A stretch of DNA of 64,000 bases from Escherichia phage SmurfNell, in sequence record OR896824.1. The stretch is one strand, 5' to 3'. Below are positions 1 through 64,000 of this stretch, piece after piece (positions within the stretch are counted from its first letter, which is position 1; every line of letters begins with the position of its first letter). The position numbers and the translations under genes are program-made. Under the pieces are notes generated by a model. The model ran no database searches. It worked only from the letters and a program-made list of their open reading frames with translations, and had not been told where the DNA came from.

Positions 1-2196
1 AACCAACATGACGATCTTCATCTCTTTTCCTAGACCCAGGGACAGGATTTCTTCATCAGCATCAATAGCACCTAACAGGAGACTGTCAGAAGATGCAGAC
101 TGAATGATTGCGTTAAATCCAGAACGGATTTCTTCACCCTGAACACCACGATCTTCAGAATGGATATTGTGCAGACGACGCTTACGACCAAAGTGACTGT
201 AGATGAATCCAAAGTTCTTGATCTGATCGTGGCACTTATCAATCCAACGCTTAAGCTGAGGGAATTGACCGAAGTAAGTTTCGATATAGTCCTTCGCATC
301 TGCAACGGTACATTCAACAAACGGTTCGCCTGTCTTAGCGGCCTGTTCCAGAAGAGCTTCATTAACAGAATGAGCAACTTTAGCTGGGCCAGAACCATAC
401 AAAATACCGAAGGTAATTGCCTTAGCAGCCTGACGCAGAGCTGGGAACAGCTTCTTAACATCACGTGGCTCACAGGTCAGTTTAAATACCATGTGTGCGA
501 TGTTAGAGTGGAAGTCAGGGTATTTATCCGGCTCATTCTTCATGTTGATAAATACTTGTTGCATGTTTCTGTCACCAGACAGTACAGCAGCGTAATAAAC
601 TTCCGCAGTTGTTAAGTCCCATGCGATTACACGGTATCCAGGAGGAGCTACTACACAACCCTTGATAATAGATTCATCACGTGGTAACTGTTGCAGGTTC
701 AGCTTACCAGAAGAACTCAGACGACCAGAAGTAGTCATATGTTCATGGAAACCAGTACGAATGCAACCATCTGCATCAATGCTCAGAAGAATCTTCTCAA
801 CATAAGTAGAGATCAGCTTAGTCAGCTTACGAATCTCTAGCAGAGTCTTAGCAATTGGATGCTGAGTAGCCAGTTCGTTCAGAGCTTCTGCGTTTGTAGA
901 ATCTGCACCTGTATCCGTCAGTTTACCAGTTGGAGTCAAACCAACATAATCAAACAGAAGAACACGGAGTTGCTTAACAGAGTTCGGGTTAAACGCTTCG
1001 TTCTGATCCTTCTCCAGCTGAACGACTTCTGGATAAGTATACAGCTTCTCACGAGCCTTGTTCAGGTTGTGAGTTAACTGATACTGAGCTTCTTTCAAGC
1101 GATCAACAGAAATTGGTACACCACGATCTTCAACACGTTGCAGGAATACGCAACCAGGCATCAGAACATCATAGTATAGACTGCGAAGTTTTTCATTCTT
1201 CTCAATTTTCGGTAAGAAGAAGTTATGCAGACGCAGAGTAGCATCGGTATCTTTTGCAGCATAAGGCCACATAATATCAAATGGAATCAGATCATAGCTG
1301 AAATCTTCTTTCTTGATTTTATGTGCTTTGCAATAATCATCCTTGAACTTATCCAGTTCAAAGTCGTAATCGCCCATGTCAGTATACTTCATAGCCAGAG
1401 ATTTCAAGCCGTGAGTACCACGACGTTCATCGAGAACATAGTGTTGTAACATGGTATCATGAAGTCTACGCTCTTTATGTGCTTTCTCGAAGGAAAGTCC
1501 TAGATGATAGGAGTAAAAGTGCATATCAAACTTCAAGTTATGAAAAACGATCTGATGATTCTTGCTATCCAGAATTTTCTGGAGATAATGTACAGCTACT
1601 TCGGTGATACTGTCAGAGTCAATATAGACACCCTGATACTCTTGGTGAGACATAGAAACACCAAGCAGATAACCATCACGAGCATACAGAGCCGAGGTTT
1701 CGGAGTCGAATGCGATAGGCCCGATAACCATGTTATACACCATCTTGATGTATTCTTCAGCTTCATCTGGATCAGTAATAGGACGATAGTCACCGGCTTT
1801 TGCAATCTTCTCGCGACCATTAATAATGTCGTGAATACTTTCTACAGTTGCTTCAAAGACCGGTTTCATTTCAGGCTTAAAGTGTAGCTGAGCTGGACTG
1901 ATACTTGCAATCCAGTTGGCGTAGCCACCATGCTCTACACGTTTACCAGTATAATCACCGATACCTTTCTTACCTGCGAAATACAGGAAAGGTTCAGCAC
2001 CAACTAGTACCACAAAATCGTAATCGTTCGGATCGAACGGGTTATCTGGAGTTCCGATTGTAATATGCTTTTTCAGCAAACGACCAGATAACTTCTCGTT
2101 ACACATATGGAATACATCAACTTCCTCACCATAAAGCTGGAAGTGTTTATCATAACGAGTGTTATTTAGAGCTTTATCAACTACTGCAATTTTCAA
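1..2196 (-). CDS. DNA polymerase, family A with 3'-5' exonuclease domain (N-terminal part; C-terminus lies beyond window start)
   Basis: Minus-strand reading frame open from 2196 to the window edge; N-terminus MKIAVVDKALNNTRYDK... matches the T5 DNA polymerase as I recall it; TTG start at 2196 with GGAGA RBS 7 nt upstream. Not in ORF track because it lacks an in-window stop. Confidence 0.85.
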   Translation of the reverse strand, partial: MKIAVVDKALNNTRYDKHFQLYGEEVDVFHMCNEKLSGRLLKKHITIGTPDNPFDPNDYDFVVLVGAEPFLYFAGKKGIGDYTGKRVEHGGYANWIASISPAQLHFKPEMKPVFEATVESIHDIINGREKIAKAGDYRPITDPDEAEEYIKMVYNMVIGPIAFDSETSALYARDGYLLGVSMSHQEYQGVYIDSDSITEVAVHYLQKILDSKNHQIVFHNLKFDMHFYSYHLGLSFEKAHKERRLHDTMLQHYVLDERRGTHGLKSLAMKYTDMGDYDFELDKFKDDYCKAHKIKKEDFSYDLIPFDIMWPYAAKDTDATLRLHNFFLPKIEKNEKLRSLYYDVLMPGCVFLQRVEDRGVPISVDRLKEAQYQLTHNLNKAREKLYTYPEVVQLEKDQNEAFNPNSVKQLRVLLFDYVGLTPTGKLTDTGADSTNAEALNELATQHPIAKTLLEIRKLTKLISTYVEKILLSIDADGCIRTGFHEHMTTSGRLSSSGKLNLQQLPRDESIIKGCVVAPPGYRVIAWDLTTAEVYYAAVLSGDRNMQQVFINMKNEPDKYPDFHSNIAHMVFKLTCEPRDVKKLFPALRQAAKAITFGILYGSGPAKVAHSVNEALLEQAAKTGEPFVECTVADAKDYIETYFGQFPQLKRWIDKCHDQIKNFGFIYSHFGRKRRLHNIHSEDRGVQGEEIRSGFNAIIQSASSDSLLLGAIDADEEILSLGLGKEMKIVMLV

Positions 2197-2258
2197 ATTT
2201 AGTCTCCTTTTGGTAAGTAAGTATAACTTCAGTGTTTCTTCTCTAACTTACCAATATA

Positions 2259-3149
2259 TTATACCAAATCTTTGAGCGATTCGGCAACTAAAATTTCAAT
2301 ACGTTGAGCCAACATATCGATCTCTTCTTTATTTAAATCACCCGGGTCTTTACCTTCTGGAAGAAGGAAGTTACCAATTACAGGTGTTAAACGTGTTTTT
2401 GTACGAATTAGCTTCGCCAATGCTTGCGCAGCTTTATTACCAGAAGCATCGTTATCTAGCAAGATAACTACTACTCTTACTCCAGCAATAATGTAAGGAC
2501 TGAACTTATCGGCAATGTTATCAGATGTAAACTGATGTGTACCAAAGCAGCAAGAAGCATAATCCACACCGTTATCTTCTAGATTTAACATATCAAAGAT
2601 ACCTTCAACTAGAACAAGAACTGGTGTATTATATCGTACAGGGAAAATCGGTGGTGAAACTTGTTTTGGTTTTACTAAGTATTTAGGAGGGGCAGAACTG
2701 TTTATAGAACGTCCCAGGAATAGGATATTGCGTCCAACAGCATCTGTTATTGGGAATACAATTCTGCCTTCCCAGTCTGCTTGATGTTGGAAAGCAAAAT
2801 ATTTCTTCAAGGTCTTAGAACTGATACCTCGGAAATCACCTTCGAAAAGGTAAGCAGATTCAGGAATTGCAAGATTCGTAGATCCATTCCTAATCTCTGA
2901 AATCTTTTTACGTACTTGTGACAATCTTGGGGACTGTCTGTACTGAGTCTCATTAAAATAATGGTAAATGCTCGGTATTCCTCTACCGAAGCCACAGCTC
3001 AAGCAATGCATAATACCTGATTCAGGATCAATACGCAAGCTTGGGTGTTTATCATCATGATCTGGATTGAGACAACAGATGAGGATGTCCCCACCTGTGT
3101 CTTTGTATTCAATGCCTTTCAGATCAAGTAGTTCTGTTATTCTACTCAT
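2259..3149 (-). CDS. DNA primase (DnaG-like, zinc-binding N-term plus TOPRIM)
   Basis: CxxH...CxxC zinc motif (CCLNPDHDDKHPSLRID...CLSCGFGRG) and TOPRIM-like VLVLVEGIFDM; sits between helicase and polymerase. Confidence 0.75.
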   Translation of the reverse strand: MSRITELLDLKGIEYKDTGGDILICCLNPDHDDKHPSLRIDPESGIMHCLSCGFGRGIPSIYHYFNETQYRQSPRLSQVRKKISEIRNGSTNLAIPESAYLFEGDFRGISSKTLKKYFAFQHQADWEGRIVFPITDAVGRNILFLGRSINSSAPPKYLVKPKQVSPPIFPVRYNTPVLVLVEGIFDMLNLEDNGVDYASCCFGTHQFTSDNIADKFSPYIIAGVRVVVILLDNDASGNKAAQALAKLIRTKTRLTPVIGNFLLPEGKDPGDLNKEEIDMLAQRIEILVAESLKDLV

Positions 3150-4618
3150 ATATCGCTGGCCTGTTCACCTGTTGAATTTTCAGCTTTGTCTTTCTTAGCA
3201 CGTTTAGGTTGAGCTGGTTTATCCTTTTCAATAGGAATAACGAACTCAGCTTCCATTTGCGCAATATCTTCCATTGCTAGGTTGGTAGTGTTATCCATTC
3301 GCAGAGTTTCCCAGTTCATCTTAGGCATAAACTTCACACTATCAGAGGAACGAGTCTTAACGAAGTCAAACATAATAGCACCTTGACCATTATCAGCTTT
3401 TGCAGCATTAAGATTAGCAGCCATATCTGCGGAATCAAGAATCCCTTTAGACATACGCGTTCTACCATCTTGGTCAATCTGGTAAGGAGCAACACCAGCC
3501 ACGTTATGTTTCTGGCAGATAGATTTGAAAGACGAACTAACAACCATCTGTTCTTTCCAGTCATACATGTCAATGGTCTTTGAATCTGGAAGTCTTGTTT
3601 GGTTAATATAGTCTAGAAGAGCTACAGTAACCTTATCACCATACTTAGCAACTAGTTTATTTAATTCTACGTCAACCGTCGTAATAGACAGTTCAGGATC
3701 GTAAACGATGATCATAGGAGTGTGAAGCTCATAGCCTTCAAGGAGTTTACTTTCCATATCATAGAAGTCACTCATTTTAGCCATAGTGTATTGCTTAACG
3801 AAGTTATCGAAAAGCTCTTCACCACCATTAAACATCCTAGCCCTAGTTCTAGCTAATCTCAACAGAGCAGCACCTTCAAGAGTGTTATTACGCATTGCTA
3901 ATGCAGATACTCCAGCTAACATAGCCAGATTACGTCTAAACACTTCGTGCTCTTTCATCTCAATTGAGAAATATGGAGCAATGTCTCCATTCAAATATTG
4001 CTGAACCTGTATGTTTGAACAGATAATGGATTTACCAGTACCACGCCAACCACCAAGCAGTAACGTTTCTGTGCGAGCTAAACCAATTTGAGCGTCGAAC
4101 TCATTACAAATACCAAGAGCGATCAAGTTCAGTTTGGTATCTTCTTCTCTCTGGAAAATACGCATTGTGTCTGCGTTGAATACCTTTCCAGTATTCGTTA
4201 CTTTCTCTTCTAATTTTAAGTGAAGGGAGGCAACTCGGTTGAGAATTTCTCCCTGATCCAGCATTGTTAAATCTTGAAGCACGTCTGTTTCTAGAAGTTT
4301 CAGGAATAGATCCTGTGTATATTCGGCTTCTAGGACTTCAAGCGCCTGTTCCATGCTCACTTCTGGAATTTGAGTGTTAGCTAAGACGACAAGAGCTTGA
4401 GAAAGGCGGGCGTTCCTATTGGCCTCAAGCATCAGTGCGTCAATGGACGGCATTGCGTTATATTTCTTATAATAATTCTGGACGGCTTGGTAAATTGAGG
4501 AGAAAGCGTCATTAAAATGATCTTTATGCAGTTTTGAGAATGTTTCCAATGCTTCTTGCTTCTGTTCAGAAGCAAGAAGCATCTTCAACACTACAGCTTG
4601 CACGTTAAACAAGGTCAT
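3146..4618 (-). CDS. Replicative DNA helicase (DnaB-like); start uncertain (ORF extends to 4669)
   Basis: Walker A GGWRGTGKS and DnaB-like architecture; ATG at 4618 has an AAGGAG RBS, whereas the ORF-track start at 4669 lies inside the upstream terminator hairpin. Confidence 0.75.
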   Translation of the reverse strand: MTLFNVQAVVLKMLLASEQKQEALETFSKLHKDHFNDAFSSIYQAVQNYYKKYNAMPSIDALMLEANRNARLSQALVVLANTQIPEVSMEQALEVLEAEYTQDLFLKLLETDVLQDLTMLDQGEILNRVASLHLKLEEKVTNTGKVFNADTMRIFQREEDTKLNLIALGICNEFDAQIGLARTETLLLGGWRGTGKSIICSNIQVQQYLNGDIAPYFSIEMKEHEVFRRNLAMLAGVSALAMRNNTLEGAALLRLARTRARMFNGGEELFDNFVKQYTMAKMSDFYDMESKLLEGYELHTPMIIVYDPELSITTVDVELNKLVAKYGDKVTVALLDYINQTRLPDSKTIDMYDWKEQMVVSSSFKSICQKHNVAGVAPYQIDQDGRTRMSKGILDSADMAANLNAAKADNGQGAIMFDFVKTRSSDSVKFMPKMNWETLRMDNTTNLAMEDIAQMEAEFVIPIEKDKPAQPKRAKKDKAENSTGEQASDI

Positions 4619-4650
4619 TCTCCTTTGCACGCTTTCGTGCCTTCTAAATG

Positions 4651-4682
4651 CAAAAAGGGGAAGGAGCATAGCCCCCTCCCCT
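4651..4682 (-). terminator. rho-independent terminator (minus strand)
   Basis: GC-rich hairpin GGGGAGG...CCTTCCCC followed by U-run on the minus-strand transcript, just after the stop of gene 4701-5468. Confidence 0.5.
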
Positions 4683-4700
4683 TAGGTTTAATTTACCAGA

Positions 4701-5468
4701 TTATTCAGCAGCCGCAGCTTTTGCATCCAGTTTAGCACGCTTAGCGGCACCATCATAGTCCTTAGCAACCAGACCACGACGAGACAGCATAGATTTAACA
4801 CCGCGCTCAGACTTACCAGTTTTCTCAGCGATCTCAGCAACAGTCATGTTAGCCAGATCCAGACCTTCTAACAGATCTTCACGAGTTTTAGCACTTGAAG
4901 TTTCCTGTACCGGCATAGCAGCGATACGACCTTCACGAAGCAGACTCAGAGCTTTACCACGGATCTGCTTAATATTGCGACCGAAGTGAGCAGCGATAGC
5001 TTCAATAGTAGCACCAGCAACAACCTGATTAACGAAATCAGTTTCTTCGTCAGGAGTGAAGGAACGAACAGCAGCAGCTTTTTCGGTTGGCTTAACAGAA
5101 GCAGTCATTTCCAGACTCAGGATCTTACCCTGTACCTGCTTAGCACCGAACTGACCACCAGCTACAGCAGCAGCGATTTCAGCGTAAGTATACTGACCAG
5201 CATGAGCGTTCAGGAAATCAACCAGTTCAGCTTCCTGCTCAGGAGTCCACGGGGATTTCTGTACTTCGTTAGCTTTCTGTACTTCGAAACCTTCTTTACG
5301 CAGCTTAGATCCAACAGAGCGAGCGGTAACGTCTTTACCAGTCTCGGTAGCCAGTTCAGCAGCGATAGCAGCTACTTGTTCTTGAGAGATTACAGCAACA
5401 CCCAGAGCAGTGGCTTTTGCTTTCAGAGACTCGGTTACACCTTCTACGTTCCAGTTCAGTTTAGACAT
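4701..5468 (-). CDS. Ala-rich putative DNA-binding protein with three HTH-like repeats
   Basis: 255-aa ORF with three repeated HTH-like modules (YAEIAAAVAGG, IEAIAAHFGRN, VAEIAEKTGKS); codon usage resembles highly expressed E. coli genes. Confidence 0.6.
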   Translation of the reverse strand: MSKLNWNVEGVTESLKAKATALGVAVISQEQVAAIAAELATETGKDVTARSVGSKLRKEGFEVQKANEVQKSPWTPEQEAELVDFLNAHAGQYTYAEIAAAVAGGQFGAKQVQGKILSLEMTASVKPTEKAAAVRSFTPDEETDFVNQVVAGATIEAIAAHFGRNIKQIRGKALSLLREGRIAAMPVQETSSAKTREDLLEGLDLANMTVAEIAEKTGKSERGVKSMLSRRGLVAKDYDGAAKRAKLDAKAAAAE

Positions 5469-6243
5469 TATTATTTTTCTCCAATAGTTCTTTAATCGAC
5501 AGGATTTCTATCCCATTCGTTTCGGCTTTCTTATAAGATGAGGAAGAACGTTTTGATTCATCCTCACAGATTAGGTATTTGACGTCTTTGGTAACGGACT
5601 TCTTAACCGTATATCCTAGACTTTCTAAATAGTTTGTTGCATCCGTTCGATTTGCAAAATCTTGCAAAGATCCGGTAATACAGACCGTGATTCCATTTGG
5701 CTGGGCAACTAAATCATCTGTAATGATGATATCCGCTTTAGCACCTCGAATACCCGTTGAGAATTTCCACGGTAATTCAATAACATCCTTGCCTTGTGGG
5801 GAATTTAGCCAGGTTTTGTAATTTTCTCCAGCCTTGCCGTCAGCCTTCACATCGTGGAAGCTAGTGCAATTTTGGGACAGTTTCTTTGCTGCAACCTCTC
5901 CAATAAGAGGAATTCCTAAAGAACCGAGAACTGAACCAAAGTCAATGTCTCCGCGAACCTTAGTATTTAACTCGCTAATCAATTTAGCGGCAACCTTGCT
6001 ACCCACAGCTCCGACCAAATCTTCTTCGGTCAGGTAAAACAGTTCTGAGATCTTAGTCAGCTCCAGCTTCTCAATAGTTTTCGGGCCAAAGCCCTTTAAC
6101 TTCATTTTTGTGCAGAAGTTCTCGATTAACTTACTTGATTGCGCTGGACAGTTGGACTTATTCCTACAGAATAATTGCCCGTTGACAAGATCTAGCTTAG
6201 AACCACAAGAGGGACATTGTGTTGGAATTTCGATTTTCATCAA
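5461..6243 (-). CDS. ligB: NAD-dependent DNA ligase, C-terminal subunit (Zn finger, HhH, BRCT)
   Basis: CPSCGSKLDLVNGQLFCRNKSNCPAQ zinc finger and BRCT-like C-terminus typical of the LigA C-terminal half; own promoter and RBS upstream. Confidence 0.75.
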   Translation of the reverse strand: MMKIEIPTQCPSCGSKLDLVNGQLFCRNKSNCPAQSSKLIENFCTKMKLKGFGPKTIEKLELTKISELFYLTEEDLVGAVGSKVAAKLISELNTKVRGDIDFGSVLGSLGIPLIGEVAAKKLSQNCTSFHDVKADGKAGENYKTWLNSPQGKDVIELPWKFSTGIRGAKADIIITDDLVAQPNGITVCITGSLQDFANRTDATNYLESLGYTVKKSVTKDVKYLICEDESKRSSSSYKKAETNGIEILSIKELLEKNNNV

Positions 6244-6270
6244 ATTTCTTCCTTATCAATTTATATAAAT

Positions 6271-6299
6271 ATTATAGCAAGTATTTAAGCATTTAGCAA
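6271..6299 (-). promoter_or_regulatory. T5-type sigma70 promoter upstream of ligB (minus strand)
   Basis: Reverse complement reads TTGCTA-17 nt-TATAAT; lies in the gap between ligA and ligB. Confidence 0.6.
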
Positions 6300-6442
6300 C
6301 TACAATTTTAACTAACTTTGCTTACCCTCGCCATAACTTTCTATCCCTCAACTGAATGATAATAGTATATACCTAAGCGGCGAAAATGTCAATAACCACT
6401 TTATAATTCCGACATGGTAAACGGGTAGCAAAGGGTTACGAA

Positions 6443-7414
6443 TTAGTCGTATACTCGCTCTACTATACAAGGGATTACACCACCAGCACGAATCACTCGA
6501 ATCTGGCAACCGATCTCTAAATCGAGAGCGTTAATATAATCAACGTTATTAAGAGTTGCTTTAACAATTGTGGCATCATCAATAATCACCGGCTCGAAAT
6601 AACCAACTGGAGTTACTTTACCAGAAGCCCCTACTTGCCATTCAACTTTAACAAGTGTGGTAATTTCGCCTTCTTCATCCTCTTTAATAGCAAATGCACC
6701 ACGAGGAAATTTATTAGTCCAACCTTCGCGATAGAATTTGTTGTTGTCATTAATACGAACAACTTTACCATCCGTCGGAATCCACTTAAAGAAGGAACGC
6801 ACGTTAACAACTGTTAAGAAGTTCTCATTCTCTAACCAAAGCATATCTTTTAAATAGGCTTCTGTAATACCGACTGTTTCCGCTGAACACTGGATACCAT
6901 ATGCAACGAAGATTAACCCACCTTCACCAATACGTTGCATGAAATCATCACTGTCTTTCAGGTTAATAGCACCAGAAGCGTAGTTACGCTTGTTCTCTAC
7001 TTCTTTAGTAATGAGAACTTCACCAGTGATTTGAGTTGGTACTTTTTGGGAAATAGTTTTGGGGATGTTCAGCATTTTAACATTATTCGTTACATCATTC
7101 CCTAGAATACCGTTACCACGAGTTAACGCTTGAACAAATTCACCATTAATGTATAATAGAGAAATCGCACAACCATCTAACTTATCAGTTTCAACCTGAC
7201 CTAATGGATTAAACGGAGCTTTATCACCACGATCGTAATAGACTTTCTGTAAAGAATACATACGATACAAATGAGGAATATCACCTTTCGGCCCGATTTC
7301 TTCCTCTAACGGGAATCTTTTAATCAGACGATCATATTCTTCATCGGAAATAAGACTCATTCCCTGGTAGTACGCTTCTTGACAACGTTTGATAAAGTCT
7401 TTTACATTATTCAT
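6443..7414 (-). CDS. ligA: NAD-dependent DNA ligase, N-terminal adenylation/OB subunit
   Basis: KxDG adenylation motif (ETDKLDGCAIS) and N-terminal Ia-like region (YYQGMSLISDEEYD); encoded separately from the C-terminal half. Confidence 0.75.
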   Translation of the reverse strand: MNNVKDFIKRCQEAYYQGMSLISDEEYDRLIKRFPLEEEIGPKGDIPHLYRMYSLQKVYYDRGDKAPFNPLGQVETDKLDGCAISLLYINGEFVQALTRGNGILGNDVTNNVKMLNIPKTISQKVPTQITGEVLITKEVENKRNYASGAINLKDSDDFMQRIGEGGLIFVAYGIQCSAETVGITEAYLKDMLWLENENFLTVVNVRSFFKWIPTDGKVVRINDNNKFYREGWTNKFPRGAFAIKEDEEGEITTLVKVEWQVGASGKVTPVGYFEPVIIDDATIVKATLNNVDYINALDLEIGCQIRVIRAGGVIPCIVERVYD

Positions 7415-7625
7415 CGTCTGCTATTTCCATTTTGAGTTCTTTATTATACTGAGCAGCCATACCAGCTAAATCAGCAGCTTCTTTCAACCACGCATCTTTG
7501 TACGCTTTCTGGTTTGGAGTGCCGATACTATCCTGGTAATTGATTCTTGCTATGGAGAGCAAATTAAGTTTTGCTTGAATCTTTGGAAGTGTTATTGTCA
7601 TTGCCATAATTGATCCTCTCATCAA
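7407..7625 (-). CDS. hypothetical protein (72 aa)
   Basis: ORF directly downstream of a minus-strand T5-type promoter at 7637-7665. Confidence 0.5.
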   Translation of the reverse strand: MMRGSIMAMTITLPKIQAKLNLLSIARINYQDSIGTPNQKAYKDAWLKEAADLAGMAAQYNKELKMEIADDE

Positions 7626-7636
7626 TTTATATAAAT

Positions 7637-7665
7637 ATTATATATGAAAACTGAGTCGAAAGCAA
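7637..7665 (-). promoter_or_regulatory. T5-type sigma70 promoter (minus strand)
   Basis: Reverse complement reads TTGCTT-17-TATAAT followed by the conserved ATTTATATAAATTGATG leader. Confidence 0.6.
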
Positions 7666-7692
7666 GTACATTTATAAAGAAAAAGCCAAGAA

Positions 7693-8001
7693 CTAGGCAT
7701 TCTTGGCTTTGAGTTCTTCAGCTCGTTTCTGTACTTCATGCAAGACCTCGGATTCACTGAGGATTTGCGTAAAAGCGTAGAATAGCTGTGATGTAGTTTC
7801 TAGGGTATAAGGAAAAGAGAAGCCGGATTTCGTTGGAAACCACTCTCCAGTAATATCTTGGAGCCAGTAACGAATTCCCATGTATAGATTCCCACGAAAT
7901 TCAGATACGGTTAGTCTTACTTGTTCCCCCTCCTTCTCCCAAAGCATGATGGACTGGTCGTCAACGTGTCCTTCATAGTTTTGATTTACCTGATCGCTCA
8001 T
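7693..8001 (-). CDS. hypothetical protein (102 aa)
   Basis: ORF in the minus-strand operon; a minus-strand terminator follows at 8021-8042. Confidence 0.5.
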   Translation of the reverse strand: MSDQVNQNYEGHVDDQSIMLWEKEGEQVRLTVSEFRGNLYMGIRYWLQDITGEWFPTKSGFSFPYTLETTSQLFYAFTQILSESEVLHEVQKRAEELKAKNA

Positions 8002-8020
8002 TTACATATCCCAAATACAC

Positions 8021-8042
8021 AAAAAGCCCCCTATAGGGGGCT
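8021..8042 (-). terminator. rho-independent terminator (minus strand)
   Basis: AGCCCCC-TATA-GGGGGCT hairpin followed by UUUUU on the minus-strand transcript. Confidence 0.65.
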
Positions 8043-8052
8043 AATTGGTTTC

Positions 8053-8349
8053 TTATCGGCCTACTGGAGAAGCACGATCTAACTCTGACTGGAGGCTCGT
8101 CACACGGCGAACTTTCGCAACAGGAATGAAACGGAAGCTATCGTTAGTACGAGAGAAAACGAGGATTTCATCTTCTTTCGGCTTACGGATGCGCTCACGT
8201 TTAATACGCTCAGCCAGGTATTTATCCTGAGCTGGATCAAATTCCATAGTACCCTGAAGGTATGTAGTTCCTTTCTGACGAAGTTTTTCGTAATGAAGAT
8301 AAAACTCACCAAATTTTTCGCATTGAGCAATAATTTCAGCTTTATTCAT
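8053..8349 (-). CDS. hypothetical protein (98 aa)
   Basis: ORF in the compact minus-strand early operon. Confidence 0.5.
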   Translation of the reverse strand: MNKAEIIAQCEKFGEFYLHYEKLRQKGTTYLQGTMEFDPAQDKYLAERIKRERIRKPKEDEILVFSRTNDSFRFIPVAKVRRVTSLQSELDRASPVGR

Positions 8350-8385
8350 AACTGTATTCCTTGTGTTGGTGGATTTATCTAAGAA

Positions 8386-8796
8386 TTACTTAGTGATAGC
8401 TCGGATAGCTTCTGCCAGATGAGCAGCTGCTTTACCGGTCAGCTTGTCGATGATTGCGTCGTCCAGGAAGTCCGGTGCTAAGCCAGCATCAGAGAATGCA
8501 GAGCGAAGATCGGAGTGAGCCTGAGCTTTGGAAGTACGAGAACCACCAGAAGCTTTTTCTCCAGTAGATGCGTTTGATTTAGAAGTAGAGCCAGCAGCTT
8601 TCTTGATATACAGACCTGCTTTGGTCAGCTTCATACGGAAACCGTTCGGAGTTACACCATTTTCCTGAGCAATTTCGCTAACAATTTCCATGCTAACGCC
8701 CGGACGCTCATCTTCTGGGAATTGCTCCATACGAGCAACGTAGTCGGAAGACATTTTTTCGAACAGTTCATCAGTCCACTGAGTTGGAGTAGTCAT
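8386..8796 (-). CDS. hypothetical Ala/Ser-rich protein (136 aa)
   Basis: ORF downstream of minus-strand promoter at 8855-8883; host-like codon usage. Confidence 0.55.
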   Translation of the reverse strand: MTTPTQWTDELFEKMSSDYVARMEQFPEDERPGVSMEIVSEIAQENGVTPNGFRMKLTKAGLYIKKAAGSTSKSNASTGEKASGGSRTSKAQAHSDLRSAFSDAGLAPDFLDDAIIDKLTGKAAAHLAEAIRAITK

Positions 8797-8854
8797 ATTT
8801 TTCGATTTCCTTAATTAAGAATTAAACAGAATAGTTCTTTCAAACTATGAGAAT

Positions 8855-8883
8855 ATTATATCAAGAATTACAGGATTAAGCAA
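8855..8883 (-). promoter_or_regulatory. T5-type sigma70 promoter (minus strand)
   Basis: Reverse complement reads TTGCTT-17-TATAAT. Confidence 0.6.
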
Positions 8884-8903
8884 CTGAAATTTTTCAGTAA
8901 CTG

Positions 8904-9158
8904 CTACACATCTAGTTCAACGATCTCCCAATCGTCGGCCAGAGCTTCGTCTAGAGTTAGCTCAGTGGTTTTCCACGATGCATCGTCTAGCGTGAGTTTA
9001 GTACGCCCATCTTTAGACCACCACCAAGTAAATTCTATAATGTCGTTATTATCAACATCTACTTTGATGATAGTGGTAGAATAAGTATTATTTTCCCAGC
9101 TATCTCGCTGGAGATATTTTACGTCTCCAGCTTTTAACAGACCAGTTAGTTTACTCAC
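8904..9158 (-). CDS. hypothetical protein (84 aa)
   Basis: ORF overlapping the upstream gene by 8 nt (translational coupling). Confidence 0.5.
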   Translation of the reverse strand: MSKLTGLLKAGDVKYLQRDSWENNTYSTTIIKVDVDNNDIIEFTWWWSKDGRTKLTLDDASWKTTELTLDEALADDWEIVELDV

Positions 9159-9855
9159 GGCGTTTTCCTTTCTCTTTATCGAGTTTCAAGGCAGCTTTAA
9201 CAGCTTCATTAACCAATGTGATAACTTCTTCACGGCTCCACTTAAAGCCCAGAGCCTTAACATCAACTCCCAGCTTTTCCAGATGTTTAACAGAAGCTAA
9301 TTCGTAGTGCATATAGTGAACGTTCTGTTGTTTACCTTCTGATAACAACCAAACACGATAGCAACCAACTGGGTTAGTCATTGCTTTCTTGATTTCACCA
9401 ATACACTGATAGCCAGGAACCCAAACAAGTTCACCAACTTCAAATTCCTCTGCCATTGCATCATCAGGAATCAATGGAGGATTCAATGGATCAACAATAT
9501 CATTTAAACGAAGCAGAGCACCGTAACGTTCCAGGACAGATTTAATCATCGCTACAGAACGATAATTACGATCAGCAATTTCTTCAAAAGAATCACCAGA
9601 AAGATACTGTTCAATTACGTTTGCAAGCTCAACACCTTCAATCAGTGTTCCACGCTTCTTCTTTTTCATTTCCGCAACTTGAACCTGACGATCTCTCCAT
9701 TCCTCGATCATTCGTTCCATAGTTGGGTTAGAAGAAACACCGAGCATTTCACATGCTACTTTCTTAGTACCACCATTCTCCAGATGTTCAATGACCTTTT
9801 TAAAGGTTTCATCAGGGATTTCATGGATAAGTTTCTTTCTACGAGAACCAGCCAT
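9151..9855 (-). CDS. putative HTH DNA-binding protein (234 aa)
   Basis: N-terminal HTH-like segment (GGTKKVACEMLGVSSNPTMERMIEEW); first gene downstream of the P_N25-like promoter. Confidence 0.55.
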   Translation of the reverse strand: MAGSRRKKLIHEIPDETFKKVIEHLENGGTKKVACEMLGVSSNPTMERMIEEWRDRQVQVAEMKKKKRGTLIEGVELANVIEQYLSGDSFEEIADRNYRSVAMIKSVLERYGALLRLNDIVDPLNPPLIPDDAMAEEFEVGELVWVPGYQCIGEIKKAMTNPVGCYRVWLLSEGKQQNVHYMHYELASVKHLEKLGVDVKALGFKWSREEVITLVNEAVKAALKLDKEKGKRRE

Positions 9856-9886
9856 ATTTAAACTCCTCTCTCAAATTTATGAATCT

Positions 9887-9915
9887 ATTATACAGAAAAT
9901 TTTTCCTGAAAGCAA
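9887..9915 (-). promoter_or_regulatory. T5 P_N25-like early promoter (minus strand)
   Basis: Reverse complement AAAATTTATTTGCTTTCAGGAAAATTTTTCTGTATAATAGATTCATAAATTTGAGAGAGGAG matches the classic T5 P_N25 sequence as I recall it. Confidence 0.8.
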
Positions 9916-9923
9916 ATAAATTT

Positions 9924-10382
9924 TTAAGCTGGATATAGCTCGGCTTTGAAAGCAGCTCTAACTTCTATTGCCTCTTCTAACGAATTGCATTGTTGGTACT
10001 TACGAGTATTTCCTTTTTGCATAAGTACACAGTATTTTTCACCGCGCATATAGATATTAGATTCTCCTAACTTATTGTCCTTTCTCACATCTATATTATG
10101 CATTTGATCAGATCTATTGGAATCTTCTAGATTCTCTATGAAATTACAATCCTTAATTCTGTTCTTGTGGTCTATCTCCTCAGGAATATATCCTTTATGA
10201 TACAGAAAGACTAACTGATGTTCTCCCCATTTCTTGCCTTTGAAACCAATCCTGATATACCCTTTGTGCTTCCCACCCGCAAACTGCCCTATTAACCTCT
10301 TTTGGTTAGTTTTCCTCCATTTGAGGTGGCCAGTTTCTGGATCATATTCAAAGGCTTCTCTAACCTCTTCTTGAGTTATCAT
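9924..10382 (-). CDS. HNH homing endonuclease
   Basis: N-terminal EYDPETGHLKWR motif shared with the other HNH ORFs in this window, plus YHKGYIPEEIDHKNRIKDCN HNH core. Confidence 0.7.
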   Translation of the reverse strand: MITQEEVREAFEYDPETGHLKWRKTNQKRLIGQFAGGKHKGYIRIGFKGKKWGEHQLVFLYHKGYIPEEIDHKNRIKDCNFIENLEDSNRSDQMHNIDVRKDNKLGESNIYMRGEKYCVLMQKGNTRKYQQCNSLEEAIEVRAAFKAELYPA

Positions 10383-10611
10383 CTTCTTTAATTAATTCTC
10401 CTAATTCCTTATAAACACGTTCTAACTCAAAAGGGATACGTAAGGATACTCGTACCTTACGTTGTTTTAATAGCCATATAGATACGTTCGGAATACCAGC
10501 CAATCTGGGAGGGACCACTCGGCATAGTTTCTCCGCAGTATCGTAAACAGAAGTTTTACGTTCTTTTACGTAAAACTTCCTTGTTTCCCACTTTTTATTC
10601 TTCGCTGTCAT
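10360..10611 (-). CDS. hypothetical basic protein (about 83 aa)
   Basis: Small ORF between the HNH gene and the 929-aa gene; start at 10611 chosen to minimise overlap, uncertain. Confidence 0.35.
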   Translation of the reverse strand: MTAKNKKWETRKFYVKERKTSVYDTAEKLCRVVPPRLAGIPNVSIWLLKQRKVRVSLRIPFELERVYKELGELIKEDDNSRRG

Positions 10612-13384
10612 TTCTAGCCCCCAATTCAGCAAGAGCTTCCTCATGCATCTGACGTTCTTCATCTGTCATAAACTTAACTGGAATCGGCATACATTCGATC
10701 TTACAGTAAGTTCTGTACCAGTCCACAATCTTTTCCGTATCCAGATCTTTACCGATACCCATCATGCCAAGATACATACGAGCATATTTTGGGTTAGCGC
10801 TCTGACCTGTCTTAAGGAAGAAATCCTTCTTCTTATTCTTAAGAGCTTCGATAAACGGTTTGATTGTTACGTTTGAACACTTTTTAATATCTTCCCAGAA
10901 CATGTCGTGCATCTTATGGAAGAATGCAGCTCTATCGTTTGGTTTATCCTTGATATACTGTTCAACGTGTTCCACTGTTACATCTTTAATAGAATCCAGA
11001 TGATAATAGCGAACCAGAAGCAATTTAGCTTCATAGGCATCTGCATGACGTGGTGCGCAATATTCAGGAGTTGAGTGCAAAATAGCTTTGATTCGCTCTT
11101 CTGTATACTCTTTGCCTGCACCTTCGATAGTTCCCCAGCTTTCACTGAAAATATCAATAGTTGCACCCTGATCAAGCAGATAATAACGCAAAGTACTAGT
11201 ATAGTTTCTGGACTCCAGTTCACGACGACGTGCATACAGCTGCTGAGCTAACTCAACCCAACCCTCATCAATATTATATTGCTCGGAACCCGCAGAAAAT
11301 CCACTCGTAGATTTATCAATAAAATAATAAATGTTCTGAGCACCACGGTCGCGCCTGATTGCTTGGAAACGCATGTTTGGCGCTTGGTTTGAGGTTCTAG
11401 TGATAACAAATACGTTATCAAAATAGTTAAAGTCAACGCCACTCGTTACAGATGGACTACATAACAAACAATCAATCTGTTGATCAATTAGCTCATTAGT
11501 AGTGTAATCCAGAATACGTCGGATATCTACATCAGACGTAGAGTTTGAGTGAATTTCTTTAACTAACGCACCAGTGTTACGACGTAACGCCATCCCCTTT
11601 TCATTCAGTTCATCTGGCCCACAGTCAGATACTAGGATTGATTTCTCCCCCATCTCTAGTGAAGTCTGGAGTGCGACCCAAATACTGGATTCATCAGGGA
11701 ACTCATATGCATGAGCTTTTGCCAGCATTTTACGGTGATGATTATAGAACGCGACCGGTTTATCAAAATCAATCAAAGAACCATAGGCTTCAATCGTTTC
11801 TGCACTGATATCACCATCAGATAAGATAACCGTTTTTGCAGTAATAAGAATATCGCGAAGAACCTGAATACATTCACGACGGTTTTTAACAACCGGGGCG
11901 AATAACAGATCATTCATTACTGCGTCACATTCATCAATAAAGATCGTATCAATCTGACCCACAAAGCTCTTGAACTTATGGATAGAGTGAATAGTTGAAG
12001 ACATACGATCAATAGCACCACGTTTGAAGTTCAGCATATCAACTGACTTATCATACTGACCAGCACCGAATTTCTTCGCGTTTGAAGATACAAGTGCCCT
12101 AGTATTCGTGATTGCAATAAAGTTTCCTGGAAGAACACCTGCATCTAGCCACTTAGTTACTGCTGTGGTTTTACCTGTACCAAGACTTGCCTTAACAAAT
12201 GTTAAATGTCCTTTTGGGGGTACAATGTTAATCTTCAAGTATGGAACTTCTGGCGGTGAATCTGTGTCCAGACGCTTTAGTGGTACACCTTTTAAGTTGG
12301 GTGGAATCTCACGTTTGGAGTTATTCACAAAGGCTTTTAGAGCCTGCTTACGACCGTTATTAAAGTAATCTTGAATATTACGACTATTATCTTTAGTTGC
12401 AATATATTCAGATAAAGCTGGTTTAATCTCACGTTCTAACCACGTAAAGTCAACACCATCTTCTAACGCTCTGTGATAAAGTTTTGGGATAATACGCAGG
12501 TACACCCCATCCTCAGCTTCTTCTAGTTCGCTGATGGTTTCTTCCACTTTATCAGATGCAGCCTTCTTGCCTTTAATTTGGTCAAGTAAGGAGTAGAATT
12601 CTTCTTTAAACTCACCTCTAGTTGTTTCAAAGTCAACTAGGTTATTGGGTAGATTCACTTTCGAACCCTTAACATACACAAGACGTGGTTTATTCTCCGC
12701 TTTAAACGGATCGACTATACCATCATCAAATAAGGGATCTGCGAAATAGTGAAGCTGAACAGAAGAATAATAAGCTAAGTCAGCAATATCAAAGCCATAC
12801 TTTTGCTTACTACTGTCATTGATGGATGTAAATAAGAATTTTAATTGCCCCTGCGTTACCTTGACATTAGATTCTAGCATTAAGTGCATTCGGATACCTG
12901 GTTTTAATCCAGCCGAAGACGATGCATGAGCAATAAACCCTGCATCAAGAGGAAACATATCCTCACTAATACTATTCAACATCTTAATAATATGACGTGC
13001 CATGCCAACAAGATTAAACTTGTCATAGCCACCAGTATCTACAATACCATCCACGTCCATAGCAATAATATGACTAGGATTGGATACGTTAAAGTTTCCC
13101 CTGGTACGACGCACATTATCTTTTGGAGCTAAACATTTACCACGAATAGCTACAATATGCGGGTCTTTGGTAAGACGACGCATGATAGGTAACATTTCAG
13201 CAAGGTTTTGCGGGTCAAGTTCTTCAAGTACATCAAATTTGAAGGGCATGGAAGCTGGTTTACCTTCTGGATGCTCTTTAGAGAATCGCTTTGCAAAGGT
13301 GTAATCTTCCACTTTGATCTCTTTCCAGATGCCAGTGGCTTTATCTCTGGAAAATCCTGCGTGACCTTGTAGGATTGAGAACAC
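10595..13384 (-). CDS. putative replication origin-binding / helicase-like protein (929 aa from GTG 13384)
   Basis: Walker A LGTGKTT and Walker B FIDECD in the central region; GTG start at 13384 has an AGGAG RBS 8 nt upstream, while the ORF-track ATG at 13507 adds an implausible Cys-rich N-terminus. Confidence 0.65.
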   Translation of the reverse strand: MFSILQGHAGFSRDKATGIWKEIKVEDYTFAKRFSKEHPEGKPASMPFKFDVLEELDPQNLAEMLPIMRRLTKDPHIVAIRGKCLAPKDNVRRTRGNFNVSNPSHIIAMDVDGIVDTGGYDKFNLVGMARHIIKMLNSISEDMFPLDAGFIAHASSSAGLKPGIRMHLMLESNVKVTQGQLKFLFTSINDSSKQKYGFDIADLAYYSSVQLHYFADPLFDDGIVDPFKAENKPRLVYVKGSKVNLPNNLVDFETTRGEFKEEFYSLLDQIKGKKAASDKVEETISELEEAEDGVYLRIIPKLYHRALEDGVDFTWLEREIKPALSEYIATKDNSRNIQDYFNNGRKQALKAFVNNSKREIPPNLKGVPLKRLDTDSPPEVPYLKINIVPPKGHLTFVKASLGTGKTTAVTKWLDAGVLPGNFIAITNTRALVSSNAKKFGAGQYDKSVDMLNFKRGAIDRMSSTIHSIHKFKSFVGQIDTIFIDECDAVMNDLLFAPVVKNRRECIQVLRDILITAKTVILSDGDISAETIEAYGSLIDFDKPVAFYNHHRKMLAKAHAYEFPDESSIWVALQTSLEMGEKSILVSDCGPDELNEKGMALRRNTGALVKEIHSNSTSDVDIRRILDYTTNELIDQQIDCLLCSPSVTSGVDFNYFDNVFVITRTSNQAPNMRFQAIRRDRGAQNIYYFIDKSTSGFSAGSEQYNIDEGWVELAQQLYARRRELESRNYTSTLRYYLLDQGATIDIFSESWGTIEGAGKEYTEERIKAILHSTPEYCAPRHADAYEAKLLLVRYYHLDSIKDVTVEHVEQYIKDKPNDRAAFFHKMHDMFWEDIKKCSNVTIKPFIEALKNKKKDFFLKTGQSANPKYARMYLGMMGIGKDLDTEKIVDWYRTYCKIECMPIPVKFMTDEERQMHEEALAELGARNDSEE

Positions 13385-13880
13385 AACAATACTCCTATGT
13401 TGGTTATTCGGATATCTTTCTTTAGGACTATTCAAAAGAATAGAACAACTATTACTACCATTTACACAAACATTAATCATCATCAAGCAGTATGAATAAG
13501 TTATCATACCTCAGTGCTGCGCTCTCTTAACTCTTATCCAGATCAGAACCTAGGTCATTGGCCGCTAAGCCGATTCTGATTGCCCTCACTATCCTATTGG
13601 TAGGTGGCTACTGGACGTGTCACCATTCGCTGCTCTTTTCGTTCGCACCCCCATATAAAGCTCTGCCTATATAACGAGCTAAATATGCACGGTTTGGATT
13701 TACCTTTCCGAATTCAGGGTACGCAGATCACTTAATTGATAATTAACTAATGCAGTATAAACACTAGTAATAGTTAAAACAACCCTTAATGGGGCAGCCT
13801 AACTGTTCCGTATTGCGGATTGTAAACAAGAAAAATTAGCAAAATCAATTTTTACTAATGTCTCTCAATTCAATATAAAT
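13385..13880 (-). other. long ORF-free leader / possible structured RNA upstream of the 929-aa helicase-like gene
   Basis: About 500 nt between minus-strand promoter 13881-13909 and the GTG start at 13384 with no ORF of 60 aa or more on either strand; locally GC-rich segment at 13540-13660. Confidence 0.3.
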
Positions 13881-13909
13881 ATTATATCAAGATTTTGAGC
13901 ATCCTGCAA
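13881..13909 (-). promoter_or_regulatory. T5-type sigma70 promoter with ~500-nt leader (minus strand)
   Basis: Reverse complement reads TTGCAG-17-TATAAT; nearest downstream start is the GTG at 13384. Confidence 0.5.
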
Positions 13910-14000
13910 GTAAAATTTTTCCGAAGGTGCTATCAGTGTCCTTGAGCACAGAGAAAACCGAGTCATTTTGACTCGGTAATCAGGATTGAGCTAATGAAAA

Positions 14001-14396
14001 TCAATCATCATTTAGGCCTGGGACATAGATTCCAATGCGATTTAATTGACCTTTAGCTTCTTCGAGAATATCTTCGGTGTACTCCCAAATATCATCTTCT
14101 ACTTGCAAAAGATAAGGGGATTCACCAGTTTCGGGGTCACGTGTAATGGCTAAGCCACGTGGATGGAATATAGAGAAGTTGAGGGCAACAATCAAGCCCA
14201 TGCTGGACAATTCATTCCAGTCAGCTTCCCAACCATCATCTTCATCTTCGTCCACAAAGACACCTACACTAGGGTCTGTTACAGAAGTAAACGGAAATGT
14301 TACACTAACCTTGTCAACCCCCAACCAACGTGCAAGGAGCCCTTCAGCACGCTCTACCAAACTAGGATCTATCTGACGCCAAAATACTTGTTCCAT
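14001..14396 (-). CDS. hypothetical protein, paralog A (131 aa)
   Basis: Shares conserved segments with the adjacent 142-aa ORF (W.EL..MGL..ALN...F.P....I.....TGE.P). Confidence 0.55.
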   Translation of the reverse strand: MEQVFWRQIDPSLVERAEGLLARWLGVDKVSVTFPFTSVTDPSVGVFVDEDEDDGWEADWNELSSMGLIVALNFSIFHPRGLAITRDPETGESPYLLQVEDDIWEYTEDILEEAKGQLNRIGIYVPGLNDD

Positions 14397-14405
14397 TCTG
14401 CCTCC

Positions 14406-14834
14406 TTAAGCAGTTAAACCTGGGATCATATACCCGAAACGACGAAGTTTCTGAATCCCCTCATTTACTTCTTCGGGCGAATATGACCAGCCCTCACGTT
14501 CATTTACCTGGAAAGCAGGAGCTTCACCAGTGCGATAGTTTACAATAAGACGGTGATTTGCAGGCATAAACAGCTTATGGTTCAAGGCAAAAACCAGACC
14601 CATTTCATCTAGTTCTTTCCAGTCTACAATTTCTTCTACTCTCTCACCTAAATCCACGCTAACTCCAATACATGGAGCTTCCTCTAGTGGGCCTTTAAAG
14701 GATAGGAAGATATCGTTATTCTCACACCAAATCTTAAGCAGATTGATGGTTTCATTATACATACCATTAGGGAGAGAACGCCAGAAGTTGAGGAGCATAG
14801 GGTTTACCTCTTTCATGAAAAGATTATCGAACAT
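14406..14834 (-). CDS. hypothetical protein, paralog B (142 aa)
   Basis: Tandem paralog of 14001-14396. Confidence 0.55.
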   Translation of the reverse strand: MFDNLFMKEVNPMLLNFWRSLPNGMYNETINLLKIWCENNDIFLSFKGPLEEAPCIGVSVDLGERVEEIVDWKELDEMGLVFALNHKLFMPANHRLIVNYRTGEAPAFQVNEREGWSYSPEEVNEGIQKLRRFGYMIPGLTA

Positions 14835-14836
14835 AT

Positions 14837-15376
14837 TTACACCTTAAGTTTCTGAAGAGCCTTACACATTTCAAGATCTGGACTAAACTCCAGCATATAG
14901 CTGATAGCATTTAAATCTTGAAGGTTTATTCCAGTCCTGCCATTTACAATAACAGTAGGGAATTGGTACATCATAGCACCAGCATCATCTAGGACACACC
15001 AATGCTTGAGCTTATATTTTTCGACGAAACGTAAAACAGAATTACCCCGAGATAAACCACCTCCAGTAAAATCTGTTGTACCAAGGAAACGATCGATCAA
15101 ACCGAGCCCGGTCATAATCTGAACGTTCTCCATCTCATTTCGTACAGAAAACCATGAAGATACCCCAACAATCATTATTGGGGATGGCTTAAGAAAGTTC
15201 TGAAAAGCCTGGAGTAATGGCTTGTAAACCCAATCACCACCAAAGAATAGCTTCTCACTATCTGGAGCATGATGGTGAGAGATGCTCGAATTGAGCACCC
15301 CATCAATATCCAGGAAAATCACAGGAGTATTACTTATTTCCACCAGTAGCATCCCACGTCCAGACTTTAACTTCAT
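14837..15376 (-). CDS. HAD-superfamily-like hydrolase (putative nucleotidase/phosphatase)
   Basis: HAD motif I FLDIDGVLN near the N-terminus and conserved downstream Asp (WCVLDD). Confidence 0.55.
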   Translation of the reverse strand: MKLKSGRGMLLVEISNTPVIFLDIDGVLNSSISHHHAPDSEKLFFGGDWVYKPLLQAFQNFLKPSPIMIVGVSSWFSVRNEMENVQIMTGLGLIDRFLGTTDFTGGGLSRGNSVLRFVEKYKLKHWCVLDDAGAMMYQFPTVIVNGRTGINLQDLNAISYMLEFSPDLEMCKALQKLKV

Positions 15377-15515
15377 CAGTAAAAGGAACTGGAACCTTCA
15401 ATTCACCTTTACCCCACATAACAGATAGGAACAGAGAATAAATGGTAATCATACCGATTAGGTTGACAAACCATACTAGACCTTTCCAGATACCCTTAAA
15501 AATCTTCTTCACCAT
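15330..15515 (-). CDS. small membrane protein (about 61 aa)
   Basis: Internal ATG of ORF 15330-15638 yields a hydrophobic peptide (LVWFVNLIGMITIYSLFLSVMW); fits the gap between Sir2 and the HAD gene. Confidence 0.35.
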   Translation of the reverse strand: MVKKIFKGIWKGLVWFVNLIGMITIYSLFLSVMWGKGELKVPVPFTDEVKVWTWDATGGNK

Positions 15516-15663
15516 ATTCTCCCTCCTTAATAAGGAACTCTTTCCATTCTGCTGTATCCTCATAGATAACGCAGAAATCATCACTCTTCCATGAGAAGTC
15601 ATCAGTAGCAAATTCGAAACGGTAGCACCAACTACCATCTGGCCATACTAAAAGATCACACAT
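15496..15663 (-). CDS. small acidic protein (about 55 aa)
   Basis: ATG at 15663 overlaps the Sir2 stop (ATGTGTGA arrangement). Confidence 0.35.
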   Translation of the reverse strand: MCDLLVWPDGSWCYRFEFATDDFSWKSDDFCVIYEDTAEWKEFLIKEGEYGEEDF

Positions 15664-16507
15664 GCTTTTCTGGGACATAAATATTTCCCTCCATAAAAGC
15701 TTCAACTTGATCAATAAAGTGTTTATTACCAAAAACTTCGGCAGCTCCAGCACGCCATACAGTAACACCACGTTTCTCATACTCAAGCTGTTCGTCATAA
15801 CGAACTTGTGGGTTAACAACCATCATCTTAGTTCCACGACATACAGCAGGAAATAATTCCCAGTTGAAGTTGATAACTTGGTTACTACAACCCACCACAA
15901 TAACCATGTCATTGCTAGTAAGAGTATCAAACAGGTTGATTTGACCCATGTACCACGGAGCTGTCTCACCAAAGAACACCACGTTTGGTTTTACCCATTC
16001 GTAATCTTCAGGGGCAATCGCAGTATACCCAACATCTTCGATGATTTGATTGCGACCCTGATGATAGATCACCTCTTTCAAGTACCCGTGAGCGTGAATG
16101 ATTTCATCACGAGGGATACCAGCACGTTCCAGAAGGTCATCAACGTTAGTAGTGAAGTTCTTCACGCTACCCGCATCATAACGCTGGAACCATTCTGCAA
16201 TTCGCAGATGGGCAATGTTAGGCTCAACAGTCTGTAGTTCCTGACGACGCATGTTGTAGAACTCATGAGTCTTGAGATACAGATCGTTACCATCTTCATC
16301 AATGCCAGGGAAACGAGCGCTGAAGTAGTTAGGATCATCTTCACCACAGAAGCGACGGAAGCCAGCTTCAAAGTTAGGCAAGCTACATACTTCCTCTAGA
16401 TCGTACTCATCCCACAAAGATTTTCCACTAGCAGTATCAGTACGGAAAGCACGAACACCACTATCTACACTCAAACCTGCACCACTAACAACAATTAGTC
16501 TACGCAT
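15656..16507 (-). CDS. Sir2-family (sirtuin-like) NAD-dependent protein
   Basis: Sirtuin signature GAGLSVDSGVRAFR near the N-terminus and TNVDDLLERAG...HG central motif. Confidence 0.7.
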   Translation of the reverse strand: MRRLIVVSGAGLSVDSGVRAFRTDTASGKSLWDEYDLEEVCSLPNFEAGFRRFCGEDDPNYFSARFPGIDEDGNDLYLKTHEFYNMRRQELQTVEPNIAHLRIAEWFQRYDAGSVKNFTTNVDDLLERAGIPRDEIIHAHGYLKEVIYHQGRNQIIEDVGYTAIAPEDYEWVKPNVVFFGETAPWYMGQINLFDTLTSNDMVIVVGCSNQVINFNWELFPAVCRGTKMMVVNPQVRYDEQLEYEKRGVTVWRAGAAEVFGNKHFIDQVEAFMEGNIYVPEKHV

Positions 16508-16701
16508 TATACGATTCCTTGCTTGAATCCTTCGATGATATTTTGGAGCAGAATTGCTTCTTCTGGGCGAACCTTCTCTTGCTTAATAAGCATATCCAAA
16601 CCAGCAATACAGGTAGCTACTCCAGCATTATACCCAGCATTCCACTGCTCCATAAGCATATTTTCTAAATTACTTTTTAGATTCTGATTCAAGAAGTCCA
16701 T
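16507..16701 (-). CDS. hypothetical protein (64 aa)
   Basis: ATG at 16701 preceded by a strong GGAGG RBS. Confidence 0.45.
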   Translation of the reverse strand: MDFLNQNLKSNLENMLMEQWNAGYNAGVATCIAGLDMLIKQEKVRPEEAILLQNIIEGFKQGIV

Positions 16702-16873
16702 AAAGTTTTTCCTCCAATTCCATAATACGATTTTCGTAAGAAGCACGCAGCTTCTCGATGGACAAAGCACGAACTGTAACTTCATCTGAATTGATCGCTA
16801 GCTGAGCTAGATCTTCTGTTTCCATACGTCCGTTGTAAATTAAGCGATATTTAAGATGTTTTACGTTTTTCAT
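16670..16873 (-). CDS. hypothetical protein (67 aa)
   Basis: ORF with AAGGA RBS. Confidence 0.45.
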   Translation of the reverse strand: MKNVKHLKYRLIYNGRMETEDLAQLAINSDEVTVRALSIEKLRASYENRIMELEEKLYGLLESESKK

Positions 16874-16882
16874 TCTTGTTCC

Positions 16883-17164
16883 TTAGTTCTGTACTGTAAA
16901 TTCATTCTTATCACAGTGAGCATAATAATATCCATACATACGATAAATTTTCACAGCCTTAGTAGACCCCTTCGATTCTTCATAATCAATCCAGAGCCAC
17001 TTGTCTTTACCTACATAATGTACCCGAAACTTCTTAACTTTCTTATCATTCCATGTTGCAACAACACGACGATAATCAAATCCGCCCAACCAATCTAGAG
17101 CCTTACGTTCTTCACTAGGCTCTCCAAGATAGGAAACATCTACTTTCGGAAGCAATTCGCTCAT
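16883..17164 (-). CDS. hypothetical protein (93 aa)
   Basis: First ORF downstream of minus-strand promoter 17193-17221; GAGAGGAG RBS. Confidence 0.55.
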   Translation of the reverse strand: MSELLPKVDVSYLGEPSEERKALDWLGGFDYRRVVATWNDKKVKKFRVHYVGKDKWLWIDYEESKGSTKAVKIYRMYGYYYAHCDKNEFTVQN

Positions 17165-17192
17165 AGCTTTCTCCTCTCAAATTTATAAATCA

Positions 17193-17221
17193 ATTATACA
17201 TAAGTTTTAGCTCGAAAGCAA
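17193..17221 (-). promoter_or_regulatory. T5-type sigma70 promoter (minus strand)
   Basis: Reverse complement reads TTGCTT-17-TATAAT followed by TGATTTATAAATTTGAGAGGAG leader. Confidence 0.6.
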
Positions 17222-17256
17222 ATAAAATAAAAGCCAGGTCGACTAGCAACCTGGCT
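17221..17256 (-). terminator. rho-independent terminator downstream of nrdD (minus strand)
   Basis: AGCCAGGT...ACCTGGCT hairpin followed by UUUAUUUUAUU on the minus-strand transcript. Confidence 0.6.
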
Positions 17257-17262
17257 GATTCA

Positions 17263-19137
17263 TTATTTAGCGCGAATGTCCTGATGTTTCACTCGACCCA
17301 TAACCTCATGTTGTTTACCTGGGTTAAATGGACGAGCACCTGGATTTCCGAGATATCCACAAACTCGACGAGTTACCTCAAGAGTCTCAGGATCATGGTT
17401 GCCACAAATTGGGCATTTGAAACCATCCTCAGAAGCTATAGTTTCACCCAAGAACCCACATTCCCCACAAGAGTCTACTGGAGTATTAATACCAAAGTAA
17501 TGAACTTTACTTGCGGCATAGTTAATAACCCATTCCAGTGCATCTGGGAATCGTTTCATATCCGGCAATTCCACATAGGAAATGCATCCACCAGAAGCAA
17601 TTGGAGTAAAGTTAGACTCATAATCGAACTTCACGTTTGGAGCAACCTTACGTTCTACATCAAGGTGATGGGAATTAGTGTAATATCCTTTAGCCAGAAT
17701 ATCTTCATGCTCTGGAAAATACTCACGGTCTAGGCGACAGAAGCGATCACATAGAGATTCAGATGGTGTAGCATATAGACTATACCCTAATTGAGTCTCT
17801 TCCTTCTTCTGATCAGCACGATCACGCATGTATTGTAGCACACGTTGAACGAACTTGACACAAGACTCAGACATTGTATCTACATCTTTACCAAACATGA
17901 ACTGCAACATTTCGTGGCAGCCTATATATCCTAGAGATACAGAAGCACGCTTGTAGAAATGATCAAACACATATTCATCTGGCCCCAGACGTAATCCAAA
18001 GGCTCCTGACATATAGAGGATGGGTGCAGCTTTAGCTTGGATGTATTTTAAGCGATCAACCCTCCACTCCAATGCTTTTAACGCGGTATCCACACGCAGC
18101 TCAAGTAGATCGAAGAATAGATCAATATTTCCTTCCGCTTCGATAGCGATTCGAGGAAGGTTTACGGAAACAACACCTAAGTTATTACGGCCAGAAGTTT
18201 CACCATCTTCCGCAGCAGCTAGGAATGATCGACAGCCCATAGAGACTTTGTAGTCTCCCGTAACTTCTACAACCTTATCATAACTGATGTAGTCAGGATA
18301 CATACGTTCAGCAGTACATTTCATAGCTAACTTCTTGATATCATAGTTAACATCACCAGGTTTCATATTTACGCCATCACGCAAAACAAATACCAGTTTA
18401 GGGAAGATAGCTGTACGTTTATTGATACCCAAACCATCCATACGCACTTCTAAGATTGCTTTCTGTACAAGACGTGCTTCCCAGGAAGTTCCTAGACCAA
18501 AACCAAAGGTAATAAATGGACTCTGACCATTAGAGTTGAACATCGTATTGATTTCATACTCTAGACCTTGACAGGCATCGTAAACTTCTTTCTCAGTCAT
18601 TTCCGTAGCCATTACAGATGCTTTGGCTTCATCCTTAGTCCAACGCTTTGCAAACGCATGATTCTTATCATAAGACTTACGAACATAAGGAGCCAGTACT
18701 TCATCTAATCGGTCTACAGAAGTACCACCATATTGATGGGAGCTAACCTGAGTAATAATCTGAGCTGTAATAGCAGCCGCAGTAGTAATGGAGTTTGGCG
18801 TACTGATTTCAGCATTACCAACCTTCATACCGTTTTTCAACATATCTTCCAAAGCAACCAGGCAACAGTTAGTCATACCTAACACAGCGTAATCAGCATC
18901 ATGGAAGTGAATATCACCAATCATGTGAGCATTTCGAATCTGGATTGGCATTTCTTCCAGAATCAGATATTTACTCAATTCCCCTGCAAGCATGTCCCTT
19001 TGTGTAGGGAAACGTTCTGAGGGCTTATTGGCATTATTAAACAGCAGCTCTTCATCTGCTGACCCTTCGATAATCTCTTTGCAGTTTCTAATTAACGCCT
19101 GCATTTCTTTATACTTTAGTTCTTCATTGCGATTCAT
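17263..19137 (-). CDS. nrdD: anaerobic ribonucleoside-triphosphate reductase (class III RNR)
   Basis: C-terminal glycyl-radical motif RVCGYLG preceded by a Cys4 zinc ribbon (CGECGF...CPICG); 624 aa. Confidence 0.9.
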   Translation of the reverse strand: MNRNEELKYKEMQALIRNCKEIIEGSADEELLFNNANKPSERFPTQRDMLAGELSKYLILEEMPIQIRNAHMIGDIHFHDADYAVLGMTNCCLVALEDMLKNGMKVGNAEISTPNSITTAAAITAQIITQVSSHQYGGTSVDRLDEVLAPYVRKSYDKNHAFAKRWTKDEAKASVMATEMTEKEVYDACQGLEYEINTMFNSNGQSPFITFGFGLGTSWEARLVQKAILEVRMDGLGINKRTAIFPKLVFVLRDGVNMKPGDVNYDIKKLAMKCTAERMYPDYISYDKVVEVTGDYKVSMGCRSFLAAAEDGETSGRNNLGVVSVNLPRIAIEAEGNIDLFFDLLELRVDTALKALEWRVDRLKYIQAKAAPILYMSGAFGLRLGPDEYVFDHFYKRASVSLGYIGCHEMLQFMFGKDVDTMSESCVKFVQRVLQYMRDRADQKKEETQLGYSLYATPSESLCDRFCRLDREYFPEHEDILAKGYYTNSHHLDVERKVAPNVKFDYESNFTPIASGGCISYVELPDMKRFPDALEWVINYAASKVHYFGINTPVDSCGECGFLGETIASEDGFKCPICGNHDPETLEVTRRVCGYLGNPGARPFNPGKQHEVMGRVKHQDIRAK

Positions 19138-19166
19138 TATACTCTCCTTCTCTAACTAAGACTACT

Positions 19167-19195
19167 ATTATAACTCATTCGAGGGCGGATGTCAA
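19167..19195 (-). promoter_or_regulatory. consensus sigma70 promoter upstream of nrdD (minus strand)
   Basis: Reverse complement reads TTGACA-17-TATAAT, a perfect consensus. Confidence 0.6.
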
Positions 19196-19264
19196 TATAA
19201 TTTTTCTCTTAGACATTGTATTTTGATCTGTGCTAAGAAAATTGATCAGAATGTCAAAATTTTA

Positions 19265-19291
19265 TTGACACCACCATAACTTTTGTATAAG
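19265..19291 (+). promoter_or_regulatory. sigma70-like promoter upstream of the HNH gene at 19331
   Basis: TTGACA-15-TGTATAAG (extended -10). Confidence 0.45.
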
Positions 19292-19330
19292 ATATACACA
19301 TAACTTAAAAATTTTGACAAGGAAATAAAA

Positions 19331-19822
19331 ATGAATACTGAAATAACACAAGACCTACTAAGAACCTACTTTGACTATAAAGATGGAGAATTGTTTTACA
19401 AACCAACCTATAAAACCCCTGCGGGAAGAATATCCAAAAAAGCAGGTAAATCTGCCAGACTAACTCCGTGTAACGGGTACTATCGTATAAATGTACCAAG
19501 AATAGGTGTACAGAAAGAACATAGGATGATTTTCCTATATCATGAAGGATACCTACCAGAAGTAGTAGATCATATTGATAGGGATAAAGAAAATAATAGG
19601 ATAGAGAACCTTAGGGCATCTAATCTTCAGGATAACGCTATTAATCGCTCCATAAGTAAGAGTAATACCTCTGGTATTGTGGGTGTACATTATGATGAAT
19701 CATATGGTAAGTGGGTTGTAACGTATAGGGGTAAGTACTTTGGAAGATTCGATACTAAAGAAGAAGCTGCCGAAGTTAATGCTAATGTTCGTGCCCTTGA
19801 TCAAACCCGTATAAATAGTTGA
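19331..19822 (+). CDS. HNH homing endonuclease
   Basis: YLPEVVDHIDRDKENNRIENLR HNH core and N-terminal FDYKDGELFYKP motif; free-standing between nrdD and phoH. Confidence 0.7.
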   Translation: MNTEITQDLLRTYFDYKDGELFYKPTYKTPAGRISKKAGKSARLTPCNGYYRINVPRIGVQKEHRMIFLYHEGYLPEVVDHIDRDKENNRIENLRASNLQDNAINRSISKSNTSGIVGVHYDESYGKWVVTYRGKYFGRFDTKEEAAEVNANVRALDQTRINS

Positions 19823-19905
19823 GTATCTAGTACCACACATCTCCCAATAAAAGCAAGCAAATTTTTTATTTAAAAGCAATATCATAGGCTTATTTAAAAT
19901 TGTAG

Positions 19906-19934
19906 TTGCTTTCTCCCGTATATATTGGTATAAT
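19906..19934 (+). promoter_or_regulatory. T5-type sigma70 promoter upstream of phoH
   Basis: TTGCTT-17-TATAAT. Confidence 0.55.
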
Positions 19935-20007
19935 ATATTTGTAAGTTGATAAACAAGATCTTTTTGTTGATCCTCTGTTAGCGAAGTACACTATAGGAGT
20001 GTTATTT

Positions 20008-20760
20008 ATGGGAAAAGCACGTCAAAAAAGAGAGAACCGCAATGGTTCAAGAAAGCGTGGCAACAAGTACGAGAGCAACGTAATTCAAGCAGATTTCTCT
20101 GGTGATTACGCCAATCCAGTTGCTAAACCCCTAGTTGGTAAAAACCGTGAGCAAAAATCATATATCAATATGATCAAGAACAACACAGTGACTGTGGGTA
20201 TTGGTGAACCAGGTACTGGTAAAACCTTTATTCCATCCGTTCTTGCAGCTCAGGAACTCGTAGACATTCACTCAGATATTGAGCAAGTGATCCTCGTGCG
20301 TCCGAACGAACCTCTAGGTAAATCTCTTGGTATGCTCCCAGGTGATCTGGCAGAAAAGCTAGAGCCTTGGTTAGAGCCAATAGCTGATGGCATGAAATGG
20401 GCAATCGGTGATCACGCCTACAAAGGATATGTCGAACGTCAGAAAATTAAATTCCTGGCTATCGAACATGCCCGTGGCCGAACTTTCAACAACTCCTATG
20501 TAATTGTCGATGAAGCTCAGAATATCTCCGTTGAAGCAATGATCTGTCTCCTGACTCGTGTAGGACAAGATTGTCGTTTAATTATCTGTGGGGATATAGC
20601 GCAGAAAGACATCAAGGGTGATTCAGGTCTAGCACTTCTTATGGAAGTCTATGAGAAGTATGAAAACTCTCCTTTCTCTATGATCGAACTGATCGACAAC
20701 GTTCGCTCACCAGAGTCTAAAGCATTCTACGATATCTTTAAGGATATGGGGAAGGTGTAA
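20008..20760 (+). CDS. phoH: PhoH-like ATPase
   Basis: Walker A GEPGTGKTF and Walker B YVIVDEAQN; ATG 20008 with TAGGAG RBS. Confidence 0.85.
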   Translation: MGKARQKRENRNGSRKRGNKYESNVIQADFSGDYANPVAKPLVGKNREQKSYINMIKNNTVTVGIGEPGTGKTFIPSVLAAQELVDIHSDIEQVILVRPNEPLGKSLGMLPGDLAEKLEPWLEPIADGMKWAIGDHAYKGYVERQKIKFLAIEHARGRTFNNSYVIVDEAQNISVEAMICLLTRVGQDCRLIICGDIAQKDIKGDSGLALLMEVYEKYENSPFSMIELIDNVRSPESKAFYDIFKDMGKV

Positions 20761-20761
20761 T

Positions 20762-21004
20762 ATGGGAAACGTCGTACATCTGCACCGCAAAACTAAGATC
20801 CACCGTACTTCACTGAGTGCTGCTAATATGATTACACGTAAGGAAGGGGAAGAAAGTCCTAAGACTACCCTAGCGTGGAAAATTGTAGCCTCTAATCCAA
20901 ATCGGCCTTTTAATTATAATGAACTTTCAACATCAGTAGATATTCTTCTGAGGGCGAATGCGAAAGCAAAAGTAATTAATCAAGCCGAAAAACTAGACTG
21001 GTAA
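20762..21004 (+). CDS. hypothetical protein (80 aa)
   Basis: ORF immediately following phoH. Confidence 0.45.
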   Translation: MGNVVHLHRKTKIHRTSLSAANMITRKEGEESPKTTLAWKIVASNPNRPFNYNELSTSVDILLRANAKAKVINQAEKLDW

Positions 21005-21057
21005 TATAGAAGGCCTGGGTATGAAAATATCCGGGCTCTTTTTATCTGTAAAATTGT

Positions 21058-21086
21058 ACTTGCAAAATGACCCAAAACAAAGTAGA
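21058..21086 (+). promoter_or_regulatory. sigma70-like promoter upstream of nrdA
   Basis: TTGCAA-17-TAGAAT, about 40 nt upstream of the nrdA RBS. Confidence 0.45.
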
Positions 21087-21126
21087 ATATTTCCTAAATC
21101 CTGATAACTACAAAAAGGAAAGCCAA

Positions 21127-23457
21127 ATGAGCCATCGCATAGAAAAAGTAATTAAACGTGACGGTACTGTAGAAGACTTTGCTCCTGAAAAACTCAATGG
21201 TTGGGCAGTGTATGGCTGCAAAACAGTTGATGTAAGCTGGTCATCCATCACTATGGCTGCTCAAAAAACTCTACCTAAAGGTGTTGTAGACTCCGACACC
21301 CTAATGGATGCGTTAATTAAAGCCGCTGAAGGTCTTATCAAAGATAACCCAGCATATGACGTGCCGGCTAAGGAATTACGTCTTGCGCAGATGCGTAAAC
21401 GTCTATATGATTCCTTCGAGCCTCCTTCTCTGCGTTTCTTCCACGATCATATGGTTAGTGTTGGAGCTTGGGAAGACATGAGTGCATGGATTACTGATGA
21501 ACAATTTGAAGCTCTGAATCAAGTTATCGACCATGATCGTGATCGTTTATTCACCAGTGGTGGACTGAAACAGTTCTTCGACAAGTATTCCCGTCGTAAT
21601 ATTGCAACTGGTGAAATTTATGAAACTCCGCAGTTTGCCTACATGGGTATGGCAATGGCGATGCTATCTCAACCTAACTGGACAATTCTAGATGCAATCG
21701 ACCTCTACAATGCAATGTCGCTCCACAAAATCAACGTTCCTACGCCGCCACTGGTTGGCCTGCGCTCTAGTGACCGTGGATTTGCTAGTTGCTGCCTCGT
21801 GGATTCCACTGACACGCTGGATTCAATCGACACAGCCGAGCACATCGTCTTCAAAATGGTCGCAGCCAGAGCGGGAATCGGGTATCATCTTGAAAGCCGA
21901 TCAATTGCTGATCCGGTGCGAAATGGGGCATTCCCGCATTCCGGAAAACTGCCATATTATAGACACATTGACCGATCAGTAAAAGCTAACACTCAGCAAA
22001 CCCGTGGTGGTTCTGCTACTGTGTCTTACCCATACTTCGATCCTGAAATCATTCAGTTGATGCAGGTTAAACAGCAACGTGCTACAGACGAGAATAAAAT
22101 CGATAAGATGGATTACTCTCTGAGCTTTAACAACCTTCTGTTAAAACGTTACCTGAAAAACGAAGATATTACGCTAATGTCCTACTTCTACGCACCAGAA
22201 GTTCATAAAGCGTTTTATGGTGAAGATGAGGCTAAGTTTGAAGAAATCTACGTGGCAGCGGAGAAACGTGTGGCATCTCTTACAAAGATCGACCACGAAG
22301 GAAAAACAATTCCAGCAGCTCCTAGAATCTCTGCAAAAGAAATCCTAGATACTTGGTTACGTATCCGTATGGAAACAGGGCGTATGTATGCTCATCACAT
22401 TGGTGAATCTAACCGTCATGGTAACTTCCTTGACCCGATTCGTATGACCAACCTTTGTGTTGAAATTACTCAGCCAACCCGTCCATTCCATCACATTACG
22501 GAACTGTATAAGACCCAAGATCAGTTAGACGATATGCGTCCAGAAGATATTGGTGAAGTATCTTTGTGTAACTTAGGTGGTGTTGTACTAGGTCGCATGG
22601 AATCTCTAGCTGAATGGGAGAAAACTTGCTACATCCTTCTGAAATTCGTTGATACAATCATCGAGATTCAGGACTACCCATTCCCAACCATGGAATACAC
22701 GGCTAAGAAACGTCGTAACGTTGGTATTGGTCTGATGAACGCGGCAGGTGCAATGGCAGCAGAAGGTTTGGCTTACGAAGGTGTTGAAGCCCGTAACTGG
22801 ATTCACCGTGAAGCTGAAAAGCTGTCCTACTTCCTGCACAAAGCCTCTGTACGTCTGGCTAAAGAACAAGGTGCATGTGACTGGTTTAATCGTACTAAAC
22901 CATCCAAAGGAACTCTGGTAATCGACACGTACAAGAAAACTGTTGATGAACTGGTAACTGTAGGTCTAGAAATGGATTGGGAATCTCTGCGTGCAGATAT
23001 TCTGAAATATGGTATGCGCAACTCTGTTCTGACTGCTCAGATGCCGGGAGAAAGTTCCTCTGTACTGCTAGGTGTTACTAACTCTATCGAGCCGCCTCGT
23101 AAGATTGTATCTATCAAGGGTAGTGCAGTGAATAAAGTAATTGCAATTGCTCCAGGTGCAACCGATTGGGATACATTAATGAGTTATAAACTGGCTTATG
23201 ATGTAGATCGTATCGAGTGGATCAAATGGGTAGCAACCATGCAGAAATTCTTCAGTCAGTCTATCAGTACGAATATGTACTATGACTACACCAAGTTTGA
23301 GAATGAAATCATTCCTGGTCCAGTAGTAGTTCGTGATTTCATGACTGCTGTTAAGTACGGCTGGAAAACTTGGTACTACGCTAACTTCAACACTGAAAAT
23401 GGTGGTGGAGCTGGTGAAGAAGCAGCAGGTTGTGCATCAGGTGGTTGTACTATTTAA
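21127..23457 (+). CDS. nrdA: ribonucleoside-diphosphate reductase alpha subunit (class Ia)
   Basis: ATP-cone N-terminus (IEKVIKRDGTVEDF) and long RNR catalytic body; start 21127 has AAAGGAAAG RBS, while the ORF-track ATG at 21067 falls inside the promoter. Confidence 0.85.
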   Translation: MSHRIEKVIKRDGTVEDFAPEKLNGWAVYGCKTVDVSWSSITMAAQKTLPKGVVDSDTLMDALIKAAEGLIKDNPAYDVPAKELRLAQMRKRLYDSFEPPSLRFFHDHMVSVGAWEDMSAWITDEQFEALNQVIDHDRDRLFTSGGLKQFFDKYSRRNIATGEIYETPQFAYMGMAMAMLSQPNWTILDAIDLYNAMSLHKINVPTPPLVGLRSSDRGFASCCLVDSTDTLDSIDTAEHIVFKMVAARAGIGYHLESRSIADPVRNGAFPHSGKLPYYRHIDRSVKANTQQTRGGSATVSYPYFDPEIIQLMQVKQQRATDENKIDKMDYSLSFNNLLLKRYLKNEDITLMSYFYAPEVHKAFYGEDEAKFEEIYVAAEKRVASLTKIDHEGKTIPAAPRISAKEILDTWLRIRMETGRMYAHHIGESNRHGNFLDPIRMTNLCVEITQPTRPFHHITELYKTQDQLDDMRPEDIGEVSLCNLGGVVLGRMESLAEWEKTCYILLKFVDTIIEIQDYPFPTMEYTAKKRRNVGIGLMNAAGAMAAEGLAYEGVEARNWIHREAEKLSYFLHKASVRLAKEQGACDWFNRTKPSKGTLVIDTYKKTVDELVTVGLEMDWESLRADILKYGMRNSVLTAQMPGESSSVLLGVTNSIEPPRKIVSIKGSAVNKVIAIAPGATDWDTLMSYKLAYDVDRIEWIKWVATMQKFFSQSISTNMYYDYTKFENEIIPGPVVVRDFMTAVKYGWKTWYYANFNTENGGGAGEEAAGCASGGCTI

Positions 23458-23465
23458 TAAAAACA

Positions 23466-23492
23466 AGGAGATCTTCGGGTCTCCTTTTTCTT
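23466..23492 (+). terminator. rho-independent terminator downstream of nrdA
   Basis: GGAGATC-TTCG-GGTCTCC hairpin followed by TTTTTCTTT. Confidence 0.7.
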
Positions 23493-23502
23493 TGAAATTT
23501 TA

Positions 23503-23531
23503 CTTGCTAATCGCTACCAGATTTGCTATAA
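23503..23531 (+). promoter_or_regulatory. T5-type sigma70 promoter abutting the nrdA/nrdB intergenic HNH gene
   Basis: TTGCTA-17-TGCTATAAT; the HNH ATG lies 8 nt after the -10. Confidence 0.55.
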
Positions 23532-23538
23532 TATCTAT

Positions 23539-24036
23539 ATGAAATTAACACAGAGTAGATTAAAAGAGCTAATCTCCTATGACCCTGAAACTGGCGAATT
23601 TACCTGGCTCCCAAGAAAAACTTTAGCAAAGCATTTATGGAACGCTAAAGCAGGAACCTATGATAAATTAGGGTATCTTCGTATAAAAGTTGAAGGAGTT
23701 CAATATTTAGCTCATCGCCTAGCCTTCTTGTATATGACTGGAGAAATACCAGAAGGAAAAATTGACCATAAAGATACTAATCCGTCTAATTGCGCCTGGG
23801 ATAATCTCCGTGAAGCCACGAGTTCTCAAAATTCTATGAACTCGTGTGCAAGATCGGATAACCAGCTTGGAATGAAAAATATTCGTGTAAAAGGCACTTC
23901 ATTTCAGGTTAGGATAGGCAAAGACGGCAAATCTTATACAAAAACTTTTAAAACCCTAGAAGAAGCTATAGAATGGAGAGACACCAAACTACTAGAACTT
24001 CATGGGGACTTTGCAAACAACGGAGAAGCTAAATGA
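23539..24036 (+). CDS. HNH homing endonuclease (inserted between nrdA and nrdB)
   Basis: N-terminal ELISYDPETGEFTWL motif and EGKIDHKDTNPSNCAWDNLR HNH core. Confidence 0.7.
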   Translation: MKLTQSRLKELISYDPETGEFTWLPRKTLAKHLWNAKAGTYDKLGYLRIKVEGVQYLAHRLAFLYMTGEIPEGKIDHKDTNPSNCAWDNLREATSSQNSMNSCARSDNQLGMKNIRVKGTSFQVRIGKDGKSYTKTFKTLEEAIEWRDTKLLELHGDFANNGEAK

Positions 24037-25178
24037 CTACTTTACTTAACTTAGAATGGGAACATACTAACGCTGATCTTTTCCTCGGTGATTCTTTGGG
24101 TATCGCAGATTATGTGCGTGTGGCACACCCCGAACTAGAGCGATTAGCTCTGTTGCAGCGTTCCCAGTTCTGGACTGAAACTGAAATTAGTCTTGAAGCT
24201 GATAAAAAGCAGTGGGGTAATCTCCCGCGTGATATTCAGGAAATTACTCTCCTGAACTTAGCATGGCAAACCCAAACAGATTCTTTCATTAGTCGTGCTC
24301 CTGAAGCAGCTATTATGCCACTTGTAAGCCGTCCTGAACTGGAAGGTATGCTCAAGCAGTGGAGCTACTTCGAAGATCTGCACAGCCGTGCGTATAGTAA
24401 TATTATTCGTAACGTTCTGACTGATCCAGCAGAATTTATTGATTCTGTAACTAAAAACCAAGAAGCATTTGCACGTATCGCAGATTCTGTTGAACTGTTT
24501 GATGAATTGTATCTGTTAGGTCAGTATTTCCTTGCAGTACGTGATCATCGTGGTGATAATACTTATCCAGAAACTGAGTTCCCTGAAGTTAAACGTGAAA
24601 CTCAGGCTAAGCTGTTAGATGCTTACTTTGCAATCTACGGTCTGGAAGCAATGCAGTTCTACGCATCCTTTGCATGTACCTTTGCTCTAGCAGAGAACGA
24701 TATTCTGCAAGGTATTGCCAAGAACCTGCAACTAATTGCTAAAGATGAAGCTCTGCACACTCAAATGTCTAAAGCTATCATCCAGATTATGTTTCAGCAA
24801 TTTGATAAAGATCTGGTAGATGAAGCATTAGCTAAAGCACCAGCACAACTCCTAAAAACTCTGAAAACTGAGATTGAATGGGGTCACTTTATCTTTAAAG
24901 GCCGTAGTCTGATTGGTTTGAACGCAGAACTGCTTGAAGAATATCTTTACTTTGTAGGACGTAACGCATTTATGCACATTGGTGTAGAATGGCCAAGCCA
25001 CTTACCTGTAATTACTAAGAACCCTATTCCGTGGATTATGAACTGGTTGGATACTACATCTTTACAACCTGCTCCGCAAGAGATTCAGATTGGTGCAGCA
25101 TATCGTGTAGGTCAGGTAACTGAAACCTCTGCTGATACTCTGAAAGATCTTGGCAACGAATTTGAGGGTATGTTCTAA
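24033..25178 (+). CDS. nrdB: ribonucleoside-diphosphate reductase beta subunit
   Basis: Di-iron ligand motifs (YFEDLHSRAYS; EALHTQ) typical of R2 proteins. Confidence 0.8.
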   Translation: MTTLLNLEWEHTNADLFLGDSLGIADYVRVAHPELERLALLQRSQFWTETEISLEADKKQWGNLPRDIQEITLLNLAWQTQTDSFISRAPEAAIMPLVSRPELEGMLKQWSYFEDLHSRAYSNIIRNVLTDPAEFIDSVTKNQEAFARIADSVELFDELYLLGQYFLAVRDHRGDNTYPETEFPEVKRETQAKLLDAYFAIYGLEAMQFYASFACTFALAENDILQGIAKNLQLIAKDEALHTQMSKAIIQIMFQQFDKDLVDEALAKAPAQLLKTLKTEIEWGHFIFKGRSLIGLNAELLEEYLYFVGRNAFMHIGVEWPSHLPVITKNPIPWIMNWLDTTSLQPAPQEIQIGAAYRVGQVTETSADTLKDLGNEFEGMF

Positions 25179-25708
25179 TGATAGCAGCAATCTATGCAAC
25201 TGGGCCGAATGGGGAGTTCGGCCTCAATGGTAAACTCCCTTGGGGTTCTTTCAAAGAAGAACTAGATATCTTCTATGCTACTTTGGATTCTCTAGCACCT
25301 GACAATATTATTGTAGGAGCAGGAACTTGGTTAGCATTCCCTGAGACTCTGCAAAAAAGAATACTAGGAGATTCTGACCTATTTATTTATGCAAATAGAC
25401 CACTACCTAACTCTGTAGGATCAGCCACACGCATAAGTAACATTGGATACAGTCTACCTGATTTCCTCAAGGAAGAAGTAACTGTAGTATTAGGGGGAGC
25501 AACTCTGCTTCTTGAAATGTATGTCAAAAATCATCTAGATATGGCGTATATCTCTACTATTACTTCAGCTACACCATTATCTGCTGATGTACATCTGCAT
25601 CATCACATTACTTTAACTAATTCAATGGCAACTAGAATGGACTATGTGGCAGGACAGAATGCAGATAAAACGCTTTCATTCTTACAAGAATTGGTGATAT
25701 TTAAATGA
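25178..25708 (+). CDS. dihydrofolate reductase
   Basis: N-terminal [22 protein letters not shown] is DHFR-like; located between nrdB and thyA. Confidence 0.75.
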
Positions 25709-26559
25709 AGCAATATATTGAAACTGGAAAACGTATTCTTGAAGAGGGTGTATGGGTAACGAATCCTAGAACAGGGGTTCGTTGCCTAACCATTATTGAT
25801 GCAGACTTTACCTTTAACGTAGGAGCAGGAGAACTGCCGCTAGTAACTACTCGTAAAGCATTTGCTAAACAAGCAATAATGGAAATGATCGGATATCTCC
25901 GTGGGTACGACTCAGCAGCACAATTCCGCGCTATTGGTGTTAATACATGGAATGCTAATGCAAATGAAAATATTGCCTGGCTAGGTAATCCATTCCGTAA
26001 AGGCGAGGATGATATGGGACGAGTCTATGGTGTTCAAGGACGTCATTGGACTAATTCTGATGGTATGGTATTTGATCAGTTAGCCAAAGTCTATCATAAT
26101 TTGAAAAGAGGGATTGACGATCGTGGAGAAATTTTAACTTTTTGGAACCCTGGGGAATTTCGTAGAGGATGCCTACGTCCGTGTATGCATACCCATCAAT
26201 TCTCTATTTTAGGTGATACACTATACCTAAACTCTTTCCAGAGGTCTAATGATTTCTTGCTGGGCCAAGTATTTAATATGGTGCAATGCTATGCACTTCT
26301 AGCTATTATGGCACAGATTACAGGTCTTAAGCCAGGTATTGCTCGTCAAAAGATTATTAATCTTCATATCTATGAAGATCAGTATAATGTTCTGATGGAG
26401 CACAAGCAATTCGATCGTGAACCTTTTGCACCTCCTACTTTAGAAATCAATCCAAATATTAGAACTTTGGATGATGTATTAACGTGGGTAAGTAAGGATG
26501 ATTTTACTGTTCGTGGCTATGAACACCATCCTGCTATTGCATACCCATTCACAGTCTAA
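25705..26559 (+). CDS. thyA: thymidylate synthase
   Basis: ThyA-like N-terminus ([15 protein letters not shown]), PLVTTRK motif and catalytic-Cys region ([10 protein letters not shown]); overlaps DHFR stop (ATGA). Confidence 0.8.
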
Positions 26560-26565
26560 TTCAAA

Positions 26566-26590
26566 TAGCCCTTCGGGGCTATTATATTTA
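26566..26590 (+). terminator. putative terminator downstream of thyA
   Basis: TAGCCC-TTCG-GGGCTA hairpin followed by an interrupted T-run (TTATATTTA). Confidence 0.45.
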
Positions 26591-26598
26591 AATTTCAT

Positions 26599-26627
26599 TT
26601 GCTTACTGAGTGAAATTCAAATATAAT
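26599..26627 (+). promoter_or_regulatory. T5-type sigma70 promoter
   Basis: TTGCTT-17-TATAAT. Confidence 0.55.
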
Positions 26628-26657
26628 ATACTTCTAATTTGACAGAAGGATTTAATA

Positions 26658-27236
26658 ATGACAGCCATAGTAGCATTTAAATATAAAGATAAAGTATACT
26701 TAGCTGGTGATCGTATGGGTTCTAATGGCTATACGAAACTGCTGGTTAAAAATCCGAAAGTATTCAAAATCTCTGATGATTTGTACTTCGGATACACTAG
26801 TTCCTTCTACATGGGACAATTACTAGAGCATAGCTTTACTGTACCACCACGTTTAGCAGATATTTCCGATGATAAATATTTATATACGGAAATAGTACCT
26901 AAATTACGTGATATGTTTAACCAGAAAGACTTTGGCGAAAAGAAAAATGAAAAATATGCTGAACCTAATCTGGGACAATTTATTATGCTCTACAAAGGAA
27001 GAATCTTTATTTTCCAATCTAATGCTTCTATTCTAGAAGTTGAATATGCCGGTGTAGGCTGTGGAGGAGAAGATGTACTTTCCAGTATTCGTACAGGTTT
27101 AGCTATTGCGGATTGTCGAGCCACAGATTTAGATGTAGATGATATATTTGAAATCATTGATCTGGCTTTTACGCATTGTGCAGATTATATGTGTGGTGTA
27201 TCTTCCCAACATGATGTTTTAGTAATTGGAGAATAA
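26658..27236 (+). CDS. HslV/proteasome-beta-like Ntn-hydrolase protein
   Basis: N-terminus MTAIVAFKYKDKVYLAGDRMGSNG aligns by eye with HslV ([23 protein letters not shown]), including Thr1 after Met removal. Confidence 0.5.
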   Translation: MTAIVAFKYKDKVYLAGDRMGSNGYTKLLVKNPKVFKISDDLYFGYTSSFYMGQLLEHSFTVPPRLADISDDKYLYTEIVPKLRDMFNQKDFGEKKNEKYAEPNLGQFIMLYKGRIFIFQSNASILEVEYAGVGCGGEDVLSSIRTGLAIADCRATDLDVDDIFEIIDLAFTHCADYMCGVSSQHDVLVIGE

Positions 27237-27238
27237 AT

Positions 27239-27508
27239 ATGTCTATTCTTTTATCTGCTTTAGAAGCAAAACAAAATACTATTGCTAGTATTAAAAAGGA
27301 AGTAATTGACTTAGAGTCACTTATTGCCGTAGAGATTGACAAAGCCATCAAAGATAAAGAATTTAATTGCCACATCCAGGGACTGACTGAATACTCAGAA
27401 AACGCTAGAAATAGCGTTATGCAAAAACTTAGCAAACTAGGTTATGTTGTGGAAGCTAAGTATGAACAGCGTGAAGGTTTTTGGCTTGAAATTGATTGGA
27501 GCAAATAA
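27239..27508 (+). CDS. hypothetical protein (89 aa)
   Basis: ORF tightly packed between the HslV-like gene and rnh. Confidence 0.45.
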   Translation: MSILLSALEAKQNTIASIKKEVIDLESLIAVEIDKAIKDKEFNCHIQGLTEYSENARNSVMQKLSKLGYVVEAKYEQREGFWLEIDWSK

Positions 27509-27984
27509 TGTCGGTTTTCCACATATATACAGATGGTGCATGTAAAGGCAATCCTGGTTTAGGTGCGTGGGGATTCGTTGTCTATAATGATAATGATGAT
27601 CGTATTGGCTCTAAATCTGGCTTCAGCCCTAAAACTACTAATAACGAAATGGAACTTACTGCAATTGTAGAAGTTCTTCGTTGGTCTACTAAGAAAGATA
27701 ATCGTCCAGTAATTATCTACACTGATTCTGCTTACTGCAAAAATGGTATGGAAAGCTGGATGTGGTCTTGGCAGAAGAAAGGCTGGAAGAAGGGAGATGG
27801 TGAAACTCCTCTTAATCTAGAACTCTGGCAAGAAGCATTTAAACTAACTCAACAGTATATTAACTTCCATGATACCAATCCAACCTTTGTTAAGGTTAAA
27901 GGTCACTCAGGTATTCGTGGTAATGAAGAAGTTGATGCTCTATGCAATACTGTAATTACTGAGCAAGAACTTGCTGAGATGTAA
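27496..27984 (+). CDS. rnhA: ribonuclease H (RNase HI family)
   Basis: IYTDGACKGNPGLGAWG, TNNEMELTAIVEVL and IIYTDSAY motifs of RNase HI. Confidence 0.85.
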   Translation: MEQIMSVFHIYTDGACKGNPGLGAWGFVVYNDNDDRIGSKSGFSPKTTNNEMELTAIVEVLRWSTKKDNRPVIIYTDSAYCKNGMESWMWSWQKKGWKKGDGETPLNLELWQEAFKLTQQYINFHDTNPTFVKVKGHSGIRGNEEVDALCNTVITEQELAEM

Positions 27985-28004
27985 TAAATAATTTAAAAAT
28001 TCAC

Positions 28005-28033
28005 TTACTTAAAGCCCTCGAATTTAGTATAAT
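28005..28033 (+). promoter_or_regulatory. T5-type sigma70 promoter
   Basis: TTACTT-17-TATAAT with upstream A-tract. Confidence 0.5.
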
Positions 28034-28060
28034 ATTCGTATTGAAAGTGAGGAGGGCTTT

Positions 28061-28339
28061 ATGCGAATTTACAACTCAAATTCATTAGGATTTAAACCTT
28101 TGAGAAAACGCGCACAATCTCCGCGTCAGATCAGAAAGGCAAATATTGGTGAGCCAGAAACTAGGCTTCCACCACCTCCGGAGCAGCGTCTAGTTTATCT
28201 AGATGAAGAATTAGCCGAAAGGGAACGCAAAGCTCAAGAAGAAATTGAGCGTAAGAAACTGTGTACTGCTCCTGCATATAACAAGGGTGGTTATCAGTAC
28301 GTTTCCAGTGAGGAACAAGCTAAGATGATCGGCAGATAA
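28061..28339 (+). CDS. hypothetical protein (92 aa)
   Basis: First ORF after promoter 28005-28033. Confidence 0.5.
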   Translation: MRIYNSNSLGFKPLRKRAQSPRQIRKANIGEPETRLPPPPEQRLVYLDEELAERERKAQEEIERKKLCTAPAYNKGGYQYVSSEEQAKMIGR

Positions 28340-28355
28340 TTTTTAAAAAATTCAT

Positions 28356-28384
28356 TTGCTAAACGCTTCAAAATTTCGTATAAT
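28356..28384 (+). promoter_or_regulatory. T5-type sigma70 promoter
   Basis: AAAAATTCATTTGCTA-17-CGTATAATAT plus conserved CATAAATTGAT leader. Confidence 0.65.
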
Positions 28385-28422
28385 ATATCTCATAAATTGA
28401 TCAACAAAAAGGAAAACAAATA

Positions 28423-28938
28423 ATGGCTAAGCAGAAAAACGCAAAAACTCAGGCAGCTCCGGCAGTTAAAACTTTCGCTCAGACCGAAGCCAATCGTAAG
28501 GCTCGTCTGGAACGTCATCTGCGTAAGCATCCTACTGATGCTCAGGCTCAGACTGCCCTGAAGTCTGCGGCTCCGGTTCGCCAGAAGCCGAAGGCCAAGA
28601 ACTCTACTCGCGCAACTGCTAAGCAGGTTGTGTTCATCAAGGGTGAAGGTCATAAGTCTGTACCGGTAACTCTGAGCTTTAACGGCGGTGCTGAGATGTT
28701 CGCCCGCAACGGTATGGCTCTGAAAGACTACGAAAAAGCAGTCAATCAGAAGCGTAAGCCAATGGCTGACGTAATGCGTGAATCCCGTGGACAGTTTGGC
28801 TCCGTTAAACCGAATATTTTCGGTGTAGAGTATAGCCGTGACAACGTTCGCGCTCTGTGCTACGGTATCGGTATTAAGTTTACTGGTGCTTCTGATCGTA
28901 AATCCGCTAAACCTACTCGTAAGCGTAAAGCGAAGTAA
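28423..28938 (+). CDS. hypothetical highly basic protein (171 aa)
   Basis: Downstream of promoter 28356-28384; Lys/Arg-rich with markedly host-like optimal codons (CGT, CTG, GCT). Confidence 0.6.
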   Translation: MAKQKNAKTQAAPAVKTFAQTEANRKARLERHLRKHPTDAQAQTALKSAAPVRQKPKAKNSTRATAKQVVFIKGEGHKSVPVTLSFNGGAEMFARNGMALKDYEKAVNQKRKPMADVMRESRGQFGSVKPNIFGVEYSRDNVRALCYGIGIKFTGASDRKSAKPTRKRKAK

Positions 28939-28999
28939 TGATTGATGGGGCGAAAGCCCCATATACTAACTCTTTCTCTGACTAATTAAGGATATTTTT

Positions 29000-29215
29000 A
29001 TGTTCTCTAAGAAACCACGTTCCGTTACTGAAATCGTTGCTTCCTTTACCACTATTACTGATGAACTTCAAGCTCGTATTGAAGCTGACCAGAAAACTGC
29101 TGCTGATATTCAGAAACAGCAGGAAGAACTCGCTCTGAAACTGGCTGAAACCAATAAGAGTGAAAAATCTGCTCAAACTATTAAGGAAAATATCCTTAAA
29201 CTGCTGGGCAAGTAA
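29000..29215 (+). CDS. hypothetical coiled-coil protein (71 aa)
   Basis: ORF with RBS, followed by a terminator hairpin at 29224-29247. Confidence 0.5.
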   Translation: MFSKKPRSVTEIVASFTTITDELQARIEADQKTAADIQKQQEELALKLAETNKSEKSAQTIKENILKLLGK

Positions 29216-29223
29216 TTTAAATC

Positions 29224-29247
29224 AGGGGGCGAAAGCCCCTCTTATTT
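29224..29247 (+). terminator. putative terminator
   Basis: AGGGGGC-GAAA-GCCCCT hairpin followed by CTTATTT; a similar GGGGC-GAAA-GCCCC hairpin at 28947-28960 lacks a T-run. Confidence 0.45.
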
Positions 29248-29256
29248 GGAGAAACT

Positions 29257-29469
29257 ATGCGTAACTTCGTTGCAAAGAATGATTTTAACCGTGCTAGCAC
29301 TCACAAGTCTGCTAGAGACTACACTCGTCTTTCTAAACATGAGCTTCTAGAAGAAATCATGGAAGAAAACTGGGATGTTAGTGAAAATGGAACAGACCTG
29401 TTTGAAGAAGAGGAACTTCCTCTGAAAGACCCCAAACAGTGGGAGTCTATTAAAGAGACAGCTCTTTAA
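29257..29469 (+). CDS. hypothetical acidic protein (70 aa)
   Basis: ORF with GGAGA RBS. Confidence 0.5.
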   Translation: MRNFVAKNDFNRASTHKSARDYTRLSKHELLEEIMEENWDVSENGTDLFEEEELPLKDPKQWESIKETAL

Positions 29470-29499
29470 TAGTTTTCTACAACAATAAAGGACATAATT

Positions 29500-30201
29500 A
29501 TGAAATTCAAGCCCTTTGGTATGCTGGACATTGAATCTCTAGGTACTCCAGGAAATTGCGGTACTACTCATATTGCAATGCCTTCTTTCGCTTTTGTAGC
29601 GATGCACGGAATTGATAAAGATCCTGATCTGGTATTCGTTACTCTAGACGTTCAAGATCAGCTTAATGCGGGTGCTAAGGTAACTGCCTCTACTATTGCA
29701 TTCTGGATGGATCAAGCTAAAAACAGTCCATCTGCGCTCCATATTATGGAGGCTCTAAATGGTCGTAATCCTAAGCTGATTGCCTTCCGTGATGGTAAGC
29801 ATCACTGCACTAATGACGTAGGCTCTAATTATGCTGCCTTCTCTATGGCTCAGAACATTATGGAATTGTCTCTAGGAGATAATGCTCTGTATTACGGCAA
29901 TGGCCCAGAGTTTGATATGACAATCTACTCTGCAAATACGTTCCATGCCGGAACCCATGAAGAAATAGTTCCGTGGAAATTCTGGAACTTAGGTAACGTT
30001 CGATCTTTCCGTAATCAGTGGATGCAAGCTGGTTATAGCTATAAAGATCTAGAAGCCGAAGGTGCTAGCTGGGCAAAAGCTAAAATGGAAAAGATGGACA
30101 CCATTCGTTATGGAATCTATCCTGTGAAGCATGATCCAGCATTCGATGCTTTAGTTGAAAGTTATTGTGTAGCCGTCATGATCGAAAAAATCAAAATTTG
30201 A
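29500..30201 (+). CDS. putative DEDD-type 3'-5' exonuclease
   Basis: Exo I-like MLDIESLGT, Exo II-like GPEFDM and Exo III-like HDPAFDALVESY motifs. Confidence 0.5.
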   Translation: MKFKPFGMLDIESLGTPGNCGTTHIAMPSFAFVAMHGIDKDPDLVFVTLDVQDQLNAGAKVTASTIAFWMDQAKNSPSALHIMEALNGRNPKLIAFRDGKHHCTNDVGSNYAAFSMAQNIMELSLGDNALYYGNGPEFDMTIYSANTFHAGTHEEIVPWKFWNLGNVRSFRNQWMQAGYSYKDLEAEGASWAKAKMEKMDTIRYGIYPVKHDPAFDALVESYCVAVMIEKIKI

Positions 30202-30202
30202 T

Positions 30203-30231
30203 TTGCTTTCAGCTCCAAAATTCTGTATAAT
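30203..30231 (+). promoter_or_regulatory. T5-type sigma70 promoter
   Basis: TTGCTT-17-TGTATAATAT plus ATTCATAAATTTGAGAGAA leader. Confidence 0.65.
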
Positions 30232-30271
30232 ATATTCATAAATTTGAGAGAACAACAAAAGGAAAATAATT

Positions 30272-30454
30272 ATGCCAGTATCTAAAAACGTCCGTAAAAA
30301 TGGTAAAGTAGCAAAACGTAACCTGGGTCTGCGTCGTATGGCTGAGCGTCAGTCCGGCATCCAGAAAATCTTTAATGTACTGAATCGCGCCAACCCGAAT
30401 ATTGATAACAGTTCTGATACTGTTCTGCGCACTCTGCTGGCAATCGGTCTGTAA
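30272..30454 (+). CDS. hypothetical basic protein (60 aa)
   Basis: ORF after promoter 30203-30231; host-like codon usage. Confidence 0.5.
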   Translation: MPVSKNVRKNGKVAKRNLGLRRMAERQSGIQKIFNVLNRANPNIDNSSDTVLRTLLAIGL

Positions 30455-30508
30455 TAGGCCGTTTTTAAAACAAATTCAAATCTCAAACTTCATATAAGGA
30501 AGCAAATA

Positions 30509-31147
30509 ATGACTACTCGTATCTCTAAAACTCGTGCTCTGGCAACTATCAAGTCTCTGGAAGCTAAAATCCGTAAAGCTACTGAACAACAGCTTTTGAT
30601 CGCTGTTGGTGAAGGTAAGGACAAGAACCAAGTTGTCGTTGGCGCTGCAATCGAAGTAGATGCTCTGTCTACTCGTATTAAGACTGATTTCCAGTCTCTG
30701 CTGGATATGATGTCCCAGCGTGATCAGCTGAAAGCTGCGCTGATCAAGAGCAATGCTGAAACTGTTGTAGAGATCGGTTCTCGCTCTATGACTGTTGCGG
30801 AAGCAATCGAAGCTAAGCGTTCTATGGAACTCAAAGCTCAGTTGCTGGCTAACATGCGTAAGCAGTTCCATGCTGCTACTGTTAAGTTTAACACTCAGAA
30901 GGCTCAGTTTGACGCCAAGTATGAGCGTCTGCAGGATACCATGGCTACCCGCGACAAGAAGACTTCCGAGGATGAAGTTAAGATGCAGCTTAACCTGCTG
31001 GAACTCAAGAACACTCCGTTCCTGATCGATCCGCTGGAGCTAGAAAAGCTGATCAAGCAACACGACGAAGAATACCAGGACTTTGCAACTAACGTTGACT
31101 TTGTTCTGTCTGAGTCCAACGCCTCTACTTTCATCGAAGTAGAGTAA
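30509..31147 (+). CDS. hypothetical coiled-coil protein (212 aa)
   Basis: Long ORF with host-like optimal codon usage and AAGGAAG RBS. Confidence 0.6.
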   Translation: MTTRISKTRALATIKSLEAKIRKATEQQLLIAVGEGKDKNQVVVGAAIEVDALSTRIKTDFQSLLDMMSQRDQLKAALIKSNAETVVEIGSRSMTVAEAIEAKRSMELKAQLLANMRKQFHAATVKFNTQKAQFDAKYERLQDTMATRDKKTSEDEVKMQLNLLELKNTPFLIDPLELEKLIKQHDEEYQDFATNVDFVLSESNASTFIEVE

Positions 31148-31527
31148 TAATTTAAAAGACTAGTAAATCGGTAGACGAAAGCCCAAGCATCTTACCTCGC
31201 AGCAGCGGTTGAAATACGAGGTTAAATAAGACCGCTGACCATACTATAAAGTATAATCTATTGGAGATTATGTTTATTACACCAGCCTCTTAAGCTGAAC
31301 TGTAAAAACGGTCGTTGGTAGTACCAACACAACTTCAAAGATCAACGCTCAAGTATGAAAGCTGAAAAGTTAAAAGAACTCAAACTTCTAACCTTCTAAA
31401 GCTAAAAGATGCAAAGTATTCGTTGATGATTCAAACCCTAGATCAAAGGTACATGGCTCATAAGATATGGCCTGTGGCGCCTCTAGGCTGTTTATCGGTT
31501 CACTAGTCTCTCAATTTAAAAATGTAT

Positions 31528-31556
31528 TTGCTAATTAGTTTAGTTTTCTATATAAT
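31528..31556 (+). promoter_or_regulatory. T5-type sigma70 promoter
   Basis: TTGCTA-17-TATAATAT plus TTTTTAAATTGATGAGACGAGG leader. Confidence 0.65.
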
Positions 31557-31586
31557 ATATTTTTAAATTGATGAGACGAGGCTATT

Positions 31587-31904
31587 ATGATTTTTCATAT
31601 TCTGATTGATGATGTTCGTGACCTGCATGGGATGGATATTATCATTCGAACCCCCGAAGCCGCTATTGAGTTTCTGAATACAACCGATACCACCGGACAT
31701 TTCGTTTATATGGATAATGATCTGGCTGTAGATGGTATGGAAGGTTATCAAATTCTTCGTTTACTCCTAGAATTTGGACAGAGACCCAAGAAAGTGGTAC
31801 TAGTAACCTCGAACCCTGTAGCTAAGCAGAACATGCGTAATGATTTGCTTGACGAAGGGTATCAAGAAAGCCCTAATCGTATTGAGTACGATTGGCCGGA
31901 GTAA
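31587..31904 (+). CDS. hypothetical protein with receiver-domain-like features (105 aa)
   Basis: Downstream of promoter 31528-31556; ILIDDVRD ... YMDNDLAVDGMEG ... VVLVTS pattern resembles a CheY-like receiver fold. Confidence 0.4.
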   Translation: MIFHILIDDVRDLHGMDIIIRTPEAAIEFLNTTDTTGHFVYMDNDLAVDGMEGYQILRLLLEFGQRPKKVVLVTSNPVAKQNMRNDLLDEGYQESPNRIEYDWPE

Positions 31905-31909
31905 ATAAA

Positions 31910-32359
31910 ATGAAGGCAGCTTTGCTTCTAATAGCTGCCCTAACCTATAGCTTCAATAGTCATGCTACCTACGACTCAAAGCAGATTGATTGCATTGCAA
32001 AAAATATCTACTTCGAAGCACGAGGTGATGGCACAAAGGGAATGATTGCAGTTGCACAGGTTACTAAAAACCGTGTAAACTCCGGTAAATTCCCTGATTC
32101 TTACTGTAAAGTAGTATATCAGTCTAACCAATTCAGCTGGACAGCTAAAAAACCTAGGGTTGATAAAACAGATGAGACTTGGCAAGTTGCTAAGAACTTA
32201 GCTAGAGTGATATACTACGTTGATTTACCACAAGATCCAACACAGGGGGCGTTATACTTCCATAGCGGTAAAGATAAACCGTACTGGACAAAGAAGTTTA
32301 AGAAAACAACGAAGATTCAAGGCCATACGTTCTACAAGCCTGTGGTTAAGAAAACTTAA
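31910..32359 (+). CDS. secreted cell-wall hydrolase (SleB-like)
   Basis: Signal peptide MKAALLLIAALTYSFNSHA followed by IDCIAKNIYFEARGDG...AVAQVTKNRV, typical of SleB-type hydrolases; ATG 31910 has GGAG RBS. Confidence 0.65.
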   Translation: MKAALLLIAALTYSFNSHATYDSKQIDCIAKNIYFEARGDGTKGMIAVAQVTKNRVNSGKFPDSYCKVVYQSNQFSWTAKKPRVDKTDETWQVAKNLARVIYYVDLPQDPTQGALYFHSGKDKPYWTKKFKKTTKIQGHTFYKPVVKKT

Positions 32360-32367
32360 AAATTCGA

Positions 32368-32396
32368 TTGCTTAAAGACTTAAATTTCTGTATAAT
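32368..32396 (+). promoter_or_regulatory. T5-type sigma70 promoter
   Basis: TTGCTT-17-TGTATAATAC plus TTTCATAAATTAATGAGAGGAAG leader. Confidence 0.65.
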
Positions 32397-32427
32397 ACTT
32401 TCATAAATTAATGAGAGGAAGCGAAAT

Positions 32428-32598
32428 ATGAAATCAGTTGTAATTATTGGTGTTAATACCCGTGGTATCCGTACTACGAAAACAGTTAAAACTACTAACG
32501 TTGCTGAAATTACTACAAACCCTAAGAAGTTTGATTTCGCCAAAGTCTCGGCAGTTATGACAGAACAATCTTTTAACCAAGCACTGGGAATTAAATAA
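32428..32598 (+). CDS. hypothetical small protein (56 aa)
   Basis: Below ORF-track cutoff; GAGAGGAAG RBS directly downstream of promoter 32368-32396. Confidence 0.45.
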   Translation: MKSVVIIGVNTRGIRTTKTVKTTNVAEITTNPKKFDFAKVSAVMTEQSFNQALGIK

Positions 32599-33041
32599 TG
32601 GAAGAAAATATTCTAAATGTTTTGCGTAGGGCTTTGCAGGAATCTAAGATTGATGGCTCTGATAAAGAGGTAGCTAAAAGCTACCAGACCATAATCGAAG
32701 ATCTTCAGCGTGTTGATAAAGACTTCATTACTTCTGAACAGTTTGTGTCTTATCTCAAAGCTCAGCTGAAAAGCATTAATCAGACGAAAGCTAAACTTCA
32801 TGGTCAAGACCTTGATAATTATAGCTTGCAGTCTGCTCAGTATGAATATATACTGAACAAATGGCTACAACAGTATCTGCCGCCTCAGCTTTCTGATTCT
32901 GAGATTCGCAAATACTTTGCAGAATTAGTTAAGTTGAACCCTGGGATTACGAAGAGTATGCTGATGAAAGCGATTAAGGAAGAATTCCCTGGTCGTTATG
33001 ACGGTGGCATCGCTGCTCAGGTTGCTGGCGAATTTAACTAA
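32598..33041 (+). CDS. hypothetical protein (147 aa)
   Basis: ORF overlapping the preceding stop (ATAATGG). Confidence 0.55.
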   Translation: MEENILNVLRRALQESKIDGSDKEVAKSYQTIIEDLQRVDKDFITSEQFVSYLKAQLKSINQTKAKLHGQDLDNYSLQSAQYEYILNKWLQQYLPPQLSDSEIRKYFAELVKLNPGITKSMLMKAIKEEFPGRYDGGIAAQVAGEFN

Positions 33042-33049
33042 AAATTGAT

Positions 33050-33078
33050 TTGCTAAACGCTTCAAAATTCTGTATAAT
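33050..33078 (+). promoter_or_regulatory. T5-type sigma70 promoter driving the ORF-free 33.1-33.9 kb region and tRNA-Arg
   Basis: TTGCTA-17-TGTATAATAG plus ATTCATAAATTAGAGAACAG leader; no ORF for about 950 nt downstream. Confidence 0.65.
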
Positions 33079-33084
33079 AGATTC

Positions 33085-33937
33085 ATAAATTAGAGAACAG
33101 CGAGCCGATTACGCTGAGTGAGTTTAGTGATTCCTACTAGGATAGCTACTCCACTGAATAGAGTCGGTGAGTTGGAGACTAGTAAGTACTCTGAGAGAGG
33201 CTACGAGCTAACGCTTATTGCTATTGATAGGGAACTGAAAATCTGCGGAAAACTCGGGAGCTGTCCCGAAATCTCGTAAACTCTTCTCTAGTTTATGTTA
33301 GTGGGGTGTCGAACTGACTTATGTGATAACACTGCCGTCCTAGTATAAACGGTAATATCAAACCGTAACTGGTGGAAGATGCAGGTTCGAATCCTGCGGT
33401 CGGAAAGAATCAGATAACTCGGGCTTATACCGGATAAGCATTCGCTGCTGTAGTACATACTATGACGGTTCAGGAGGTACGCCTCCTGATCAGTATTAGG
33501 TTAGAATCGAAACAGCTAAACCACGAGGAAACCTGACGGCCTCAACCAAACTCGGAACTCGGGATCACTGCCTAGTGTGTACCCCGTTTAACCTGAGACT
33601 AGGCATCCAGCTTCGCATCGAAAATCGGAGGTGCGATTCTAACAGACCGCGTGAATATGAGAGTGGGAAACGCTGACATGAGAGATGTCACTAATGGTGC
33701 CCAATAGTACAGGTAATTCGCGATAATTCCTGTTGAGCGGCAGCAGTAGGCTGGGAGTCATGACCTAAGCCTAACCGAGTTCTTCACATACGGAGAACAT
33801 AACCACAAAGTCACCCTGACTTAAACTGGAAGATATTGTCTGACGGAAGGGCTGCAGAGCTTAATCTGAGGGGGCTGACCCTACCTACCGTCGGGTATCT
33901 TTAAGAGCTTTTATAAGAGTTCTTAAAAATACCTAAA
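33085..33937 (+). other. ORF-free transcribed region (putative ncRNA / tRNA precursor leader) containing a degenerate tRNA-like element
   Basis: About 850 nt downstream of promoter 33050-33078 with no ORF of 60 aa or more on either strand; ends at tRNA-Arg(TCT); contains several hairpins (e.g. CAGGAGG-TACG-CCTCCTG at 33487-33504). Confidence 0.35.
33346..33417 (+). other. degenerate tRNA-like element (canonical T-arm, 8-nt putative anticodon loop, imperfect acceptor stem)
   Basis: GCAGG-TTCGAAT-CCTGC T-arm and ACGGT/ACCGT hairpin with 8-nt loop; acceptor pairing has a U-U mismatch and no CCA. Confidence 0.25.
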
Positions 33938-34012
33938 CGGGGTGTAGTCTAAGGGATAGGCAGGAGTCTTCTAAATTCCTTTATGCAGGTTCGAATCCTG
34001 TCACCTCGGCCA
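33938..34012 (+). tRNA. tRNA-Arg (anticodon TCT)
   Basis: Hand-folded cloverleaf: acceptor CGGGGTG/CACCTCG, anticodon loop CTTCTAA, T-loop TTCGAAT, encoded CCA. Confidence 0.7.
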
Positions 34013-34038
34013 ATTTTATTAACTGCTAGGAAAATAAA

Positions 34039-34239
34039 GTGAAAACACGATATATAGTAAAAGTAGTAGGTGAACATTCACAAGTAAATACCACCGATGT
34101 TACAGCGCTAGCATTTGAAGTAGTCTCCGGTATAGTCATATTTCATAACGGAGATATCAAAGCTCCTGAATTTGCTGTGGATGCTAGCCTGTTTATTTCT
34201 GCAACTAAAGTAACTGTAGTAGCTAACCCTTCTAAATAA
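34039..34239 (+). CDS. hypothetical protein (66 aa, GTG start)
   Basis: ORF immediately after tRNA-Arg with AGGAAA RBS. Confidence 0.4.
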   Translation: MKTRYIVKVVGEHSQVNTTDVTALAFEVVSGIVIFHNGDIKAPEFAVDASLFISATKVTVVANPSK

Positions 34240-34250
34240 TAAGGAAATAT

Positions 34251-35195
34251 ATGTTTACTAAAAACACTAAAGAACTGACTTCCGATCAAAAAGTAATTCG
34301 TACTATTAAACGTTGGGGCGTTGGTGCTGTAGTTGGTCTTGGCGCTCTTATTCTGGCTCTCAATTCCTATACAGTTGTTCAGGACGGTACGGTTAAAACT
34401 CAGACTTTCCTGGGTAAAGTTAGTCCTAATCCTGTATTGCCGGGGTTCCATATTGTCAACCCATTCGCCTCTTTTGATACTTTTAGTACGAAAGATATTT
34501 CTATGAAACTGGATAAACTTCAGGTTCCTAGCCAGGATAAGTTTAAGTCCACTGTTGACATTACCGTTATGTTGCAGTTTGATGGTGCTAAAGCTCCTAT
34601 GAACCGTGTTAACGCAGGTACTCAGGATCAAGCTCTGAACAAGTACGTTGAAGAGAAGATGCTATCTACGATTCGTGAGTTTGGTAAGTCTGTACCAAAA
34701 GCACAAGATCTGTTCGACGCTAAGATTCAGGCTCAACTGCAAACTGCTATTCAGCAAGAAGTAGAAGAGTACGCGCGTCCTTATGGTTACACGGTTAAGC
34801 AAGTATTCCTTCAGGATATTACTCTGCCACCTGTAATCATGGAACAGGTACAAAACACAAAAGTTCGTGAAGAACAAGTTAACGCCGCTAAAGCTGAATT
34901 GGCTCGTGTTGAACAAGAAGCACAGCAGAAAGTTAAGCAAGCTGAAGCTGATCGTTCTGCTCGTGAAAACATGGCAGTAGCTAACGAACGTGACGCAGAT
35001 GCTAAACTGTACGCAGCTAAGAAAGAAGCTGAAGCTAACGCCGCGCTGCAACGTACCATTACTCCTGAAATGATTCGTTGGAAGCAGCTGGAAGTTGAAA
35101 TGCTTCGTGCTGAAAAATACCAAGGTGGTGTACCGCAGACTATTGTTGGTACTGGCTACGATGGTCAAATGATCATGGATATGCGTAACAAGTAA
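34251..35195 (+). CDS. SPFH/band-7 (prohibitin/HflKC-like) membrane protein
   Basis: N-terminal transmembrane helix (WGVGAVVGLGALILAL) followed by an SPFH-like domain and a long coiled coil; terminator at 35219-35260. Confidence 0.65.
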   Translation: MFTKNTKELTSDQKVIRTIKRWGVGAVVGLGALILALNSYTVVQDGTVKTQTFLGKVSPNPVLPGFHIVNPFASFDTFSTKDISMKLDKLQVPSQDKFKSTVDITVMLQFDGAKAPMNRVNAGTQDQALNKYVEEKMLSTIREFGKSVPKAQDLFDAKIQAQLQTAIQQEVEEYARPYGYTVKQVFLQDITLPPVIMEQVQNTKVREEQVNAAKAELARVEQEAQQKVKQAEADRSARENMAVANERDADAKLYAAKKEAEANAALQRTITPEMIRWKQLEVEMLRAEKYQGGVPQTIVGTGYDGQMIMDMRNK

Positions 35196-35218
35196 TAGTT
35201 ACACGTAATCTTCGAACC

Positions 35219-35260
35219 AAGCCCGCGTTTCCTCCGAGAGCGCGGGCTTTTCTGTATTTA
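35219..35260 (+). terminator. rho-independent terminator downstream of the SPFH gene
   Basis: AAGCCCGCG...CGCGGGCTT stem followed by TTCTGTATTT. Confidence 0.6.
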
Positions 35261-35407
35261 AGGCAAAAGAAAAGCCCATAAGTTATTCAACTAAGGTCTT
35301 TAGTATTTAATTCTTTAATTCTTTAGAATCATATACTATTATTGTAGCAACAACGTGCTACCACTAAATGCCTTGAGATTTTTCCACTAAAAAGTTTAAA
35401 AATTCGA

Positions 35408-35436
35408 TTGCTTGAACGCTAAATTCTCTGTATAAT
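35408..35436 (+). promoter_or_regulatory. T5-type sigma70 promoter upstream of nadR-pnuC
   Basis: TTGCTT-17-TGTATAATAT plus ATTTATAAATTTGAGAGAGGAATCAAAT leader. Confidence 0.7.
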
Positions 35437-35466
35437 ATATTTATAAATTTGAGAGAGGAATCAAAT

Positions 35467-36522
35467 ATGATTAAGACTGGTCTAGTAATTGGTAAGTTCG
35501 CGCCATTAACGCGTGGTCATATTAACCTAATAAACACAGCAGCAACTATGTGTGAACGAGTTATTGTTGTAGTTAGTCATGATAATCGTTGGCTGGATAA
35601 GCAGAACACACGTGATCAGGAAGTATTACAGTTAAAGAATCGACTTCGTTGGTTAGAACAAACTTACGCGGATATTGAGCACATTTCGGTAGAGTACATT
35701 ATTGAAGATGATATTCCTGAATATCCGAATGGTTGGCCGGAATATGCTAGAATCCTTAATGAAAATTACGGACATTTGCCTGAGATCACCGTTTTCTCTA
35801 GCGAACTAGACTATGATGCAGAATATAAGAAATATCTGCCGAAGTTTGGTCATTATATTGTAGATTCTGATCGGACTCGTGTTCCAATCTCAGCTACAAT
35901 GATTCGTAATGATCTTATGAAGTATTGGGAGTTTCTTCCTAGCGTAGTTCGTAAAGATTACGTGCGTAAGGTTGTAATCATTGGGACTGAAAGCTCGGGA
36001 AAGACTACTTTAACAAAATACCTTGCGAAGCTATACAACACTTCGTGGGTAGAAGAATATGGCCGAACGTATTGTGAAGTTGATCTAGTTGGTAACGAAA
36101 ATCTACTTATCAGTGAAGATTACAGTAAAATTGCGTTCAGACACAAAGAGCTAGAGTTTGAGGCAGAACGTACTGCAAATAAGATCATGTTTGTAGACAC
36201 AAATGCTTTTATTACTGAGTTCTACCACAGACTTTATGAACATCGTAAGAATCCTGTGGTTACAGCAATTGCAAAAGAAGAACATTACGATTTAGTAATT
36301 GTTCTAGCGCCTACTGTTAAGTGGGTAGATGATGGTTTACGTATTAACTCCGATCGTTCAATTACTTCTGAACTGTTCGAGCAGATGAAGAAAGAATTTC
36401 CAAATCAGTTCCCTGAAGGGCGTACTGTTTACATCGACTCCCCGGACTACAAAGTTCGTATGGACGAAGCAGTAAACGCAGTAGACTGGCTGATTCATCA
36501 CTTTAACGTTGGAGAGTTTTAA
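35467..36522 (+). CDS. nadR: NadR-like bifunctional NMN adenylyltransferase / ribosylnicotinamide kinase
   Basis: Cytidylyltransferase (H/T)xGH motif region (GKFAPLTRGHINLI) followed by a P-loop kinase domain (VVIIGTESSGKTTL); start 35467 after GAGAGAGGAA RBS. Confidence 0.75.
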   Translation: MIKTGLVIGKFAPLTRGHINLINTAATMCERVIVVVSHDNRWLDKQNTRDQEVLQLKNRLRWLEQTYADIEHISVEYIIEDDIPEYPNGWPEYARILNENYGHLPEITVFSSELDYDAEYKKYLPKFGHYIVDSDRTRVPISATMIRNDLMKYWEFLPSVVRKDYVRKVVIIGTESSGKTTLTKYLAKLYNTSWVEEYGRTYCEVDLVGNENLLISEDYSKIAFRHKELEFEAERTANKIMFVDTNAFITEFYHRLYEHRKNPVVTAIAKEEHYDLVIVLAPTVKWVDDGLRINSDRSITSELFEQMKKEFPNQFPEGRTVYIDSPDYKVRMDEAVNAVDWLIHHFNVGEF

Positions 36523-36523
36523 T

Positions 36524-37201
36524 ATGACTAACTATCTTGTAAATGACTTTAAAAACTGGAAACCTTTGGAATATCTGTGGCTGTTTATAGCAGTCGCCTT
36601 TATTAGTTTAGCAAACTATAATGGTACAGCTCTAGATTGGGCTACTGCAATAACCAATGTGGTTTGTGTTATTCTGGTTGCAAAAGGACGTGTTTCCAAC
36701 TATATTTGGGGCTTAGTGGGTGTTCTTACATATGGTATTACAGCTTTAAACGCAGATCTTTATGGTAACGCTGCACTAAACCTGCTATACTACGTTCCTA
36801 TGCAGTTTTATGGAATGTACTTATGGCATAAAAATAAGCCAAGTAATCTGCCAGATGTTCCAACTAAGTTTCTGACTAAAGCCCAAGCTCTGCTGACTCT
36901 AGGGATTCTAGCAGTAGCCACGTTAGGGTATGGTAGTTTCTTAGCTACTACAGCTGATCCATTCCCAATGCTCGATGCATTTACTGCGGTTGGTAGTGTG
37001 ATCGCTATGTGGCTTATGGTTAAGCAGTATGCCGAGCAGTGGCTGATCTGGATTGCTATTAACATTGGTACTGTGTACATTTGGCTTGTAACTGCTCAAT
37101 CTACAGGTGCATCTTATGCAATCCTAGCAATGTGGCTAGTATTCTTAGGTAACTCTATTATGGGAGCCTATAAAGGATACTTTGTACGCGTTAACAAATA
37201 A
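36524..37201 (+). CDS. pnuC: PnuC-like nicotinamide riboside transporter
   Basis: About 225-aa polytopic membrane protein with Trp/Tyr-rich motifs (NYIWGLVGVLTYG, LYYVPMQFYGMYLW) typical of PnuC; overlaps nadR stop. Confidence 0.7.
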   Translation: MTNYLVNDFKNWKPLEYLWLFIAVAFISLANYNGTALDWATAITNVVCVILVAKGRVSNYIWGLVGVLTYGITALNADLYGNAALNLLYYVPMQFYGMYLWHKNKPSNLPDVPTKFLTKAQALLTLGILAVATLGYGSFLATTADPFPMLDAFTAVGSVIAMWLMVKQYAEQWLIWIAINIGTVYIWLVTAQSTGASYAILAMWLVFLGNSIMGAYKGYFVRVNK

Positions 37202-37207
37202 AGTAGT

Positions 37208-37236
37208 TATAGCCCTCGCTTAGAGGGCTATTATAC
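37208..37236 (+). terminator. putative terminator downstream of pnuC
   Basis: TAGCCCTC-GCTTA-GAGGGCTA hairpin followed by a weak T-run. Confidence 0.4.
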
Positions 37237-37248
37237 AGAAATTTTCAC

Positions 37249-37277
37249 TTGCTTAATATAGAAAATTTCTGTATAAT
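37249..37277 (+). promoter_or_regulatory. T5-type sigma70 promoter
   Basis: TTGCTT-17-TGTATAATAT plus ATTTATAAATTCGAGAGAGGAATCAAAC leader. Confidence 0.7.
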
Positions 37278-37307
37278 ATATTTATAAATTCGAGAGAGGA
37301 ATCAAAC

Positions 37308-37604
37308 ATGAAACGCATTGTACTTGCATTGACTCTAGTATCTACTTCTGTATTTGCTGCTCCGCAACAGGAACTTTGTCAAGTTCAGGTTTGTAATAAG
37401 CTAGAACGATTTACTCTAAACATTTGGTCCCATATTAAAGATAATATGGGTGAACAGTGTTTTGATATTGTTCTGCCAAAAGAACAGGCTATTCCTGGTG
37501 CTGTTCTTAGCTCAGAATCACGTTGGTGGCAGGGTTCTTCTATCAATCCAACTAAGAAGTCAGTGACACGTATCAAACAAGTATATCAGTGCAAGGTTCA
37601 GTAA
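37308..37604 (+). CDS. secreted hypothetical protein (98 aa)
   Basis: Signal peptide MKRIVLALTLVSTSVFAAP; downstream of promoter 37249-37277. Confidence 0.55.
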   Translation: MKRIVLALTLVSTSVFAAPQQELCQVQVCNKLERFTLNIWSHIKDNMGEQCFDIVLPKEQAIPGAVLSSESRWWQGSSINPTKKSVTRIKQVYQCKVQ

Positions 37605-37612
37605 AATTTCAC

Positions 37613-37641
37613 TTGCTTAATGTCGAAATTTTCTGTATAAT
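37613..37641 (+). promoter_or_regulatory. T5-type sigma70 promoter driving the first tRNA block
   Basis: TTGCTT-17-TGTATAATAT; tRNA-Ser starts 15 nt after the -10. Confidence 0.65.
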
Positions 37642-37655
37642 ATATTCATAAATTC

Positions 37656-37749
37656 GGAAGATTAACCCTAATGGTAAGGGAGCTGTTTGCTAAACAGCCA
37701 GTAGCTGTGGAGACACGGTGTGCCAGTTCGAATCTGGCATCTTCCTCCA
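37656..37749 (+). tRNA. tRNA-Ser (anticodon GCT), type II
   Basis: Acceptor GGAAGAT/ATCTTCC, anticodon stem-loop GCTGT-TTGCTAA-ACAGC, long variable arm, T-arm GCCAG-TTCGAAT-CTGGC, CCA. Confidence 0.7.
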
Positions 37750-37754
37750 GATTT

Positions 37755-37832
37755 GGTTCTCAAGCTCATTTGGTATGAGCCGTCGCCTCATAAGCGAAAG
37801 GTAGGTAGGTTCGAATCCTCCGGGAGCCACCA
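37755..37832 (+). tRNA. tRNA with CAT anticodon (Met or Ile2)
   Basis: Acceptor GGTTCTC/GGGAGCC with G-U pairs, D-stem GCTC/GAGC, anticodon loop CTCATAA, CCA; one mismatch in T-stem. Confidence 0.55.
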
Positions 37833-37849
37833 ATTAATTAGGAGACTAT

Positions 37850-38035
37850 ATGTCACGCTTTCGAGAAATTGCTCAAGAGCTAGAAGAATGTGCCTGCCCA
37901 AAATGCTTCGGAGCAGGTGAATGGAACGATGCTGAACCTGGTGATACATGGTATAATACATACGTTTGTACACATTGTAATAGTTCTGGTATTAATCCTG
38001 AATGCGGTATTTCTCTAGATATTGAGCGAGGCTAA
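37850..38035 (+). CDS. small Cys-rich zinc-ribbon protein (61 aa)
   Basis: CxxC...CxxC (CACPKCFGAG...CTHCNSSG); GGAG RBS. Confidence 0.5.
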   Translation: MSRFREIAQELEECACPKCFGAGEWNDAEPGDTWYNTYVCTHCNSSGINPECGISLDIERG

Positions 38036-38369
38036 GATGGATATCTACACTACACCAGCAGTAAACCTGATTGGCTCTTGCCTTGTGCATTTCCGCTTCT
38101 TCCAAACGGATGATAGCAAAGAGGAGTATACCTATCCTCTGATGGATTTTCAGATTGAGGACTTCTTCCGTGAAGTGCGTAATATCTCTGAGAACTTCTA
38201 TTATGGCATGGATAAGGAAGACTTTGACATTAAGTTCCCTATAATCTCTCGTTATTTCCTAGAGCAGTCCGATGCTCGGTTTGAGAAGATTGAACACATG
38301 GAAGTAGCCTGGGCTATCCAGTTCGAAATTACTGGCTTTGCTCGATACATTCAAGGTTACGAACTATGA
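38022..38369 (+). CDS. hypothetical protein (115 aa)
   Basis: ORF overlapping the upstream gene. Confidence 0.5.
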   Translation: MSEAKMDIYTTPAVNLIGSCLVHFRFFQTDDSKEEYTYPLMDFQIEDFFREVRNISENFYYGMDKEDFDIKFPIISRYFLEQSDARFEKIEHMEVAWAIQFEITGFARYIQGYEL

Positions 38370-38461
38370 AATTAAAAGATTATTATATTGGTTGGTTTGT
38401 AGGACTAATAGTAGGATTTTCACTGGGCTACAACTTGTATCAACTGATAAACTGATTACAT

Positions 38462-38538
38462 GGGGGTGTAATCGAATTGGCATAGGTACTGGACTTAAAA
38501 TTCAGGTTTTGTGGGTTCGAATCCCACCACCCCTACCA
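38462..38538 (+). tRNA. tRNA with TAA anticodon (Leu-type) but short variable loop
   Basis: Acceptor GGGGGTG/CACCCCT, anticodon stem-loop CTGGA-CTTAAAA-TTCAG, T-arm GTGGG-TTCGAAT-CCCAC, A73, CCA; D-arm pairing weak. Confidence 0.5.
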
Positions 38539-38554
38539 AATTAAGGAAATAAAA

Positions 38555-38677
38555 ATGAAAGCTATTAAGAAAGCACTACGTAAATTTATGTACTGTCGTT
38601 TTCATAGCATCAAGTCTTCGACTAATGGTACGACTTATGATCGCTATGATCCTAAGTTTGGCTTACATTCTAAATAA
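38555..38677 (+). CDS. hypothetical small protein (40 aa)
   Basis: Short ORF with AAGGAAAT RBS right after tRNA 38462-38538. Confidence 0.3.
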   Translation: MKAIKKALRKFMYCRFHSIKSSTNGTTYDRYDPKFGLHSK

Positions 38678-38690
38678 CTGGAGAAAACAA

Positions 38691-38897
38691 ATGGCTAATC
38701 CTGAAATTACAGCACAACGCTTTATGCTGAAAGGAATTATTGCTGAAGCAGGCATGACAGAAGAAGTTGCAGATTTTCAAAAGCAATTCCTCAATATTCT
38801 CACTCAAGCCAAAGAGCTAGGAGAGAAAGAACATGACGCAGCTGTTATGGCAATCACGTTGGTTGGGCTTGATCTGGCAGAAGAATCAGGAGTTTAA
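38691..38897 (+). CDS. hypothetical protein (68 aa)
   Basis: ATG 38691 with GGAG RBS; the ORF-track start 38625 gives an unlikely hydrophobic extension. Confidence 0.45.
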   Translation: MANPEITAQRFMLKGIIAEAGMTEEVADFQKQFLNILTQAKELGEKEHDAAVMAITLVGLDLAEESGV

Positions 38898-38926
38898 CTC
38901 CTCCAAGCAGAAATTTTAAAAATGTA

Positions 38927-38956
38927 CTTGCTTTTTACTTAAGATTTCTGCTATAA
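38927..38956 (+). promoter_or_regulatory. T5-type sigma70 promoter
   Basis: TTGCTT-18-TGCTATAATAG plus TTATATAAATTGATGAAGGAG leader. Confidence 0.6.
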
Positions 38957-38987
38957 TAGTTATATAAATTGATGAAGGAGTTAACGA

Positions 38988-39263
38988 ATGTCAAAACGTG
39001 TTACTGCAACTGGTGTTGAAAGTGCTGTTTGTAAATCCTGGGGTGGCTGGGAAGGTGAGATTGAATGGCTTTATTTCTACGACGTAGAACTTCTGCCGGA
39101 AGTCAAAGCTAAATGTGTGGAAGCCGGTATGGCTCCTGATGCAAAGGCTGATATCGAAATCACCATGCCTAAGCTAGAAGGTCGTGTAATTACGCTCAAT
39201 GATGATTATGAAGAAGTGTTCGAGCTTCCCTTCAAACTGAGTGTCACTCCTAGCTTCGAGTAA
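38988..39263 (+). CDS. hypothetical protein (91 aa)
   Basis: Downstream of promoter 38927-38956; GAAGGAG RBS. Confidence 0.55.
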   Translation: MSKRVTATGVESAVCKSWGGWEGEIEWLYFYDVELLPEVKAKCVEAGMAPDAKADIEITMPKLEGRVITLNDDYEEVFELPFKLSVTPSFE

Positions 39264-39299
39264 CTGATATAGCACTGAGCAAGTTCTTTAAAATTTGAC

Positions 39300-39328
39300 T
39301 TGCTCAGTCCTTCAAATCTTGATATAAT
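39300..39328 (+). promoter_or_regulatory. T5-type sigma70 promoter upstream of the tRNA-Tyr block
   Basis: TTGACTTGCTC ... GATATAATAG; -35 either TTGACT or TTGCTC at 17-nt spacing. Confidence 0.55.
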
Positions 39329-39391
39329 AGTTATCTAATTTGGAAACATATTTAAAAGTGTTTAAACTAGTATTTGAATATTTCTAAATAT

Positions 39392-39482
39392 GTTGGATTA
39401 GTATCGTAGAGGTAGCGAAGCAGACTGTAAATCTGCCGACTCGGAAGGGTCTCGGGTGGTTCGACTCCATCATCCAACACCA
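39392..39482 (+). tRNA. tRNA-Tyr (anticodon GTA), type II
   Basis: Anticodon arm GCAGACTGTAAATCTGC identical to E. coli tRNA-Tyr as recalled; perfect acceptor GTTGGAT/ATCCAAC; long variable arm; CCA. Confidence 0.8.
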
Positions 39483-39489
39483 AATTTAA

Positions 39490-39566
39490 GTCCTGTTAGA
39501 CAAACTGGTAAAGTCACTACCCTTTCAAGGTAGGATTTGCGGGTTCGATCCCCGCACAGGACGCCA
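39490..39566 (+). tRNA. tRNA-Glu (anticodon TTC)
   Basis: Acceptor GTCCTGT/ACAGGAC, anticodon stem-loop CTACC-CTTTCAA-GGTAG, T-arm GCGGG-TTCGATC-CCCGC, CCA. Confidence 0.75.
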
Positions 39567-39573
39567 ATTTCTG

Positions 39574-39651
39574 CATTCCTAGAGTGTTACTGGACAGCAT
39601 GTCGGTCTCCAAAACCGTACGGTCTAGGTTCGAGTCCTAGTAGGTTTGCCA
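39574..39651 (+). tRNA. candidate tRNA-Trp (anticodon CCA); acceptor stem imperfect
   Basis: T-arm CTAGG-TTCGAGT-CCTAG and anticodon hairpin CGGT-CTCCAAA-ACCG are clear, but 5'/3' acceptor pairing has two U-U mismatches. Confidence 0.3.
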
Positions 39652-39657
39652 ATATTT

Positions 39658-39732
39658 GCGACTTTAGCTGAGATGGATTAGCGTCTCCCTGAAAAGGAGA
39701 AGAGGTACGATCGTTACGTACAGGTTGCACCA
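39658..39732 (+). tRNA. tRNA-Phe (anticodon GAA)
   Basis: Acceptor GCGACTT/AGGTTGC, anticodon stem-loop TCTCC-CTGAAAA-GGAGA, CCA; unusual T-loop ATCGTTA. Confidence 0.65.
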
Positions 39733-39749
39733 ATTTGAAGGAGATGCTG

Positions 39750-40022
39750 ATGCATCCTGAAAACTTCTTTATTTACTGTGCGGATAAGTCATTAAAACGC
39801 AGAATTAACAAAGTCTACCATTATCGTGCTAGTCAACAGCCTTATGTTTATGCTTTTGATGGAGAAACCATTCCACTAAAGCAGTTGGCATGTGATTACA
39901 TGGTCTTGAAGAACTTTGATGAGACAAAGATCTCAAGCGTTCATAATCGACAGAATCCATTAACGTGGAAGTATAAGAAGAAAAAGAAAGGCATCAAATT
40001 TCTGAAAAATGTAGTTGCTTAA
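39750..40022 (+). CDS. hypothetical protein (about 90 aa)
   Basis: ORF after tRNA-Phe; AAGGAG RBS. Confidence 0.45.
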   Translation: MHPENFFIYCADKSLKRRINKVYHYRASQQPYVYAFDGETIPLKQLACDYMVLKNFDETKISSVHNRQNPLTWKYKKKKKGIKFLKNVVA

Positions 40023-40043
40023 ATCCTTAAAGTTCTGTATAAT
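40015..40043 (+). promoter_or_regulatory. T5-type sigma70 promoter
   Basis: TTGCTT-17-TGTATAATTA plus TTACATAAATTGAACTGGAG leader. Confidence 0.6.
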
Positions 40044-40072
40044 TATTACATAAATTGAACTGGAGAAGCAAC

Positions 40073-40297
40073 ATGACAGAACAAGAATTAAAAGAACGTA
40101 AGCTGGTAATGCTTCGCTTACTAAACATTTTCTCTGGTATGGATGGTGGTATTGACTTCGTTCAACTACGCACTTTTGTAGAAGAAGCTGAAGGCGAATC
40201 TATTACTAAAATCCTTAAACATATGGGTTTATTACTAGACGCTGCTAATGTAGCTACTGAATATAAATTAGAAGATCTACCGGAGCGTGTTTCATGA
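40073..40297 (+). CDS. hypothetical protein (74 aa)
   Basis: Downstream of promoter 40015-40043; CTGGAGAAG RBS. Confidence 0.5.
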   Translation: MTEQELKERKLVMLRLLNIFSGMDGGIDFVQLRTFVEEAEGESITKILKHMGLLLDAANVATEYKLEDLPERVS

Positions 40298-40485
40298 AAA
40301 TGTTAGTTAAATTTAAGTGTTGTGGTTCTGAACATATTTTCACTCGTTATAGAGAGTTTAAGATGTGTGAGTGTGGTAAGTCAGGCTATGATGCTGGAGA
40401 TGGCTATTATGCTAGATCTATAGGACATTCTAAAGATCTAGAGTTTACTAATCTCGAAAAGCAAGATAAATCGACCGTTGGCTGA
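40294..40485 (+). CDS. small Cys-rich protein (63 aa)
   Basis: CCGSEH...CECGKSG zinc-ribbon-like; overlaps previous stop; 3' end overlaps tRNA-Cys by 14 nt. Confidence 0.45.
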   Translation: MKMLVKFKCCGSEHIFTRYREFKMCECGKSGYDAGDGYYARSIGHSKDLEFTNLEKQDKSTVG

Positions 40486-40547
40486 ATGGCTTAGGCGGAG
40501 GCCTGCAAAACCTCCTTATGTGAGTTCGAATCTCATGCGGTCGTCCA
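40472..40547 (+). tRNA. tRNA-Cys (anticodon GCA)
   Basis: Acceptor CGACCGT/GCGGTCG, anticodon loop CTGCAAA, U73 discriminator as in bacterial tRNA-Cys, CCA. Confidence 0.65.
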
Positions 40548-40554
40548 AATTTTA

Positions 40555-40637
40555 GGGTCGTTAGCCAAGCGGTTTGGCGGTGGACTGTTAATCCATGTCG
40601 AAAGACAACGTAGGTTCGAATCCTACACGGCCCGCCA
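40555..40637 (+). tRNA. tRNA with GTT anticodon (Asn-type) carrying a 13-nt variable arm
   Basis: Acceptor GGGTCGT/ACGGCCC, D-arm GCCA-AGCGGTT-TGGC, anticodon stem-loop GTGGA-CTGTTAA-TCCAT, variable arm GTCGAAAGACAAC, T-arm GTAGG-TTCGAAT-CCTAC, CCA. Confidence 0.6.
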
Positions 40638-40739
40638 TATTCTGTGTAGAGTTAAGTAAACCGGTAGCCAACCAGCTATCATTACTGATATTGAATTCAG
40701 TCACAGATACCATTTTCATTAATAACTGAGGAAATAGAT

Positions 40740-40925
40740 ATGACAACTCGTGCAATTGCTCGACTAGAAGCTGATCGTGATAGTCTGATTAATAATATTA
40801 AGGTTTGGGATCAAGAAATTGAAAACCAAAAACTGACATTAATTCAAGATATGCAGCAACAGAATGCCCGTCGTGAAGCTCTAAAAGAGGTTGAGGAAGC
40901 TATCGAAAAACTCAAAACTGAGTAA
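40740..40925 (+). CDS. hypothetical coiled-coil protein (61 aa)
   Basis: ORF with GAGGAAA RBS between tRNA genes. Confidence 0.45.
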   Translation: MTTRAIARLEADRDSLINNIKVWDQEIENQKLTLIQDMQQQNARREALKEVEEAIEKLKTE

Positions 40926-40933
40926 ATAAATTA

Positions 40934-41010
40934 TGCGATCGGGGCTGGCTTGGTAATGGTACTCCCCTGTCACGGGAGAAAATGTGGGTTCGAATCCCAT
41001 CGGTCGCGCC
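40934..41010 (+). tRNA. tRNA-Asp (anticodon GTC)
   Basis: Acceptor GCGATCG/CGGTCGC, anticodon stem-loop CTCCC-CTGTCAC-GGGAG, T-loop TTCGAAT, G73, CCA. Confidence 0.7.
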
Positions 41011-41087
41011 AATTTTTGCAGGACGCTGGTATAGATAACCACCGCGTGGGAAGTGTCTATATTTAGAGCACTGCAAAACATAATAAT

Positions 41088-41163
41088 ACATCCATAGCTC
41101 AATGGTTAGAGCTACCGCCTCTTAAGCGGAGGGTTCTAGGTTCAAGTCCTAGTGGGTGTACCA
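41088..41163 (+). tRNA. tRNA-Lys (anticodon CTT)
   Basis: Acceptor ACATCCA/TGGGTGT, D-arm GCTC-AATGGTTA-GAGC, anticodon loop CTCTTAA, T-arm CTAGG-TTCAAGT-CCTAG, CCA. Confidence 0.65.
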
Positions 41164-41169
41164 AACATC

Positions 41170-41370
41170 AGAGTAGCGTGATGTACTGCAAAGACCCAAA
41201 GTCCGGGGTGGACTTCTTGATTCAAAGGAGCAGGCATTAATTATCATTCTAGCGTGGTGGAGAGGGGACACCAGCTTGCCGAGGGTAGAAGCTCGTTCGA
41301 TTCGAGTGAAAGAATGGTTCTCGTAAATCCGCACAAGTGATAGCAGGTTCAAGTCCTGCCTAGATTGACT
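41170..41370 (+). other. unresolved tRNA-like / structured RNA region between tRNA-Lys(CTT) and tRNA-Gly(GCC)
   Basis: Contains two T-arm-like hairpins (CTCG-TTCGATT-CGAG; GCAGG-TTCAAGT-CCTGC) and a TGGTG...CACCA hairpin, but no cloverleaf could be folded by hand. Confidence 0.3.
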
Positions 41371-41376
41371 TATTAT

Positions 41377-41450
41377 GCGTTCGTAGTTAAAAGGTATAAT
41401 TTTTGGTTGCCAACCAGAAGTTGAGGGTTCGATTCCCTCCGACCGCACCA
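41377..41450 (+). tRNA. tRNA-Gly (anticodon GCC)
   Basis: Acceptor GCGTTCG/CGACCGC (one U-C mismatch), anticodon stem-loop TTTGG-TTGCCAA-CCAGA, T-arm GAGGG-TTCGATT-CCCTC, CCA. Confidence 0.65.
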
Positions 41451-41698
41451 AATTTAGGTTTCTGCTTCCTAGAGAACTGACGCCTAGATAAACAAGGCGA
41501 TGAGTTTCCGGCCGGTTCTAGTCGCTGAAAATCCTCCCGACCAGGTAGGTGTAAGTAAACGAAAGTTTACTTATTAAGTAAGTCCGACACATCGGCGGGT
41601 GTGTTCTAGTACTTAAAGAAGGTCTCGCAAACTTTCTCGCTAGCATGAGTTGATAGCTCGGTGACTTACCTAATAAGTAAATTTATTAAAAAATGTAG

Positions 41699-41727
41699 TT
41701 GCTATTTAGCTTAATTCTCTGTATAAT
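41699..41727 (+). promoter_or_regulatory. T5-type sigma70 promoter upstream of the tRNA-Pro block
   Basis: TTGCTA-17-TGTATAATAT. Confidence 0.65.
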
Positions 41728-41759
41728 ATATTTTATAAAGTGAGTTAACAAAGAATATT

Positions 41760-41837
41760 CTCCGTGTAGCTCAGTTTGGCCAGAGCGTTTCGTTTGGGGC
41801 GATAGGGTCGGGGGTTCAAATCCTCCCACGGAGACCA
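41760..41837 (+). tRNA. tRNA-Pro (anticodon TGG)
   Basis: Acceptor CTCCGTG/CACGGAG, D-arm GCTC...GAGC, anticodon loop TTTGGGG, T-loop TTCAAAT, CCA; begins about 33 nt downstream of promoter -10. Confidence 0.6.
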
Positions 41838-41843
41838 AACAAT

Positions 41844-41921
41844 TGCGGGTTAGATCTCTGGTAGAGATCGCTAGTCTCATAAGCTAGAAAGAGGTAGGTT
41901 CGATTCCTGCACCCGCTTCCA
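41844..41921 (+). tRNA. tRNA with CAT anticodon (Met or Ile2), U1-U72 mismatch
   Basis: Palindromic D-stem GATC/GATC, anticodon stem-loop CTAGT-CTCATAA-GCTAG, T-loop TTCGATT, CCA; terminal acceptor pair unpaired. Confidence 0.55.
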
Positions 41922-41942
41922 ATTTAATAGAAGGATTTCTAA

Positions 41943-42107
41943 ATGAAATTGTTTCGTTTAAAAGTAAGTGATATACGTTCTAGTAAAGATCGTAAGAAGT
42001 ATCCACTAGCTCACTACGGTAAAGATGAAAACGAAGTGATGGCGGAATTTGGTATTAATCATCCTTACTTGAAAATATACTCTATCAAAGAAGTATACAT
42101 GTATTAA
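41943..42107 (+). CDS. hypothetical small protein (54 aa)
   Basis: Short ORF between two tRNAs, below track cutoff. Confidence 0.3.
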   Translation: MKLFRLKVSDIRSSKDRKKYPLAHYGKDENEVMAEFGINHPYLKIYSIKEVYMY

Positions 42108-42109
42108 AT

Positions 42110-42188
42110 AGATCGCTAGCTCAATTGGTTTAGCAGCACCCGGCTTTTAACCGGAAGGTTCTGGGTTCGAGTCCCAGGCGGTCTACCA
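42110..42188 (+). tRNA. tRNA-Lys (anticodon TTT)
   Basis: Acceptor AGATCGC/GCGGTCT, anticodon hairpin CCGG-CTTTTAA-CCGG, T-arm CTGGG-TTCGAGT-CCCAG, CCA. Confidence 0.65.
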
Positions 42189-42205
42189 ATTTAAAGGAAT
42201 TTGTT

Positions 42206-42523
42206 ATGAATATTAACAAAGTTCTAGAAACAATATCAGAAATGTCTGGTAGAGCTGGAAAACGCTTTACTGAACTATGTATTAAAAATCAAAAAATACC
42301 AGAACATCAATGTCATTATTGTCGAGACTGTGAACAATACCATGAAATGTGTGTGGTTGAAGATTGGATCTGGGATCAGATAAGAAAAGAACAATCCAAA
42401 GATATTGTTCTATGTTTTACTTGTATGGAACGACGTTTAGGACGTAAAATTACTCTTAAAGATCTTAAACATGTTCCCTGTAACGCTCCTTACTTCATTG
42501 GTTTTAGAATGGAGAGATTTTGA
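42206..42523 (+). CDS. Cys-rich putative zinc-binding protein (105 aa)
   Basis: CHYCRDCEQYHEMC...CFTCMERR; AAGGAA RBS. Confidence 0.5.
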   Translation: MNINKVLETISEMSGRAGKRFTELCIKNQKIPEHQCHYCRDCEQYHEMCVVEDWIWDQIRKEQSKDIVLCFTCMERRLGRKITLKDLKHVPCNAPYFIGFRMERF

Positions 42524-42666
42524 TGATAATCTGGTTTTACTTAATGAAACAAAAAGTCAAGCAGTACAACGTATTTTCTGCTGATTTTACTATTGGAATG
42601 TTCTTAGCAGGATTATGTGAGTTTCTGTTTGAAGCATTCTTAATCGGAAGTCTTTTGCTCGGTTAG
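42523..42666 (+). CDS. small hydrophobic protein (47 aa)
   Basis: ATGA overlap with upstream gene; predicted single TM; 3' end overlaps tRNA-Val. Confidence 0.3.
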   Translation: MIIWFYLMKQKVKQYNVFSADFTIGMFLAGLCEFLFEAFLIGSLLLG

Positions 42667-42730
42667 TTTAATGGGAGAACCCCGTCTTTACACGGCGGTT
42701 GCGATAGTTCGATTCTATCACCGAGTACCA
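42657..42730 (+). tRNA. tRNA-Val (anticodon TAC)
   Basis: Acceptor GCTCGGT/ACCGAGT, D-stem GTTT/GAAC, anticodon stem-loop CCGTC-TTTACAC-GGCGG, T-arm GATAG-TTCGATT-CTATC, CCA. Confidence 0.7.
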
Positions 42731-42749
42731 ATTAACTCAAAATAAGGAA

Positions 42750-43109
42750 TTGCAAATGCAATTATCAAGCAAGGTTCAAGGCTACTTCGGTCATGTAACA
42801 ATGGAGTTCGCTATCTCTAAAGGTTGGGACTTCGAACAAGATTTAGCTGAGTTCTACAAAGATATTGATCTGAACGTACCGTACATGGGACTCTCTACTG
42901 GTCAGGAAATCACAGAAGCCGATGTATTCAAGGCAAGTCAAGGTGAGATAACACCTAGTTTTGCCGAGTTCTGGTTAGGAATTACTCTGAAAGATGATGC
43001 ACCGGATGGTGGTGTGGTTATGCAGAGTATGCACTCTGGAAGCTCTGATTACCTTTTCGTTAGCGACGTTAAGGAAATACAAGAAATCTGCAAAAATGTA
43101 CTTGCTTGA
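42750..43109 (+). CDS. hypothetical protein (119 aa)
   Basis: ORF with AAGGAA RBS after tRNA-Val. Confidence 0.55.
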   Translation: MQMQLSSKVQGYFGHVTMEFAISKGWDFEQDLAEFYKDIDLNVPYMGLSTGQEITEADVFKASQGEITPSFAEFWLGITLKDDAPDGGVVMQSMHSGSSDYLFVSDVKEIQEICKNVLA

Positions 43110-43131
43110 TACTTAATTTCTTGTTATAATA
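43103..43131 (+). promoter_or_regulatory. T5-type sigma70 promoter upstream of an ORF-free region and the tRNA-Ala pair
   Basis: TTGCTT-17-TGTTATAATAT plus TTATATAAATTGATGAGGAG leader. Confidence 0.65.
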
Positions 43132-43392
43132 TTTATATAAATTGATGAGGAGAAATCCTCATCAAAGTTCACTAAGGTATTAGCTCGACCTAGGACTGGC
43201 TGCCAAAAAGCACGGTTGCAATTAGACCCCTAATGGCGGGGGATACTTTGCAAGAAGTTCTAGATTAGTCCACTAGATTCAGCGGCAACTGAATAGTGTA
43301 TCGGGTTTGTGAAGAGCGGTTATCCTCTACTGGCTAATGTCTGAGGGTAATACGCACGCCGAGCTAATAGCCTTAGTAAACTTAAAGATTTT

Positions 43393-43466
43393 GGGGATAT
43401 AGTTTAATGGTAGAACATCTGCTTTGCACGCAGAAGACGAGGGTTCAACTCCCCCTTTCTCCACCA
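43393..43466 (+). tRNA. tRNA-Ala (anticodon TGC)
   Basis: Anticodon arm TCTGC-TTTGCAC-GCAGA as in E. coli tRNA-Ala; G3-U70 identity pair; CCA. Confidence 0.7.
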
Positions 43467-43472
43467 AAATTT

Positions 43473-43548
43473 GGGGTCATAGGTTATTTGGTTAAACTTA
43501 CTGCCTTGCAAGCAGTGGAACTCAGTTCAATTCTGAGTGACTCCACCA
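43473..43548 (+). tRNA. tRNA-Ala (anticodon TGC), second copy
   Basis: Acceptor GGGGTCA/TGACTCC with G3-U70, D-stem GGTT/AACT, anticodon stem-loop ACTGC-CTTGCAA-GCAGT, T-arm CTCAG-TTCAATT-CTGAG, CCA. Confidence 0.65.
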
Positions 43549-43561
43549 AATTAGAGGAAGC

Positions 43562-44023
43562 ATGGCTAGAACAGATATATTGGAAAGAAAGGATGAAATT
43601 CTTCTCTGGATAGAAGAAAATCAACCCAAAGCTGAAATTGCTAGAAGATTACGCTGCAAAGTTGATACACTGAATACTTATCTGAAAAAGATGGGAATAC
43701 AATATTCAGGTAACTCTGCTAGAAAAGGTTTTATACGTTCTGAGATACAGGATGGGTATATTCCGGCAGTGAATTACTTTTACAAAAATAGCCCAATATC
43801 TTCTAGTCAGCTTAGAATAAAGATACTACGTGATGGCTTAAAACCTCACAAATGTGAAAATTGTAATTTATCTGAATGGATGGGAGTTCCAATCCCCTTA
43901 GAGTTAGAGCATAAAGATGGTGATCATTATAATAATGAGTGGGATAATTTAGCTTTATTATGTCCCAACTGTCATACACTAACAGATACACATTCAGGTA
44001 AGAATAAAGGAACATACGCGTGA
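43562..44023 (+). CDS. HNH homing endonuclease (inside tRNA cluster)
   Basis: HNH core LELEHKDGDHYNNEWDNLALLCPNCH; flanked by tRNA genes on both sides. Confidence 0.7.
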   Translation: MARTDILERKDEILLWIEENQPKAEIARRLRCKVDTLNTYLKKMGIQYSGNSARKGFIRSEIQDGYIPAVNYFYKNSPISSSQLRIKILRDGLKPHKCENCNLSEWMGVPIPLELEHKDGDHYNNEWDNLALLCPNCHTLTDTHSGKNKGTYA

Positions 44024-44094
44024 TTGATGGAATTGGCATACATACCGTCCTTAGAAGTCGGGTTTTGAGGGTTCGAATCCCTTGTCACGCACCA
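44018..44094 (+). tRNA. tRNA with TAG anticodon (Leu-type) but short variable loop
   Basis: Acceptor GCGTGAT/GTCACGC, anticodon stem-loop CCGTC-CTTAGAA-GTCGG (one U-U), T-arm GAGGG-TTCGAAT-CCCTT, CCA; overlaps the HNH stop codon. Confidence 0.45.
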
Positions 44095-44111
44095 ATTTTG
44101 TAGTAAACAAC

Positions 44112-44203
44112 GGAAGAGCAAATCGATAGGTGACGAAAACCGCTTGGAAAGTGGCTGACTTGTGAAAGCAGGCTTGAGAGTTCGAATCTCTCTTCTTCCG
44201 CCA
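44112..44203 (+). tRNA. tRNA-Ser (anticodon GGA), type II
   Basis: Acceptor GGAAGAG/TTCTTCC, anticodon hairpin CCGC-TTGGAAA-GTGG, long variable arm, T-arm GAGAG-TTCGAAT-CTCTC, G73, CCA. Confidence 0.6.
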
Positions 44204-44209
44204 AACAAT

Positions 44210-44299
44210 AGAAGATAGGACGTAGTGGTACGTAACCGGTCTTGAAAACCGGCCCGCTGTAGTGATACGGTGATGGTTCGACTCCATTATCTTCTGCCA
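44210..44299 (+). tRNA. tRNA-Ser (anticodon TGA), type II
   Basis: Perfect acceptor AGAAGAT/ATCTTCT, anticodon stem-loop CCGGT-CTTGAAA-ACCGG, long variable arm, G73, CCA. Confidence 0.75.
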
Positions 44300-44450
44300 A
44301 ATCTTGAAGTATGCCGGAATCGGTAGACGGGGCTTCCTAAAGGGCGTAAGAGGAACATCCACTCCTCATAAGATACCCGAAAACGAGGCTGAGATAAATG
44401 GTCTATCTCGTGAAGGTTCAAGTCCTTCTGCTTCTTGATATTCAATGGCT
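44300..44450 (+). other. unresolved tRNA-like element (canonical T-arm GAAGG-TTCAAGT-CCTTC, no assignable acceptor stem)
   Basis: Perfect T-arm plus upstream 6-bp hairpin GAGATA-AATGGTC-TATCTC; about 130 nt between flanking tRNAs with no ORF. Confidence 0.3.
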
Positions 44451-44519
44451 CAAAGAGTAACGGTGCACCTTTCTAGAGAATTTTCTGGGCGAGAATCCAG
44501 AAGTAATCAACTAGTTGTT

Positions 44520-44626
44520 AGTGTGATGAGTTTCGGAGAGCCGCCACAATTGAAGTCTTTAGAATGGGTATCGCCCTTTAGCCCCTCCGAAAGGGATAAC
44601 TAGAGATTTCAATTGTGGCTATATCA
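44520..44626 (+). repeat. long-range inverted repeat (GCCACAATTGAA ... TTCAATTGTGGC) enclosing a hairpin and overlapping the 5' end of tRNA-His
   Basis: 12-bp perfect inverted repeat with arms around 44548-44559 and 44609-44620; internal hairpin CCCTTT...AAAGGG. Confidence 0.45.
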
Positions 44627-44691
44627 TAATTGGTTAATGATCCTGATTGTGAATCAGGCCTATGTGGATTCGAATTCCACTAGCCACCCCA
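44615..44691 (+). tRNA. tRNA-His (anticodon GTG)
   Basis: Acceptor GTGGCTA/TAGCCAC, D-stem TCAT/ATGA, anticodon stem-loop CCTGA-TTGTGAA-TCAGG, T-arm GTGGA-TTCGAAT-TCCAC, C73, CCA. Confidence 0.75.
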
Positions 44692-44697
44692 AATATT

Positions 44698-44772
44698 GCG
44701 TCCTTATTTCAATGGAAAGAATGTAAAGCTACGAACTTTACGATCGGGGTTCGATTCCCTGAGGATGCACCA
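44698..44772 (+). tRNA. tRNA-Arg (anticodon ACG)
   Basis: Acceptor GCGTCCT/AGGATGC, anticodon stem-loop TAAAG-CTACGAA-CTTTA, T-arm CGGGG-TTCGATT-CCCTG, CCA. Confidence 0.7.
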
Positions 44773-44796
44773 ATTAACTTATATAGGAAATAAAAT

Positions 44797-44997
44797 ATGG
44801 CTGATTTCTGCAAAGAATGCTCTATCGATATGTGGGGCAAAGATACTGGTGATCTTTCTGGTCTGATTACAGAAGCCGAAGTTAAAGAAGGCTATGGTGC
44901 TGTTGTAATCTGTGAAGGTTGTGGTATTATTCGTGTTGATCATAATGGTAAACGTCTAGAAGAACCAGATCCAATTGCCACGGTTCCTGTAGAATAA
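44797..44997 (+). CDS. small Cys-rich zinc-ribbon protein (66 aa)
   Basis: CKEC...CEGCG motifs; AGGAAA RBS. Confidence 0.5.
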   Translation: MADFCKECSIDMWGKDTGDLSGLITEAEVKEGYGAVVICEGCGIIRVDHNGKRLEEPDPIATVPVE

Positions 44998-45004
44998 AAA
45001 TTAT

Positions 45005-45080
45005 TGGGATGTAGATCAATTGGCAGATCGTCGGCCTCTGACTCCGAAGGTTCCACGTTCGATCCGTGGCATCCCAGCCA
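45005..45080 (+). tRNA. tRNA-Gln (anticodon CTG)
   Basis: U1-A72 and G73 as in E. coli tRNA-Gln; D-arm GATC-AATTGGCA-GATC; anticodon loop CTCTGAC; T-arm CCACG-TTCGATC-CGTGG; CCA. Confidence 0.7.
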
Positions 45081-45086
45081 AATACT

Positions 45087-45162
45087 TGGAGAGTAGTGTA
45101 ACGGTTAGCACAACGGCCTTTGACTCCGTTAATGGTAGGTTCGATTCCTCCTTCTCCAGCCA
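45087..45162 (+). tRNA. tRNA-Gln (anticodon TTG)
   Basis: U1-A72, G73; anticodon loop CTTTGAC; CCA; one mismatch in T-stem. Confidence 0.65.
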
Positions 45163-45168
45163 ATTTAT

Positions 45169-45243
45169 GCGTGATTAGTTCAGTGGCTAGAATAACTGGC
45201 TTCCAACCAGTAGACACGAGTTCGACTCTCGTATCCCGCACCA
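45169..45243 (+). tRNA. tRNA-Gly (anticodon TCC)
   Basis: Acceptor GCGTGAT/ATCCCGC (U4-C69 mismatch), D-arm GTTC-AGTGGCTA-GAAT, anticodon stem-loop ACTGG-CTTCCAA-CCAGT, T-arm ACGAG-TTCGACT-CTCGT, CCA. Confidence 0.65.
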
Positions 45244-45259
45244 AATATAAGAAAACGTT

Positions 45260-45481
45260 ATGGACGTTTTTGAGTTTCGTAATAAAAACCCTAGTAGACG
45301 AGTTTTAATTATTGGTGAAACATATCGAGCTTATGAGCAAGAAGATGGTTCGGTTTTATTAAATGATGAAAAGCAAGGCTATAGTTTTCATCCAGAAGAA
45401 ACATATGAGGAATTTCGTACTAAGTTTCTTTTACCAGACTGGCTAGCAATAGCTGAGCAAAGAGAACCCGAAGATGGCTGA
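45260..45481 (+). CDS. hypothetical acidic protein (73 aa)
   Basis: ORF after tRNA-Gly. Confidence 0.45.
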   Translation: MDVFEFRNKNPSRRVLIIGETYRAYEQEDGSVLLNDEKQGYSFHPEETYEEFRTKFLLPDWLAIAEQREPEDG

Positions 45482-45510
45482 TAATCTAAAGCTAAAGGTA
45501 GATAAACAAA

Positions 45511-45639
45511 TGAAGTGCGTTGAGGTTGAGTTGGGTGAAGAACGTTTAAAACTCTCCTTCGAATTCTTACAACAGTTGGCTATGACAGTAATGTCTGATA
45601 AGTCTCCTGTATTTGAAAAAGAAATTCCGTTGAAATAAC
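45511..45639 (+). CDS. hypothetical small protein (42 aa)
   Basis: Short ORF ending just before tRNA-Thr. Confidence 0.3.
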
Positions 45640-45647
45640 GGGTTTAT

Positions 45648-45722
45648 TGCTCCTAAAGCATTGCTGGCGATGCAGTTGCCTTGTAAGCATCTGAACCGGG
45701 TTCGATTCCTGGTGGGAGCACC
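45648..45722 (+). tRNA. tRNA-Thr (anticodon TGT)
   Basis: Acceptor GCTCCTA/TGGGAGC, D-arm GCAT-TGCTGGCG-ATGC, anticodon loop CTTGTAA, T-arm CCGGG-TTCGATT-CCTGG, CCA. Confidence 0.7.
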
Positions 45723-45737
45723 AAATTTAAAAATTCA

Positions 45738-45766
45738 TTTGCCTTCTCTCTTATTTCTTGTTATAA
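45738..45766 (+). promoter_or_regulatory. T5-type sigma70 promoter
   Basis: TTGCCT-17-TGTTATAATAT plus TTATATAAATTAATGAGAGGG leader. Confidence 0.6.
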
Positions 45767-45797
45767 TATTTATATAAATTAATGAGAGGGAAACCAA

Positions 45798-46091
45798 ATG
45801 AAACGTTATCTTTCTGTCGTGTTCCAAACTGGTGGTCAACGCTACACTTATGAATTTCCTGAGTCCTGGAAAATTAAAGAAGGTGATCAAGTTGTTGTAT
45901 TAACACCTCGTGAAGGCTTCAAAGTAGTAACGGTTAAACAAGTATTTCCAAAAGATCACGAACCATCTAAGTCTATTCAGTACAAGATGATTCATGGTCT
46001 AGTTCGTAAAGTACCACGAACTGAGGTAGAAGTAGATAAGACTGGTGAAGCTAAATACCAGTATACTTCTTACTTAGATGAAATGATGTAA
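45798..46091 (+). CDS. hypothetical protein (97 aa)
   Basis: Downstream of promoter 45738-45766; GAGAGGGAAA RBS. Confidence 0.55.
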   Translation: MKRYLSVVFQTGGQRYTYEFPESWKIKEGDQVVVLTPREGFKVVTVKQVFPKDHEPSKSIQYKMIHGLVRKVPRTEVEVDKTGEAKYQYTSYLDEMM

Positions 46092-46092
46092 T

Positions 46093-46168
46093 GCTCTGAT
46101 AGTTCAACAGGTTAGAACAGGCGACCGATAATCGTCAAATCTTGGTTCGATCCCAAGTCGGAGTACCA
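46093..46168 (+). tRNA. tRNA-Ile (anticodon GAT)
   Basis: Acceptor GCTCTGA/TCGGAGT, D-arm GTTC-AACAGGTTA-GAAC, anticodon stem-loop GGCGA-CCGATAA-TCGTC (C at position 33), T-arm CTTGG-TTCGATC-CCAAG, CCA. Confidence 0.6.
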
Positions 46169-46174
46169 AATTAT

Positions 46175-46247
46175 AGTTAGTTGGCAGAGCGGTTATGCAC
46201 CTCCTTCATACGGAGCGACTACAGTGGTTCAAATCCACTACTAACTA
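46175..46247 (+). tRNA. tRNA with CAT anticodon (Met-type), CCA not encoded
   Basis: Perfect acceptor AGTTAGT/ACTAACT, anticodon hairpin CTCC-TTCATAC-GGAG, T-arm AGTGG-TTCAAAT-CCACT; 3' end followed by CTA rather than CCA. Confidence 0.55.
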
Positions 46248-46619
46248 CTAAACAGAGGATCAGGTAATTGTACCAGATCCTGCTGAGAAGAGAGTCCACA
46301 TTCTATAAATGGCCGGGCGTGACAGCAGGAAGTAGACTGCAACTCCATGCTATCCAGGAGTATAAATGTAGAAGCTAAGACTTTAGATAGCCATTGTCTT
46401 AGCGTGAGCAATCACGTAGTTGCAACAGACCTGGAAGATCGCAACGTTAAAATCAAAGTTCCAGTGCTTATTTATCTAATCGAGACCATCAATCTCACCG
46501 GAATGCTAGCACCCCAACAGTAGCTAGTGATTAGATAATAAGCAAGCCTGCCTTCCAGTTTTTATCTTGCTTCTGGGTTAACAAAAAGCTGAGCCAAATT
46601 CTAACATCAGGGAGATCTA

Positions 46620-46988
46620 ATGAAAGCATATCAAAGTCTTAAGTCTGGCGTAATTAACATTGTTCATAACAATCAGATCATTCAACTATACTCTAAAGAT
46701 GGTGAACTTAAACAGAAAGTTCTAGTTGAAGATCTAGAAGGTATCACACCTCACTTTGACCCTGAGGCCTTTCGCATTGTAGATGTGGAAGTGGTTCCCC
46801 AAGTCGAGGGTGGTCAGCACCTAAATGTCAATGTGTTAAGCCGTGATCAGCTTTTGGATGCGCAGAAACATCCTGAAAAATATCCTCAGTTGACCATCCG
46901 TGTCTCTGGCTATGCTGTTCGATTTAACGCATTGACGCGTGAACAACAGAACGACGTTATTAGTCGTACATTTACTCAGGCGATATAA
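46620..46988 (+). CDS. grcA: autonomous glycyl radical cofactor (GrcA/YfiD-like)
   Basis: C-terminal [57 protein letters not shown] is near-identical to E. coli GrcA as I recall it, including the RVSGYAV glycyl-radical motif. Confidence 0.85.
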
Positions 46989-47069
46989 TGGGGTTTGGAT
47001 ACGATTTCTCCCAGCTACGCAAGGTAGTCGAGCAAACTCCATTTATCTCCCAAGTTTTAGGAGAAATGT

Positions 47070-47363
47070 GTGGATCGAGCATTAAGACGCCATCACTGGC
47101 AACGTGTGAAAAACAACCGAAAGAAGTATTGGACAGTATTCCCTCATGAAGAAAGTCCTAAGCGGTTAGGCATTATTACTACCACGCCTTGCATCTGTTC
47201 TTGTTGGATGTGTGGGAATCCTCGCAAATACTATAAGAATAGTAAAGCAGGTATGAAAATCTCGGAGATTAAAAAGATGGATGCAATGATCTTAGGTATC
47301 GGATACGGCGAAGGTATTTCAAATGATGAATTTGATGGCTTCGTAGGTTTCGGTGAAGGTTAA
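47070..47363 (+). CDS. hypothetical Cys-containing protein (97 aa)
   Basis: ORF (probable GTG start) followed by a terminator at 47372-47410. Confidence 0.45.
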   Translation: MDRALRRHHWQRVKNNRKKYWTVFPHEESPKRLGIITTTPCICSCWMCGNPRKYYKNSKAGMKISEIKKMDAMILGIGYGEGISNDEFDGFVGFGEG

Positions 47364-47371
47364 TTAATAAT

Positions 47372-47410
47372 AAACCCCGGCTATTGAATAAGTAGTCTGG
47401 GGTTTTCTTG
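47372..47410 (+). terminator. rho-independent terminator
   Basis: AAACCCCGG...CTGGGGTTT stem followed by TCTTG. Confidence 0.55.
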
Positions 47411-47427
47411 TATATAGGATTTTCGAA

Positions 47428-47613
47428 ATGAAAATTTTTAAAGTGAACTATAGCGGCCTGTGGTTAGGTGGTACAGCTATTGTTGTTGCGGAAACTGCAG
47501 AAGAAGCAATCGAACTGGCTAGAAATCATAGAAGTTCTATAGAATTCGAGAATGTGACAGTAGAAGAACTCCCTAGCAGTGGGGTAGTATACAACGACAA
47601 CGGAGATTACTAA
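47428..47613 (+). CDS. hypothetical protein (61 aa)
   Basis: ORF after terminator. Confidence 0.4.
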   Translation: MKIFKVNYSGLWLGGTAIVVAETAEEAIELARNHRSSIEFENVTVEELPSSGVVYNDNGDY

Positions 47614-47671
47614 TGTTATATTTTGAAGTTCGTCCACATTAAGTTAATTTAAAAGACTTAATGGAGGTAAT

Positions 47672-48067
47672 ATGAGCCGTACATATCGTAAACAATCTGG
47701 TGATCGTCACTGGCGTGATGCACATCGTTCTACTTATAATTTTCATAGCACTAATATCCGTATTCCGTATATCTACACGGATAGGGATGGTAAGCAGTGG
47801 AAATATTATCAAGTTCGATCCAATGAAGCATGGGCTAAAACTTGGGATGAAATTGAGAAGGAGATTCAGGAAAATATCATTCGTAACGAGAAGAAAGATG
47901 GGCACTGGTGGGATTCTATTAGTAGAAGTGTTAAGTGGCATTCTAACAAAATGGTTCGTCAGGGAAACCGTCGTGAACTTCACCGTGTGATGAAAGATCC
48001 AGAAAATTACGACTATAATCGTGATCATGACCTGCGTAAGCGTGGGTTATGGTGGGTTTACGACTAA
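47672..48067 (+). CDS. hypothetical basic protein (131 aa)
   Basis: ORF with GGAGG RBS. Confidence 0.55.
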   Translation: MSRTYRKQSGDRHWRDAHRSTYNFHSTNIRIPYIYTDRDGKQWKYYQVRSNEAWAKTWDEIEKEIQENIIRNEKKDGHWWDSISRSVKWHSNKMVRQGNRRELHRVMKDPENYDYNRDHDLRKRGLWWVYD

Positions 48068-48084
48068 TTTCATAAATAATTCAT

Positions 48085-48113
48085 TTGCTAAAACCCTCTC
48101 CTTTTGATATAAT
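48085..48113 (+). promoter_or_regulatory. T5-type sigma70 promoter
   Basis: TTGCTA-17-GATATAATAT plus TTATATAAATTGATGAGAGGG leader. Confidence 0.65.
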
Positions 48114-48143
48114 ATTTATATAAATTGATGAGAGGGCTTTGAA

Positions 48144-48416
48144 ATGAAAGAAGCAGAAATTAATGAAATGGCTAGAATATTCATCGTTTCCTATATGCAA
48201 GGCAGTTGCAATAGTTTATTCGAGTCTGCTATAGTATTTCAGGAAATGTTAGCCGAGAAAGGCGTACATATGGAAGATACTGAAATTGAAGATCTTCTAA
48301 TGGAAACTTGTAGTAGTGCTGAAGTCTTCCAGTGTGGTAACTGTAATTGGTGGTGTCCAGAGCATGATCGTTCTGAAGAAGGTTCCTACTGTTCCGATTG
48401 TGAAGGAGAAGAATAA
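48144..48416 (+). CDS. Cys-rich putative zinc-binding protein (90 aa)
   Basis: Downstream of promoter 48085-48113; CGNCNWWC...CSDC. Confidence 0.55.
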   Translation: MKEAEINEMARIFIVSYMQGSCNSLFESAIVFQEMLAEKGVHMEDTEIEDLLMETCSSAEVFQCGNCNWWCPEHDRSEEGSYCSDCEGEE

Positions 48417-48715
48417 TGAATAAGTTTATTATTGCTCTAGTAATTTCAGCAGTTAGTTTCGGTTCTCTGGCATCTACCAAAGTTTCTATGAAAAATGGTA
48501 ATGTTAAAGTTCAGCAGAATGGCATTACCACCGAATATGGTAAAGTACGTGATGTAAAAGAACGTAATGGCAAAGTAGAAATATATACTAATAAAAACTT
48601 CTCTACTCCGGCTGTTACTGTTAGTAAACGTGGTGAAATCACTACTCAACGTACTAATAGTTCTGATTCTTTTACTTGCCGTTATGACTGCGGCTTTGAA
48701 GGTGAAGATGAGTAA
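48416..48715 (+). CDS. secreted hypothetical protein (99 aa)
   Basis: Signal peptide MNKFIIALVISAVSFGSLAS. Confidence 0.55.
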   Translation: MNKFIIALVISAVSFGSLASTKVSMKNGNVKVQQNGITTEYGKVRDVKERNGKVEIYTNKNFSTPAVTVSKRGEITTQRTNSSDSFTCRYDCGFEGEDE

Positions 48716-49127
48716 TTTAGACCCTAGAATTAAACATGCAGTTGAAGAAATCCAAGATCAAATCGATGAGGATTTCACTGTTTGGTCAAGATTTGGTAAT
48801 GGTGAAGGTTGTCAGCTTTATAGCATGAAAATGGGTATCTCGATTGAACTTAGTATCAATCCCGAGGGTAACGTAGAAGCCCAACCCATGTTCAGTGTTC
48901 CAGGCTTCTCTGGATTTGTTATGGGCATGAAACTATGTCTACCAAATAAACATCTTTACCGTGTTATCTGTCAGCTAGAAACAATTAAACATTTCTTGCC
49001 AGAAGATAACATTAATGACTACTATCATGAAGTTGTAGCAGCTTACATGATGAAAGAACGCAAACGTCGGAGAGCAGAACGTGAAAGAGCTAAATCTCAA
49101 CAGTCTAGTACAGATTCCAGCAACTGA
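48708..49127 (+). CDS. hypothetical protein (about 139 aa)
   Basis: ATG 48708 overlapping previous stop; the ORF-track start 48630 would overlap the upstream gene extensively. Confidence 0.45.
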   Translation: MSNLDPRIKHAVEEIQDQIDEDFTVWSRFGNGEGCQLYSMKMGISIELSINPEGNVEAQPMFSVPGFSGFVMGMKLCLPNKHLYRVICQLETIKHFLPEDNINDYYHEVVAAYMMKERKRRRAERERAKSQQSSTDSSN

Positions 49128-49377
49128 TGCTGTACTAGACTTCCTCAAGCAGGAACATATTAAGTTCTGGACTAACTATGCAGAACAGTACGAAGAAACT
49201 TCTAGTGCAATAACATTCGCGGATAAACGAATAGCTGAGTATACAGATCCTAGAGTTAAAAATGGTATGATTACCTTACCACTTTGGGATGTAATGGAAA
49301 AGTTTGGTAAAGATTTGTGCCCAGGTTGTATACCATTGTTTGTTACTATTCTAATTGACGAAAAGGATCTTAAATGA
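49081..49377 (+). CDS. hypothetical protein (98 aa, start uncertain)
   Basis: ORF with GTG start overlapping the previous gene by 47 nt. Confidence 0.35.
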   Translation: MKELNLNSLVQIPATDAVLDFLKQEHIKFWTNYAEQYEETSSAITFADKRIAEYTDPRVKNGMITLPLWDVMEKFGKDLCPGCIPLFVTILIDEKDLK

Positions 49378-49658
49378 TTATCTCTCCATTTGCTTTGTGG
49401 TTTGTTATTGGTGCAGTTGTCGCGATTTACAGTCTGATTGATGATCTGTATATCTCTAAAAATAAAGATGTTATTCTTTATGTTATAAACAAATATCGTC
49501 CGCCAGAATTAGCAGAATTTGACGATGAAAAGATGTTCAAATTCATTATGTCAGGTATGCTTATTATGGACACCTTGTTCGGGCCAGTAGCTACTTACTT
49601 CTTCTTCCGTAAAACTCGTAAGATGAAAAAGTTTCGCGCTGAAATGCAGAGCAAGTAA
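49374..49658 (+). CDS. small membrane protein (94 aa)
   Basis: Two predicted TM segments; ATGA overlap with the upstream gene. Confidence 0.5.
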   Translation: MIISPFALWFVIGAVVAIYSLIDDLYISKNKDVILYVINKYRPPELAEFDDEKMFKFIMSGMLIMDTLFGPVATYFFFRKTRKMKKFRAEMQSK

Positions 49659-49774
49659 AGAACTCGCGTAGGACCGAGTTGCGTCACCTGCAACTGTTAC
49701 GGATAAGGGAGTCGTGCCCCTTAGTGCGGTAAGTGGTGAGTTGGTCGCTGACCTCAACTTTAACTGGAGATATC

Positions 49775-50125
49775 ATGAGCTTTATTTTATTCATTGTAGC
49801 AGCATGGTTTATTATTGGTTTAGGCTATGCTATTGCAGTTATTCGTCATCTGGATGAATATTCTGCTGAATGGTTTATTAAGTACCTACGTTTAGACGAT
49901 CAAGAACACGAGTTCGACAGTGCTGAGGAAAGACAGGCTGTCCAGTCAATGACTCCCAAAGAATGCTTGCTATACATGCGTGTTATTGGCTTCTTTGGTT
50001 TACTGGTTCTAGGGCCGATCGGTTCCACCATCGCCCCATACAAAGAAACAGTTGCCGACATTAAATTATGGAGAACTGCCGGGTCGCTACGTCGTGCTAG
50101 AGAATTGAGTACCAAAGAAGATTGA
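49775..50125 (+). CDS. membrane protein (about 116 aa)
   Basis: ATG 49775 with GGAG RBS; two hydrophobic segments. Confidence 0.5.
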   Translation: MSFILFIVAAWFIIGLGYAIAVIRHLDEYSAEWFIKYLRLDDQEHEFDSAEERQAVQSMTPKECLLYMRVIGFFGLLVLGPIGSTIAPYKETVADIKLWRTAGSLRRARELSTKED

Positions 50126-50161
50126 CATCAAGTCAACTTACTAGCAAAATAATAATGACAA

Positions 50162-50197
50162 AGCCCAGCCTGCACTTTTGCGACTGGGCTATTTTTG
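50162..50197 (+). terminator. rho-independent terminator
   Basis: AGCCCAG...CTGGGCT stem followed by ATTTTTG. Confidence 0.55.
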
Positions 50198-50211
50198 TAA
50201 TAAAATTTTAG

Positions 50212-50240
50212 TTGCATAGATGCCCAAACTTTTGTATAAT
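50212..50240 (+). promoter_or_regulatory. T5-type sigma70 promoter
   Basis: TTGCAT-17-TGTATAATAT. Confidence 0.6.
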
Positions 50241-50271
50241 ATGTTTATAGATTGAGGCAAGAGGATTAAAT

Positions 50272-50970
50272 ATGAGAATCATTTCTAAATTCGCCGATGT
50301 GTATGACTTGCAGAACAGTTTATTCGACCCCGATCGTGTGTGGGAGCGTAAAACTGAAGAGTTACTGGTAAAAGTAACTGATGATGCAGAAAAGAACATT
50401 GTGCATAATCGCCAAGTATTTCGTGATGGTTCACTATCTTTCCGTGGCGACTTCGAATACTTTGTAAACCCACTGTTTGTTGCAGGTGAAGTTTACTGGT
50501 TACATGAGCTATACTGCTGGCATCCAGCATTTAGTTTCAAAACGTTCAACCTCGACGCTATGTTCGATAAAATGGAAGAGATGGGATTACATGCTCGCTC
50601 TTACCTACTGGATAAGAGTCGTGTGGATGTTCGTGAAACAATGCGTGATTTGCTTGTTGAAGCAAAACCTAAAGCAGAACGTATCTTGTCCGAGCTGCGT
50701 GTACCGATTGCATATGTGAAAGGTATTAAGAAGAACGATAACGACGATGTTCGTAACTTCGTGATTCAGACTAACATTCGTTTCCATCAGTCCGGTATTC
50801 CGTGGCAGGAAATTGAAAGTAACTTATACCGTTTACACCAAGTTCTCGAACAGTATATCTTCGGTGTACTAGGAACTGGTGAGCCTGATATGATTAAAGT
50901 ATCAGATAAAGACAGGTTAGCAGCACATGGATTTGATACAAAAACTTCTTTCAGGAATATGGCAAGGTAA
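50272..50970 (+). CDS. hypothetical protein (232 aa)
   Basis: Downstream of promoter 50212-50240; AAGAGGA RBS. Confidence 0.6.
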   Translation: MRIISKFADVYDLQNSLFDPDRVWERKTEELLVKVTDDAEKNIVHNRQVFRDGSLSFRGDFEYFVNPLFVAGEVYWLHELYCWHPAFSFKTFNLDAMFDKMEEMGLHARSYLLDKSRVDVRETMRDLLVEAKPKAERILSELRVPIAYVKGIKKNDNDDVRNFVIQTNIRFHQSGIPWQEIESNLYRLHQVLEQYIFGVLGTGEPDMIKVSDKDRLAAHGFDTKTSFRNMAR

Positions 50971-51376
50971 GTGGTATATCCTGGGAGCAGGTATAGCGAT
51001 AGGCATCGGATTCGGTGCTTATCACTTAGTAAATAAGGTAGAAACTCTAGCAGGTGATCTTGCAGTAGCTACTAAAAAGATCTCTTCTCTAGAGACTTCT
51101 CTTAATAATGTGAAAGCTGAGAGCGAACTTCGTGAGACTCGTATGAATCAGTATTTCACAATGAATAATGTTTCCCAAGCAGATCTAGACAAGAAAATTA
51201 GTCAGCTTGATAAAGCGCTTAGTCGTCAAGACATTATAGCTGCAAAGCCTGGATTGGTTACATTAATTGCTAAAAAGCAGAGTAAGGAGTTCGAGGAAAG
51301 ATTAGCATGTTTAACTGGAAACTTGGAGTACTGCTCGCAGCCGCAATCACAATCACAGGCTGTGCAGAAGAAATAA
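50927..51376 (+). CDS. putative i-spanin-like membrane protein (N-terminal TM plus coiled coil)
   Basis: N-terminal TM (WYILGAGIAIGIGFGAY) followed by coiled coil; overlaps the downstream lipoprotein gene in another frame. Confidence 0.45.
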   Translation: MDLIQKLLSGIWQGKWYILGAGIAIGIGFGAYHLVNKVETLAGDLAVATKKISSLETSLNNVKAESELRETRMNQYFTMNNVSQADLDKKISQLDKALSRQDIIAAKPGLVTLIAKKQSKEFEERLACLTGNLEYCSQPQSQSQAVQKK

Positions 51377-51660
51377 AACCAGAGCCTTCACATGAGTTAA
51401 AGCAAGCTCATGTTGACTGGCCCAAAGGACTTCAGCCGTGTAGCTTTGATTTCAAATTCGAAAAGAAATTAGCTACAAATGGTGAAGATGGCGTAGTAGT
51501 TGTTGTACCATACAAAGATTGGAATGCAAAAGCAAAATGCGAGGAAGCAGTTTACTCTTACATTTCACGGCTGACTAGTATGGTTTGCTTCTACCGCCAA
51601 GATTTACAAGAAAAACGTTGCTTAGTTTACTATCCACCCATTACAAATAGGAAAGATTAA
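51307..51660 (+). CDS. putative o-spanin-like lipoprotein
   Basis: Lipobox signal peptide (LLAAAITITGC); embedded/overlapping arrangement with the upstream membrane protein. Confidence 0.45.
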   Translation: MFNWKLGVLLAAAITITGCAEEIKPEPSHELKQAHVDWPKGLQPCSFDFKFEKKLATNGEDGVVVVVPYKDWNAKAKCEEAVYSYISRLTSMVCFYRQDLQEKRCLVYYPPITNRKD

Positions 51661-52409
51661 TGTCAGTATTAGTCGGTTTACATGGTGAGGCTGGTGCAGG
51701 GAAAGATACCGTTGCAAAATTAATGATTGACTGGTGCAATGACACGTATCCAACGTGTTTATCCCGTCGTTACAGTTTTGCTAAACCCGTTTACGAACTT
51801 GCATCCGTAATCCTCGGGGTAACTCCAGAGTTTCTGGGAGAGCGCAGGGGAAAAGAGATTAGTCAATGGTTTACAGTGACTCAATCTCAATTGGAGCGAG
51901 CTAGAGACGTATGGTTTAAGTACGGTATTGATAAGTTTGAGGACTTCTCGTACATTTGGCCGATTTTTGAAGGAAAATACCTTGATCCTCAGCAATTGAT
52001 TGGACAAGAAGATGATGCACTCTATAGTGTGTTTATCTCCCCAAGAAAGATGCTACAGCTTGTAGGTACTGAGTTAGGAAGGCAGCTGGTGCATGAACGC
52101 ATTTGGCTCATAATTCTGGAGCAATCCATCGCTAAAGACGACCCAGACGTCGCAATAGTTACAGATGTGAGATTCCCTAATGAAGGAGAGTTAATCCGAG
52201 AAACCAATCATCTAGATATGGATTCTTTGTTGATAAATGTAGTACCAGCAGAGCAGGAATACACTATTAAGACAGATCATCCGTCTGAAAAAGGTATCCC
52301 AGCTAAATACATAATCCATGAACTGGTGAATCCGTTCATCGGTATGGATAACCTTAAACTAGAAGTGTATAACTTCTGTGACTTAGAGCTAGAACCACTA
52401 GTTGGATAA
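51660..52409 (+). CDS. dnk: deoxynucleoside monophosphate kinase
   Basis: N-terminal P-loop GLHGEAGAGKDTVAK typical of phage dNMP kinases. Confidence 0.65.
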   Translation: MSVLVGLHGEAGAGKDTVAKLMIDWCNDTYPTCLSRRYSFAKPVYELASVILGVTPEFLGERRGKEISQWFTVTQSQLERARDVWFKYGIDKFEDFSYIWPIFEGKYLDPQQLIGQEDDALYSVFISPRKMLQLVGTELGRQLVHERIWLIILEQSIAKDDPDVAIVTDVRFPNEGELIRETNHLDMDSLLINVVPAEQEYTIKTDHPSEKGIPAKYIIHELVNPFIGMDNLKLEVYNFCDLELEPLVG

Positions 52410-52421
52410 TTAAGGATCACT

Positions 52422-53021
52422 ATGACTAATAAGAAAGAAGAAAAGACTAACCTGTTCCACTCCGTTCACCAATCTAACGAGTATACTTTTTTCTTTGACG
52501 AGGAACTCGGGCCAGCAGATGAGTATCGTGACTTATCTATGATCCTGGTGCAGGCTAATGAAGGAGATGTCATTAATCTGATGATTAATGGGCCTGGTGG
52601 TTATGTTGATACTGCTGCACAGCTATCTAACCTGATCGCTAACTGTCGTGGAACGGTTATTGGACACCTGCTCGGTCCTAGTGCTTCTGCTTACTGCACA
52701 ATCTTCCTGTCTTGCCACGGTTGGGTTGTTCATCCACACTCTACGCTTATGGGACATACGTTCTCTGGCGGATTCTGTGAGAAGGGTCAAGAAATCAAGA
52801 AAGCCTATGAATCTTACAATCAGTTTGTAGAAGATATGATGCTCGATATCTACTTCCCGTTCTTCTCCATCGAAGAAATTGAGGATATGGTAAAAGAGAA
52901 CAAGAATATCTATCTCAACAGCAAGGAAATCAATAAGCGTATTGAGAAATTGGCAGCATACCGCGAGGAGCAATTCAGCAAAGCTCAATGTCCTCACCCT
53001 GAGGAACATGGAGAAGTGTAA
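52422..53021 (+). CDS. ClpP-like serine peptidase
   Basis: INGPGG, GPSASA (Ser) and VVHPHSTLMGH (His) segments resemble the ClpP catalytic motifs. Confidence 0.5.
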   Translation: MTNKKEEKTNLFHSVHQSNEYTFFFDEELGPADEYRDLSMILVQANEGDVINLMINGPGGYVDTAAQLSNLIANCRGTVIGHLLGPSASAYCTIFLSCHGWVVHPHSTLMGHTFSGGFCEKGQEIKKAYESYNQFVEDMMLDIYFPFFSIEEIEDMVKENKNIYLNSKEINKRIEKLAAYREEQFSKAQCPHPEEHGEV

Positions 53022-53031
53022 GTAGTTTTAA

Positions 53032-53063
53032 GCCAGAGTTTAACGACTCTGGCTTTTCTTTTG
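53032..53063 (+). terminator. rho-independent terminator downstream of the ClpP-like gene
   Basis: AGCCAGAG-TTTAACGA-CTCTGGCT hairpin followed by TTTCTTTT. Confidence 0.7.
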
Positions 53064-53177
53064 CCTAAAATTCTTCTTGACAACGACAAAATTTTGTGCT
53101 CCAGAAGTGATCTTTAAAAACACGTTGTAATTTTCCTCTAGAATTAGTATAATGGTAATGGTTAGAGGAGGTTACAA

Positions 53178-53834
53178 GTGGAAAAGTTTCTACAACTATT
53201 AACGGTACTGCTCCAAGAAGCGAAAGATCCAGCATCGCTTCTTAAACGTCTGCTAACTATCTTAGTTGCTGTCATTATTTTCTTATTTGTTAGTAATACT
53301 AGCGAGGTGATGTCGTTCTTAAAGACTTTCTCCACGTCTGCGGTTTTACAGGATGTTCAAACCCAAAGGATAGATAACTTTCCTAATATAGCGAGAGAAA
53401 AGAGCATGGTTCTTTTCTCCCAGACGGGTGCGGATGCTGTTTTTGTAGTCAAGTATAAACCCGATGCTATCAATGATTATTCCAACATTATTGCATGGGA
53501 AAGCAATGCGCAATTAGATAGGGCTGACTTGGCCGATAAAGCAGTAAATAAGACGTCTGAGATGTATAGACGTCACCTAGAAGGTTTTAACTACGCTTCG
53601 GATTTAACTGTAAAGATTAATAAATACATGGGGGCAAATATCCCTTCGTTTAAAAACGTAACATTTAATTATATTTACACGTGTCCGTACTTCAACCTAA
53701 ACAACATCTATGCTGGATATATTGGTGTTGCTTGGAAGGATAAACCCGTAGATAATGCCGACTCGGAACAATTTAACGAGTACTTAACAAAGCTCTGTTC
53801 ACCACAGCAGAGATCATTAGGTAGATCAATATGA
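53178..53834 (+). CDS. holin (T5-type, 218 aa)
   Basis: Single TM (LLTILVAVIIFLFV); immediately upstream of and overlapping the endolysin gene; length matches the T5 holin as I recall it. Confidence 0.6.
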   Translation: MEKFLQLLTVLLQEAKDPASLLKRLLTILVAVIIFLFVSNTSEVMSFLKTFSTSAVLQDVQTQRIDNFPNIAREKSMVLFSQTGADAVFVVKYKPDAINDYSNIIAWESNAQLDRADLADKAVNKTSEMYRRHLEGFNYASDLTVKINKYMGANIPSFKNVTFNYIYTCPYFNLNNIYAGYIGVAWKDKPVDNADSEQFNEYLTKLCSPQQRSLGRSI

Positions 53835-54244
53835 GTTTTAAATTTGGTAAAAATAGTGAAAAACAATTAGCTACTGTTAAGCCTGAGCTACAAAAAGTAG
53901 CTCGTAGGGCTTTAGAACTATCTCCGTATGACTTCACAATCGTACAAGGTATTCGTACAGTAGCACAAAGTGCCCAAAACATTGCTAACGGTACTTCATT
54001 CTTGAAAGACCCTAGCAAGAGTAAGCATGTGACTGGAAATGCCCTCGATTTCGCACCATATATTAATGGTAAGATTGACTGGAAAGATCTAGAAGCATTT
54101 TGGGCAGTTAAGAAGGCTTTTGAACAAGCTGGAAAAGAACTTGGTATCAAACTTCGTTTTGGTGCTGACTGGAATGCCTCAGGGGATTATCATGACGAAA
54201 TCGATCGTGGTACCTATGACGGCGGTCATGTAGAATTGGTTTAA
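53831..54244 (+). CDS. endolysin (L-alanyl-D-glutamate peptidase, T5-type)
   Basis: 137 aa; H...D...H zinc-peptidase arrangement (SKHVTGNALDF...DGGHVEL); terminator at 54256-54278. Confidence 0.75.
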   Translation: MSFKFGKNSEKQLATVKPELQKVARRALELSPYDFTIVQGIRTVAQSAQNIANGTSFLKDPSKSKHVTGNALDFAPYINGKIDWKDLEAFWAVKKAFEQAGKELGIKLRFGADWNASGDYHDEIDRGTYDGGHVELV

Positions 54245-54255
54245 ATAGTAAGTTA

Positions 54256-54278
54256 AGGCGGGCTTGTCCCGCCTTTTA
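54256..54278 (+). terminator. rho-independent terminator downstream of endolysin
   Basis: AGGCGGG-CTTGT-CCCGCCT hairpin followed by TTTT. Confidence 0.7.
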
Positions 54279-54319
54279 AAGCAAAGGGGGCTTTAAAAAC
54301 TTAATGATAGGAGAAAGCC

Positions 54320-54736
54320 ATGTTTGCAGAACTATTCACCATGATATTACTAGGAGTATGGAAAATAAGCCTAGTAGTTTTCATCTTAATGATAATTCTC
54401 ACTGTTGTCGCACTAGTTACCCAAAATGATACATTAAAGAAAGTCGTTCATGGGCTAGAGTATATAATTATGGGCACATTCGGCGTTTGCAAATGCAACT
54501 GCCAGAGGAATACGAAATATTGTTGGCTTTGGATGGAGTTAGAGAACTGCATCACAGTAGCCCTGGCTGTCTCATTCGGTATGATTCTTATGGCCCTTAC
54601 TCTAGCATTGATACCACTAATGTTAGCTGGGGGAGTCACGGCTTATTTCACCCTTTTCTCCCCTATACTTATGTATTCAATATATCCAATAACTATGTAC
54701 TTAGTTAGGAAGAGATTCCCACATCAAGCACACTAA
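54320..54736 (+). CDS. polytopic membrane protein (138 aa)
   Basis: Three to four hydrophobic helices. Confidence 0.5.
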   Translation: MFAELFTMILLGVWKISLVVFILMIILTVVALVTQNDTLKKVVHGLEYIIMGTFGVCKCNCQRNTKYCWLWMELENCITVALAVSFGMILMALTLALIPLMLAGGVTAYFTLFSPILMYSIYPITMYLVRKRFPHQAH

Positions 54737-54749
54737 TATAAAAAAGTAG

Positions 54750-54778
54750 TTGACTTTCCACTGAAATTTTTATATAAT
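54750..54778 (+). promoter_or_regulatory. T5-type sigma70 promoter
   Basis: TTGACT-17-TATATAATAT plus TTGTATAAATTGAATCAGAGGAG leader. Confidence 0.65.
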
Positions 54779-54811
54779 ATTTGTATAAATTGAATCAGAG
54801 GAGTTTCACAA

Positions 54812-55222
54812 ATGTCAGATCGTTACTATACTCAGATGGCTAACCATTACAATATGGCTCCGTATGAATTGAACATCGCATTACGTGACCTCGATTCACC
54901 AGAGCGTGCAAAACTTGAGAAAAAGGCGGGAATTCGTATGTCTAGCAAGGGCAAGAAACTTACTCGTATTGACTTAAATACCATGCTAATGGAAGAGCTT
55001 GGCGTGAATATTGAAGGTCAGAAGTTGCCTCTCAATGTTCTTGAAACGATGCTGGATAAAGTCAAAAAGAAAACCTATAAGAAAGTACAAGTACCGGAAG
55101 GCAGGCTAAAAGCCCCTTATCAGGCTGCTGTATCTGAGTGCTTAGGTGCTACCTTAGATCTTAGCACTGCAACTGTTAAAGTGATGAAGGCATTTTTGGA
55201 GGCCATTAATAAACATGAGTAA
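54812..55222 (+). CDS. hypothetical protein (136 aa)
   Basis: Downstream of promoter 54750-54778; CAGAGGAG RBS. Confidence 0.55.
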   Translation: MSDRYYTQMANHYNMAPYELNIALRDLDSPERAKLEKKAGIRMSSKGKKLTRIDLNTMLMEELGVNIEGQKLPLNVLETMLDKVKKKTYKKVQVPEGRLKAPYQAAVSECLGATLDLSTATVKVMKAFLEAINKHE

Positions 55223-55505
55223 ATTAGTATATCTACTGAAGGGATCTACCTGCAATCCTTGTAAACTTTTCGAGCCTGTATTCGATAAAGTAGTACAGGA
55301 CTACAGTCTAGAAGTTCATAAAGAGACTGATAACACAGAACTTATGCAGAAATTTGGCGTTCGTCAGGTTCCTGTAGTAGTTCTAGCAGATCGTCTCCCT
55401 AATGGTCGTGTGGAAGCCAACCACATTCTGATTGGTCGTCAACTTCGTAAAGAAACTATGCATGACGCAATAAAAAACTTCCTGGAAGATAATCCAGAAG
55501 ATTAA
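55215..55505 (+). CDS. thioredoxin/glutaredoxin-like protein
   Basis: CxxC active-site motif (STCNPCK) near the N-terminus in a 96-aa protein; terminator at 55515-55542. Confidence 0.55.
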   Translation: MSKLVYLLKGSTCNPCKLFEPVFDKVVQDYSLEVHKETDNTELMQKFGVRQVPVVVLADRLPNGRVEANHILIGRQLRKETMHDAIKNFLEDNPED

Positions 55506-55514
55506 TAAATCTAA

Positions 55515-55542
55515 CCCAGATCTTAGCTGATCTGGGTTTTTT
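55515..55542 (+). terminator. rho-independent terminator
   Basis: CCCAGATC-TTAGCT-GATCTGGG hairpin followed by TTTTTT. Confidence 0.75.
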
Positions 55543-55547
55543 ATTAC

Positions 55548-55576
55548 TTGCTTTCTGCTAAAAATTTTGATATAAT
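55548..55576 (+). promoter_or_regulatory. T5-type sigma70 promoter
   Basis: TTGCTT-17-GATATAATAT plus ATGTATAAATTGATGAGAGGAG leader. Confidence 0.65.
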
Positions 55577-55607
55577 ATATGTATAAATTGATGAGAGGAG
55601 TATCACA

Positions 55608-55988
55608 TTGAATTACGCATATCTTATAATACATAACAACGTGGTCTGTGGTACTCGTGCTGTAGAGATGGGAATCACAGAAGAAAAGTATAACTCTTTG
55701 TCTAAATCGGAGCAAGAATACTATGTTGAACAGGCTGCTTGGGAATATGCTGAGGCTTATCCCGAAGAACGTGAAGGCCGTGTTACTATTGTTGTTACTT
55801 TGGGGCTGGTGGGCTGTGATACCGAAGTTGATACAGATCTAGAAACACTTGAAGAATGGGAAGAATTGGATATTGCAGAACAAAATGCTATCATCCGTCA
55901 ATCTTTCTGGGAAGCAGTAGACTGTCACGTTGTCTTTGAGCCAAATGATACAGAAGCTGAAAAACACACTAATTGGATGACTCGATAA
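55608..55988 (+). CDS. hypothetical acidic protein (126 aa, TTG start)
   Basis: Downstream of promoter 55548-55576. Confidence 0.5.
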   Translation: MNYAYLIIHNNVVCGTRAVEMGITEEKYNSLSKSEQEYYVEQAAWEYAEAYPEEREGRVTIVVTLGLVGCDTEVDTDLETLEEWEELDIAEQNAIIRQSFWEAVDCHVVFEPNDTEAEKHTNWMTR

Positions 55989-56851
55989 TGAAAAAAGAAT
56001 TTAACCTGCACGAAATGTTAGTAGTACCAGACGATGTTAACCTGTTCTTCGTAGGAGATATTCACGGCTGTAATGATATGCTGGAAGATGCTCTTAAACT
56101 AGCAGGATATAAAGAAAAGCGTGACTATGTTGTCTGTGTTGGCGACTTAATTGACCGTGGCCCGCAGAACTTACAGGTTCTAGCCAAATTCTTATATAAC
56201 CCACGCTTCCGCAGCGTTCGTGGCAACCATGATCAGTTTATGATTGCTGGTGACTACGCCAACTGGATGTATAATGGTGGAATGTGGGCAATGAATGATC
56301 TGGATACCGATACAATTAAAGGTATCGCAGAAGATATGGCAGTTAAAATGCCAGTATTCATGACTGTACTCCATCGTGGCAAGAAATACGGTGTTGTTCA
56401 TGGTGGAATACCATTCCAATATAAAGATGCGGGATTCGATGTACATACACCTAATTGGGACGATATTATTGATCATATCGCTGCAAGTGAAAATGATCAT
56501 AATGATCATCCTAGTTATTACATTGAGCCATATCTATGGGATCGTGATGTAATTCAGGAAATTGGTTTTCATCTGTCTAAGCAAGGTGCAGAGCACCCCT
56601 ATTTCCAGCGTTATGCAGGATTTAAAGATGAACTGACTGTGGAAGTGCCAGAAGTTGAAAGTGTAGATTTCGTATTCCATGGTCACACTGGTGTTCCTTA
56701 CCCAATTCTGTACAAGAACCGTGTTTATCTCGATACTGGCGGTGTTTTCAACGGGCAGTTGACGGTTGCGCAAGTTAATGATGAAGCCGGTAAAATCATG
56801 ACATTTACCACAGATAAAAATGATAGCTGTGGTGTACAGAGGATTCTATAA
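55973..56851 (+). CDS. Ser/Thr protein phosphatase (PPP-family metallophosphoesterase)
   Basis: GDIHGC, GDLIDRG and RGNHD metallophosphatase motifs. Confidence 0.8.
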   Translation: MDDSIMKKEFNLHEMLVVPDDVNLFFVGDIHGCNDMLEDALKLAGYKEKRDYVVCVGDLIDRGPQNLQVLAKFLYNPRFRSVRGNHDQFMIAGDYANWMYNGGMWAMNDLDTDTIKGIAEDMAVKMPVFMTVLHRGKKYGVVHGGIPFQYKDAGFDVHTPNWDDIIDHIAASENDHNDHPSYYIEPYLWDRDVIQEIGFHLSKQGAEHPYFQRYAGFKDELTVEVPEVESVDFVFHGHTGVPYPILYKNRVYLDTGGVFNGQLTVAQVNDEAGKIMTFTTDKNDSCGVQRIL

Positions 56852-57219
56852 TGGAACGTGAAGAACGTTATGTAGTTATAAAGCTATCTGATATTGAGAA
56901 AGCCATAGAATTAGGGCATATCACTCAAAGTAACTTTACTACTTTGGAGCATATCTTGTCCAAACTATGGTATAGTCGAGCACAACGTGGTAAAGAGGAT
57001 CTTAAAACAGTCGTAGTAGAGCATGATTGGCCAGAGTACGAAGAAGTCTGGAAGATGCTAGAGAATCGTGTTGAATTTGAACAAGCACGACAGGAAGAGG
57101 TTGACAAAGGCTACCAAGAAGCGAAAGAGCACCATGAGGTTTATGATGAAATATTCAAACTTCGTGGTATTAGTAGTTATTGTCAGGGTTGGAATAAATA
57201 TGCGGAGGAAGTTCTGTAA
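56851..57219 (+). CDS. hypothetical protein (122 aa)
   Basis: ORF overlapping the previous stop (ATAATGG). Confidence 0.5.
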   Translation: MEREERYVVIKLSDIEKAIELGHITQSNFTTLEHILSKLWYSRAQRGKEDLKTVVVEHDWPEYEEVWKMLENRVEFEQARQEEVDKGYQEAKEHHEVYDEIFKLRGISSYCQGWNKYAEEVL

Positions 57220-57425
57220 TGAAGAGATTACTACTATTATCAGTACTAATACTAGCTGGATGTGATTCCTACGACGATAATATGAGATTTACTGCAGAAG
57301 ATACAAAACACTTATGTGATGTAGCTGGAGGTGAGCTAGATTATTCCAGTATTCAAATTGGACTCACAAAAGGTATATTCTACGATAGTTATACTATTAC
57401 ATCCACATGTGTAAGGAATAAATAA
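57219..57425 (+). CDS. small lipoprotein (68 aa)
   Basis: Lipobox signal peptide MKRLLLLSVLILAGC. Confidence 0.5.
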   Translation: MKRLLLLSVLILAGCDSYDDNMRFTAEDTKHLCDVAGGELDYSSIQIGLTKGIFYDSYTITSTCVRNK

Positions 57426-58009
57426 TGAAAGTTAAATTCTGGAGTGAACTCCACTTAGACCACCCAGGGATTCTTCGTTTTCGCCCCTGGTTTAAGAACA
57501 TGAAAGAGCACGATGAGTATATCCTAGATACTTTGTCCAAGCACATTGGCAAGCGTACAAAACTTGTGCTGCTAGGAGATAGTGCCGTGGGGCGAGAAGG
57601 GTTGGCCAAGTTGAAGTCGGTTATCCACAACGTGCCTAACCAACTAATTATGGGAAACCACGATGCTGAGCGTCAGGGTCTGCATATTAAAGATCTTGTA
57701 GACGTTTATGATGATATTCAGGCTCTAGGTAAGCAAACAGGTGGTGGCAAGAAGTTTTGGCTGTCACATTGTCCATTGCACGAAGCAGAACTTCGTGGTA
57801 GGCTAAACATTCACGGACATGTGCACACCAATTCTGTACGTGACCAACGCTATATCAACGTCTCCTTTGAAATGAGTAAGACACCTATTTCCTTGGAAGA
57901 TATCGTATCTGGCAAGTTTCAGACGTGGAACAAGATTGTTGATCCAGTAACTGGTGTTGTATCTGAAATTGATGCTGGCGATTTGGCGATGGGAGTATAC
58001 GATGTTTGA
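57425..58009 (+). CDS. calcineurin-like metallophosphoesterase
   Basis: LLGDS, GNHD and GHVH motifs. Confidence 0.65.
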   Translation: MKVKFWSELHLDHPGILRFRPWFKNMKEHDEYILDTLSKHIGKRTKLVLLGDSAVGREGLAKLKSVIHNVPNQLIMGNHDAERQGLHIKDLVDVYDDIQALGKQTGGGKKFWLSHCPLHEAELRGRLNIHGHVHTNSVRDQRYINVSFEMSKTPISLEDIVSGKFQTWNKIVDPVTGVVSEIDAGDLAMGVYDV

Positions 58010-58111
58010 TTTTGATGGAATGACTCGTGATATAGTTGTAGCAGCAGCAATAATTGTTGTTGTTTCTTTCTTACTTGGCGTAGGAATAGGTATTTTATTA
58101 TAAAAATTCAG

Positions 58112-58140
58112 TTGCTAAAATACCTTAATTTCTGTATAAT
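58112..58140 (+). promoter_or_regulatory. T5-type sigma70 promoter
   Basis: TTGCTA-17-TGTATAATTA plus CTTTATAAATTGATGAGAAGG leader. Confidence 0.65.
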
Positions 58141-58170
58141 TACTTTATAAATTGATGAGAAGGAATCAAA

Positions 58171-58602
58171 ATGCAAAAGATTGATAAAGCACTTTTAATC
58201 GCAACAGCAGATAAGTTTGAGCAAGTTAAAGCTACTTTTAAGGCAGTCTTTCAGTCCTATGTTCAAGACAAATCTAACCCTATTTCTGAGCGTTTGATGA
58301 TGTGGGAATGTTTTGCTTGCAATGCTCTGCTAATTTCCGATTATAATGGAGAAGTATCTGAGGAATTGCATGAGATCTTTATTAATGAGGATACTCCACG
58401 CTATCAGTTAGTGAACTTCCAAGATCTAGCTGAGCAAGTTATTCCTGATGATCTTTGGGACAAGTATTACGGTGATCCTGAAGAAGATGGTATGGAACCT
58501 GAGAAGTGCATCGAACTGATCTGTAAGGATCACATTGAAATTGCTGAGAAATTTGAGCTAGTATTTGCTTCTGAGTTCTCAGGTTTCGTTAACGATTGGT
58601 AA
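58171..58602 (+). CDS. hypothetical acidic protein (143 aa)
   Basis: Downstream of promoter 58112-58140; GAAGGAA RBS. Confidence 0.55.
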   Translation: MQKIDKALLIATADKFEQVKATFKAVFQSYVQDKSNPISERLMMWECFACNALLISDYNGEVSEELHEIFINEDTPRYQLVNFQDLAEQVIPDDLWDKYYGDPEEDGMEPEKCIELICKDHIEIAEKFELVFASEFSGFVNDW

Positions 58603-58619
58603 GTAAATAAAAAATTCAG

Positions 58620-58648
58620 TTGCTTCTAGCTTTAAAATTCTGTATAAT
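58620..58648 (+). promoter_or_regulatory. T5-type sigma70 promoter
   Basis: TTGCTT-17-TGTATAATAA plus GTTCATAAATTAATGAGAGAGG leader. Confidence 0.65.
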
Positions 58649-58680
58649 AAGTTCATAAATTAATGAGAGAGGAAATTCTA

Positions 58681-58932
58681 ATGGAAAACATGACTAAAAC
58701 TGAAATGGCTAACGTTCTGGCAATTCTCCTCGATATGCAGGGTTTTGAAGGTCAGCTCATGAAGATGTCTATTCCGGCAATGAAAAAGATGTATGATTCT
58801 CTGAACAAGAATGCTATGGCATTCAACCTTGCGAAACAAGAAGCACGTTTTGCGAAAGAGCATCAGGCAACTGCCGAACGTCGTGCAGCATCTTTTGAGC
58901 GTGAAGTTAAGCAACTGAAAGGTAAGAAATAA
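58681..58932 (+). CDS. hypothetical protein (83 aa)
   Basis: Downstream of promoter 58620-58648; ATG 58681 after GAGAGAGG RBS. Confidence 0.5.
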   Translation: MENMTKTEMANVLAILLDMQGFEGQLMKMSIPAMKKMYDSLNKNAMAFNLAKQEARFAKEHQATAERRAASFEREVKQLKGKK

Positions 58933-59330
58933 TGACTAACGGAAAATTCTTACTTGTACTAGGGCTGAATGCCCTAGTCTCCCTAGCTATCACACTCGGT
59001 GTTAGTGACTTTATGCTTAATCAGCATGAGAAGAAAGAAGCTCTTGAACAAGTATACATTAGCCCGGAAGTCAAAGAACAAGCAAAACGTAATAAAATGC
59101 TCGCAGAAGCAAACCTTGTGCTTAATCAAGCAGAGTTTGATATAGCTCTCTCAAAATATTCCGGTGCTAAAGTAAAAGATGCACACGTTATGAAAGACTT
59201 GGAAGAAATAAAGCATCAAATTGAAGAGGCCAAAAGATTTTGTAAATCAATTGACCAATCTTTAGAAAAAATCACGTTTTATAGAACTATAAGCCCATAT
59301 ATTGAATGTGGCAACGGAGTATTTAAATGA
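58932..59330 (+). CDS. membrane-anchored protein (132 aa)
   Basis: N-terminal TM; overlaps previous stop. Confidence 0.5.
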   Translation: MTNGKFLLVLGLNALVSLAITLGVSDFMLNQHEKKEALEQVYISPEVKEQAKRNKMLAEANLVLNQAEFDIALSKYSGAKVKDAHVMKDLEEIKHQIEEAKRFCKSIDQSLEKITFYRTISPYIECGNGVFK

Positions 59331-59608
59331 TTACAGAAATTTTAATTGGATTGCTGGTTCTCACGACTTTAGCAGCAATTGGTGGAATCATTGGCATTCT
59401 TAATGCTAATAAAAATATGGAGAGGATGCGCCTCACCAATGATGGGCTAGTTAAACGCCTTGTCGAACAGGAAGAAGATATCGAATTAGCCCAAAGACGT
59501 TCAGATCTCCTTAAAGAAAAGCTAATGAATATTGAAACTCTTGTTGGTAACACTAAACTTCCTATTAAAGTCCTGCGCGCTCAGGTAATCACGGAGATTA
59601 AGAAATGA
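59327..59608 (+). CDS. membrane-anchored coiled-coil protein (93 aa)
   Basis: N-terminal TM; ATGA overlap. Confidence 0.5.
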   Translation: MITEILIGLLVLTTLAAIGGIIGILNANKNMERMRLTNDGLVKRLVEQEEDIELAQRRSDLLKEKLMNIETLVGNTKLPIKVLRAQVITEIKK

Positions 59609-59850
59609 TGTTAATTATCTTAGCTTTTTATCTGGTTATTGTTGGTGTTCTGGTTACTAAGTATCATACCTGGACCCCGAAGAACGTTGGTAAAGTAGCA
59701 CTGTTTGTTCTGCCAGTTCCTATCATCATCGTTGCAATGCTGTTCACGATGTTGGCTGGTAAAGTGACAAAAACTGACGTTAAACGCATTGTAGACGAAC
59801 TACAGCAATCTTCTGACATGATCGAGGATATTCTGAAAGATGAAGCTTAA
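59605..59850 (+). CDS. small membrane protein (81 aa)
   Basis: Two TM helices; ATGA overlap. Confidence 0.5.
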   Translation: MMLIILAFYLVIVGVLVTKYHTWTPKNVGKVALFVLPVPIIIVAMLFTMLAGKVTKTDVKRIVDELQQSSDMIEDILKDEA

Positions 59851-60172
59851 TTTTAGTGAATTAACCCTGCTGGACGAGTTTCTAGGTTTTGTTACTGAAC
59901 GTGGGTTTATTAATGTAGATCCTCAGACACTAGAAGTCTTGCAATCCATCCAGAATAAAACTAAAACAGATCTGGAAGACTTATGGCGACCACTTTCTGA
60001 GCTAACTCCTCTTAATATGAAAGTGATTGTTAAAAATATTGAAACTGGTGAAGAACGTGAGATGGTTCGTAAAGAACTGGCTAATAGTTATTCTCCAGAG
60101 TCCCTAGTGATGCATCATGACGATGAACCAGAAACACTTTGGACAGCCCATTATATGTGGCGTCTGCCTTGA
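59840..60172 (+). CDS. hypothetical protein (110 aa)
   Basis: Overlapping ORF in a tightly packed operon. Confidence 0.5.
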   Translation: MKLNFSELTLLDEFLGFVTERGFINVDPQTLEVLQSIQNKTKTDLEDLWRPLSELTPLNMKVIVKNIETGEEREMVRKELANSYSPESLVMHHDDEPETLWTAHYMWRLP

Positions 60173-60272
60173 TTGATTTAACAACTGTTACGGCAATCCT
60201 AATCTTCGGTTTAGTGGTTGCCGTTTTCATAATCGTTGAGCAGGCCAAAGTAATACGGAGACTTAAAAATAG

Positions 60273-60473
60273 ATGATTAATTTTTATAACCCTAACTTGC
60301 AGAAAGCAACGTGGGATTACTTTATAATTCTACCAGCTTTTATGTTAAGTTGTGCAATCATTAACATTATGTATCAAGAAGCTGGTTGGACAGTCCAAGA
60401 TTTCCACATTTCACAAGTTCTTCCTTTCATGTATGAAGGCGTTATCGCAGCAATAAATGGAGTTCGTAAATGA
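60273..60473 (+). CDS. small membrane protein (66 aa)
   Basis: Hydrophobic ORF. Confidence 0.4.
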   Translation: MINFYNPNLQKATWDYFIILPAFMLSCAIINIMYQEAGWTVQDFHISQVLPFMYEGVIAAINGVRK

Positions 60474-60937
60474 CAGCACTGCAAAGATTACAGAATTACT
60501 GGTTTGATGGCCAATTTAATGATTTATTCATCCAGTTGTTTGTCGAAACGAACGGACGTTTTAATTACCGCTTCTTTAATACTTTCCATGAAACGAAGTT
60601 CTCGCATACAGAGATTAACGCAGCGATTCAAGATCTCACTGGTTCTAAGGTAATTCCTTATCGTGATGTAGATTTTGCACCTGACTGTTTTGGTTTTGAA
60701 CTGTTTAAGAAAGCATATAAGTTCGGTAAGTTCGAAGATGCACGACATTGGGTTCATGACTTCTGGTATAATACCGATATCGTCCCTAGCCGTGTACTGA
60801 TCCTCAACTGGATTGCTAAACAACATCCGCCGAAGGCACAATCGGCATTCCTTCCAACTGATACAGGAAATCTTTACCATGACACAAAAGAAAAATCCAG
60901 TGCTAGAGCAGATGAAGCAGTTGGAGAAGCAGATTGA
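60470..60937 (+). CDS. hypothetical protein (155 aa)
   Basis: ATGA overlap with upstream ORF. Confidence 0.5.
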   Translation: MTALQRLQNYWFDGQFNDLFIQLFVETNGRFNYRFFNTFHETKFSHTEINAAIQDLTGSKVIPYRDVDFAPDCFGFELFKKAYKFGKFEDARHWVHDFWYNTDIVPSRVLILNWIAKQHPPKAQSAFLPTDTGNLYHDTKEKSSARADEAVGEAD

Positions 60938-61262
60938 GGAAGGAAGCGTTGATGGACAGTCAATTGTCAATCATGCTTTTGATCTTACAGTAGGATGTGC
61001 TAATCCGCTGGTGGCAGGTGAAACAGCAGATATTCTTGGGCTTTTAATGGCAGTTGGCCAGTTAATCGAGATTACCCAAGAAGAGCTAGACAATGATGAA
61101 GAAGTAACTGTTCATGATGTTCTTGGTGCTCTAGATCTGATTGTTAATGCTTATGCCTATAAACGCCGCCACTCAATTGATGAATATCTAGTTTCTCGTG
61201 AGATTACCGAATCTCTTCTGGAAACTGCTGATATGGCCTTAAACGGCAAGCAACTTCACTAA
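60879..61262 (+). CDS. hypothetical acidic protein (about 127 aa)
   Basis: Internal ATG of ORF 60813-61262 chosen to reduce overlap; weak terminator hairpin follows at 61271-61298. Confidence 0.4.
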   Translation: MTQKKNPVLEQMKQLEKQIEEGSVDGQSIVNHAFDLTVGCANPLVAGETADILGLLMAVGQLIEITQEELDNDEEVTVHDVLGALDLIVNAYAYKRRHSIDEYLVSREITESLLETADMALNGKQLH

Positions 61263-61282
61263 TCCTAGAGGCCAGGACTTAA

Positions 61283-61825
61283 TTGTTCTGGCCTTTCGTG
61301 TATACTATGAGAGATAAAATAAACGAATTACTTTATGAGGAAGCATTACAGTTTCCCATAAATAGATTCACTAAATCAGATGGATCTATTAATAGAATTA
61401 AACTCAAACAACTTCATCCAGACTTCCAGCAAGATGCACTTAATCTAATCTTTATCAGGAGAGCTGTAGAAGCACATGGTAAGTTCTTTGGATATGAAAG
61501 AGTTAAGTATAGAACTATGCAACAGCAGGTTGAGATCTATTGCCCAGATCACGATGGTTACTTCTTACAAACTGCACGGTCTCACTTAGAAGGACATGGT
61601 TGCCGATTATGTGCTCATAAAGTTGTAACACGCTTAACAGAATATGGAGTGTATACCGTACCAGCACCTTTCCACAAATTTGTAGTTGACGGTGAGCACA
61701 TAATTTGGTATAATAAAGATCAAAAGTTAAAACAGGAGTTAAAGAAAGATGGAGTACGTAGTCTGGTCAAACCCCTTAGCTCTACTCTCCCACAAACTGT
61801 TCAAGACGACGTGGGGAAGGAATGA
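61283..61825 (+). CDS. hypothetical protein (180 aa)
   Basis: ORF containing a His/Cys cluster (CPDHDGY...HLEGHGCRLCAH). Confidence 0.5.
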   Translation: MFWPFVYTMRDKINELLYEEALQFPINRFTKSDGSINRIKLKQLHPDFQQDALNLIFIRRAVEAHGKFFGYERVKYRTMQQQVEIYCPDHDGYFLQTARSHLEGHGCRLCAHKVVTRLTEYGVYTVPAPFHKFVVDGEHIIWYNKDQKLKQELKKDGVRSLVKPLSSTLPQTVQDDVGKE

Positions 61826-62036
61826 GATAATTGTTAACGAGAGTCCTCTTAATCATCAACATCCTTTAGTTCCAGCTCTCTACAAGATTATTATAAATGG
61901 TACAGGATACCTAGTAGATGATTTCGGTAAAGAGTTTGTACAAAAAGCCATAGACAACAATAACATTTCTATGGGCGAATTAATTAATAGAGCATCTAAC
62001 TTTGATAAGAGTTGGATGTTAATTTGGAGTAACTAA
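61749..62036 (+). CDS. hypothetical protein (95 aa, start uncertain)
   Basis: Overlaps previous ORF by 77 nt; no alternative in-frame start found. Confidence 0.3.
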   Translation: MEYVVWSNPLALLSHKLFKTTWGRNEIIVNESPLNHQHPLVPALYKIIINGTGYLVDDFGKEFVQKAIDNNNISMGELINRASNFDKSWMLIWSN

Positions 62037-62269
62037 TGGAATATGTATTAATTATCTTAGCAATTGCATTAGTATTTGCTATTAACACTGCTGTGCATAA
62101 GACTCGTGAAGCCAATCAGGTTATTGACGATAACGTGAAGTTGCGTAGCAAAGTTACTAATCTCAAACAACAGCGTGAAGCTCTGAAGTTATTCGTGGCT
62201 CAAGGTAGCCTAGAGCATGCACCGGAAGACTTCATTGTTTATCTTAAACGTTACATGGGAATCAAATAA
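62036..62269 (+). CDS. membrane-anchored protein (77 aa)
   Basis: N-terminal TM; overlaps upstream stop. Confidence 0.45.
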   Translation: MEYVLIILAIALVFAINTAVHKTREANQVIDDNVKLRSKVTNLKQQREALKLFVAQGSLEHAPEDFIVYLKRYMGIK

Positions 62270-62454
62270 TGGAAACATTACTTCTTATATTACTGGGCGG
62301 TTCACTCTTAACCATTCTAGGCTTGATAATTGTATGTAGTCGCCTCAATGTTAAGAATCTAGAATTAGATAGTGAGAATCAGATTCTTAACCGAGAAATT
62401 AAACAACATAATATCGCAGCTCGTAAGCTGTTAGATAAACTGGAGAATAGATAA
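62269..62454 (+). CDS. small membrane protein (61 aa)
   Basis: N-terminal TM; overlapping stop/start. Confidence 0.45.
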   Translation: METLLLILLGGSLLTILGLIIVCSRLNVKNLELDSENQILNREIKQHNIAARKLLDKLENR

Positions 62455-63065
62455 TGTTTACACAACAAACCATTAAAGTAGTTGCAGATCATGAACTCGA
62501 CACATGGGATTACAGCTTTAAAGATCTGACTGCTACAGTACAGTTTAAATCTATGCAACTGTCGTTTTTGCACATTGATCTTCAGGCTTGCAAAGAGTTT
62601 CAGGCTAAGCTCATGAATGCTCGTAAGATCTTTGGCACGGCTCGCATCCCGGCTGATAATCTGATTAATGCACTAATCGATGCTGGATACAAACTCGTGA
62701 AGACTGAGGTGAACCGCCCGAGTACTCCAGTAACTATTCGAGATCCGTGGCAGTCAGGGCCAATCGCAATGCTGAATAATTCTGATAAAAGATTAATGTC
62801 GGATTTGCACAATGTTCCGTGTGGTGGCGTGGTAAGTAATACGCAATCATATAAGTTTGGGGAAGCATCTAGTGTAGACGAGTGGAATAAAGCTGGAGTT
62901 GCAATGATGAGTTTCGCAAAGGATCGCGGAGCACAGGAAGACTCCGGAGTTTCTAGGAATTCGTACACAATTCGTTTAAGCAATCCTAGCAAAGAAGGTG
63001 AGCTTGAAGAAATGTTAACGAAAGTATTCGAAGCTATTGATGCAGATAAGGCTAGAGGTCGTTAA
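62454..63065 (+). CDS. hypothetical protein (203 aa)
   Basis: ATAATG overlap with upstream ORF. Confidence 0.55.
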   Translation: MFTQQTIKVVADHELDTWDYSFKDLTATVQFKSMQLSFLHIDLQACKEFQAKLMNARKIFGTARIPADNLINALIDAGYKLVKTEVNRPSTPVTIRDPWQSGPIAMLNNSDKRLMSDLHNVPCGGVVSNTQSYKFGEASSVDEWNKAGVAMMSFAKDRGAQEDSGVSRNSYTIRLSNPSKEGELEEMLTKVFEAIDADKARGR

Positions 63066-63796
63066 TGAAAGATTTGGCAGTAAAATTTAAGAATATTCTA
63101 GCCCTCGCTAAGGGGGCTGATCATCGCTGTTTCTCTGATCTAACCGCTGGGGAGAAACATGCAGTAATGTTTGTTTGTGAGATGTTCCCTGCTAGATGGG
63201 AAGGTGGTAAGATTAAGTATGATAACAAAGCTGCAAAAGCTGACCTTGCTTACTCTTACGTTGATATGAATAAACTTCTCAAGTCTTTAGACCCAACTGC
63301 TAAAGGCCACATGGGAAACTATATTCACGTTATTATTGATGAACCTCTCCCAGCTTATAGAGAAACATCCGCTAGAGAAGCATTAGAAGCATATCCAGAA
63401 CAATTATACATTCCACCTAAGAAATGTAAGTTCGATCATCTTCCAACATTAGCATTTGAAACTAGCATCACATTTGAAGATATTTATAGAACGATTGGAG
63501 CTGTAGTAGCACGGATTGCAGTGGCACATTATCGTGATATAGAACTTACTACAGCGGAAGATTATATTCTATATGCTATTCATGATGAAAAGGATTCTTT
63601 CAAACGTTTAATGGATGCCCTAGGATTAGGTAGTCTCACTGCGCTTGTGCTTAACCAGGCTCCTAGAACCAAGCGTTATGCAAAAGGATCTATTACTCTC
63701 GAAGAAACAGGATCTACATCTTCATTCCTTGCTACATATATTTATCTAGCATCTAAAGGAATCTATCTAAAGGCTAGAAAGAATGTCACTATATAA
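63065..63796 (+). CDS. hypothetical protein (243 aa)
   Basis: Overlapping stop/start with upstream ORF. Confidence 0.55.
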   Translation: MKDLAVKFKNILALAKGADHRCFSDLTAGEKHAVMFVCEMFPARWEGGKIKYDNKAAKADLAYSYVDMNKLLKSLDPTAKGHMGNYIHVIIDEPLPAYRETSAREALEAYPEQLYIPPKKCKFDHLPTLAFETSITFEDIYRTIGAVVARIAVAHYRDIELTTAEDYILYAIHDEKDSFKRLMDALGLGSLTALVLNQAPRTKRYAKGSITLEETGSTSSFLATYIYLASKGIYLKARKNVTI

Positions 63797-63860
63797 AGTA
63801 TATATTCTTGCAAATAGGGATCTGACGAAGATCCCTAAGAGAACAAAGATCGGTATTAGT

Positions 63861-64000
63861 ATGAATCCACATAATAGGATTCAAACACTAAACTTAGATA
63901 AGATAGTTTATCGAGGTTTTGACGATCTATATGTGTATGGAATCTATGAAACCCACAATCCTAGAGATCTAGAAGCCGCTGCACATATCTACTTTAAGAA
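63861..64000 (+). CDS. hypothetical protein (N-terminal fragment, continues past window end)
   Basis: ATG 63861 opens a frame that stays open to the window edge. Confidence 0.3.
   Translation, partial: MNPHNRIQTLNLDKIVYRGFDDLYVYGIYETHNPRDLEAAAHIYFK

What the first reader, a model, noticed from the sequence alone, without database searches (positions are those of the whole stretch)
40555..40637. Type II (long variable arm) tRNA carrying an Asn-type GUU anticodon
This tRNA folds cleanly with a 13-nt variable arm (GTCGAAAGACAAC), a feature normally restricted to Leu, Ser and Tyr tRNAs in bacteria, yet its anticodon loop CTGTTAA gives GUU. It may be a Ser/Leu/Tyr-derived tRNA whose anticodon changed, which could cause mis-charging or serve a non-canonical role such as a decoy or recoding.
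Basis: seen in the sequence. Interest (0 to 1): 0.55.

Follow-up and report, generated by a model that had tools for sequence, protein, structure and literature searches.

The report
Phage asparagine tRNA with extra arm
This is a real T5-like phage tRNA for asparagine with a conserved extra hairpin arm normally seen only in leucine, serine and tyrosine tRNAs, and the same design recurs in many unrelated phages, possibly as protection against bacterial tRNA-cutting defences.

Summary
Window 40555-40637 (+) is an 83-nt tRNA with anticodon GUU, discriminator G73, encoded CCA and a 13-nt variable region (GUC-GAAA-GAC-AAC). ARAGORN, the Rfam tRNA model (59 bits) and the free-energy fold all agree. 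The window is a T5-like phage (Epseptimavirus) carrying 30 tRNAs that cover all 20 amino acids, and this is its only Asn tRNA.

The tRNA is not a one-off. The identical gene is in more than 200 phage records, including SP15. Diverged copies occur in T4-like phages and Phapecoctavirus. A partial IMG/VR scan gave 97 distinct long-arm tRNA-Asn sequences, mostly inside tRNA arrays. Only about 16 of 185,579 bacterial and archaeal species genomes hold one.

The arm covaries like a true helix and its geometry is tRNA-Tyr-like. The D arm is class-II-like, but the acceptor stem, G73 and anticodon loop are Asn-type.

Mischarging or recoding is therefore unlikely: this is most probably the phage's working Asn decoder. 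T5 itself carries, at the same site, a class I tRNA-Asn with a mutated PARIS (AriB) cleavage site. The long-arm version keeps the host-like site.

My leading but unproven reading is that the arm shields the tRNA from defence nucleases. I found no paper describing this class.

The parts
40555..40637 (+). tRNA-Asn(GUU) gene, 83 nt, with encoded CCA
   Evidence: ARAGORN; Rfam tRNA model 59 bits; cloverleaf minimum-free-energy fold; 83/83 identical to the phage SP15 tRNA-Asn
40555..40561 (+). acceptor stem 5' strand GGGUCGU, pairing with 40627-40633 (ACGGCCC); G1-C72, G2-C71, G3-C70, U4.G69
   Evidence: this helix covaries across the family (helix 1)
40564..40578 (+). D arm: 4-bp stem GCCA/UGGC with the 7-nt loop AGCGGUU (C at position 16). 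Most relatives instead have a 3-bp stem and a 9-11-nt loop.
40580..40596 (+). anticodon arm GUGGA-CUGUUAA-UCCAU. Positions 36-41 read UAAUCC, identical to host tRNA-Asn at the PARIS AriB cleavage site (40|41).
   Evidence: cleavage site from PMC12409363
40587..40589 (+). anticodon GTT (Asn; reads AAC and AAU), followed by A37
40597..40609 (+). long variable arm: stem GUC (40597-40599) / GAC (40604-40606), GAAA tetraloop (40600-40603), unpaired AAC tail (40607-40609)
40610..40626 (+). T arm GUAGG-UUCGAAU-CCUAC
40634..40634 (+). discriminator G73, an Asn identity element and an antideterminant for TyrRS and LeuRS
   Evidence: identity tables in PMC9976931
40472..40547 (+). tRNA-Cys(GCA), 7 nt upstream. 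Together with the downstream element it marks the conserved slot in which T5 carries a different tRNA-Asn.
40640..40712 (+). conserved tRNA-like element downstream, homologous to the T5 feature annotated 'rna3'. It is context, not part of the tRNA.

Best explanation
This is the phage's working asparagine tRNA, a member of a widespread, phage-borne lineage of class-II-shaped tRNA-Asn.

Inferred steps: it is transcribed within the tRNA cluster and processed like its neighbours (the CCA end is encoded). Host AsnRS charges it with asparagine, reading G34-U35-U36(-A37) and G73, with no reported determinant in the tRNA core. It then decodes AAC and AAU, which make up about 51 per 1000 codons in this phage.

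Shown: the extra arm is a short helix, usually capped by a GNRA tetraloop, that is conserved by selection.

Inferred, about 40% likely: the arm, together with the altered D loop, makes the phage copy a poor substrate for host tRNA-directed defence nucleases. The prime candidate is PARIS AriB, which cuts host tRNA-Asn between positions 40 and 41, next to where the arm emerges. This would let the phage keep a host-like anticodon arm for charging, modification and decoding. T5 achieves the same end by mutating the cleavage site in a class I scaffold.

The confidence of 0.5 applies to the whole statement. That it is a functional Asn-accepting tRNA I put at about 0.85.
For: The tRNA is real and its arm is a real helix.

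The Asn identity set is complete here and conserved in the family. G73 occurs in 91 of 100 sequences, the anticodon loop is CUGUUAA, and the acceptor stem is nearest to class I tRNA-Asn in 55 of 100 cases. Identity rules come from PMC9976931.

It is the only Asn tRNA in a cluster of 30 tRNAs covering all 20 amino acids.

It is widespread and maintained:
- At least 99% identical in 207 phage records.
- 74-88% identical copies in Demerecviridae, Straboviridae and Phapecoctavirus.
- 97 distinct long-arm sequences in a truncated IMG/VR scan, about 24% of array-borne tRNA-Asn with this anticodon-arm motif.
- Only about 16 genuine cases in 185,579 species genomes, most of them inside arrays of 7-36 tRNAs.

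Arms-race context from the literature: AriB cleaves host tRNA-Lys, tRNA-Thr and tRNA-Asn at 40|41, and T5's own tRNA-Asn helps neutralise PARIS (PMC12409363).

T5 and this phage share homologous downstream flank and the same gene order at this position (tRNA-Cys upstream, rna3 and tRNA-Asp downstream), but carry two unrelated tRNA-Asn designs. The T5 type is in about 134 records and the long-arm type in about 284.

The window's Lys(UUU) and Thr(UGU) tRNAs and T5's tRNA-Asn have all lost U39 of the UAAUC motif, whereas the long-arm tRNA-Asn keeps UAAUCC.

Bas33 carries long-arm tRNA-Asn and long-arm tRNA-Thr(UGU), both with intact sites. It is rescued from PARIS by T5 tRNA-Lys alone. Its tRNA-Thr(UGU) gives strong counter-defence against OLD.

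There is experimental precedent that a variable arm decides nuclease resistance. The lengthened arm of SP15 tRNA-Tyr is required to neutralise Retron-Eco7 (PMC12673091).
Against: - There are no charging, expression or cleavage data for this tRNA. Its only experimental use I found was as a negative control against PrrC170.
- The Bas33 argument is indirect; high expression could explain the rescue just as well.
- Long-arm tRNA-Asn also occurs in arrays from Actinobacteria, Bacteroidota and others, where PARIS-like pressure is unknown.
- Among tRNA-Thr(UGU), long-arm copies are not significantly more likely to keep UAAUC (7 of 10 against 30 of 59).
- Class II synthetases approach tRNA from the variable-loop side (my own knowledge, not tested here), so tolerance of the arm by AsnRS is assumed, not shown.
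- The arm could simply be entrenched in a class II core.
Confidence: 0.5

Rival explanations
1. The tRNA is a functional tRNA-Asn, but the arm has no adaptive role. On this view it is an entrenched legacy of descent from a class II tRNA. A tRNA-Tyr(GUA) would need only A36U and A73G to become an AsnRS substrate. The arm is then kept because the class II core needs it to fold.
For: - The arm geometry equals that of tRNA-Tyr, and the GUC/GAC stem is the same as in E. coli tRNA-Tyr.
- The D arm is class-II-like in most members.
- Other long-arm isotypes in viral arrays mostly carry anticodons one step from class II anticodons: Ile UAU, Thr UGU, Cys GCA, Trp CCA, Met CAU.
- GUA to GUU is a single change, and Tyr to Asn is the one such shift where both synthetases read the anticodon and position 73.
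Against: - No donor is detectable. Nearest neighbours within an array sit at about 60-65% identity, which is noise level, and similarity to E. coli Tyr, Asn and Ser tRNAs is about equal.
- The acceptor stems are Asn-like, not Tyr-like.
- The window's own copy has re-acquired a class-I-type D arm (4 bp, 7-nt loop) yet kept the arm.
- The class is enriched in phages and almost absent from cellular genomes, which needs an explanation beyond neutrality.
- This rival explains origin rather than maintenance, so it is compatible with the main explanation.
Confidence: 0.3
2. The tRNA acts mainly as a decoy or competitive inhibitor of defence nucleases. Examples are PtuAB/Septu, which cut the tRNA-Tyr variable arm, and AriB. 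On this view it is not mainly a decoder.
For: - The variable stem GUC/GAC is identical to the E. coli tRNA-Tyr arm, where PtuAB/Septu cut.
- The anticodon loop differs from tRNA-Tyr by one base.
- The AriB authors raise the possibility that overexpressed viral tRNAs inhibit AriB by competition.
Against: - Full conservation of the Asn identity set and the encoded CCA points to charging.
- It is the only Asn tRNA in the phage's set.
- The arm sequence varies freely across the family (52 distinct stems), so mimicry of one host arm is not general.
Confidence: 0.07
3. The tRNA is mischarged by SerRS (long arm plus G73) or TyrRS, so that Asn codons are partly read as Ser or Tyr. This is the recoding or mistranslation idea of the first reader.
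For: The window copy has several E. coli Ser elements: G73, G1-C72, G2-C71, C11-G24, G30-C40 and a long arm. SerRS ignores the anticodon.
Against: - The arm is short (3 bp, against 4-7 bp in phage tRNA-Ser) and has a 3-nt 3' tail (against 1 nt), which is the Tyr rather than the Ser orientation.
- The window copy has U4.G69 instead of R4-Y69.
- 56% of the family have U1-A72, which breaks the G1-C72 conserved in bacterial tRNA-Ser.
- G73 is an antideterminant for TyrRS, and A36 is replaced.
- No second Asn tRNA exists to supply correct decoding.
- Proteome-wide Asn-to-Ser substitution in more than 200 phage isolates is implausible.
Confidence: 0.05
4. The gene is a non-functional relic (pseudogene).
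For: A decayed copy does exist in phage Bas34 (SelmaRatti). Its acceptor 3' strand is scrambled and ARAGORN makes no call.
Against: The window copy has a perfect cloverleaf, is identical in more than 200 records, and the family shows compensatory changes in every helix.
Confidence: 0.03

Closest known systems
Canonical bacterial tRNA-Asn (E. coli asnT/U/V/W)
   Same: The anticodon loop CUGUUAA is the same, the anticodon stem is nearly identical (GCGGA/UCCGU against GUGGA/UCCAU), and both have G73, A37 and positions 36-41 reading UAAUCC.
   Different: The host tRNA is class I: a 5-nt variable loop (AUGUC), U1-A72, and the D loop AGUCGGUA with U16. The phage tRNA has a 13-nt arm, G1-C72, and the D loop AGCGGUU with C16. 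Overall identity is 54/89 aligned columns.
Bacterial tRNA-Tyr (class II, short arm)
   Same: The variable-arm architecture is the same: 0-1 nt, a 3-bp stem, and a 3-nt 3' tail. E. coli tRNA-Tyr even has the same GUC/GAC stem. G34 and U35 are shared, and the T arm is similar.
   Different: tRNA-Tyr has A73 and A36, and usually G1-C72. The phage tRNA has G73 and U36, and the family's acceptor stems are Asn-like.
Phage T5 tRNA-Asn(GUU), shown to help neutralise PARIS (Belukhina et al. 2025, PMC12409363)
   Same: It occupies the same genomic slot between tRNA-Cys and rna3/tRNA-Asp, and has the same anticodon and G73.
   Different: The T5 version is a 78-nt class I tRNA with an aberrant anticodon stem and loop (GCAUC-UUGUUAA-GUUGA) that destroys the AriB motif (UAAGUU). 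Identity to the window tRNA is 53/86 aligned columns.
SP15 and T5 tRNA-Tyr with a remodelled variable arm that resists Retron-Eco7/Septu PtuAB (PMC11555353, PMC12673091, PMC13096335)
   Same: It is a T5-like phage tRNA whose variable arm differs from the host's, and that arm was shown experimentally to be required for counter-defence.
   Different: There the arm of an already class II tRNA is lengthened and the nuclease cuts within the arm. Here an arm is present on an isotype that normally has none, and no nuclease test exists.
Class II tRNAs with non-Leu/Ser/Tyr anticodons: nematode nev-tRNAs (PMC3333845) and bacterial allo-tRNAs / selC-type tRNA-Cys (reviewed in PMC7609411)
   Same: They combine a long variable arm with an anticodon for an amino acid whose tRNAs are normally class I.
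   Different: By the abstract, nev-tRNAs decode an alternative genetic code for leucine; allo-tRNAs take their amino acid from their own identity elements (mainly Ser and Ala) rather than from the anticodon. allo-tRNAs also share tRNA-Sec-like longer acceptor and anticodon stems (the 8/4 or 9/3 helix counts are from my own knowledge). The phage tRNA is 7/5 and carries the identity set matching its anticodon.
Type I (short-arm) tRNA-Leu, for example in Streptomyces coelicolor (PMC6614811)
   Same: This is the mirror-image class switch. The same window also carries two 77-nt tRNA-Leu genes.
   Different: An arm is lost rather than gained, and a different synthetase is involved.

Membership tests
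tRNA (Rfam RF00005) | Cloverleaf that scores above the family's gathering threshold | tested here: met
   59.0 bits against a threshold of 29, with all 71 model positions matched; ARAGORN call; cloverleaf minimum-free-energy fold
Bacterial tRNA-Asn (AsnRS substrate) | Anticodon G34-U35-U36 with A37 | tested here: met
   The loop is CUGUUAA at 40585-40591. Identity set from PMC9976931.
Bacterial tRNA-Asn (AsnRS substrate) | Discriminator G73 | tested here: met
   G at 40634; G73 in 91 of 100 long-arm family members
Bacterial tRNA-Asn (AsnRS substrate) | Class I architecture (4-5-nt variable loop) | tested here: not met
   The variable region is 13 nt and contains a helix
Bacterial tRNA-Asn (AsnRS substrate) | Actual aminoacylation with asparagine | not testable with these tools
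   No charging data were found. The T5 record notes that its (different) tRNA-Asn cannot be turned into an amber suppressor, which fits anticodon-dependent identity.
tRNA-Asn for the indirect (GatCAB) pathway | U1-A72 first base pair | tested here: not met
   The window copy has G1-C72. 56 of 100 family members have U1-A72. It should not be needed in E. coli or Salmonella, which (from my own knowledge) charge tRNA-Asn directly with AsnRS.
Class II (long-arm) tRNA | Variable region of 10 nt or more that forms a stem-loop | tested here: met
   13 nt with a 3-bp stem and a GAAA loop. All three pairs covary in the family.
Class II (long-arm) tRNA | 3-bp D stem with an enlarged D loop | tested here: not met
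   The window copy has a 4-bp stem and a 7-nt loop. The feature is met in 59% of family members, and 81% have loops of 9-11 nt.
tRNA-Ser (E. coli SerRS identity) | Long arm of Ser length and orientation (4-7 bp, about 1 unpaired nt at the 3' side) | tested here: not met
   The arm has 3 bp and a 3-nt tail, whereas phage tRNA-Ser arms have 4-7 bp and a 1-nt tail
tRNA-Ser (E. coli SerRS identity) | G73, G1-C72 (listed as C72), G2-C71, R4-Y69, C11-G24, G30-C40 | tested here: inconclusive
   The window copy meets G73, G1-C72, G2-C71, C11-G24 and G30-C40 but has U4.G69. Across the family G1-C72 is often replaced by U1-A72.
tRNA-Tyr (bacterial TyrRS identity) | A73 and anticodon GUA (U35 critical) | tested here: not met
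   The tRNA has G73 and U36; only G34, U35 and the arm geometry match
allo-tRNA / tRNA-Sec-like | 8/4 or 9/3 acceptor/T-stem arrangement (helix counts from my own knowledge; PMC7609411, says only that the acceptor and anticodon stems are longer than canonical) | tested here: not met
   The arrangement is the canonical 7/5
T5 counter-PARIS tRNA-Asn | Substitutions at or around the AriB cleavage site (positions 39-41) | tested here: not met
   The window tRNA keeps UAAUCC, as in the host. The only nearby change is G42 to A, compensated by C28 to U.

The most novel reading that the evidence does not exclude
Phages may systematically switch the structural class of their tRNAs as camouflage against tRNA-targeting immunity. 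They would add a Tyr-like arm to normally class I tRNAs (Asn above all, also Thr(UGU), Cys, Ile(UAU) and others) and delete the arm from tRNA-Leu. Synthetases that do not read the tRNA core would still charge them, while shape-reading defence nucleases such as AriB, OLD, PtuAB and others still unknown would not cut them. On this reading the long-arm tRNA-Asn is the commonest example of a general, so far undescribed counter-defence principle.
Probability: 0.3. Interest if true: 0.8.

Novelty: new variant of a known kind. Interest (0 to 1): 0.6.

Why it matters
Textbook rules restrict long variable arms in bacteria to tRNA-Leu, tRNA-Ser, tRNA-Tyr and tRNA-Sec. This finding is a phage-borne exception that is numerous, conserved and apparently undescribed, and it keeps the identity set matching its anticodon.

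It bears on two active questions.

- How do phage tRNAs escape tRNA-cleaving defences? PARIS is known to cut host tRNA-Asn, and T5-like phages depend on their own tRNA copies. Closely related phages carry either a site-mutated class I tRNA-Asn or a site-intact long-arm one in the same slot. That is a ready-made natural experiment on what AriB-type nucleases read outside the cleavage site.
- How much of the tRNA core does AsnRS tolerate? A naturally arm-bearing scaffold could be useful for engineering orthogonal or nuclease-resistant tRNAs.

There is also a practical point. Annotation pipelines label this gene inconsistently (tRNA-Asn, tRNA-Asx, or no tRNA feature at all).

Tried and rejected
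- BLAST of the tRNA against 5,426 E. coli genomes gave only E > 0.5 hits to tRNA-Lys and fragments, so there is no host donor.
- Nearest-neighbour search within arrays for a recent duplication from Tyr, Ser or Leu gave top identities of only 0.57-0.73 spread over many isotypes. This does not resolve the origin.
- Pairwise comparison with E. coli Asn, Tyr and Ser tRNAs gave about equal similarity.
- I tested whether the PARIS paper's remark that Bas34's own tRNA-Asn is insufficient speaks against protection by the arm. It does not: Bas34 (SelmaRatti, MZ501103) carries a decayed long-arm copy with a broken acceptor stem.
- I tested whether long-arm tRNA-Thr(UGU) keeps the UAAUC motif more often than short copies. 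The result, 7 of 10 against 30 of 59, rests on too few sequences.
- I tested whether class I tRNA-Leu co-occurs with long-arm tRNA-Asn. There is no association (p = 0.43).
- The promoter and terminator scan around the gene found nothing above the shuffled expectation.
- Eight full-text literature searches, plus a review of non-canonical tRNAs, found no description of a long-arm tRNA-Asn in phages. The library lacks most subscription journals, including the 1980s T5 tRNA papers.
- Many GTDB pattern hits were chance matches in coding DNA or tRNA-like repeats and were discarded.

Full report
**What is there.** The window is a T5-like phage. A 2-kb stretch around the finding is 98% identical to Escherichia phage EPS7 and to Salmonella Epseptimavirus genomes. 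ARAGORN finds 30 tRNA genes on the + strand between 33938 and 46248, covering all 20 amino acids, with a single Asn tRNA at 40555-40637.

That gene is 83 nt and reads GGGUCGU-UA-GCCA-AGCGGUU-UGGC-G-GUGGA-CUGUUAA-UCCAU-GUCGAAAGACAAC-GUAGG-UUCGAAU-CCUAC-ACGGCCC-G-CCA. The Rfam tRNA model scores it at 59 bits, twice the threshold, and models 10 nt of the variable region as an insertion. The unconstrained fold is the cloverleaf plus a GUC/GAC hairpin capped by GAAA.

**It is a family, not an oddity.** The 83-nt sequence matches 560 phage records, 207 of them at 99% identity or more. It is 83/83 identical to the tRNA-Asn of phage SP15. Copies of 82-88 nt at 74-88% identity occur in these groups:
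- Novosibvirus PM135.
- T4-like Straboviridae: CC31, PG7, CHI14, vB_SdyM_006, Cronus.
- Phapecoctavirus.

Their variable stems differ by compensatory changes: GUC/GAC, GUUC/GAAC, UCC/GGA and GUCA/UGAC.

It yielded 95 loci with ARAGORN-confirmed long tRNA-Asn, mostly within arrays of 5-35 tRNAs. Together with the phage-database and genome hits these gave 97 distinct long-arm sequences.

An unbiased version of the pattern (5-30 nt) gave 15 previously seen long-pattern loci among 120 hits, 14 of them genuine. Among loci with at least 5 tRNAs there were about 11 long against 35 short.

The same scan of one genome for each of 185,579 bacterial and archaeal species gave 72 hits. Only 18 were called as long-pattern tRNA-Asn, and about 16 are genuine long-arm genes. 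Eleven of those sit in arrays of 7-36 tRNAs, for example in Micromonospora. The design is thus characteristic of phage and mobile tRNA arrays and nearly absent from cellular tRNA sets.

**The arm is a selected helix.**
- Among the 97 distinct sequences the variable region is 9-19 nt (mode 15).
- The stem is mostly 3-4 bp.
- The loop has 4 nt in 66 cases and is GNRA in 52 (GAAA in 36).
- There are 0-1 unpaired nt on the 5' side and 3-4 on the 3' side, and 52 distinct stem sequences.
- A hairpin of at least 3 bp forms in 84 of 97, against a mean of 56 (maximum 69) in shuffles.

On a MAFFT alignment of 38 diverse members, the cloverleaf-plus-arm structure is 89.9% paired, against 62% in shuffles and 34-47% when the partners are slid. 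The arm's three pairs all show changes on both sides, for example UA 12, AU 10, GC 9 at one pair and CG 10, GC 10, AU 6, UA 6 at another. It is 77% paired despite some misregister, comparable to the D stem.

**What kind of tRNA is it?** It is a mosaic.
- Arm geometry matches tRNA-Tyr from the same arrays (3 bp, 3-nt 3' tail). It does not match tRNA-Ser (4-7 bp, 1-nt tail) or tRNA-Leu (1-nt tail). The window's GUC/GAC stem is the same as in E. coli tRNA-Tyr.
- The D arm is class-II-like in most members: a 3-bp stem in 59% and a 9-11-nt loop in 81%. Class I tRNA-Asn has a 4-bp stem in 79%. By sequence the D arm is nearest to Ser, Leu and Cys. The window copy itself has a 4-bp stem and a 7-nt loop.
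- The acceptor end is Asn-type: G73 in 91 of 100, U1-A72 in 56 of 100, and nearest to class I tRNA-Asn in 55 of 100. tRNA-Tyr has A73 in 65 of 67 and G1-C72 in 57 of 67.

No recent donor is detectable. An origin by a Tyr-to-Asn anticodon shift (A36U plus A73G) is attractive but unproven.

**Charging.** Published identity rules for bacterial tRNA-Asn list G73 and G34-U35-U36-A37, with no core determinant (PMC9976931). All of these are present.

The rivals fail as follows.
- TyrRS needs A73, and G73 is listed as an antideterminant against TyrRS and LeuRS.
- SerRS reads the size and orientation of the arm plus acceptor pairs. Here the arm is short and Tyr-oriented, position 4-69 is U.G, and over half the family lack G1-C72.

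This is also the only Asn tRNA in a complete phage set, and Asn codons make up 51 per 1000 in the window's long ORFs. I therefore conclude it is the working Asn decoder. This is inferred, not shown; I found no charging data.

**Why the arm? Context from experiments.**
- The T5 tRNA-Lys, tRNA-Thr and tRNA-Asn variants together neutralise PARIS.
- AriB also reads distal features such as U16 in the D loop. A T5 tRNA-Lys given the E. coli cleavage site is still not cut (PMC12409363).

I found that T5 proper carries a different tRNA-Asn from this window. It is a 78-nt class I tRNA with the anticodon arm GCAUC-UUGUUAA-GUUGA (UAAGUU at positions 36-41). It sits in the same slot: gene order is conserved on both sides and the sequence downstream of the gene is homologous. 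The T5 type is in about 134 phage records and the long-arm type in about 284 at 90% identity or more.

In the window, tRNA-Lys(UUU) (UAACCG) and tRNA-Thr(UGU) (UAAGCA) have also lost U39. The long-arm tRNA-Asn keeps the host sequence UAAUCC and differs instead by C16 in a shortened D loop and by the arm.

Phage Bas33 carries a long-arm tRNA-Asn and also a long-arm tRNA-Thr(UGU) with an intact UAAUCA. It escapes PARIS when given only T5 tRNA-Lys. Its tRNA-Thr(UGU) is a strong counter-defence against the OLD tRNase.

For tRNA-Tyr of SP15, the phage-specific longer variable arm is required to neutralise Retron-Eco7.

Together these observations make [quoted passage not shown] the best-supported functional hypothesis. 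It remains an inference. The Bas33 data are indirect, and the class occurs in phages of many phyla where the relevant nucleases are unknown. An entrenched class II core is a serious alternative explanation.

**Literature and novelty.** The gene is annotated as tRNA-Asn (sometimes as tRNA-Asx, or not annotated as a tRNA at all) in hundreds of records. SP15's identical copy was expressed once, as a negative control against PrrC170. None of the papers I could search mentions its variable arm or a class of long-arm tRNA-Asn. That includes the PARIS/AriB study, the eLife paper on phage tRNA anticodon-loop mutations, and a review of non-canonical tRNAs. The library is incomplete, so prior description elsewhere cannot be excluded.

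I rate the finding a new variant of a known kind: a tRNA-Asn in a class II body. Interest is moderate to high because the class is common, conserved and immediately testable in an active field.

**Verdict.** The mischarging and recoding interpretation is not supported, and the class II kinship is partly supported. The most likely reading is a functional, phage-specific, arm-bearing tRNA-Asn. The arm is under selection and plausibly serves to evade nucleases.

Noticed in passing
window 38462-38538 and 44018-44094: Both phage tRNA-Leu genes (UAA and UAG) are 77 nt with a 5-nt variable loop, so they are class-I-shaped. They keep A73 and a class-II-type D arm (3-bp stem, 11-nt loop). T5's tRNA-Leu(UAG) is a normal 85-nt class II tRNA. 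In the sampled viral arrays about 45-50% of tRNA-Leu are short, independent of the tRNA-Asn type.
   Followed up: partly
L321 (Bas33/HildyBeyeler MZ501074) 12775-12861; also L025, L039, L075: Some T5-like and other phages carry a long-arm tRNA-Thr(UGU) of 87 nt, with variable arm A-GGA-GUAA-UCC-CGUU. It keeps the host-like AriB site UAAUCA. Published work shows that the Bas33 tRNA-Thr(UGU) gives strong counter-defence against OLD.
   Followed up: partly
viral loci L013-L132, for example L064, L065 (Cys), L029-L037 (Ile UAU), L027, L069 (Trp): Other normally class I isotypes also occur with Tyr-like, GNRA-capped arms in phage arrays: Cys GCA, Ile UAU, Trp, Met, Glu, Lys, His and more. They make up 4.0% of such tRNAs in arrays with long-arm tRNA-Asn, against 1.3% in arrays with short tRNA-Asn (p = 0.02).
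   Followed up: partly
window 40640-40712: A tRNA-like element lies directly after the tRNA-Asn gene. It has an acceptor-like stem UCUGUG/CACAGA and two internal hairpins. It is conserved with the T5 feature annotated 'rna3, putative tRNA-like RNA'; its function is unknown.
   Followed up: partly
L315 (Bas34/SelmaRatti MZ501103) 12599-12681: Bas34's annotated tRNA-Asn is a decayed copy of the long-arm type. It has C32U and a scrambled acceptor 3' strand, and ARAGORN makes no call. This explains why the PARIS study found Bas34's own tRNA-Asn insufficient.
   Followed up: yes
window 31587-31904 and 32598-33041: Two small ORFs lie upstream of the tRNA cluster. One matches the cyclic-phosphate-processing receiver domain cREC_REC (PF20274, 58.6 bits). 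The other, which by size and position corresponds to T5.081 (annotated 'tRNA amidotransferase'), matches YqeY weakly (23.8 bits, below the cut-off of 27). Both hint at RNA-repair or tRNA-binding functions next to the tRNA genes.
   Followed up: partly
L012 (T5 NC_005859) 9007-9525: In T5 a 519-nt ORF (T5.069) sits between tRNA-Cys and the class I tRNA-Asn and overlaps the tRNA's 5' end. The window has only a 7-nt spacer there. The tRNA-Asn swap may have travelled with this ORF.
   Followed up: no
GTDB loci L135, L153, L154, L160, L177, L187, L189: Genomes of Saprospiraceae and other Bacteroidota hold repeated tRNA-Asn-like segments (anticodon arm plus T arm) with a 7-8-bp arm of sequence CCGATAGCTATCGG or close variants. 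Some are tandem at about 128-nt spacing, and ARAGORN does not call them as tRNAs.
   Followed up: no
window 39575-39651: The phage tRNA-Trp(CCA) has two U.U mismatches at positions 2-71 and 3-70 of its acceptor stem.
   Followed up: no
window 39392-39482: The phage tRNA-Tyr has a 5-bp variable stem (GACUC-GGAA-GGGUC), longer than the 3-bp stem of E. coli tRNA-Tyr. SP15 carries a tRNA-Tyr of the same length (91 nt) in the same position, so this is probably the SP15-type arm shown to be needed against Retron-Eco7; I did not compare the two sequences.
   Followed up: partly

What the first reader, a model, noticed from the sequence alone, without database searches (positions are those of the whole stretch)
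41170..41370. Unresolved tRNA-like structured RNAs inside the tRNA cluster (also 44300-44450)
Both intervals carry perfect T-arm hairpins (GGTTCAAGTCC type) plus additional stable hairpins, have no ORF, and sit exactly where tRNA genes would be expected, but I could not fold a canonical cloverleaf. They may be pseudo-tRNAs, tRNAs with unusual architecture, or tRNA-derived regulatory RNAs.
Basis: seen in the sequence. Interest (0 to 1): 0.5.

Follow-up and report, generated by a model that had tools for sequence, protein, structure and literature searches.

The report
Anticodon-less tRNA-shaped RNAs in T5-like phage
The two gaps in this T5-like phage's tRNA cluster each encode a conserved tRNA-shaped RNA whose anticodon loop is replaced by a structured insert; they match bacteriophage T5's long-annotated "RNA2" and "RNA1", whose function is still unknown.

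Summary
The window is a T5-like phage. ARAGORN finds 30 tRNAs, and neither it nor Rfam calls anything in either gap.

Both gaps hold conserved RNAs whose helices are kept by compensatory changes:
- RNA A, 41246-41369.
- RNA B, about 44298-44442.

Both have a tRNA frame (acceptor, D arm, T arm and a stem at the anticodon-stem position), but a 48-55 nt insert replaces the anticodon loop. Neither has the encoded CCA that 29 of the 30 tRNAs here carry.
- RNA A's insert holds a second T-arm-like hairpin and a small A-UGG-U hairpin.
- RNA B has a tRNA-Leu-like frame with a long variable arm.

They match the misc_RNA genes rna2 and rna1 of T5 record AY692264 (about 90% and 83% identity, same gene order). 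Their existence is therefore already known.

What I did not find described: RNA A belongs to a family of at least 25 distinct sequences. Members occur in T5-like phages, T4-like Acinetobacter phages and viral contigs of 200-360 kb. The insert is nearly invariant while the tRNA frame covaries freely.

Most likely they are stable, non-decoding RNAs matured like tRNAs that present a binding module. A decoy or anti-defence role is only a guess.

The parts
41246..41369 (+). RNA A, whole gene. It matches T5 rna2.
   Evidence: The RNA A model R1 scores 83.4 bits here, the only member in the window. It is 89.6% identical over 125 nt to T5 rna2.
41246..41252 (+). RNA A acceptor 5' strand, ATTCTAG. It pairs with 41360-41366 (CTAGATT), with a U.U mismatch at position 2:71.
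   Evidence: All 7 pairs change on both sides across the family, for example GACTTTG/CAAAGTC and TTACCGT/ATGGTAA.
41255..41273 (+). RNA A D arm: stem TGGT/ACCA and an 11-nt loop containing GG.
   Evidence: All 4 pairs show compensatory change.
41274..41278 (+). RNA A stem X 5' strand, GCTTG, at the anticodon-stem position. It pairs with 41334-41338 (CAAGT).
   Evidence: 100% of cells are paired, and all 5 pairs change on both sides.
41283..41286 (+). RNA A stem Y 5' strand, GGGT, proposed to pair with 41327-41330 (ATCC). Weakly supported.
   Evidence: The pairs are nearly invariant. There is one compensatory change (T5 has GGGC/GUCC), and 6 of 25 sequences are unpaired at the fourth pair.
41291..41307 (+). 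RNA A inner T-arm-like hairpin, GCTCG TTCGATT CGAGT.
   Evidence: Four of 5 pairs change on both sides, and the loop UUCRAUU is invariant.
41311..41321 (+). RNA A small hairpin, AGAA-TGG-TTCT, with the invariant core A-UGG-U.
   Evidence: In alignment A7 the pair next to the closing A-U is AU 5, UA 3, CG 2, GU 2, with 12 of 13 sequences paired. The outer pairs are weaker.
41322..41333 (+). RNA A conserved strand, CGTAAATCCGCA. It includes the 3' strand of stem Y.
   Evidence: Near-invariant in sequences found by BLAST (My1, Acinetobacter phage 133) and by a search pattern that left the bases after CGTAA free.
41343..41359 (+). RNA A T arm, GCAGG TTCAAGT CCTGC.
   Evidence: Four of 5 pairs change on both sides.
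41360..41369 (+). RNA A acceptor 3' strand, CTAGATT, then GAC. There is no encoded CCA.
   Evidence: 29 of 30 tRNAs in the window end in CCA; this RNA does not.
44298..44442 (+). RNA B, whole gene with its extended terminal helix. It matches T5 rna1.
   Evidence: The RNA B model R2 scores 169.7 bits here. It is 82.8% identical over 145 nt to T5 rna1.
44305..44311 (+). RNA B acceptor 5' strand, TGAAGTA. It pairs with 44429-44435 (TGCTTCT). Position 1:72 is U.U.
   Evidence: Five of 7 pairs change on both sides, and 1:72 is unpaired in 15 of 16 sequences.
44301..44303 (+). RNA B helix extension, ATC, pairing with 44437-44439 (GAT) across a UU/UU internal loop.
   Evidence: Two of 3 pairs change on both sides; the Klebsiella-phage version has GC and CG there.
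44314..44330 (+). RNA B D arm of tRNA-Leu type: CCG/CGG with G13.A22, and loop AATCGGTAG.
   Evidence: The arm is invariant, so covariation says nothing. It aligns with tRNA-Leu D arms, and tRNA-Leu genes are the best non-member hits of R2.
44332..44336 (+). RNA B stem at the anticodon-stem position, GCTTC, pairing with 44385-44389 (GAGGC).
   Evidence: Three of 5 pairs change on both sides, and 98.8% of cells are paired.
44349..44368 (+). RNA B insert hairpin with the invariant 8-nt loop ACATCCAC (44355-44362).
   Evidence: Four of 6 pairs change on both sides.
44391..44409 (+). RNA B long variable arm, GAGATA AATGGTC TATCTC. The loop is invariant and contains A-UGG-U.
   Evidence: One pair changes on both sides (AU, UA, CG), and 100% of cells are paired.
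44412..44428 (+). RNA B T arm, GAAGG TTCAAGT CCTTC.

Best explanation
Both loci are genes for stable, non-decoding RNAs built on a tRNA frame. They are the counterparts of bacteriophage T5 RNA2 (RNA A) and RNA1 (RNA B).

**Shown.**
- Each has a covarying acceptor stem, D arm, T arm and a stem at the anticodon-stem position.
- In each, a conserved structured insert replaces the anticodon loop.
- Neither encodes CCA.
- They sit in one orientation among tRNA genes. No promoter-like site lies between RNA A and its neighbouring tRNAs. The only terminator-like + strand hit is RNA B's own T arm.

**Inferred.**
- They are transcribed with the early tRNA operon.
- The tRNA-like acceptor/T-arm domain lets RNase P and the 3'-end trimming enzymes cut them out, and makes them stable. 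This is the principle of engineered 'tRNA scaffolds', where an RNA of interest replaces the anticodon arm.
- The working part is the insert. In RNA A it is a distal module: a T-arm-like hairpin plus a GG-loop hairpin, which could form a second tRNA-elbow-like knob on a lengthened anticodon arm. In RNA B it is the invariant ACAUCCAC loop plus an A-UGG-U variable-arm loop on a tRNA-Leu-like body.

**Most likely mode of action.** They bind a protein or RNA that normally recognises tRNA shape, as a competitor or decoy. A tRNA-targeting host defence nuclease or a tRNA-processing factor are candidates. They cannot be charged or decode.

**How likely.**
- About 0.85 that they are the T5 rna2 and rna1 counterparts.
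- About 0.65 that they are functional non-decoding RNAs on a tRNA frame.
- About 0.25-0.3 that they act as a decoy or binder of a tRNA-recognising factor.
For: **Identity.** T5 record AY692264 annotates misc_RNA rna2 (125 nt) and rna1 (144 nt) in the same positions relative to the tRNA genes. Identity is 89.6% and 82.8%.

**Conservation.** About 500 phage records hold each RNA.

**Structure.**
- RNA A: hand-made alignment A7 has 92.9% of cells paired against 30-44% in slid controls, with 24 of 30 pairs changing on both sides. Model-based alignment A11, with 25 distinct sequences, has 91.7% paired and 25 of 30 pairs.
- RNA B: 92.3% paired against 36-50%, with 17 of 39 pairs changing on both sides.

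**tRNA frame.**
- Ordinary tRNAs match model R1 end to end at 14-31 bits; members score 35-89 bits.
- The Rfam tRNA model spans RNA B if 61 nt are skipped at the anticodon arm.
- tRNA-Leu genes are the next-best hits of R2.

**Not decoding tRNAs.** ARAGORN and Rfam are negative. There is no 7-nt anticodon loop. There is no encoded CCA, while 29 of 30 tRNAs in the window have one.

**The insert is the constrained part.** Its sequence is nearly invariant across phages whose frames share almost no sequence. Two members (L069, L270) have no tRNA gene anywhere in the fetched locus of 5-10 kb.

**Co-transcription.** The nearest strong promoter-like site (41699-41727) lies downstream of RNA A and tRNA-Gly.

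**Context.** T5 tRNA-Lys neutralises the PARIS defence system, so this T5 region is already known to carry counter-defence functions (PMC11464382).
Against: - There are no expression data for this phage. The only basis for calling them 'stable RNAs' is the T5 GenBank annotation and my memory of 1980s T5 work, which I could not read.
- No binding partner is identified.
- The conserved loops show no significant complementarity to E. coli 16S, 23S or 5S rRNA.
- T5 tolerates deletions within its tRNA region in the laboratory (PMC11464382). I did not map whether those deletions remove rna1 or rna2. If they do, any function is conditional.
- In that study, cloned fragments of the deleted T5 region other than the one carrying tRNA-Lys did not rescue infection under PARIS. 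If rna1 lay on one of them, it is not a PARIS suppressor.
- Stem Y, and therefore the exact fold of RNA A's distal module, is weakly supported.
- The alignments were built or fitted with the structure in mind, which inflates the percentage paired. The slid controls and the number of pair types argue this is not the main effect.
Confidence: 0.65

Rival explanations
1. They are decaying pseudo-tRNAs: former tRNA genes disrupted by insertions and kept only because they lie in a tRNA cluster.
For: They have a tRNA frame but no anticodon loop and no CCA. T5 tolerates deletions within its tRNA region. The cluster is mosaic, with homing endonuclease genes in relatives.
Against: Compensatory changes maintain every major helix. 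The insert is more conserved than the frame, and RNA A members occur in unrelated phage groups with completely different frame sequences. The invariant loops have persisted across about 500 records.
Confidence: 0.05
2. They are intron-containing or otherwise unusual tRNA genes that become working, chargeable tRNAs after the insert is removed.
For: The insert sits exactly where bacterial tRNA introns sit, in the anticodon arm. The frame is complete and, for RNA B, tRNA-Leu-like. LeuRS of E. coli does not read the anticodon (my own knowledge).
Against: - The inserts are 48-55 nt, far below group I intron size.
- Rfam finds no intron or ribozyme family.
- Removing the insert leaves a stem with no loop and no anticodon.
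- The two bases before the conserved CGUAA vary, so there is no U33.
- There is no encoded CCA.
- RNA B's terminal helix continues past position 72, with U.U at 1:72 and no A73.
Confidence: 0.04
3. They act only in cis, as tRNA-like processing or stability signals. RNase P and RNase E would use them to cut the polycistronic early transcript and protect neighbouring tRNAs or small mRNAs. The released RNA would have no function in trans.
For: They are embedded in an operon of tRNAs and small ORFs with few promoters. The acceptor/T-arm domain is the RNase P recognition unit (established knowledge).
Against: A punctuation role needs only the acceptor/T-arm domain. It does not explain the near-invariant insert sequences or the covarying insert helices. 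It also does not explain members that stand away from any tRNA gene (L069, L270).
Confidence: 0.1
4. They are base-pairing small RNAs. The invariant loops (ACAUCCAC and AAUGGUC in RNA B; AUGGU and CGUAA in RNA A) would be seed sequences that pair with host or phage RNAs.
For: The invariant single-stranded loops are displayed on covarying stems, as in many small RNAs.
Against: No complementarity to E. coli rRNAs beyond chance. The loops are short (7-8 nt). RNA A's conserved bases sit in T-loop and GG-loop contexts that more likely make internal tertiary contacts. I did not search mRNA or tRNA targets.
Confidence: 0.1

Closest known systems
Bacteriophage T5 RNA2 (rna2) and RNA1 (rna1), misc_RNA features of GenBank AY692264 (T5 st0)
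   Same: Same gene order. rna2 lies in the same cluster segment, with rnaIV and promoter P13a downstream; tRNA-Gly follows it here and in BF23. rna1 lies between tRNA-Ser and the rnaI/rnaIII/tRNA-His group. Identity is about 90% and 83%, and the lengths match. Models R1 and R2 score the T5 copies at 81.7 and 163.9 bits.
   Different: Nothing substantive; these are counterparts of the same genes. The GenBank record gives no structure or function. No Rfam family matched either RNA.
Bacteriophage T4 RNA C (species 1) and RNA D (species 2)
   Same: These are small RNAs encoded in a phage tRNA cluster. Their roles were still described as unknown in 2010 and 2022 (PMC3014915, PMC9697503). T4 rnaC has a perfect T arm and an acceptor-like helix with central UU/UU mismatches, which resembles RNA B's terminal helix.
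   Different: There is no sequence homology. R1 scores rnaC at 23.7 bits, the level of an ordinary tRNA. R2 has no hit on rnaC or rnaD at E<=0.001. They are the same kind of RNA, not the same family.
Canonical tRNA (Rfam RF00005), in particular class II tRNA-Leu for RNA B
   Same: Acceptor stem, D arm with GG, T arm with a TPsiC-type loop, and a stem at the anticodon-stem position. RNA B also has a long variable arm and a tRNA-Leu-type D arm.
   Different: No 7-nt anticodon loop and no encoded CCA. Both score below the Rfam gathering score, and ARAGORN does not call them.
Bacterial Y RNA-like YrlA (tRNA-mimicking module bound by Rsr/Ro60)
   Same: A non-coding RNA with a tRNA-like domain that cannot decode (PMC4201824 abstract, listed; the details of its layout are from my memory).
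   Different: As I recall it, the ends of YrlA form the Ro-binding stem on the anticodon side and the acceptor-like stem is closed by a loop. Here the ends are at the acceptor stem and the extra module is on the anticodon side. No Rfam Y-RNA family matched. I did not look for an Rsr gene.
Engineered tRNA scaffolds for recombinant RNA (Ponchon and Dardel design; from my own knowledge)
   Same: The same design principle: the anticodon arm of a tRNA is replaced by a cargo RNA, and the tRNA body provides processing and stability.
   Different: Those are artificial constructs. This is an analogy for how the phage RNAs may work, not a family.
tmRNA tRNA-like domain
   Same: An acceptor/T-arm domain without an anticodon arm.
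   Different: ARAGORN finds no tmRNA. Rfam gives no tmRNA hit in either interval. The RNAs are 124-145 nt, with no tag reading frame and no CCA.

Membership tests
Canonical decoding tRNA | Called by tRNA finders or reaches the Rfam RF00005 gathering score | tested here: not met
   ARAGORN finds nothing in either gap. Rfam tRNA scores 12.5 bits on RNA A and 22.7 bits on RNA B, against a gathering score of 29.
Canonical decoding tRNA | 7-bp acceptor stem, D arm and T arm in cloverleaf order | tested here: met
   These helices are supported by covariation. RNA B has U.U at 1:72.
Canonical decoding tRNA | 5-bp anticodon stem closed by a 7-nt loop with U33 and an anticodon | tested here: not met
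   The stem is present, but it encloses a 55-nt insert in RNA A and a 48-nt insert in RNA B. There is no conserved U33.
Canonical decoding tRNA | 3' CCA end, encoded in this phage's tRNA genes | tested here: not met
   29 of 30 tRNAs in the window end in CCA. RNA A continues GAC-TTA and RNA B continues T-TGATA. Addition of CCA after transcription cannot be tested with these tools.
T5 rna2 / rna1 (AY692264 misc_RNA) | Sequence match over the full annotated length | tested here: met
   89.6% over 125 nt and 82.8% over 145 nt; alignments.
T5 rna2 / rna1 (AY692264 misc_RNA) | Same position relative to the neighbouring tRNA genes | tested here: met
   RNA B lies after tRNA-Ser(tga) and before the rnaI/rnaIII equivalents and tRNA-His, as rna1 does in T5. 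RNA A lies before tRNA-Gly(gcc), as in BF23, in the same cluster segment as T5 rna2.
T5 rna2 / rna1 (AY692264 misc_RNA) | Accumulates as a discrete stable RNA in infected cells | not testable with these tools
   This needs a Northern blot or small-RNA sequencing. The primary T5 literature was not in the library.
Group I intron-containing tRNA | Intron of about 200 nt or more with the group I core, matched by Rfam Intron_gpI | tested here: not met
   The inserts are 48-55 nt, and no intron or ribozyme family appears at E<=10.
tmRNA | tRNA-like domain plus a tag reading frame, detected by ARAGORN or Rfam | tested here: not met
T4 RNA C / RNA D | Homology to T4 rnaC or rnaD | tested here: not met
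   R1 scores rnaC at 23.7 bits, the level of an ordinary tRNA. R2 has no hit on either at E<=0.001.
YrlA / bacterial Y RNA | Match to an Rfam Y-RNA family, and ends forming the Ro-binding stem | tested here: not met
   No Rfam hit. The ends pair in the acceptor helix instead. I did not check whether Rsr is encoded.

The most novel reading that the evidence does not exclude
RNA A would define an undescribed and widespread class of phage non-coding RNA. It has a tRNA body in which the anticodon loop is replaced by a near-invariant module: a T-arm-like hairpin, an A-UGG-U hairpin and the strand CGUAAAUCCGCA. That module may form a second tRNA-elbow-like knob. The family occurs in T5-like phages, T4-like Acinetobacter phages and viral contigs of 200-360 kb. 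The same module is also grafted into the variable-arm position of other tRNA-like frames. Together with the tRNA-Leu-framed RNA B, it would act as a decoy or inhibitor of a host factor that recognises tRNA shape, such as a tRNA-cleaving defence nuclease. That would give a function to the 'stable RNAs' of phage tRNA clusters.
Probability: 0.25. Interest if true: 0.75.

Novelty: already known. Interest (0 to 1): 0.45.

Why it matters
Phage tRNA clusters are now seen as counter-defence tool kits; T5 tRNA-Lys against PARIS is one example (PMC11464382). The non-tRNA RNAs in these clusters (T4 RNA C and D; T5 RNA1, RNA2, RNAI, RNAIII and RNAIV) still have no assigned function (PMC3014915, PMC9697503 for T4).

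This analysis gives two of them a structure backed by covariation. It shows they are tRNA frames carrying a cargo module rather than broken tRNAs. It also shows that RNA A's cargo module is conserved across unrelated phage groups. That turns an annotation gap into testable hypotheses: mutate the loops, pull down partners, and plate on hosts with tRNA-targeting defence systems.

Practically, these RNAs are missed by ARAGORN and Rfam. In many deposited genomes the spot is unannotated or carries a 'hypothetical protein' call, so a covariance model would improve phage annotation.

Tried and rejected
- **Single-sequence folding.** z-scores are not significant (+0.53 for the whole first gap, +0.24 for RNA A, -1.30 for RNA B). 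The minimum-energy fold of RNA A disagrees with the covariation. I did not use it as evidence.
- **Rfam at every sensitivity**: no family other than sub-threshold tRNA.
- **An anticodon-arm reading of RNA A's 'CUCGUAA AUCC'** (Thr CGU or Tyr GUA mimic). Rejected because the two bases before CGUAA vary and the proposed 5' strand does not covary. The resemblance to this phage's tRNA-Tyr anticodon arm may be chance.
- **Homology to T4 rnaC and rnaD.** Rejected.
- **Complementarity of the conserved loops to E. coli 16S, 23S and 5S rRNA.** Nothing beyond shuffled controls. An earlier RNAduplex version timed out.
- **Distant relatives of RNA B.** The loose pattern gave chance hits only. No locus outside the T5-likes matched the strict RNA B pattern, and R2 found no member outside them.
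- **RNA A in bacterial genomes.** The first 120 pattern hits all lack the family architecture. By my estimate a 17-base pattern in 596 Gb gives about 280 chance hits.
- **The first loose RNA A pattern** mostly hit a prophage coding sequence.
- **Plain MAFFT alignment misplaced the helices**. I therefore padded a hand-made alignment with N so that the register was kept.
- **Neighbouring proteins around a stand-alone member (L069).** By eye, mostly small proteins, none pointing to a function, plus one 286-aa ORF that I did not run through any family search.
- **Primary T5 literature.** The Ksenzenko and Shlyapnikov papers and Glukhov 2018 are not in the library.

Full report
**What the window is.** BLAST of 41000-44800 against phage records finds 585 records. 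Nearly all are T5-like phages (family Demerecviridae) of Salmonella, Escherichia and Klebsiella, at 80-97% identity. ARAGORN finds 30 tRNA genes, all on the + strand between 33938 and 46248, and no tmRNA.

**Checking the observation.** Neither gap is called by ARAGORN, by Rfam at gathering score or by Rfam at E<=10. The T-loop motif GGTTCRANTCC occurs 22 times, all on the + strand within the cluster, against 0.17 expected from shuffles. Only three of these lie outside ARAGORN tRNAs: 41346, 44415 and 33384. So the two 'orphan T arms' are real and not chance. Single-sequence folding is not significant. That is normal for tRNA-like RNAs and explains why no cloverleaf could be drawn by eye.

**What they correspond to.** The T5 st0 record AY692264 annotates six misc_RNA genes among the tRNAs: rna2, rnaIV, rna2H, rna1, rnaI and rnaIII.
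- Window 41245-41369 aligns to rna2 at 89.6% over 125 nt.
- Window 44303-44446 aligns to rna1 at 82.8%.
- The neighbouring tRNA genes correspond.

Each RNA is present in about 500 phage records. Almost all leave the spot unannotated or call a 'hypothetical protein' there. So the existence of these RNAs is known, but no structure or function is recorded in anything I could search. The primary T5 papers were not available.

**Structure of RNA A (41246-41369).** I collected relatives by BLAST and by pattern scans of viral contigs. Plain MAFFT misplaced the helices, so I built a structure-guided alignment by hand and kept its register by padding with N. The layout, 5' to 3', is:
- acceptor stem, 7 bp
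- two unpaired bases
- D arm
- stem X, at the anticodon-stem position
- a 55-nt insert
- the 3' strand of stem X
- a 4-5 nt variable loop
- T arm
- acceptor 3' strand
- GAC, with no CCA

Support from the hand-made alignment of 13 sequences: 92.9% of cells are paired, against 30-44% when the 3' partners are slid, and 24 of 30 pairs change on both sides. A covariance model built from it (R1) finds one member in the window at 83.4 bits. The model-based alignment of 25 distinct members gives 91.7% paired and 25 of 30 pairs.

Ordinary tRNAs match R1 end to end at 14-31 bits by skipping the insert. That shows directly that the frame is a tRNA frame.

**The insert of RNA A** is the most conserved part. 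It contains:
- GGGU, proposed to pair with a later AUCC as 'stem Y'. This stem is weakly supported: one compensatory change in T5, and six sequences unpaired at the fourth pair.
- A second T-arm-like hairpin with the loop UUCRAUU. Four of its 5 pairs covary.
- A short hairpin with the invariant core A-UGG-U. The pair next to the closing A-U appears as AU, UA, CG or GU in 12 of 13 sequences.
- The strand CGUAA-AUCC-GCA.

A T-loop hairpin next to a GG-loop hairpin is what forms the 'elbow' of a tRNA. I therefore infer, but have not shown, that the tip of the lengthened anticodon arm folds into a second elbow-like knob.

**Distribution of the RNA A family.** Members occur in:
- T5-like phages, including Pectobacterium phage My1 and Klebsiella phages
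- T4-like Acinetobacter phage 133 and a related 170-kb contig
- viral contigs of 164-364 kb

Most lie inside tRNA clusters. L069 and L270 have no tRNA gene anywhere in the fetched locus of 5-10 kb. In three loci (L399, and the near-identical pair L407 and L414) the same module lies between a short anticodon-like hairpin and the T arm, which is the variable-arm position. The first 120 pattern hits in bacterial genomes are all chance matches.

**Structure of RNA B (about 44298-44442).** Sixteen distinct T5-like sequences give 92.3% of cells paired against 36-50% in slid controls, with 17 of 39 pairs changing on both sides.
- The frame is class II and tRNA-Leu-like. The D arm has the tRNA-Leu geometry (CCG/CGG with G13.A22) and there is a long variable arm.
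- After true members, tRNA-Leu genes are the best hits of the RNA B model R2.
- The Rfam tRNA model aligns to 44305-44436 end to end at 22.7 bits if 61 nt are skipped at the anticodon arm.
- The anticodon-stem equivalent (GCUUC/GAGGC) encloses a 48-nt insert: a 3-bp helix and a hairpin with the invariant loop ACAUCCAC.
- The variable-arm loop AAUGGUC is invariant and carries the same A-UGG-U as RNA A.
- The terminal helix has U.U at position 1:72, a second U.U, and then three more pairs.
- There is no A73 and no CCA.

I found RNA B only in T5-like phages.

**Why they are not working tRNAs or wreckage.** There is no 7-nt anticodon loop and no conserved U33. There is no encoded CCA, although 29 of 30 tRNAs here have one. 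The inserts are far too small for group I introns and match no Rfam family. Against decay: every major helix is kept by compensatory change, and the inserts are more conserved than the frames.

**How they probably work.**
- Shown: the architecture, the conservation, the orientation among tRNA genes, and the lack of promoter-like sites between them and their tRNA neighbours. The nearest strong promoter-like site is at 41699-41727, downstream of RNA A and tRNA-Gly. The only terminator-like + strand hit is RNA B's own T arm.
- Inferred: they are co-transcribed with the tRNAs, cut out by tRNA-processing enzymes and stabilised by the tRNA body. They display the insert to a partner that recognises tRNA shape.
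- Speculative: a decoy role against tRNA-targeting host factors. It is motivated by the known counter-defence role of T5 tRNA-Lys.

The loops show no complementarity to E. coli rRNAs beyond chance.

**Comparison with known systems.** They are the counterparts of T5 rna2 and rna1. They are of the same kind as T4 RNA C and RNA D, but not homologous to them. The roles of the T4 RNAs were still described as unknown in 2010 and 2022. They differ in layout from YrlA-type Y RNAs and from tmRNA.

**Verdict.** The finding is real and correctly located apart from the 5' 80 nt of the first interval. The RNAs are already known to exist, with unknown function. The secondary structures and the breadth of the RNA A family are, as far as I could check, undescribed. 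They make the function question testable.

Noticed in passing
window 44447-44546: Counterpart of T5 'rnaI'. It has a 5-bp terminal stem (GGCUC/GAGCC) followed by GCCA, an encoded CCA-like end, but no T arm. It starts immediately after RNA B.
   Followed up: partly
window 44547-44614: Equivalent of T5 'rnaIII'. A 15-bp closing stem forms a very stable hairpin (MFE -23.5 kcal/mol, z = -3.79) that abuts the 5' end of tRNA-His at 44615. It is shorter than the 106-nt T5 version.
   Followed up: partly
window 41583-41634 and 43178-43312: Partial matches to T5 'rnaIV' (81% over 53 nt) and 'rna2H' (79% over 135 nt). These are further unannotated RNA genes of the T5 tRNA region.
   Followed up: no
window 33334-33405: Rfam tRNA at 29.3 bits, just at the gathering score, with a perfect T-loop motif at 33384. 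ARAGORN does not call it, and by eye the acceptor pairs at only 5 of 7 positions. Possibly a degenerate tRNA.
   Followed up: partly
window 41164-41243: An 80-nt spacer 5' of RNA A. It is 95-96% identical in Klebsiella T5-like phages whose RNA A core is diverged, and it is absent from T5 and BF23. It behaves as a mosaic module with no significant fold (z = -0.72).
   Followed up: partly
L399 5635-5745; L407 2993-3106; L414 about 5900-6020: tRNA-like RNAs not called by ARAGORN. They carry the RNA A module (T-arm-like hairpin, AUGGU, CGUAA) in the variable-arm position, after a short anticodon-like hairpin with a 6-9 nt loop. Folding z-scores are about -2.4.
   Followed up: partly
L004 2409-2547 (T4 rnaC, minus strand): T4 RNA C has a perfect T arm and an acceptor-like helix, CGAUUCG/CGUUUCG, with central UU/UU mismatches. 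This recalls the UU/UU internal loop in RNA B's terminal helix.
   Followed up: no
L069 8960-9102: A 143-nt stretch hit weakly by both models (R1 18 bits, R2 20.6 bits), on a contig where ARAGORN finds no tRNA in the fetched locus. Possibly another long tRNA-like RNA.
   Followed up: no
L162 7916-8084 and L269 11919-12087: RNA A members with an extra insertion of about 46 nt between the inner T-arm-like hairpin and the AUGGU hairpin, on contigs of 113 kb and 251 kb.
   Followed up: no
L096 12400-12474; L397 5451-5523; L411 6751-6823: ARAGORN calls tRNAs with a CUA anticodon (labelled tRNA-Pyl), that is, amber-suppressor-type tRNAs, in several phage tRNA clusters that also carry RNA A.
   Followed up: no
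L007 (Escherichia phage Baret), 3441-4366: The locus-tag numbering skips tRNA0017 between tRNA-Leu and tRNA-His, the segment that holds the RNA B copy. A tRNA call by the annotation pipeline may have been dropped there.
   Followed up: no
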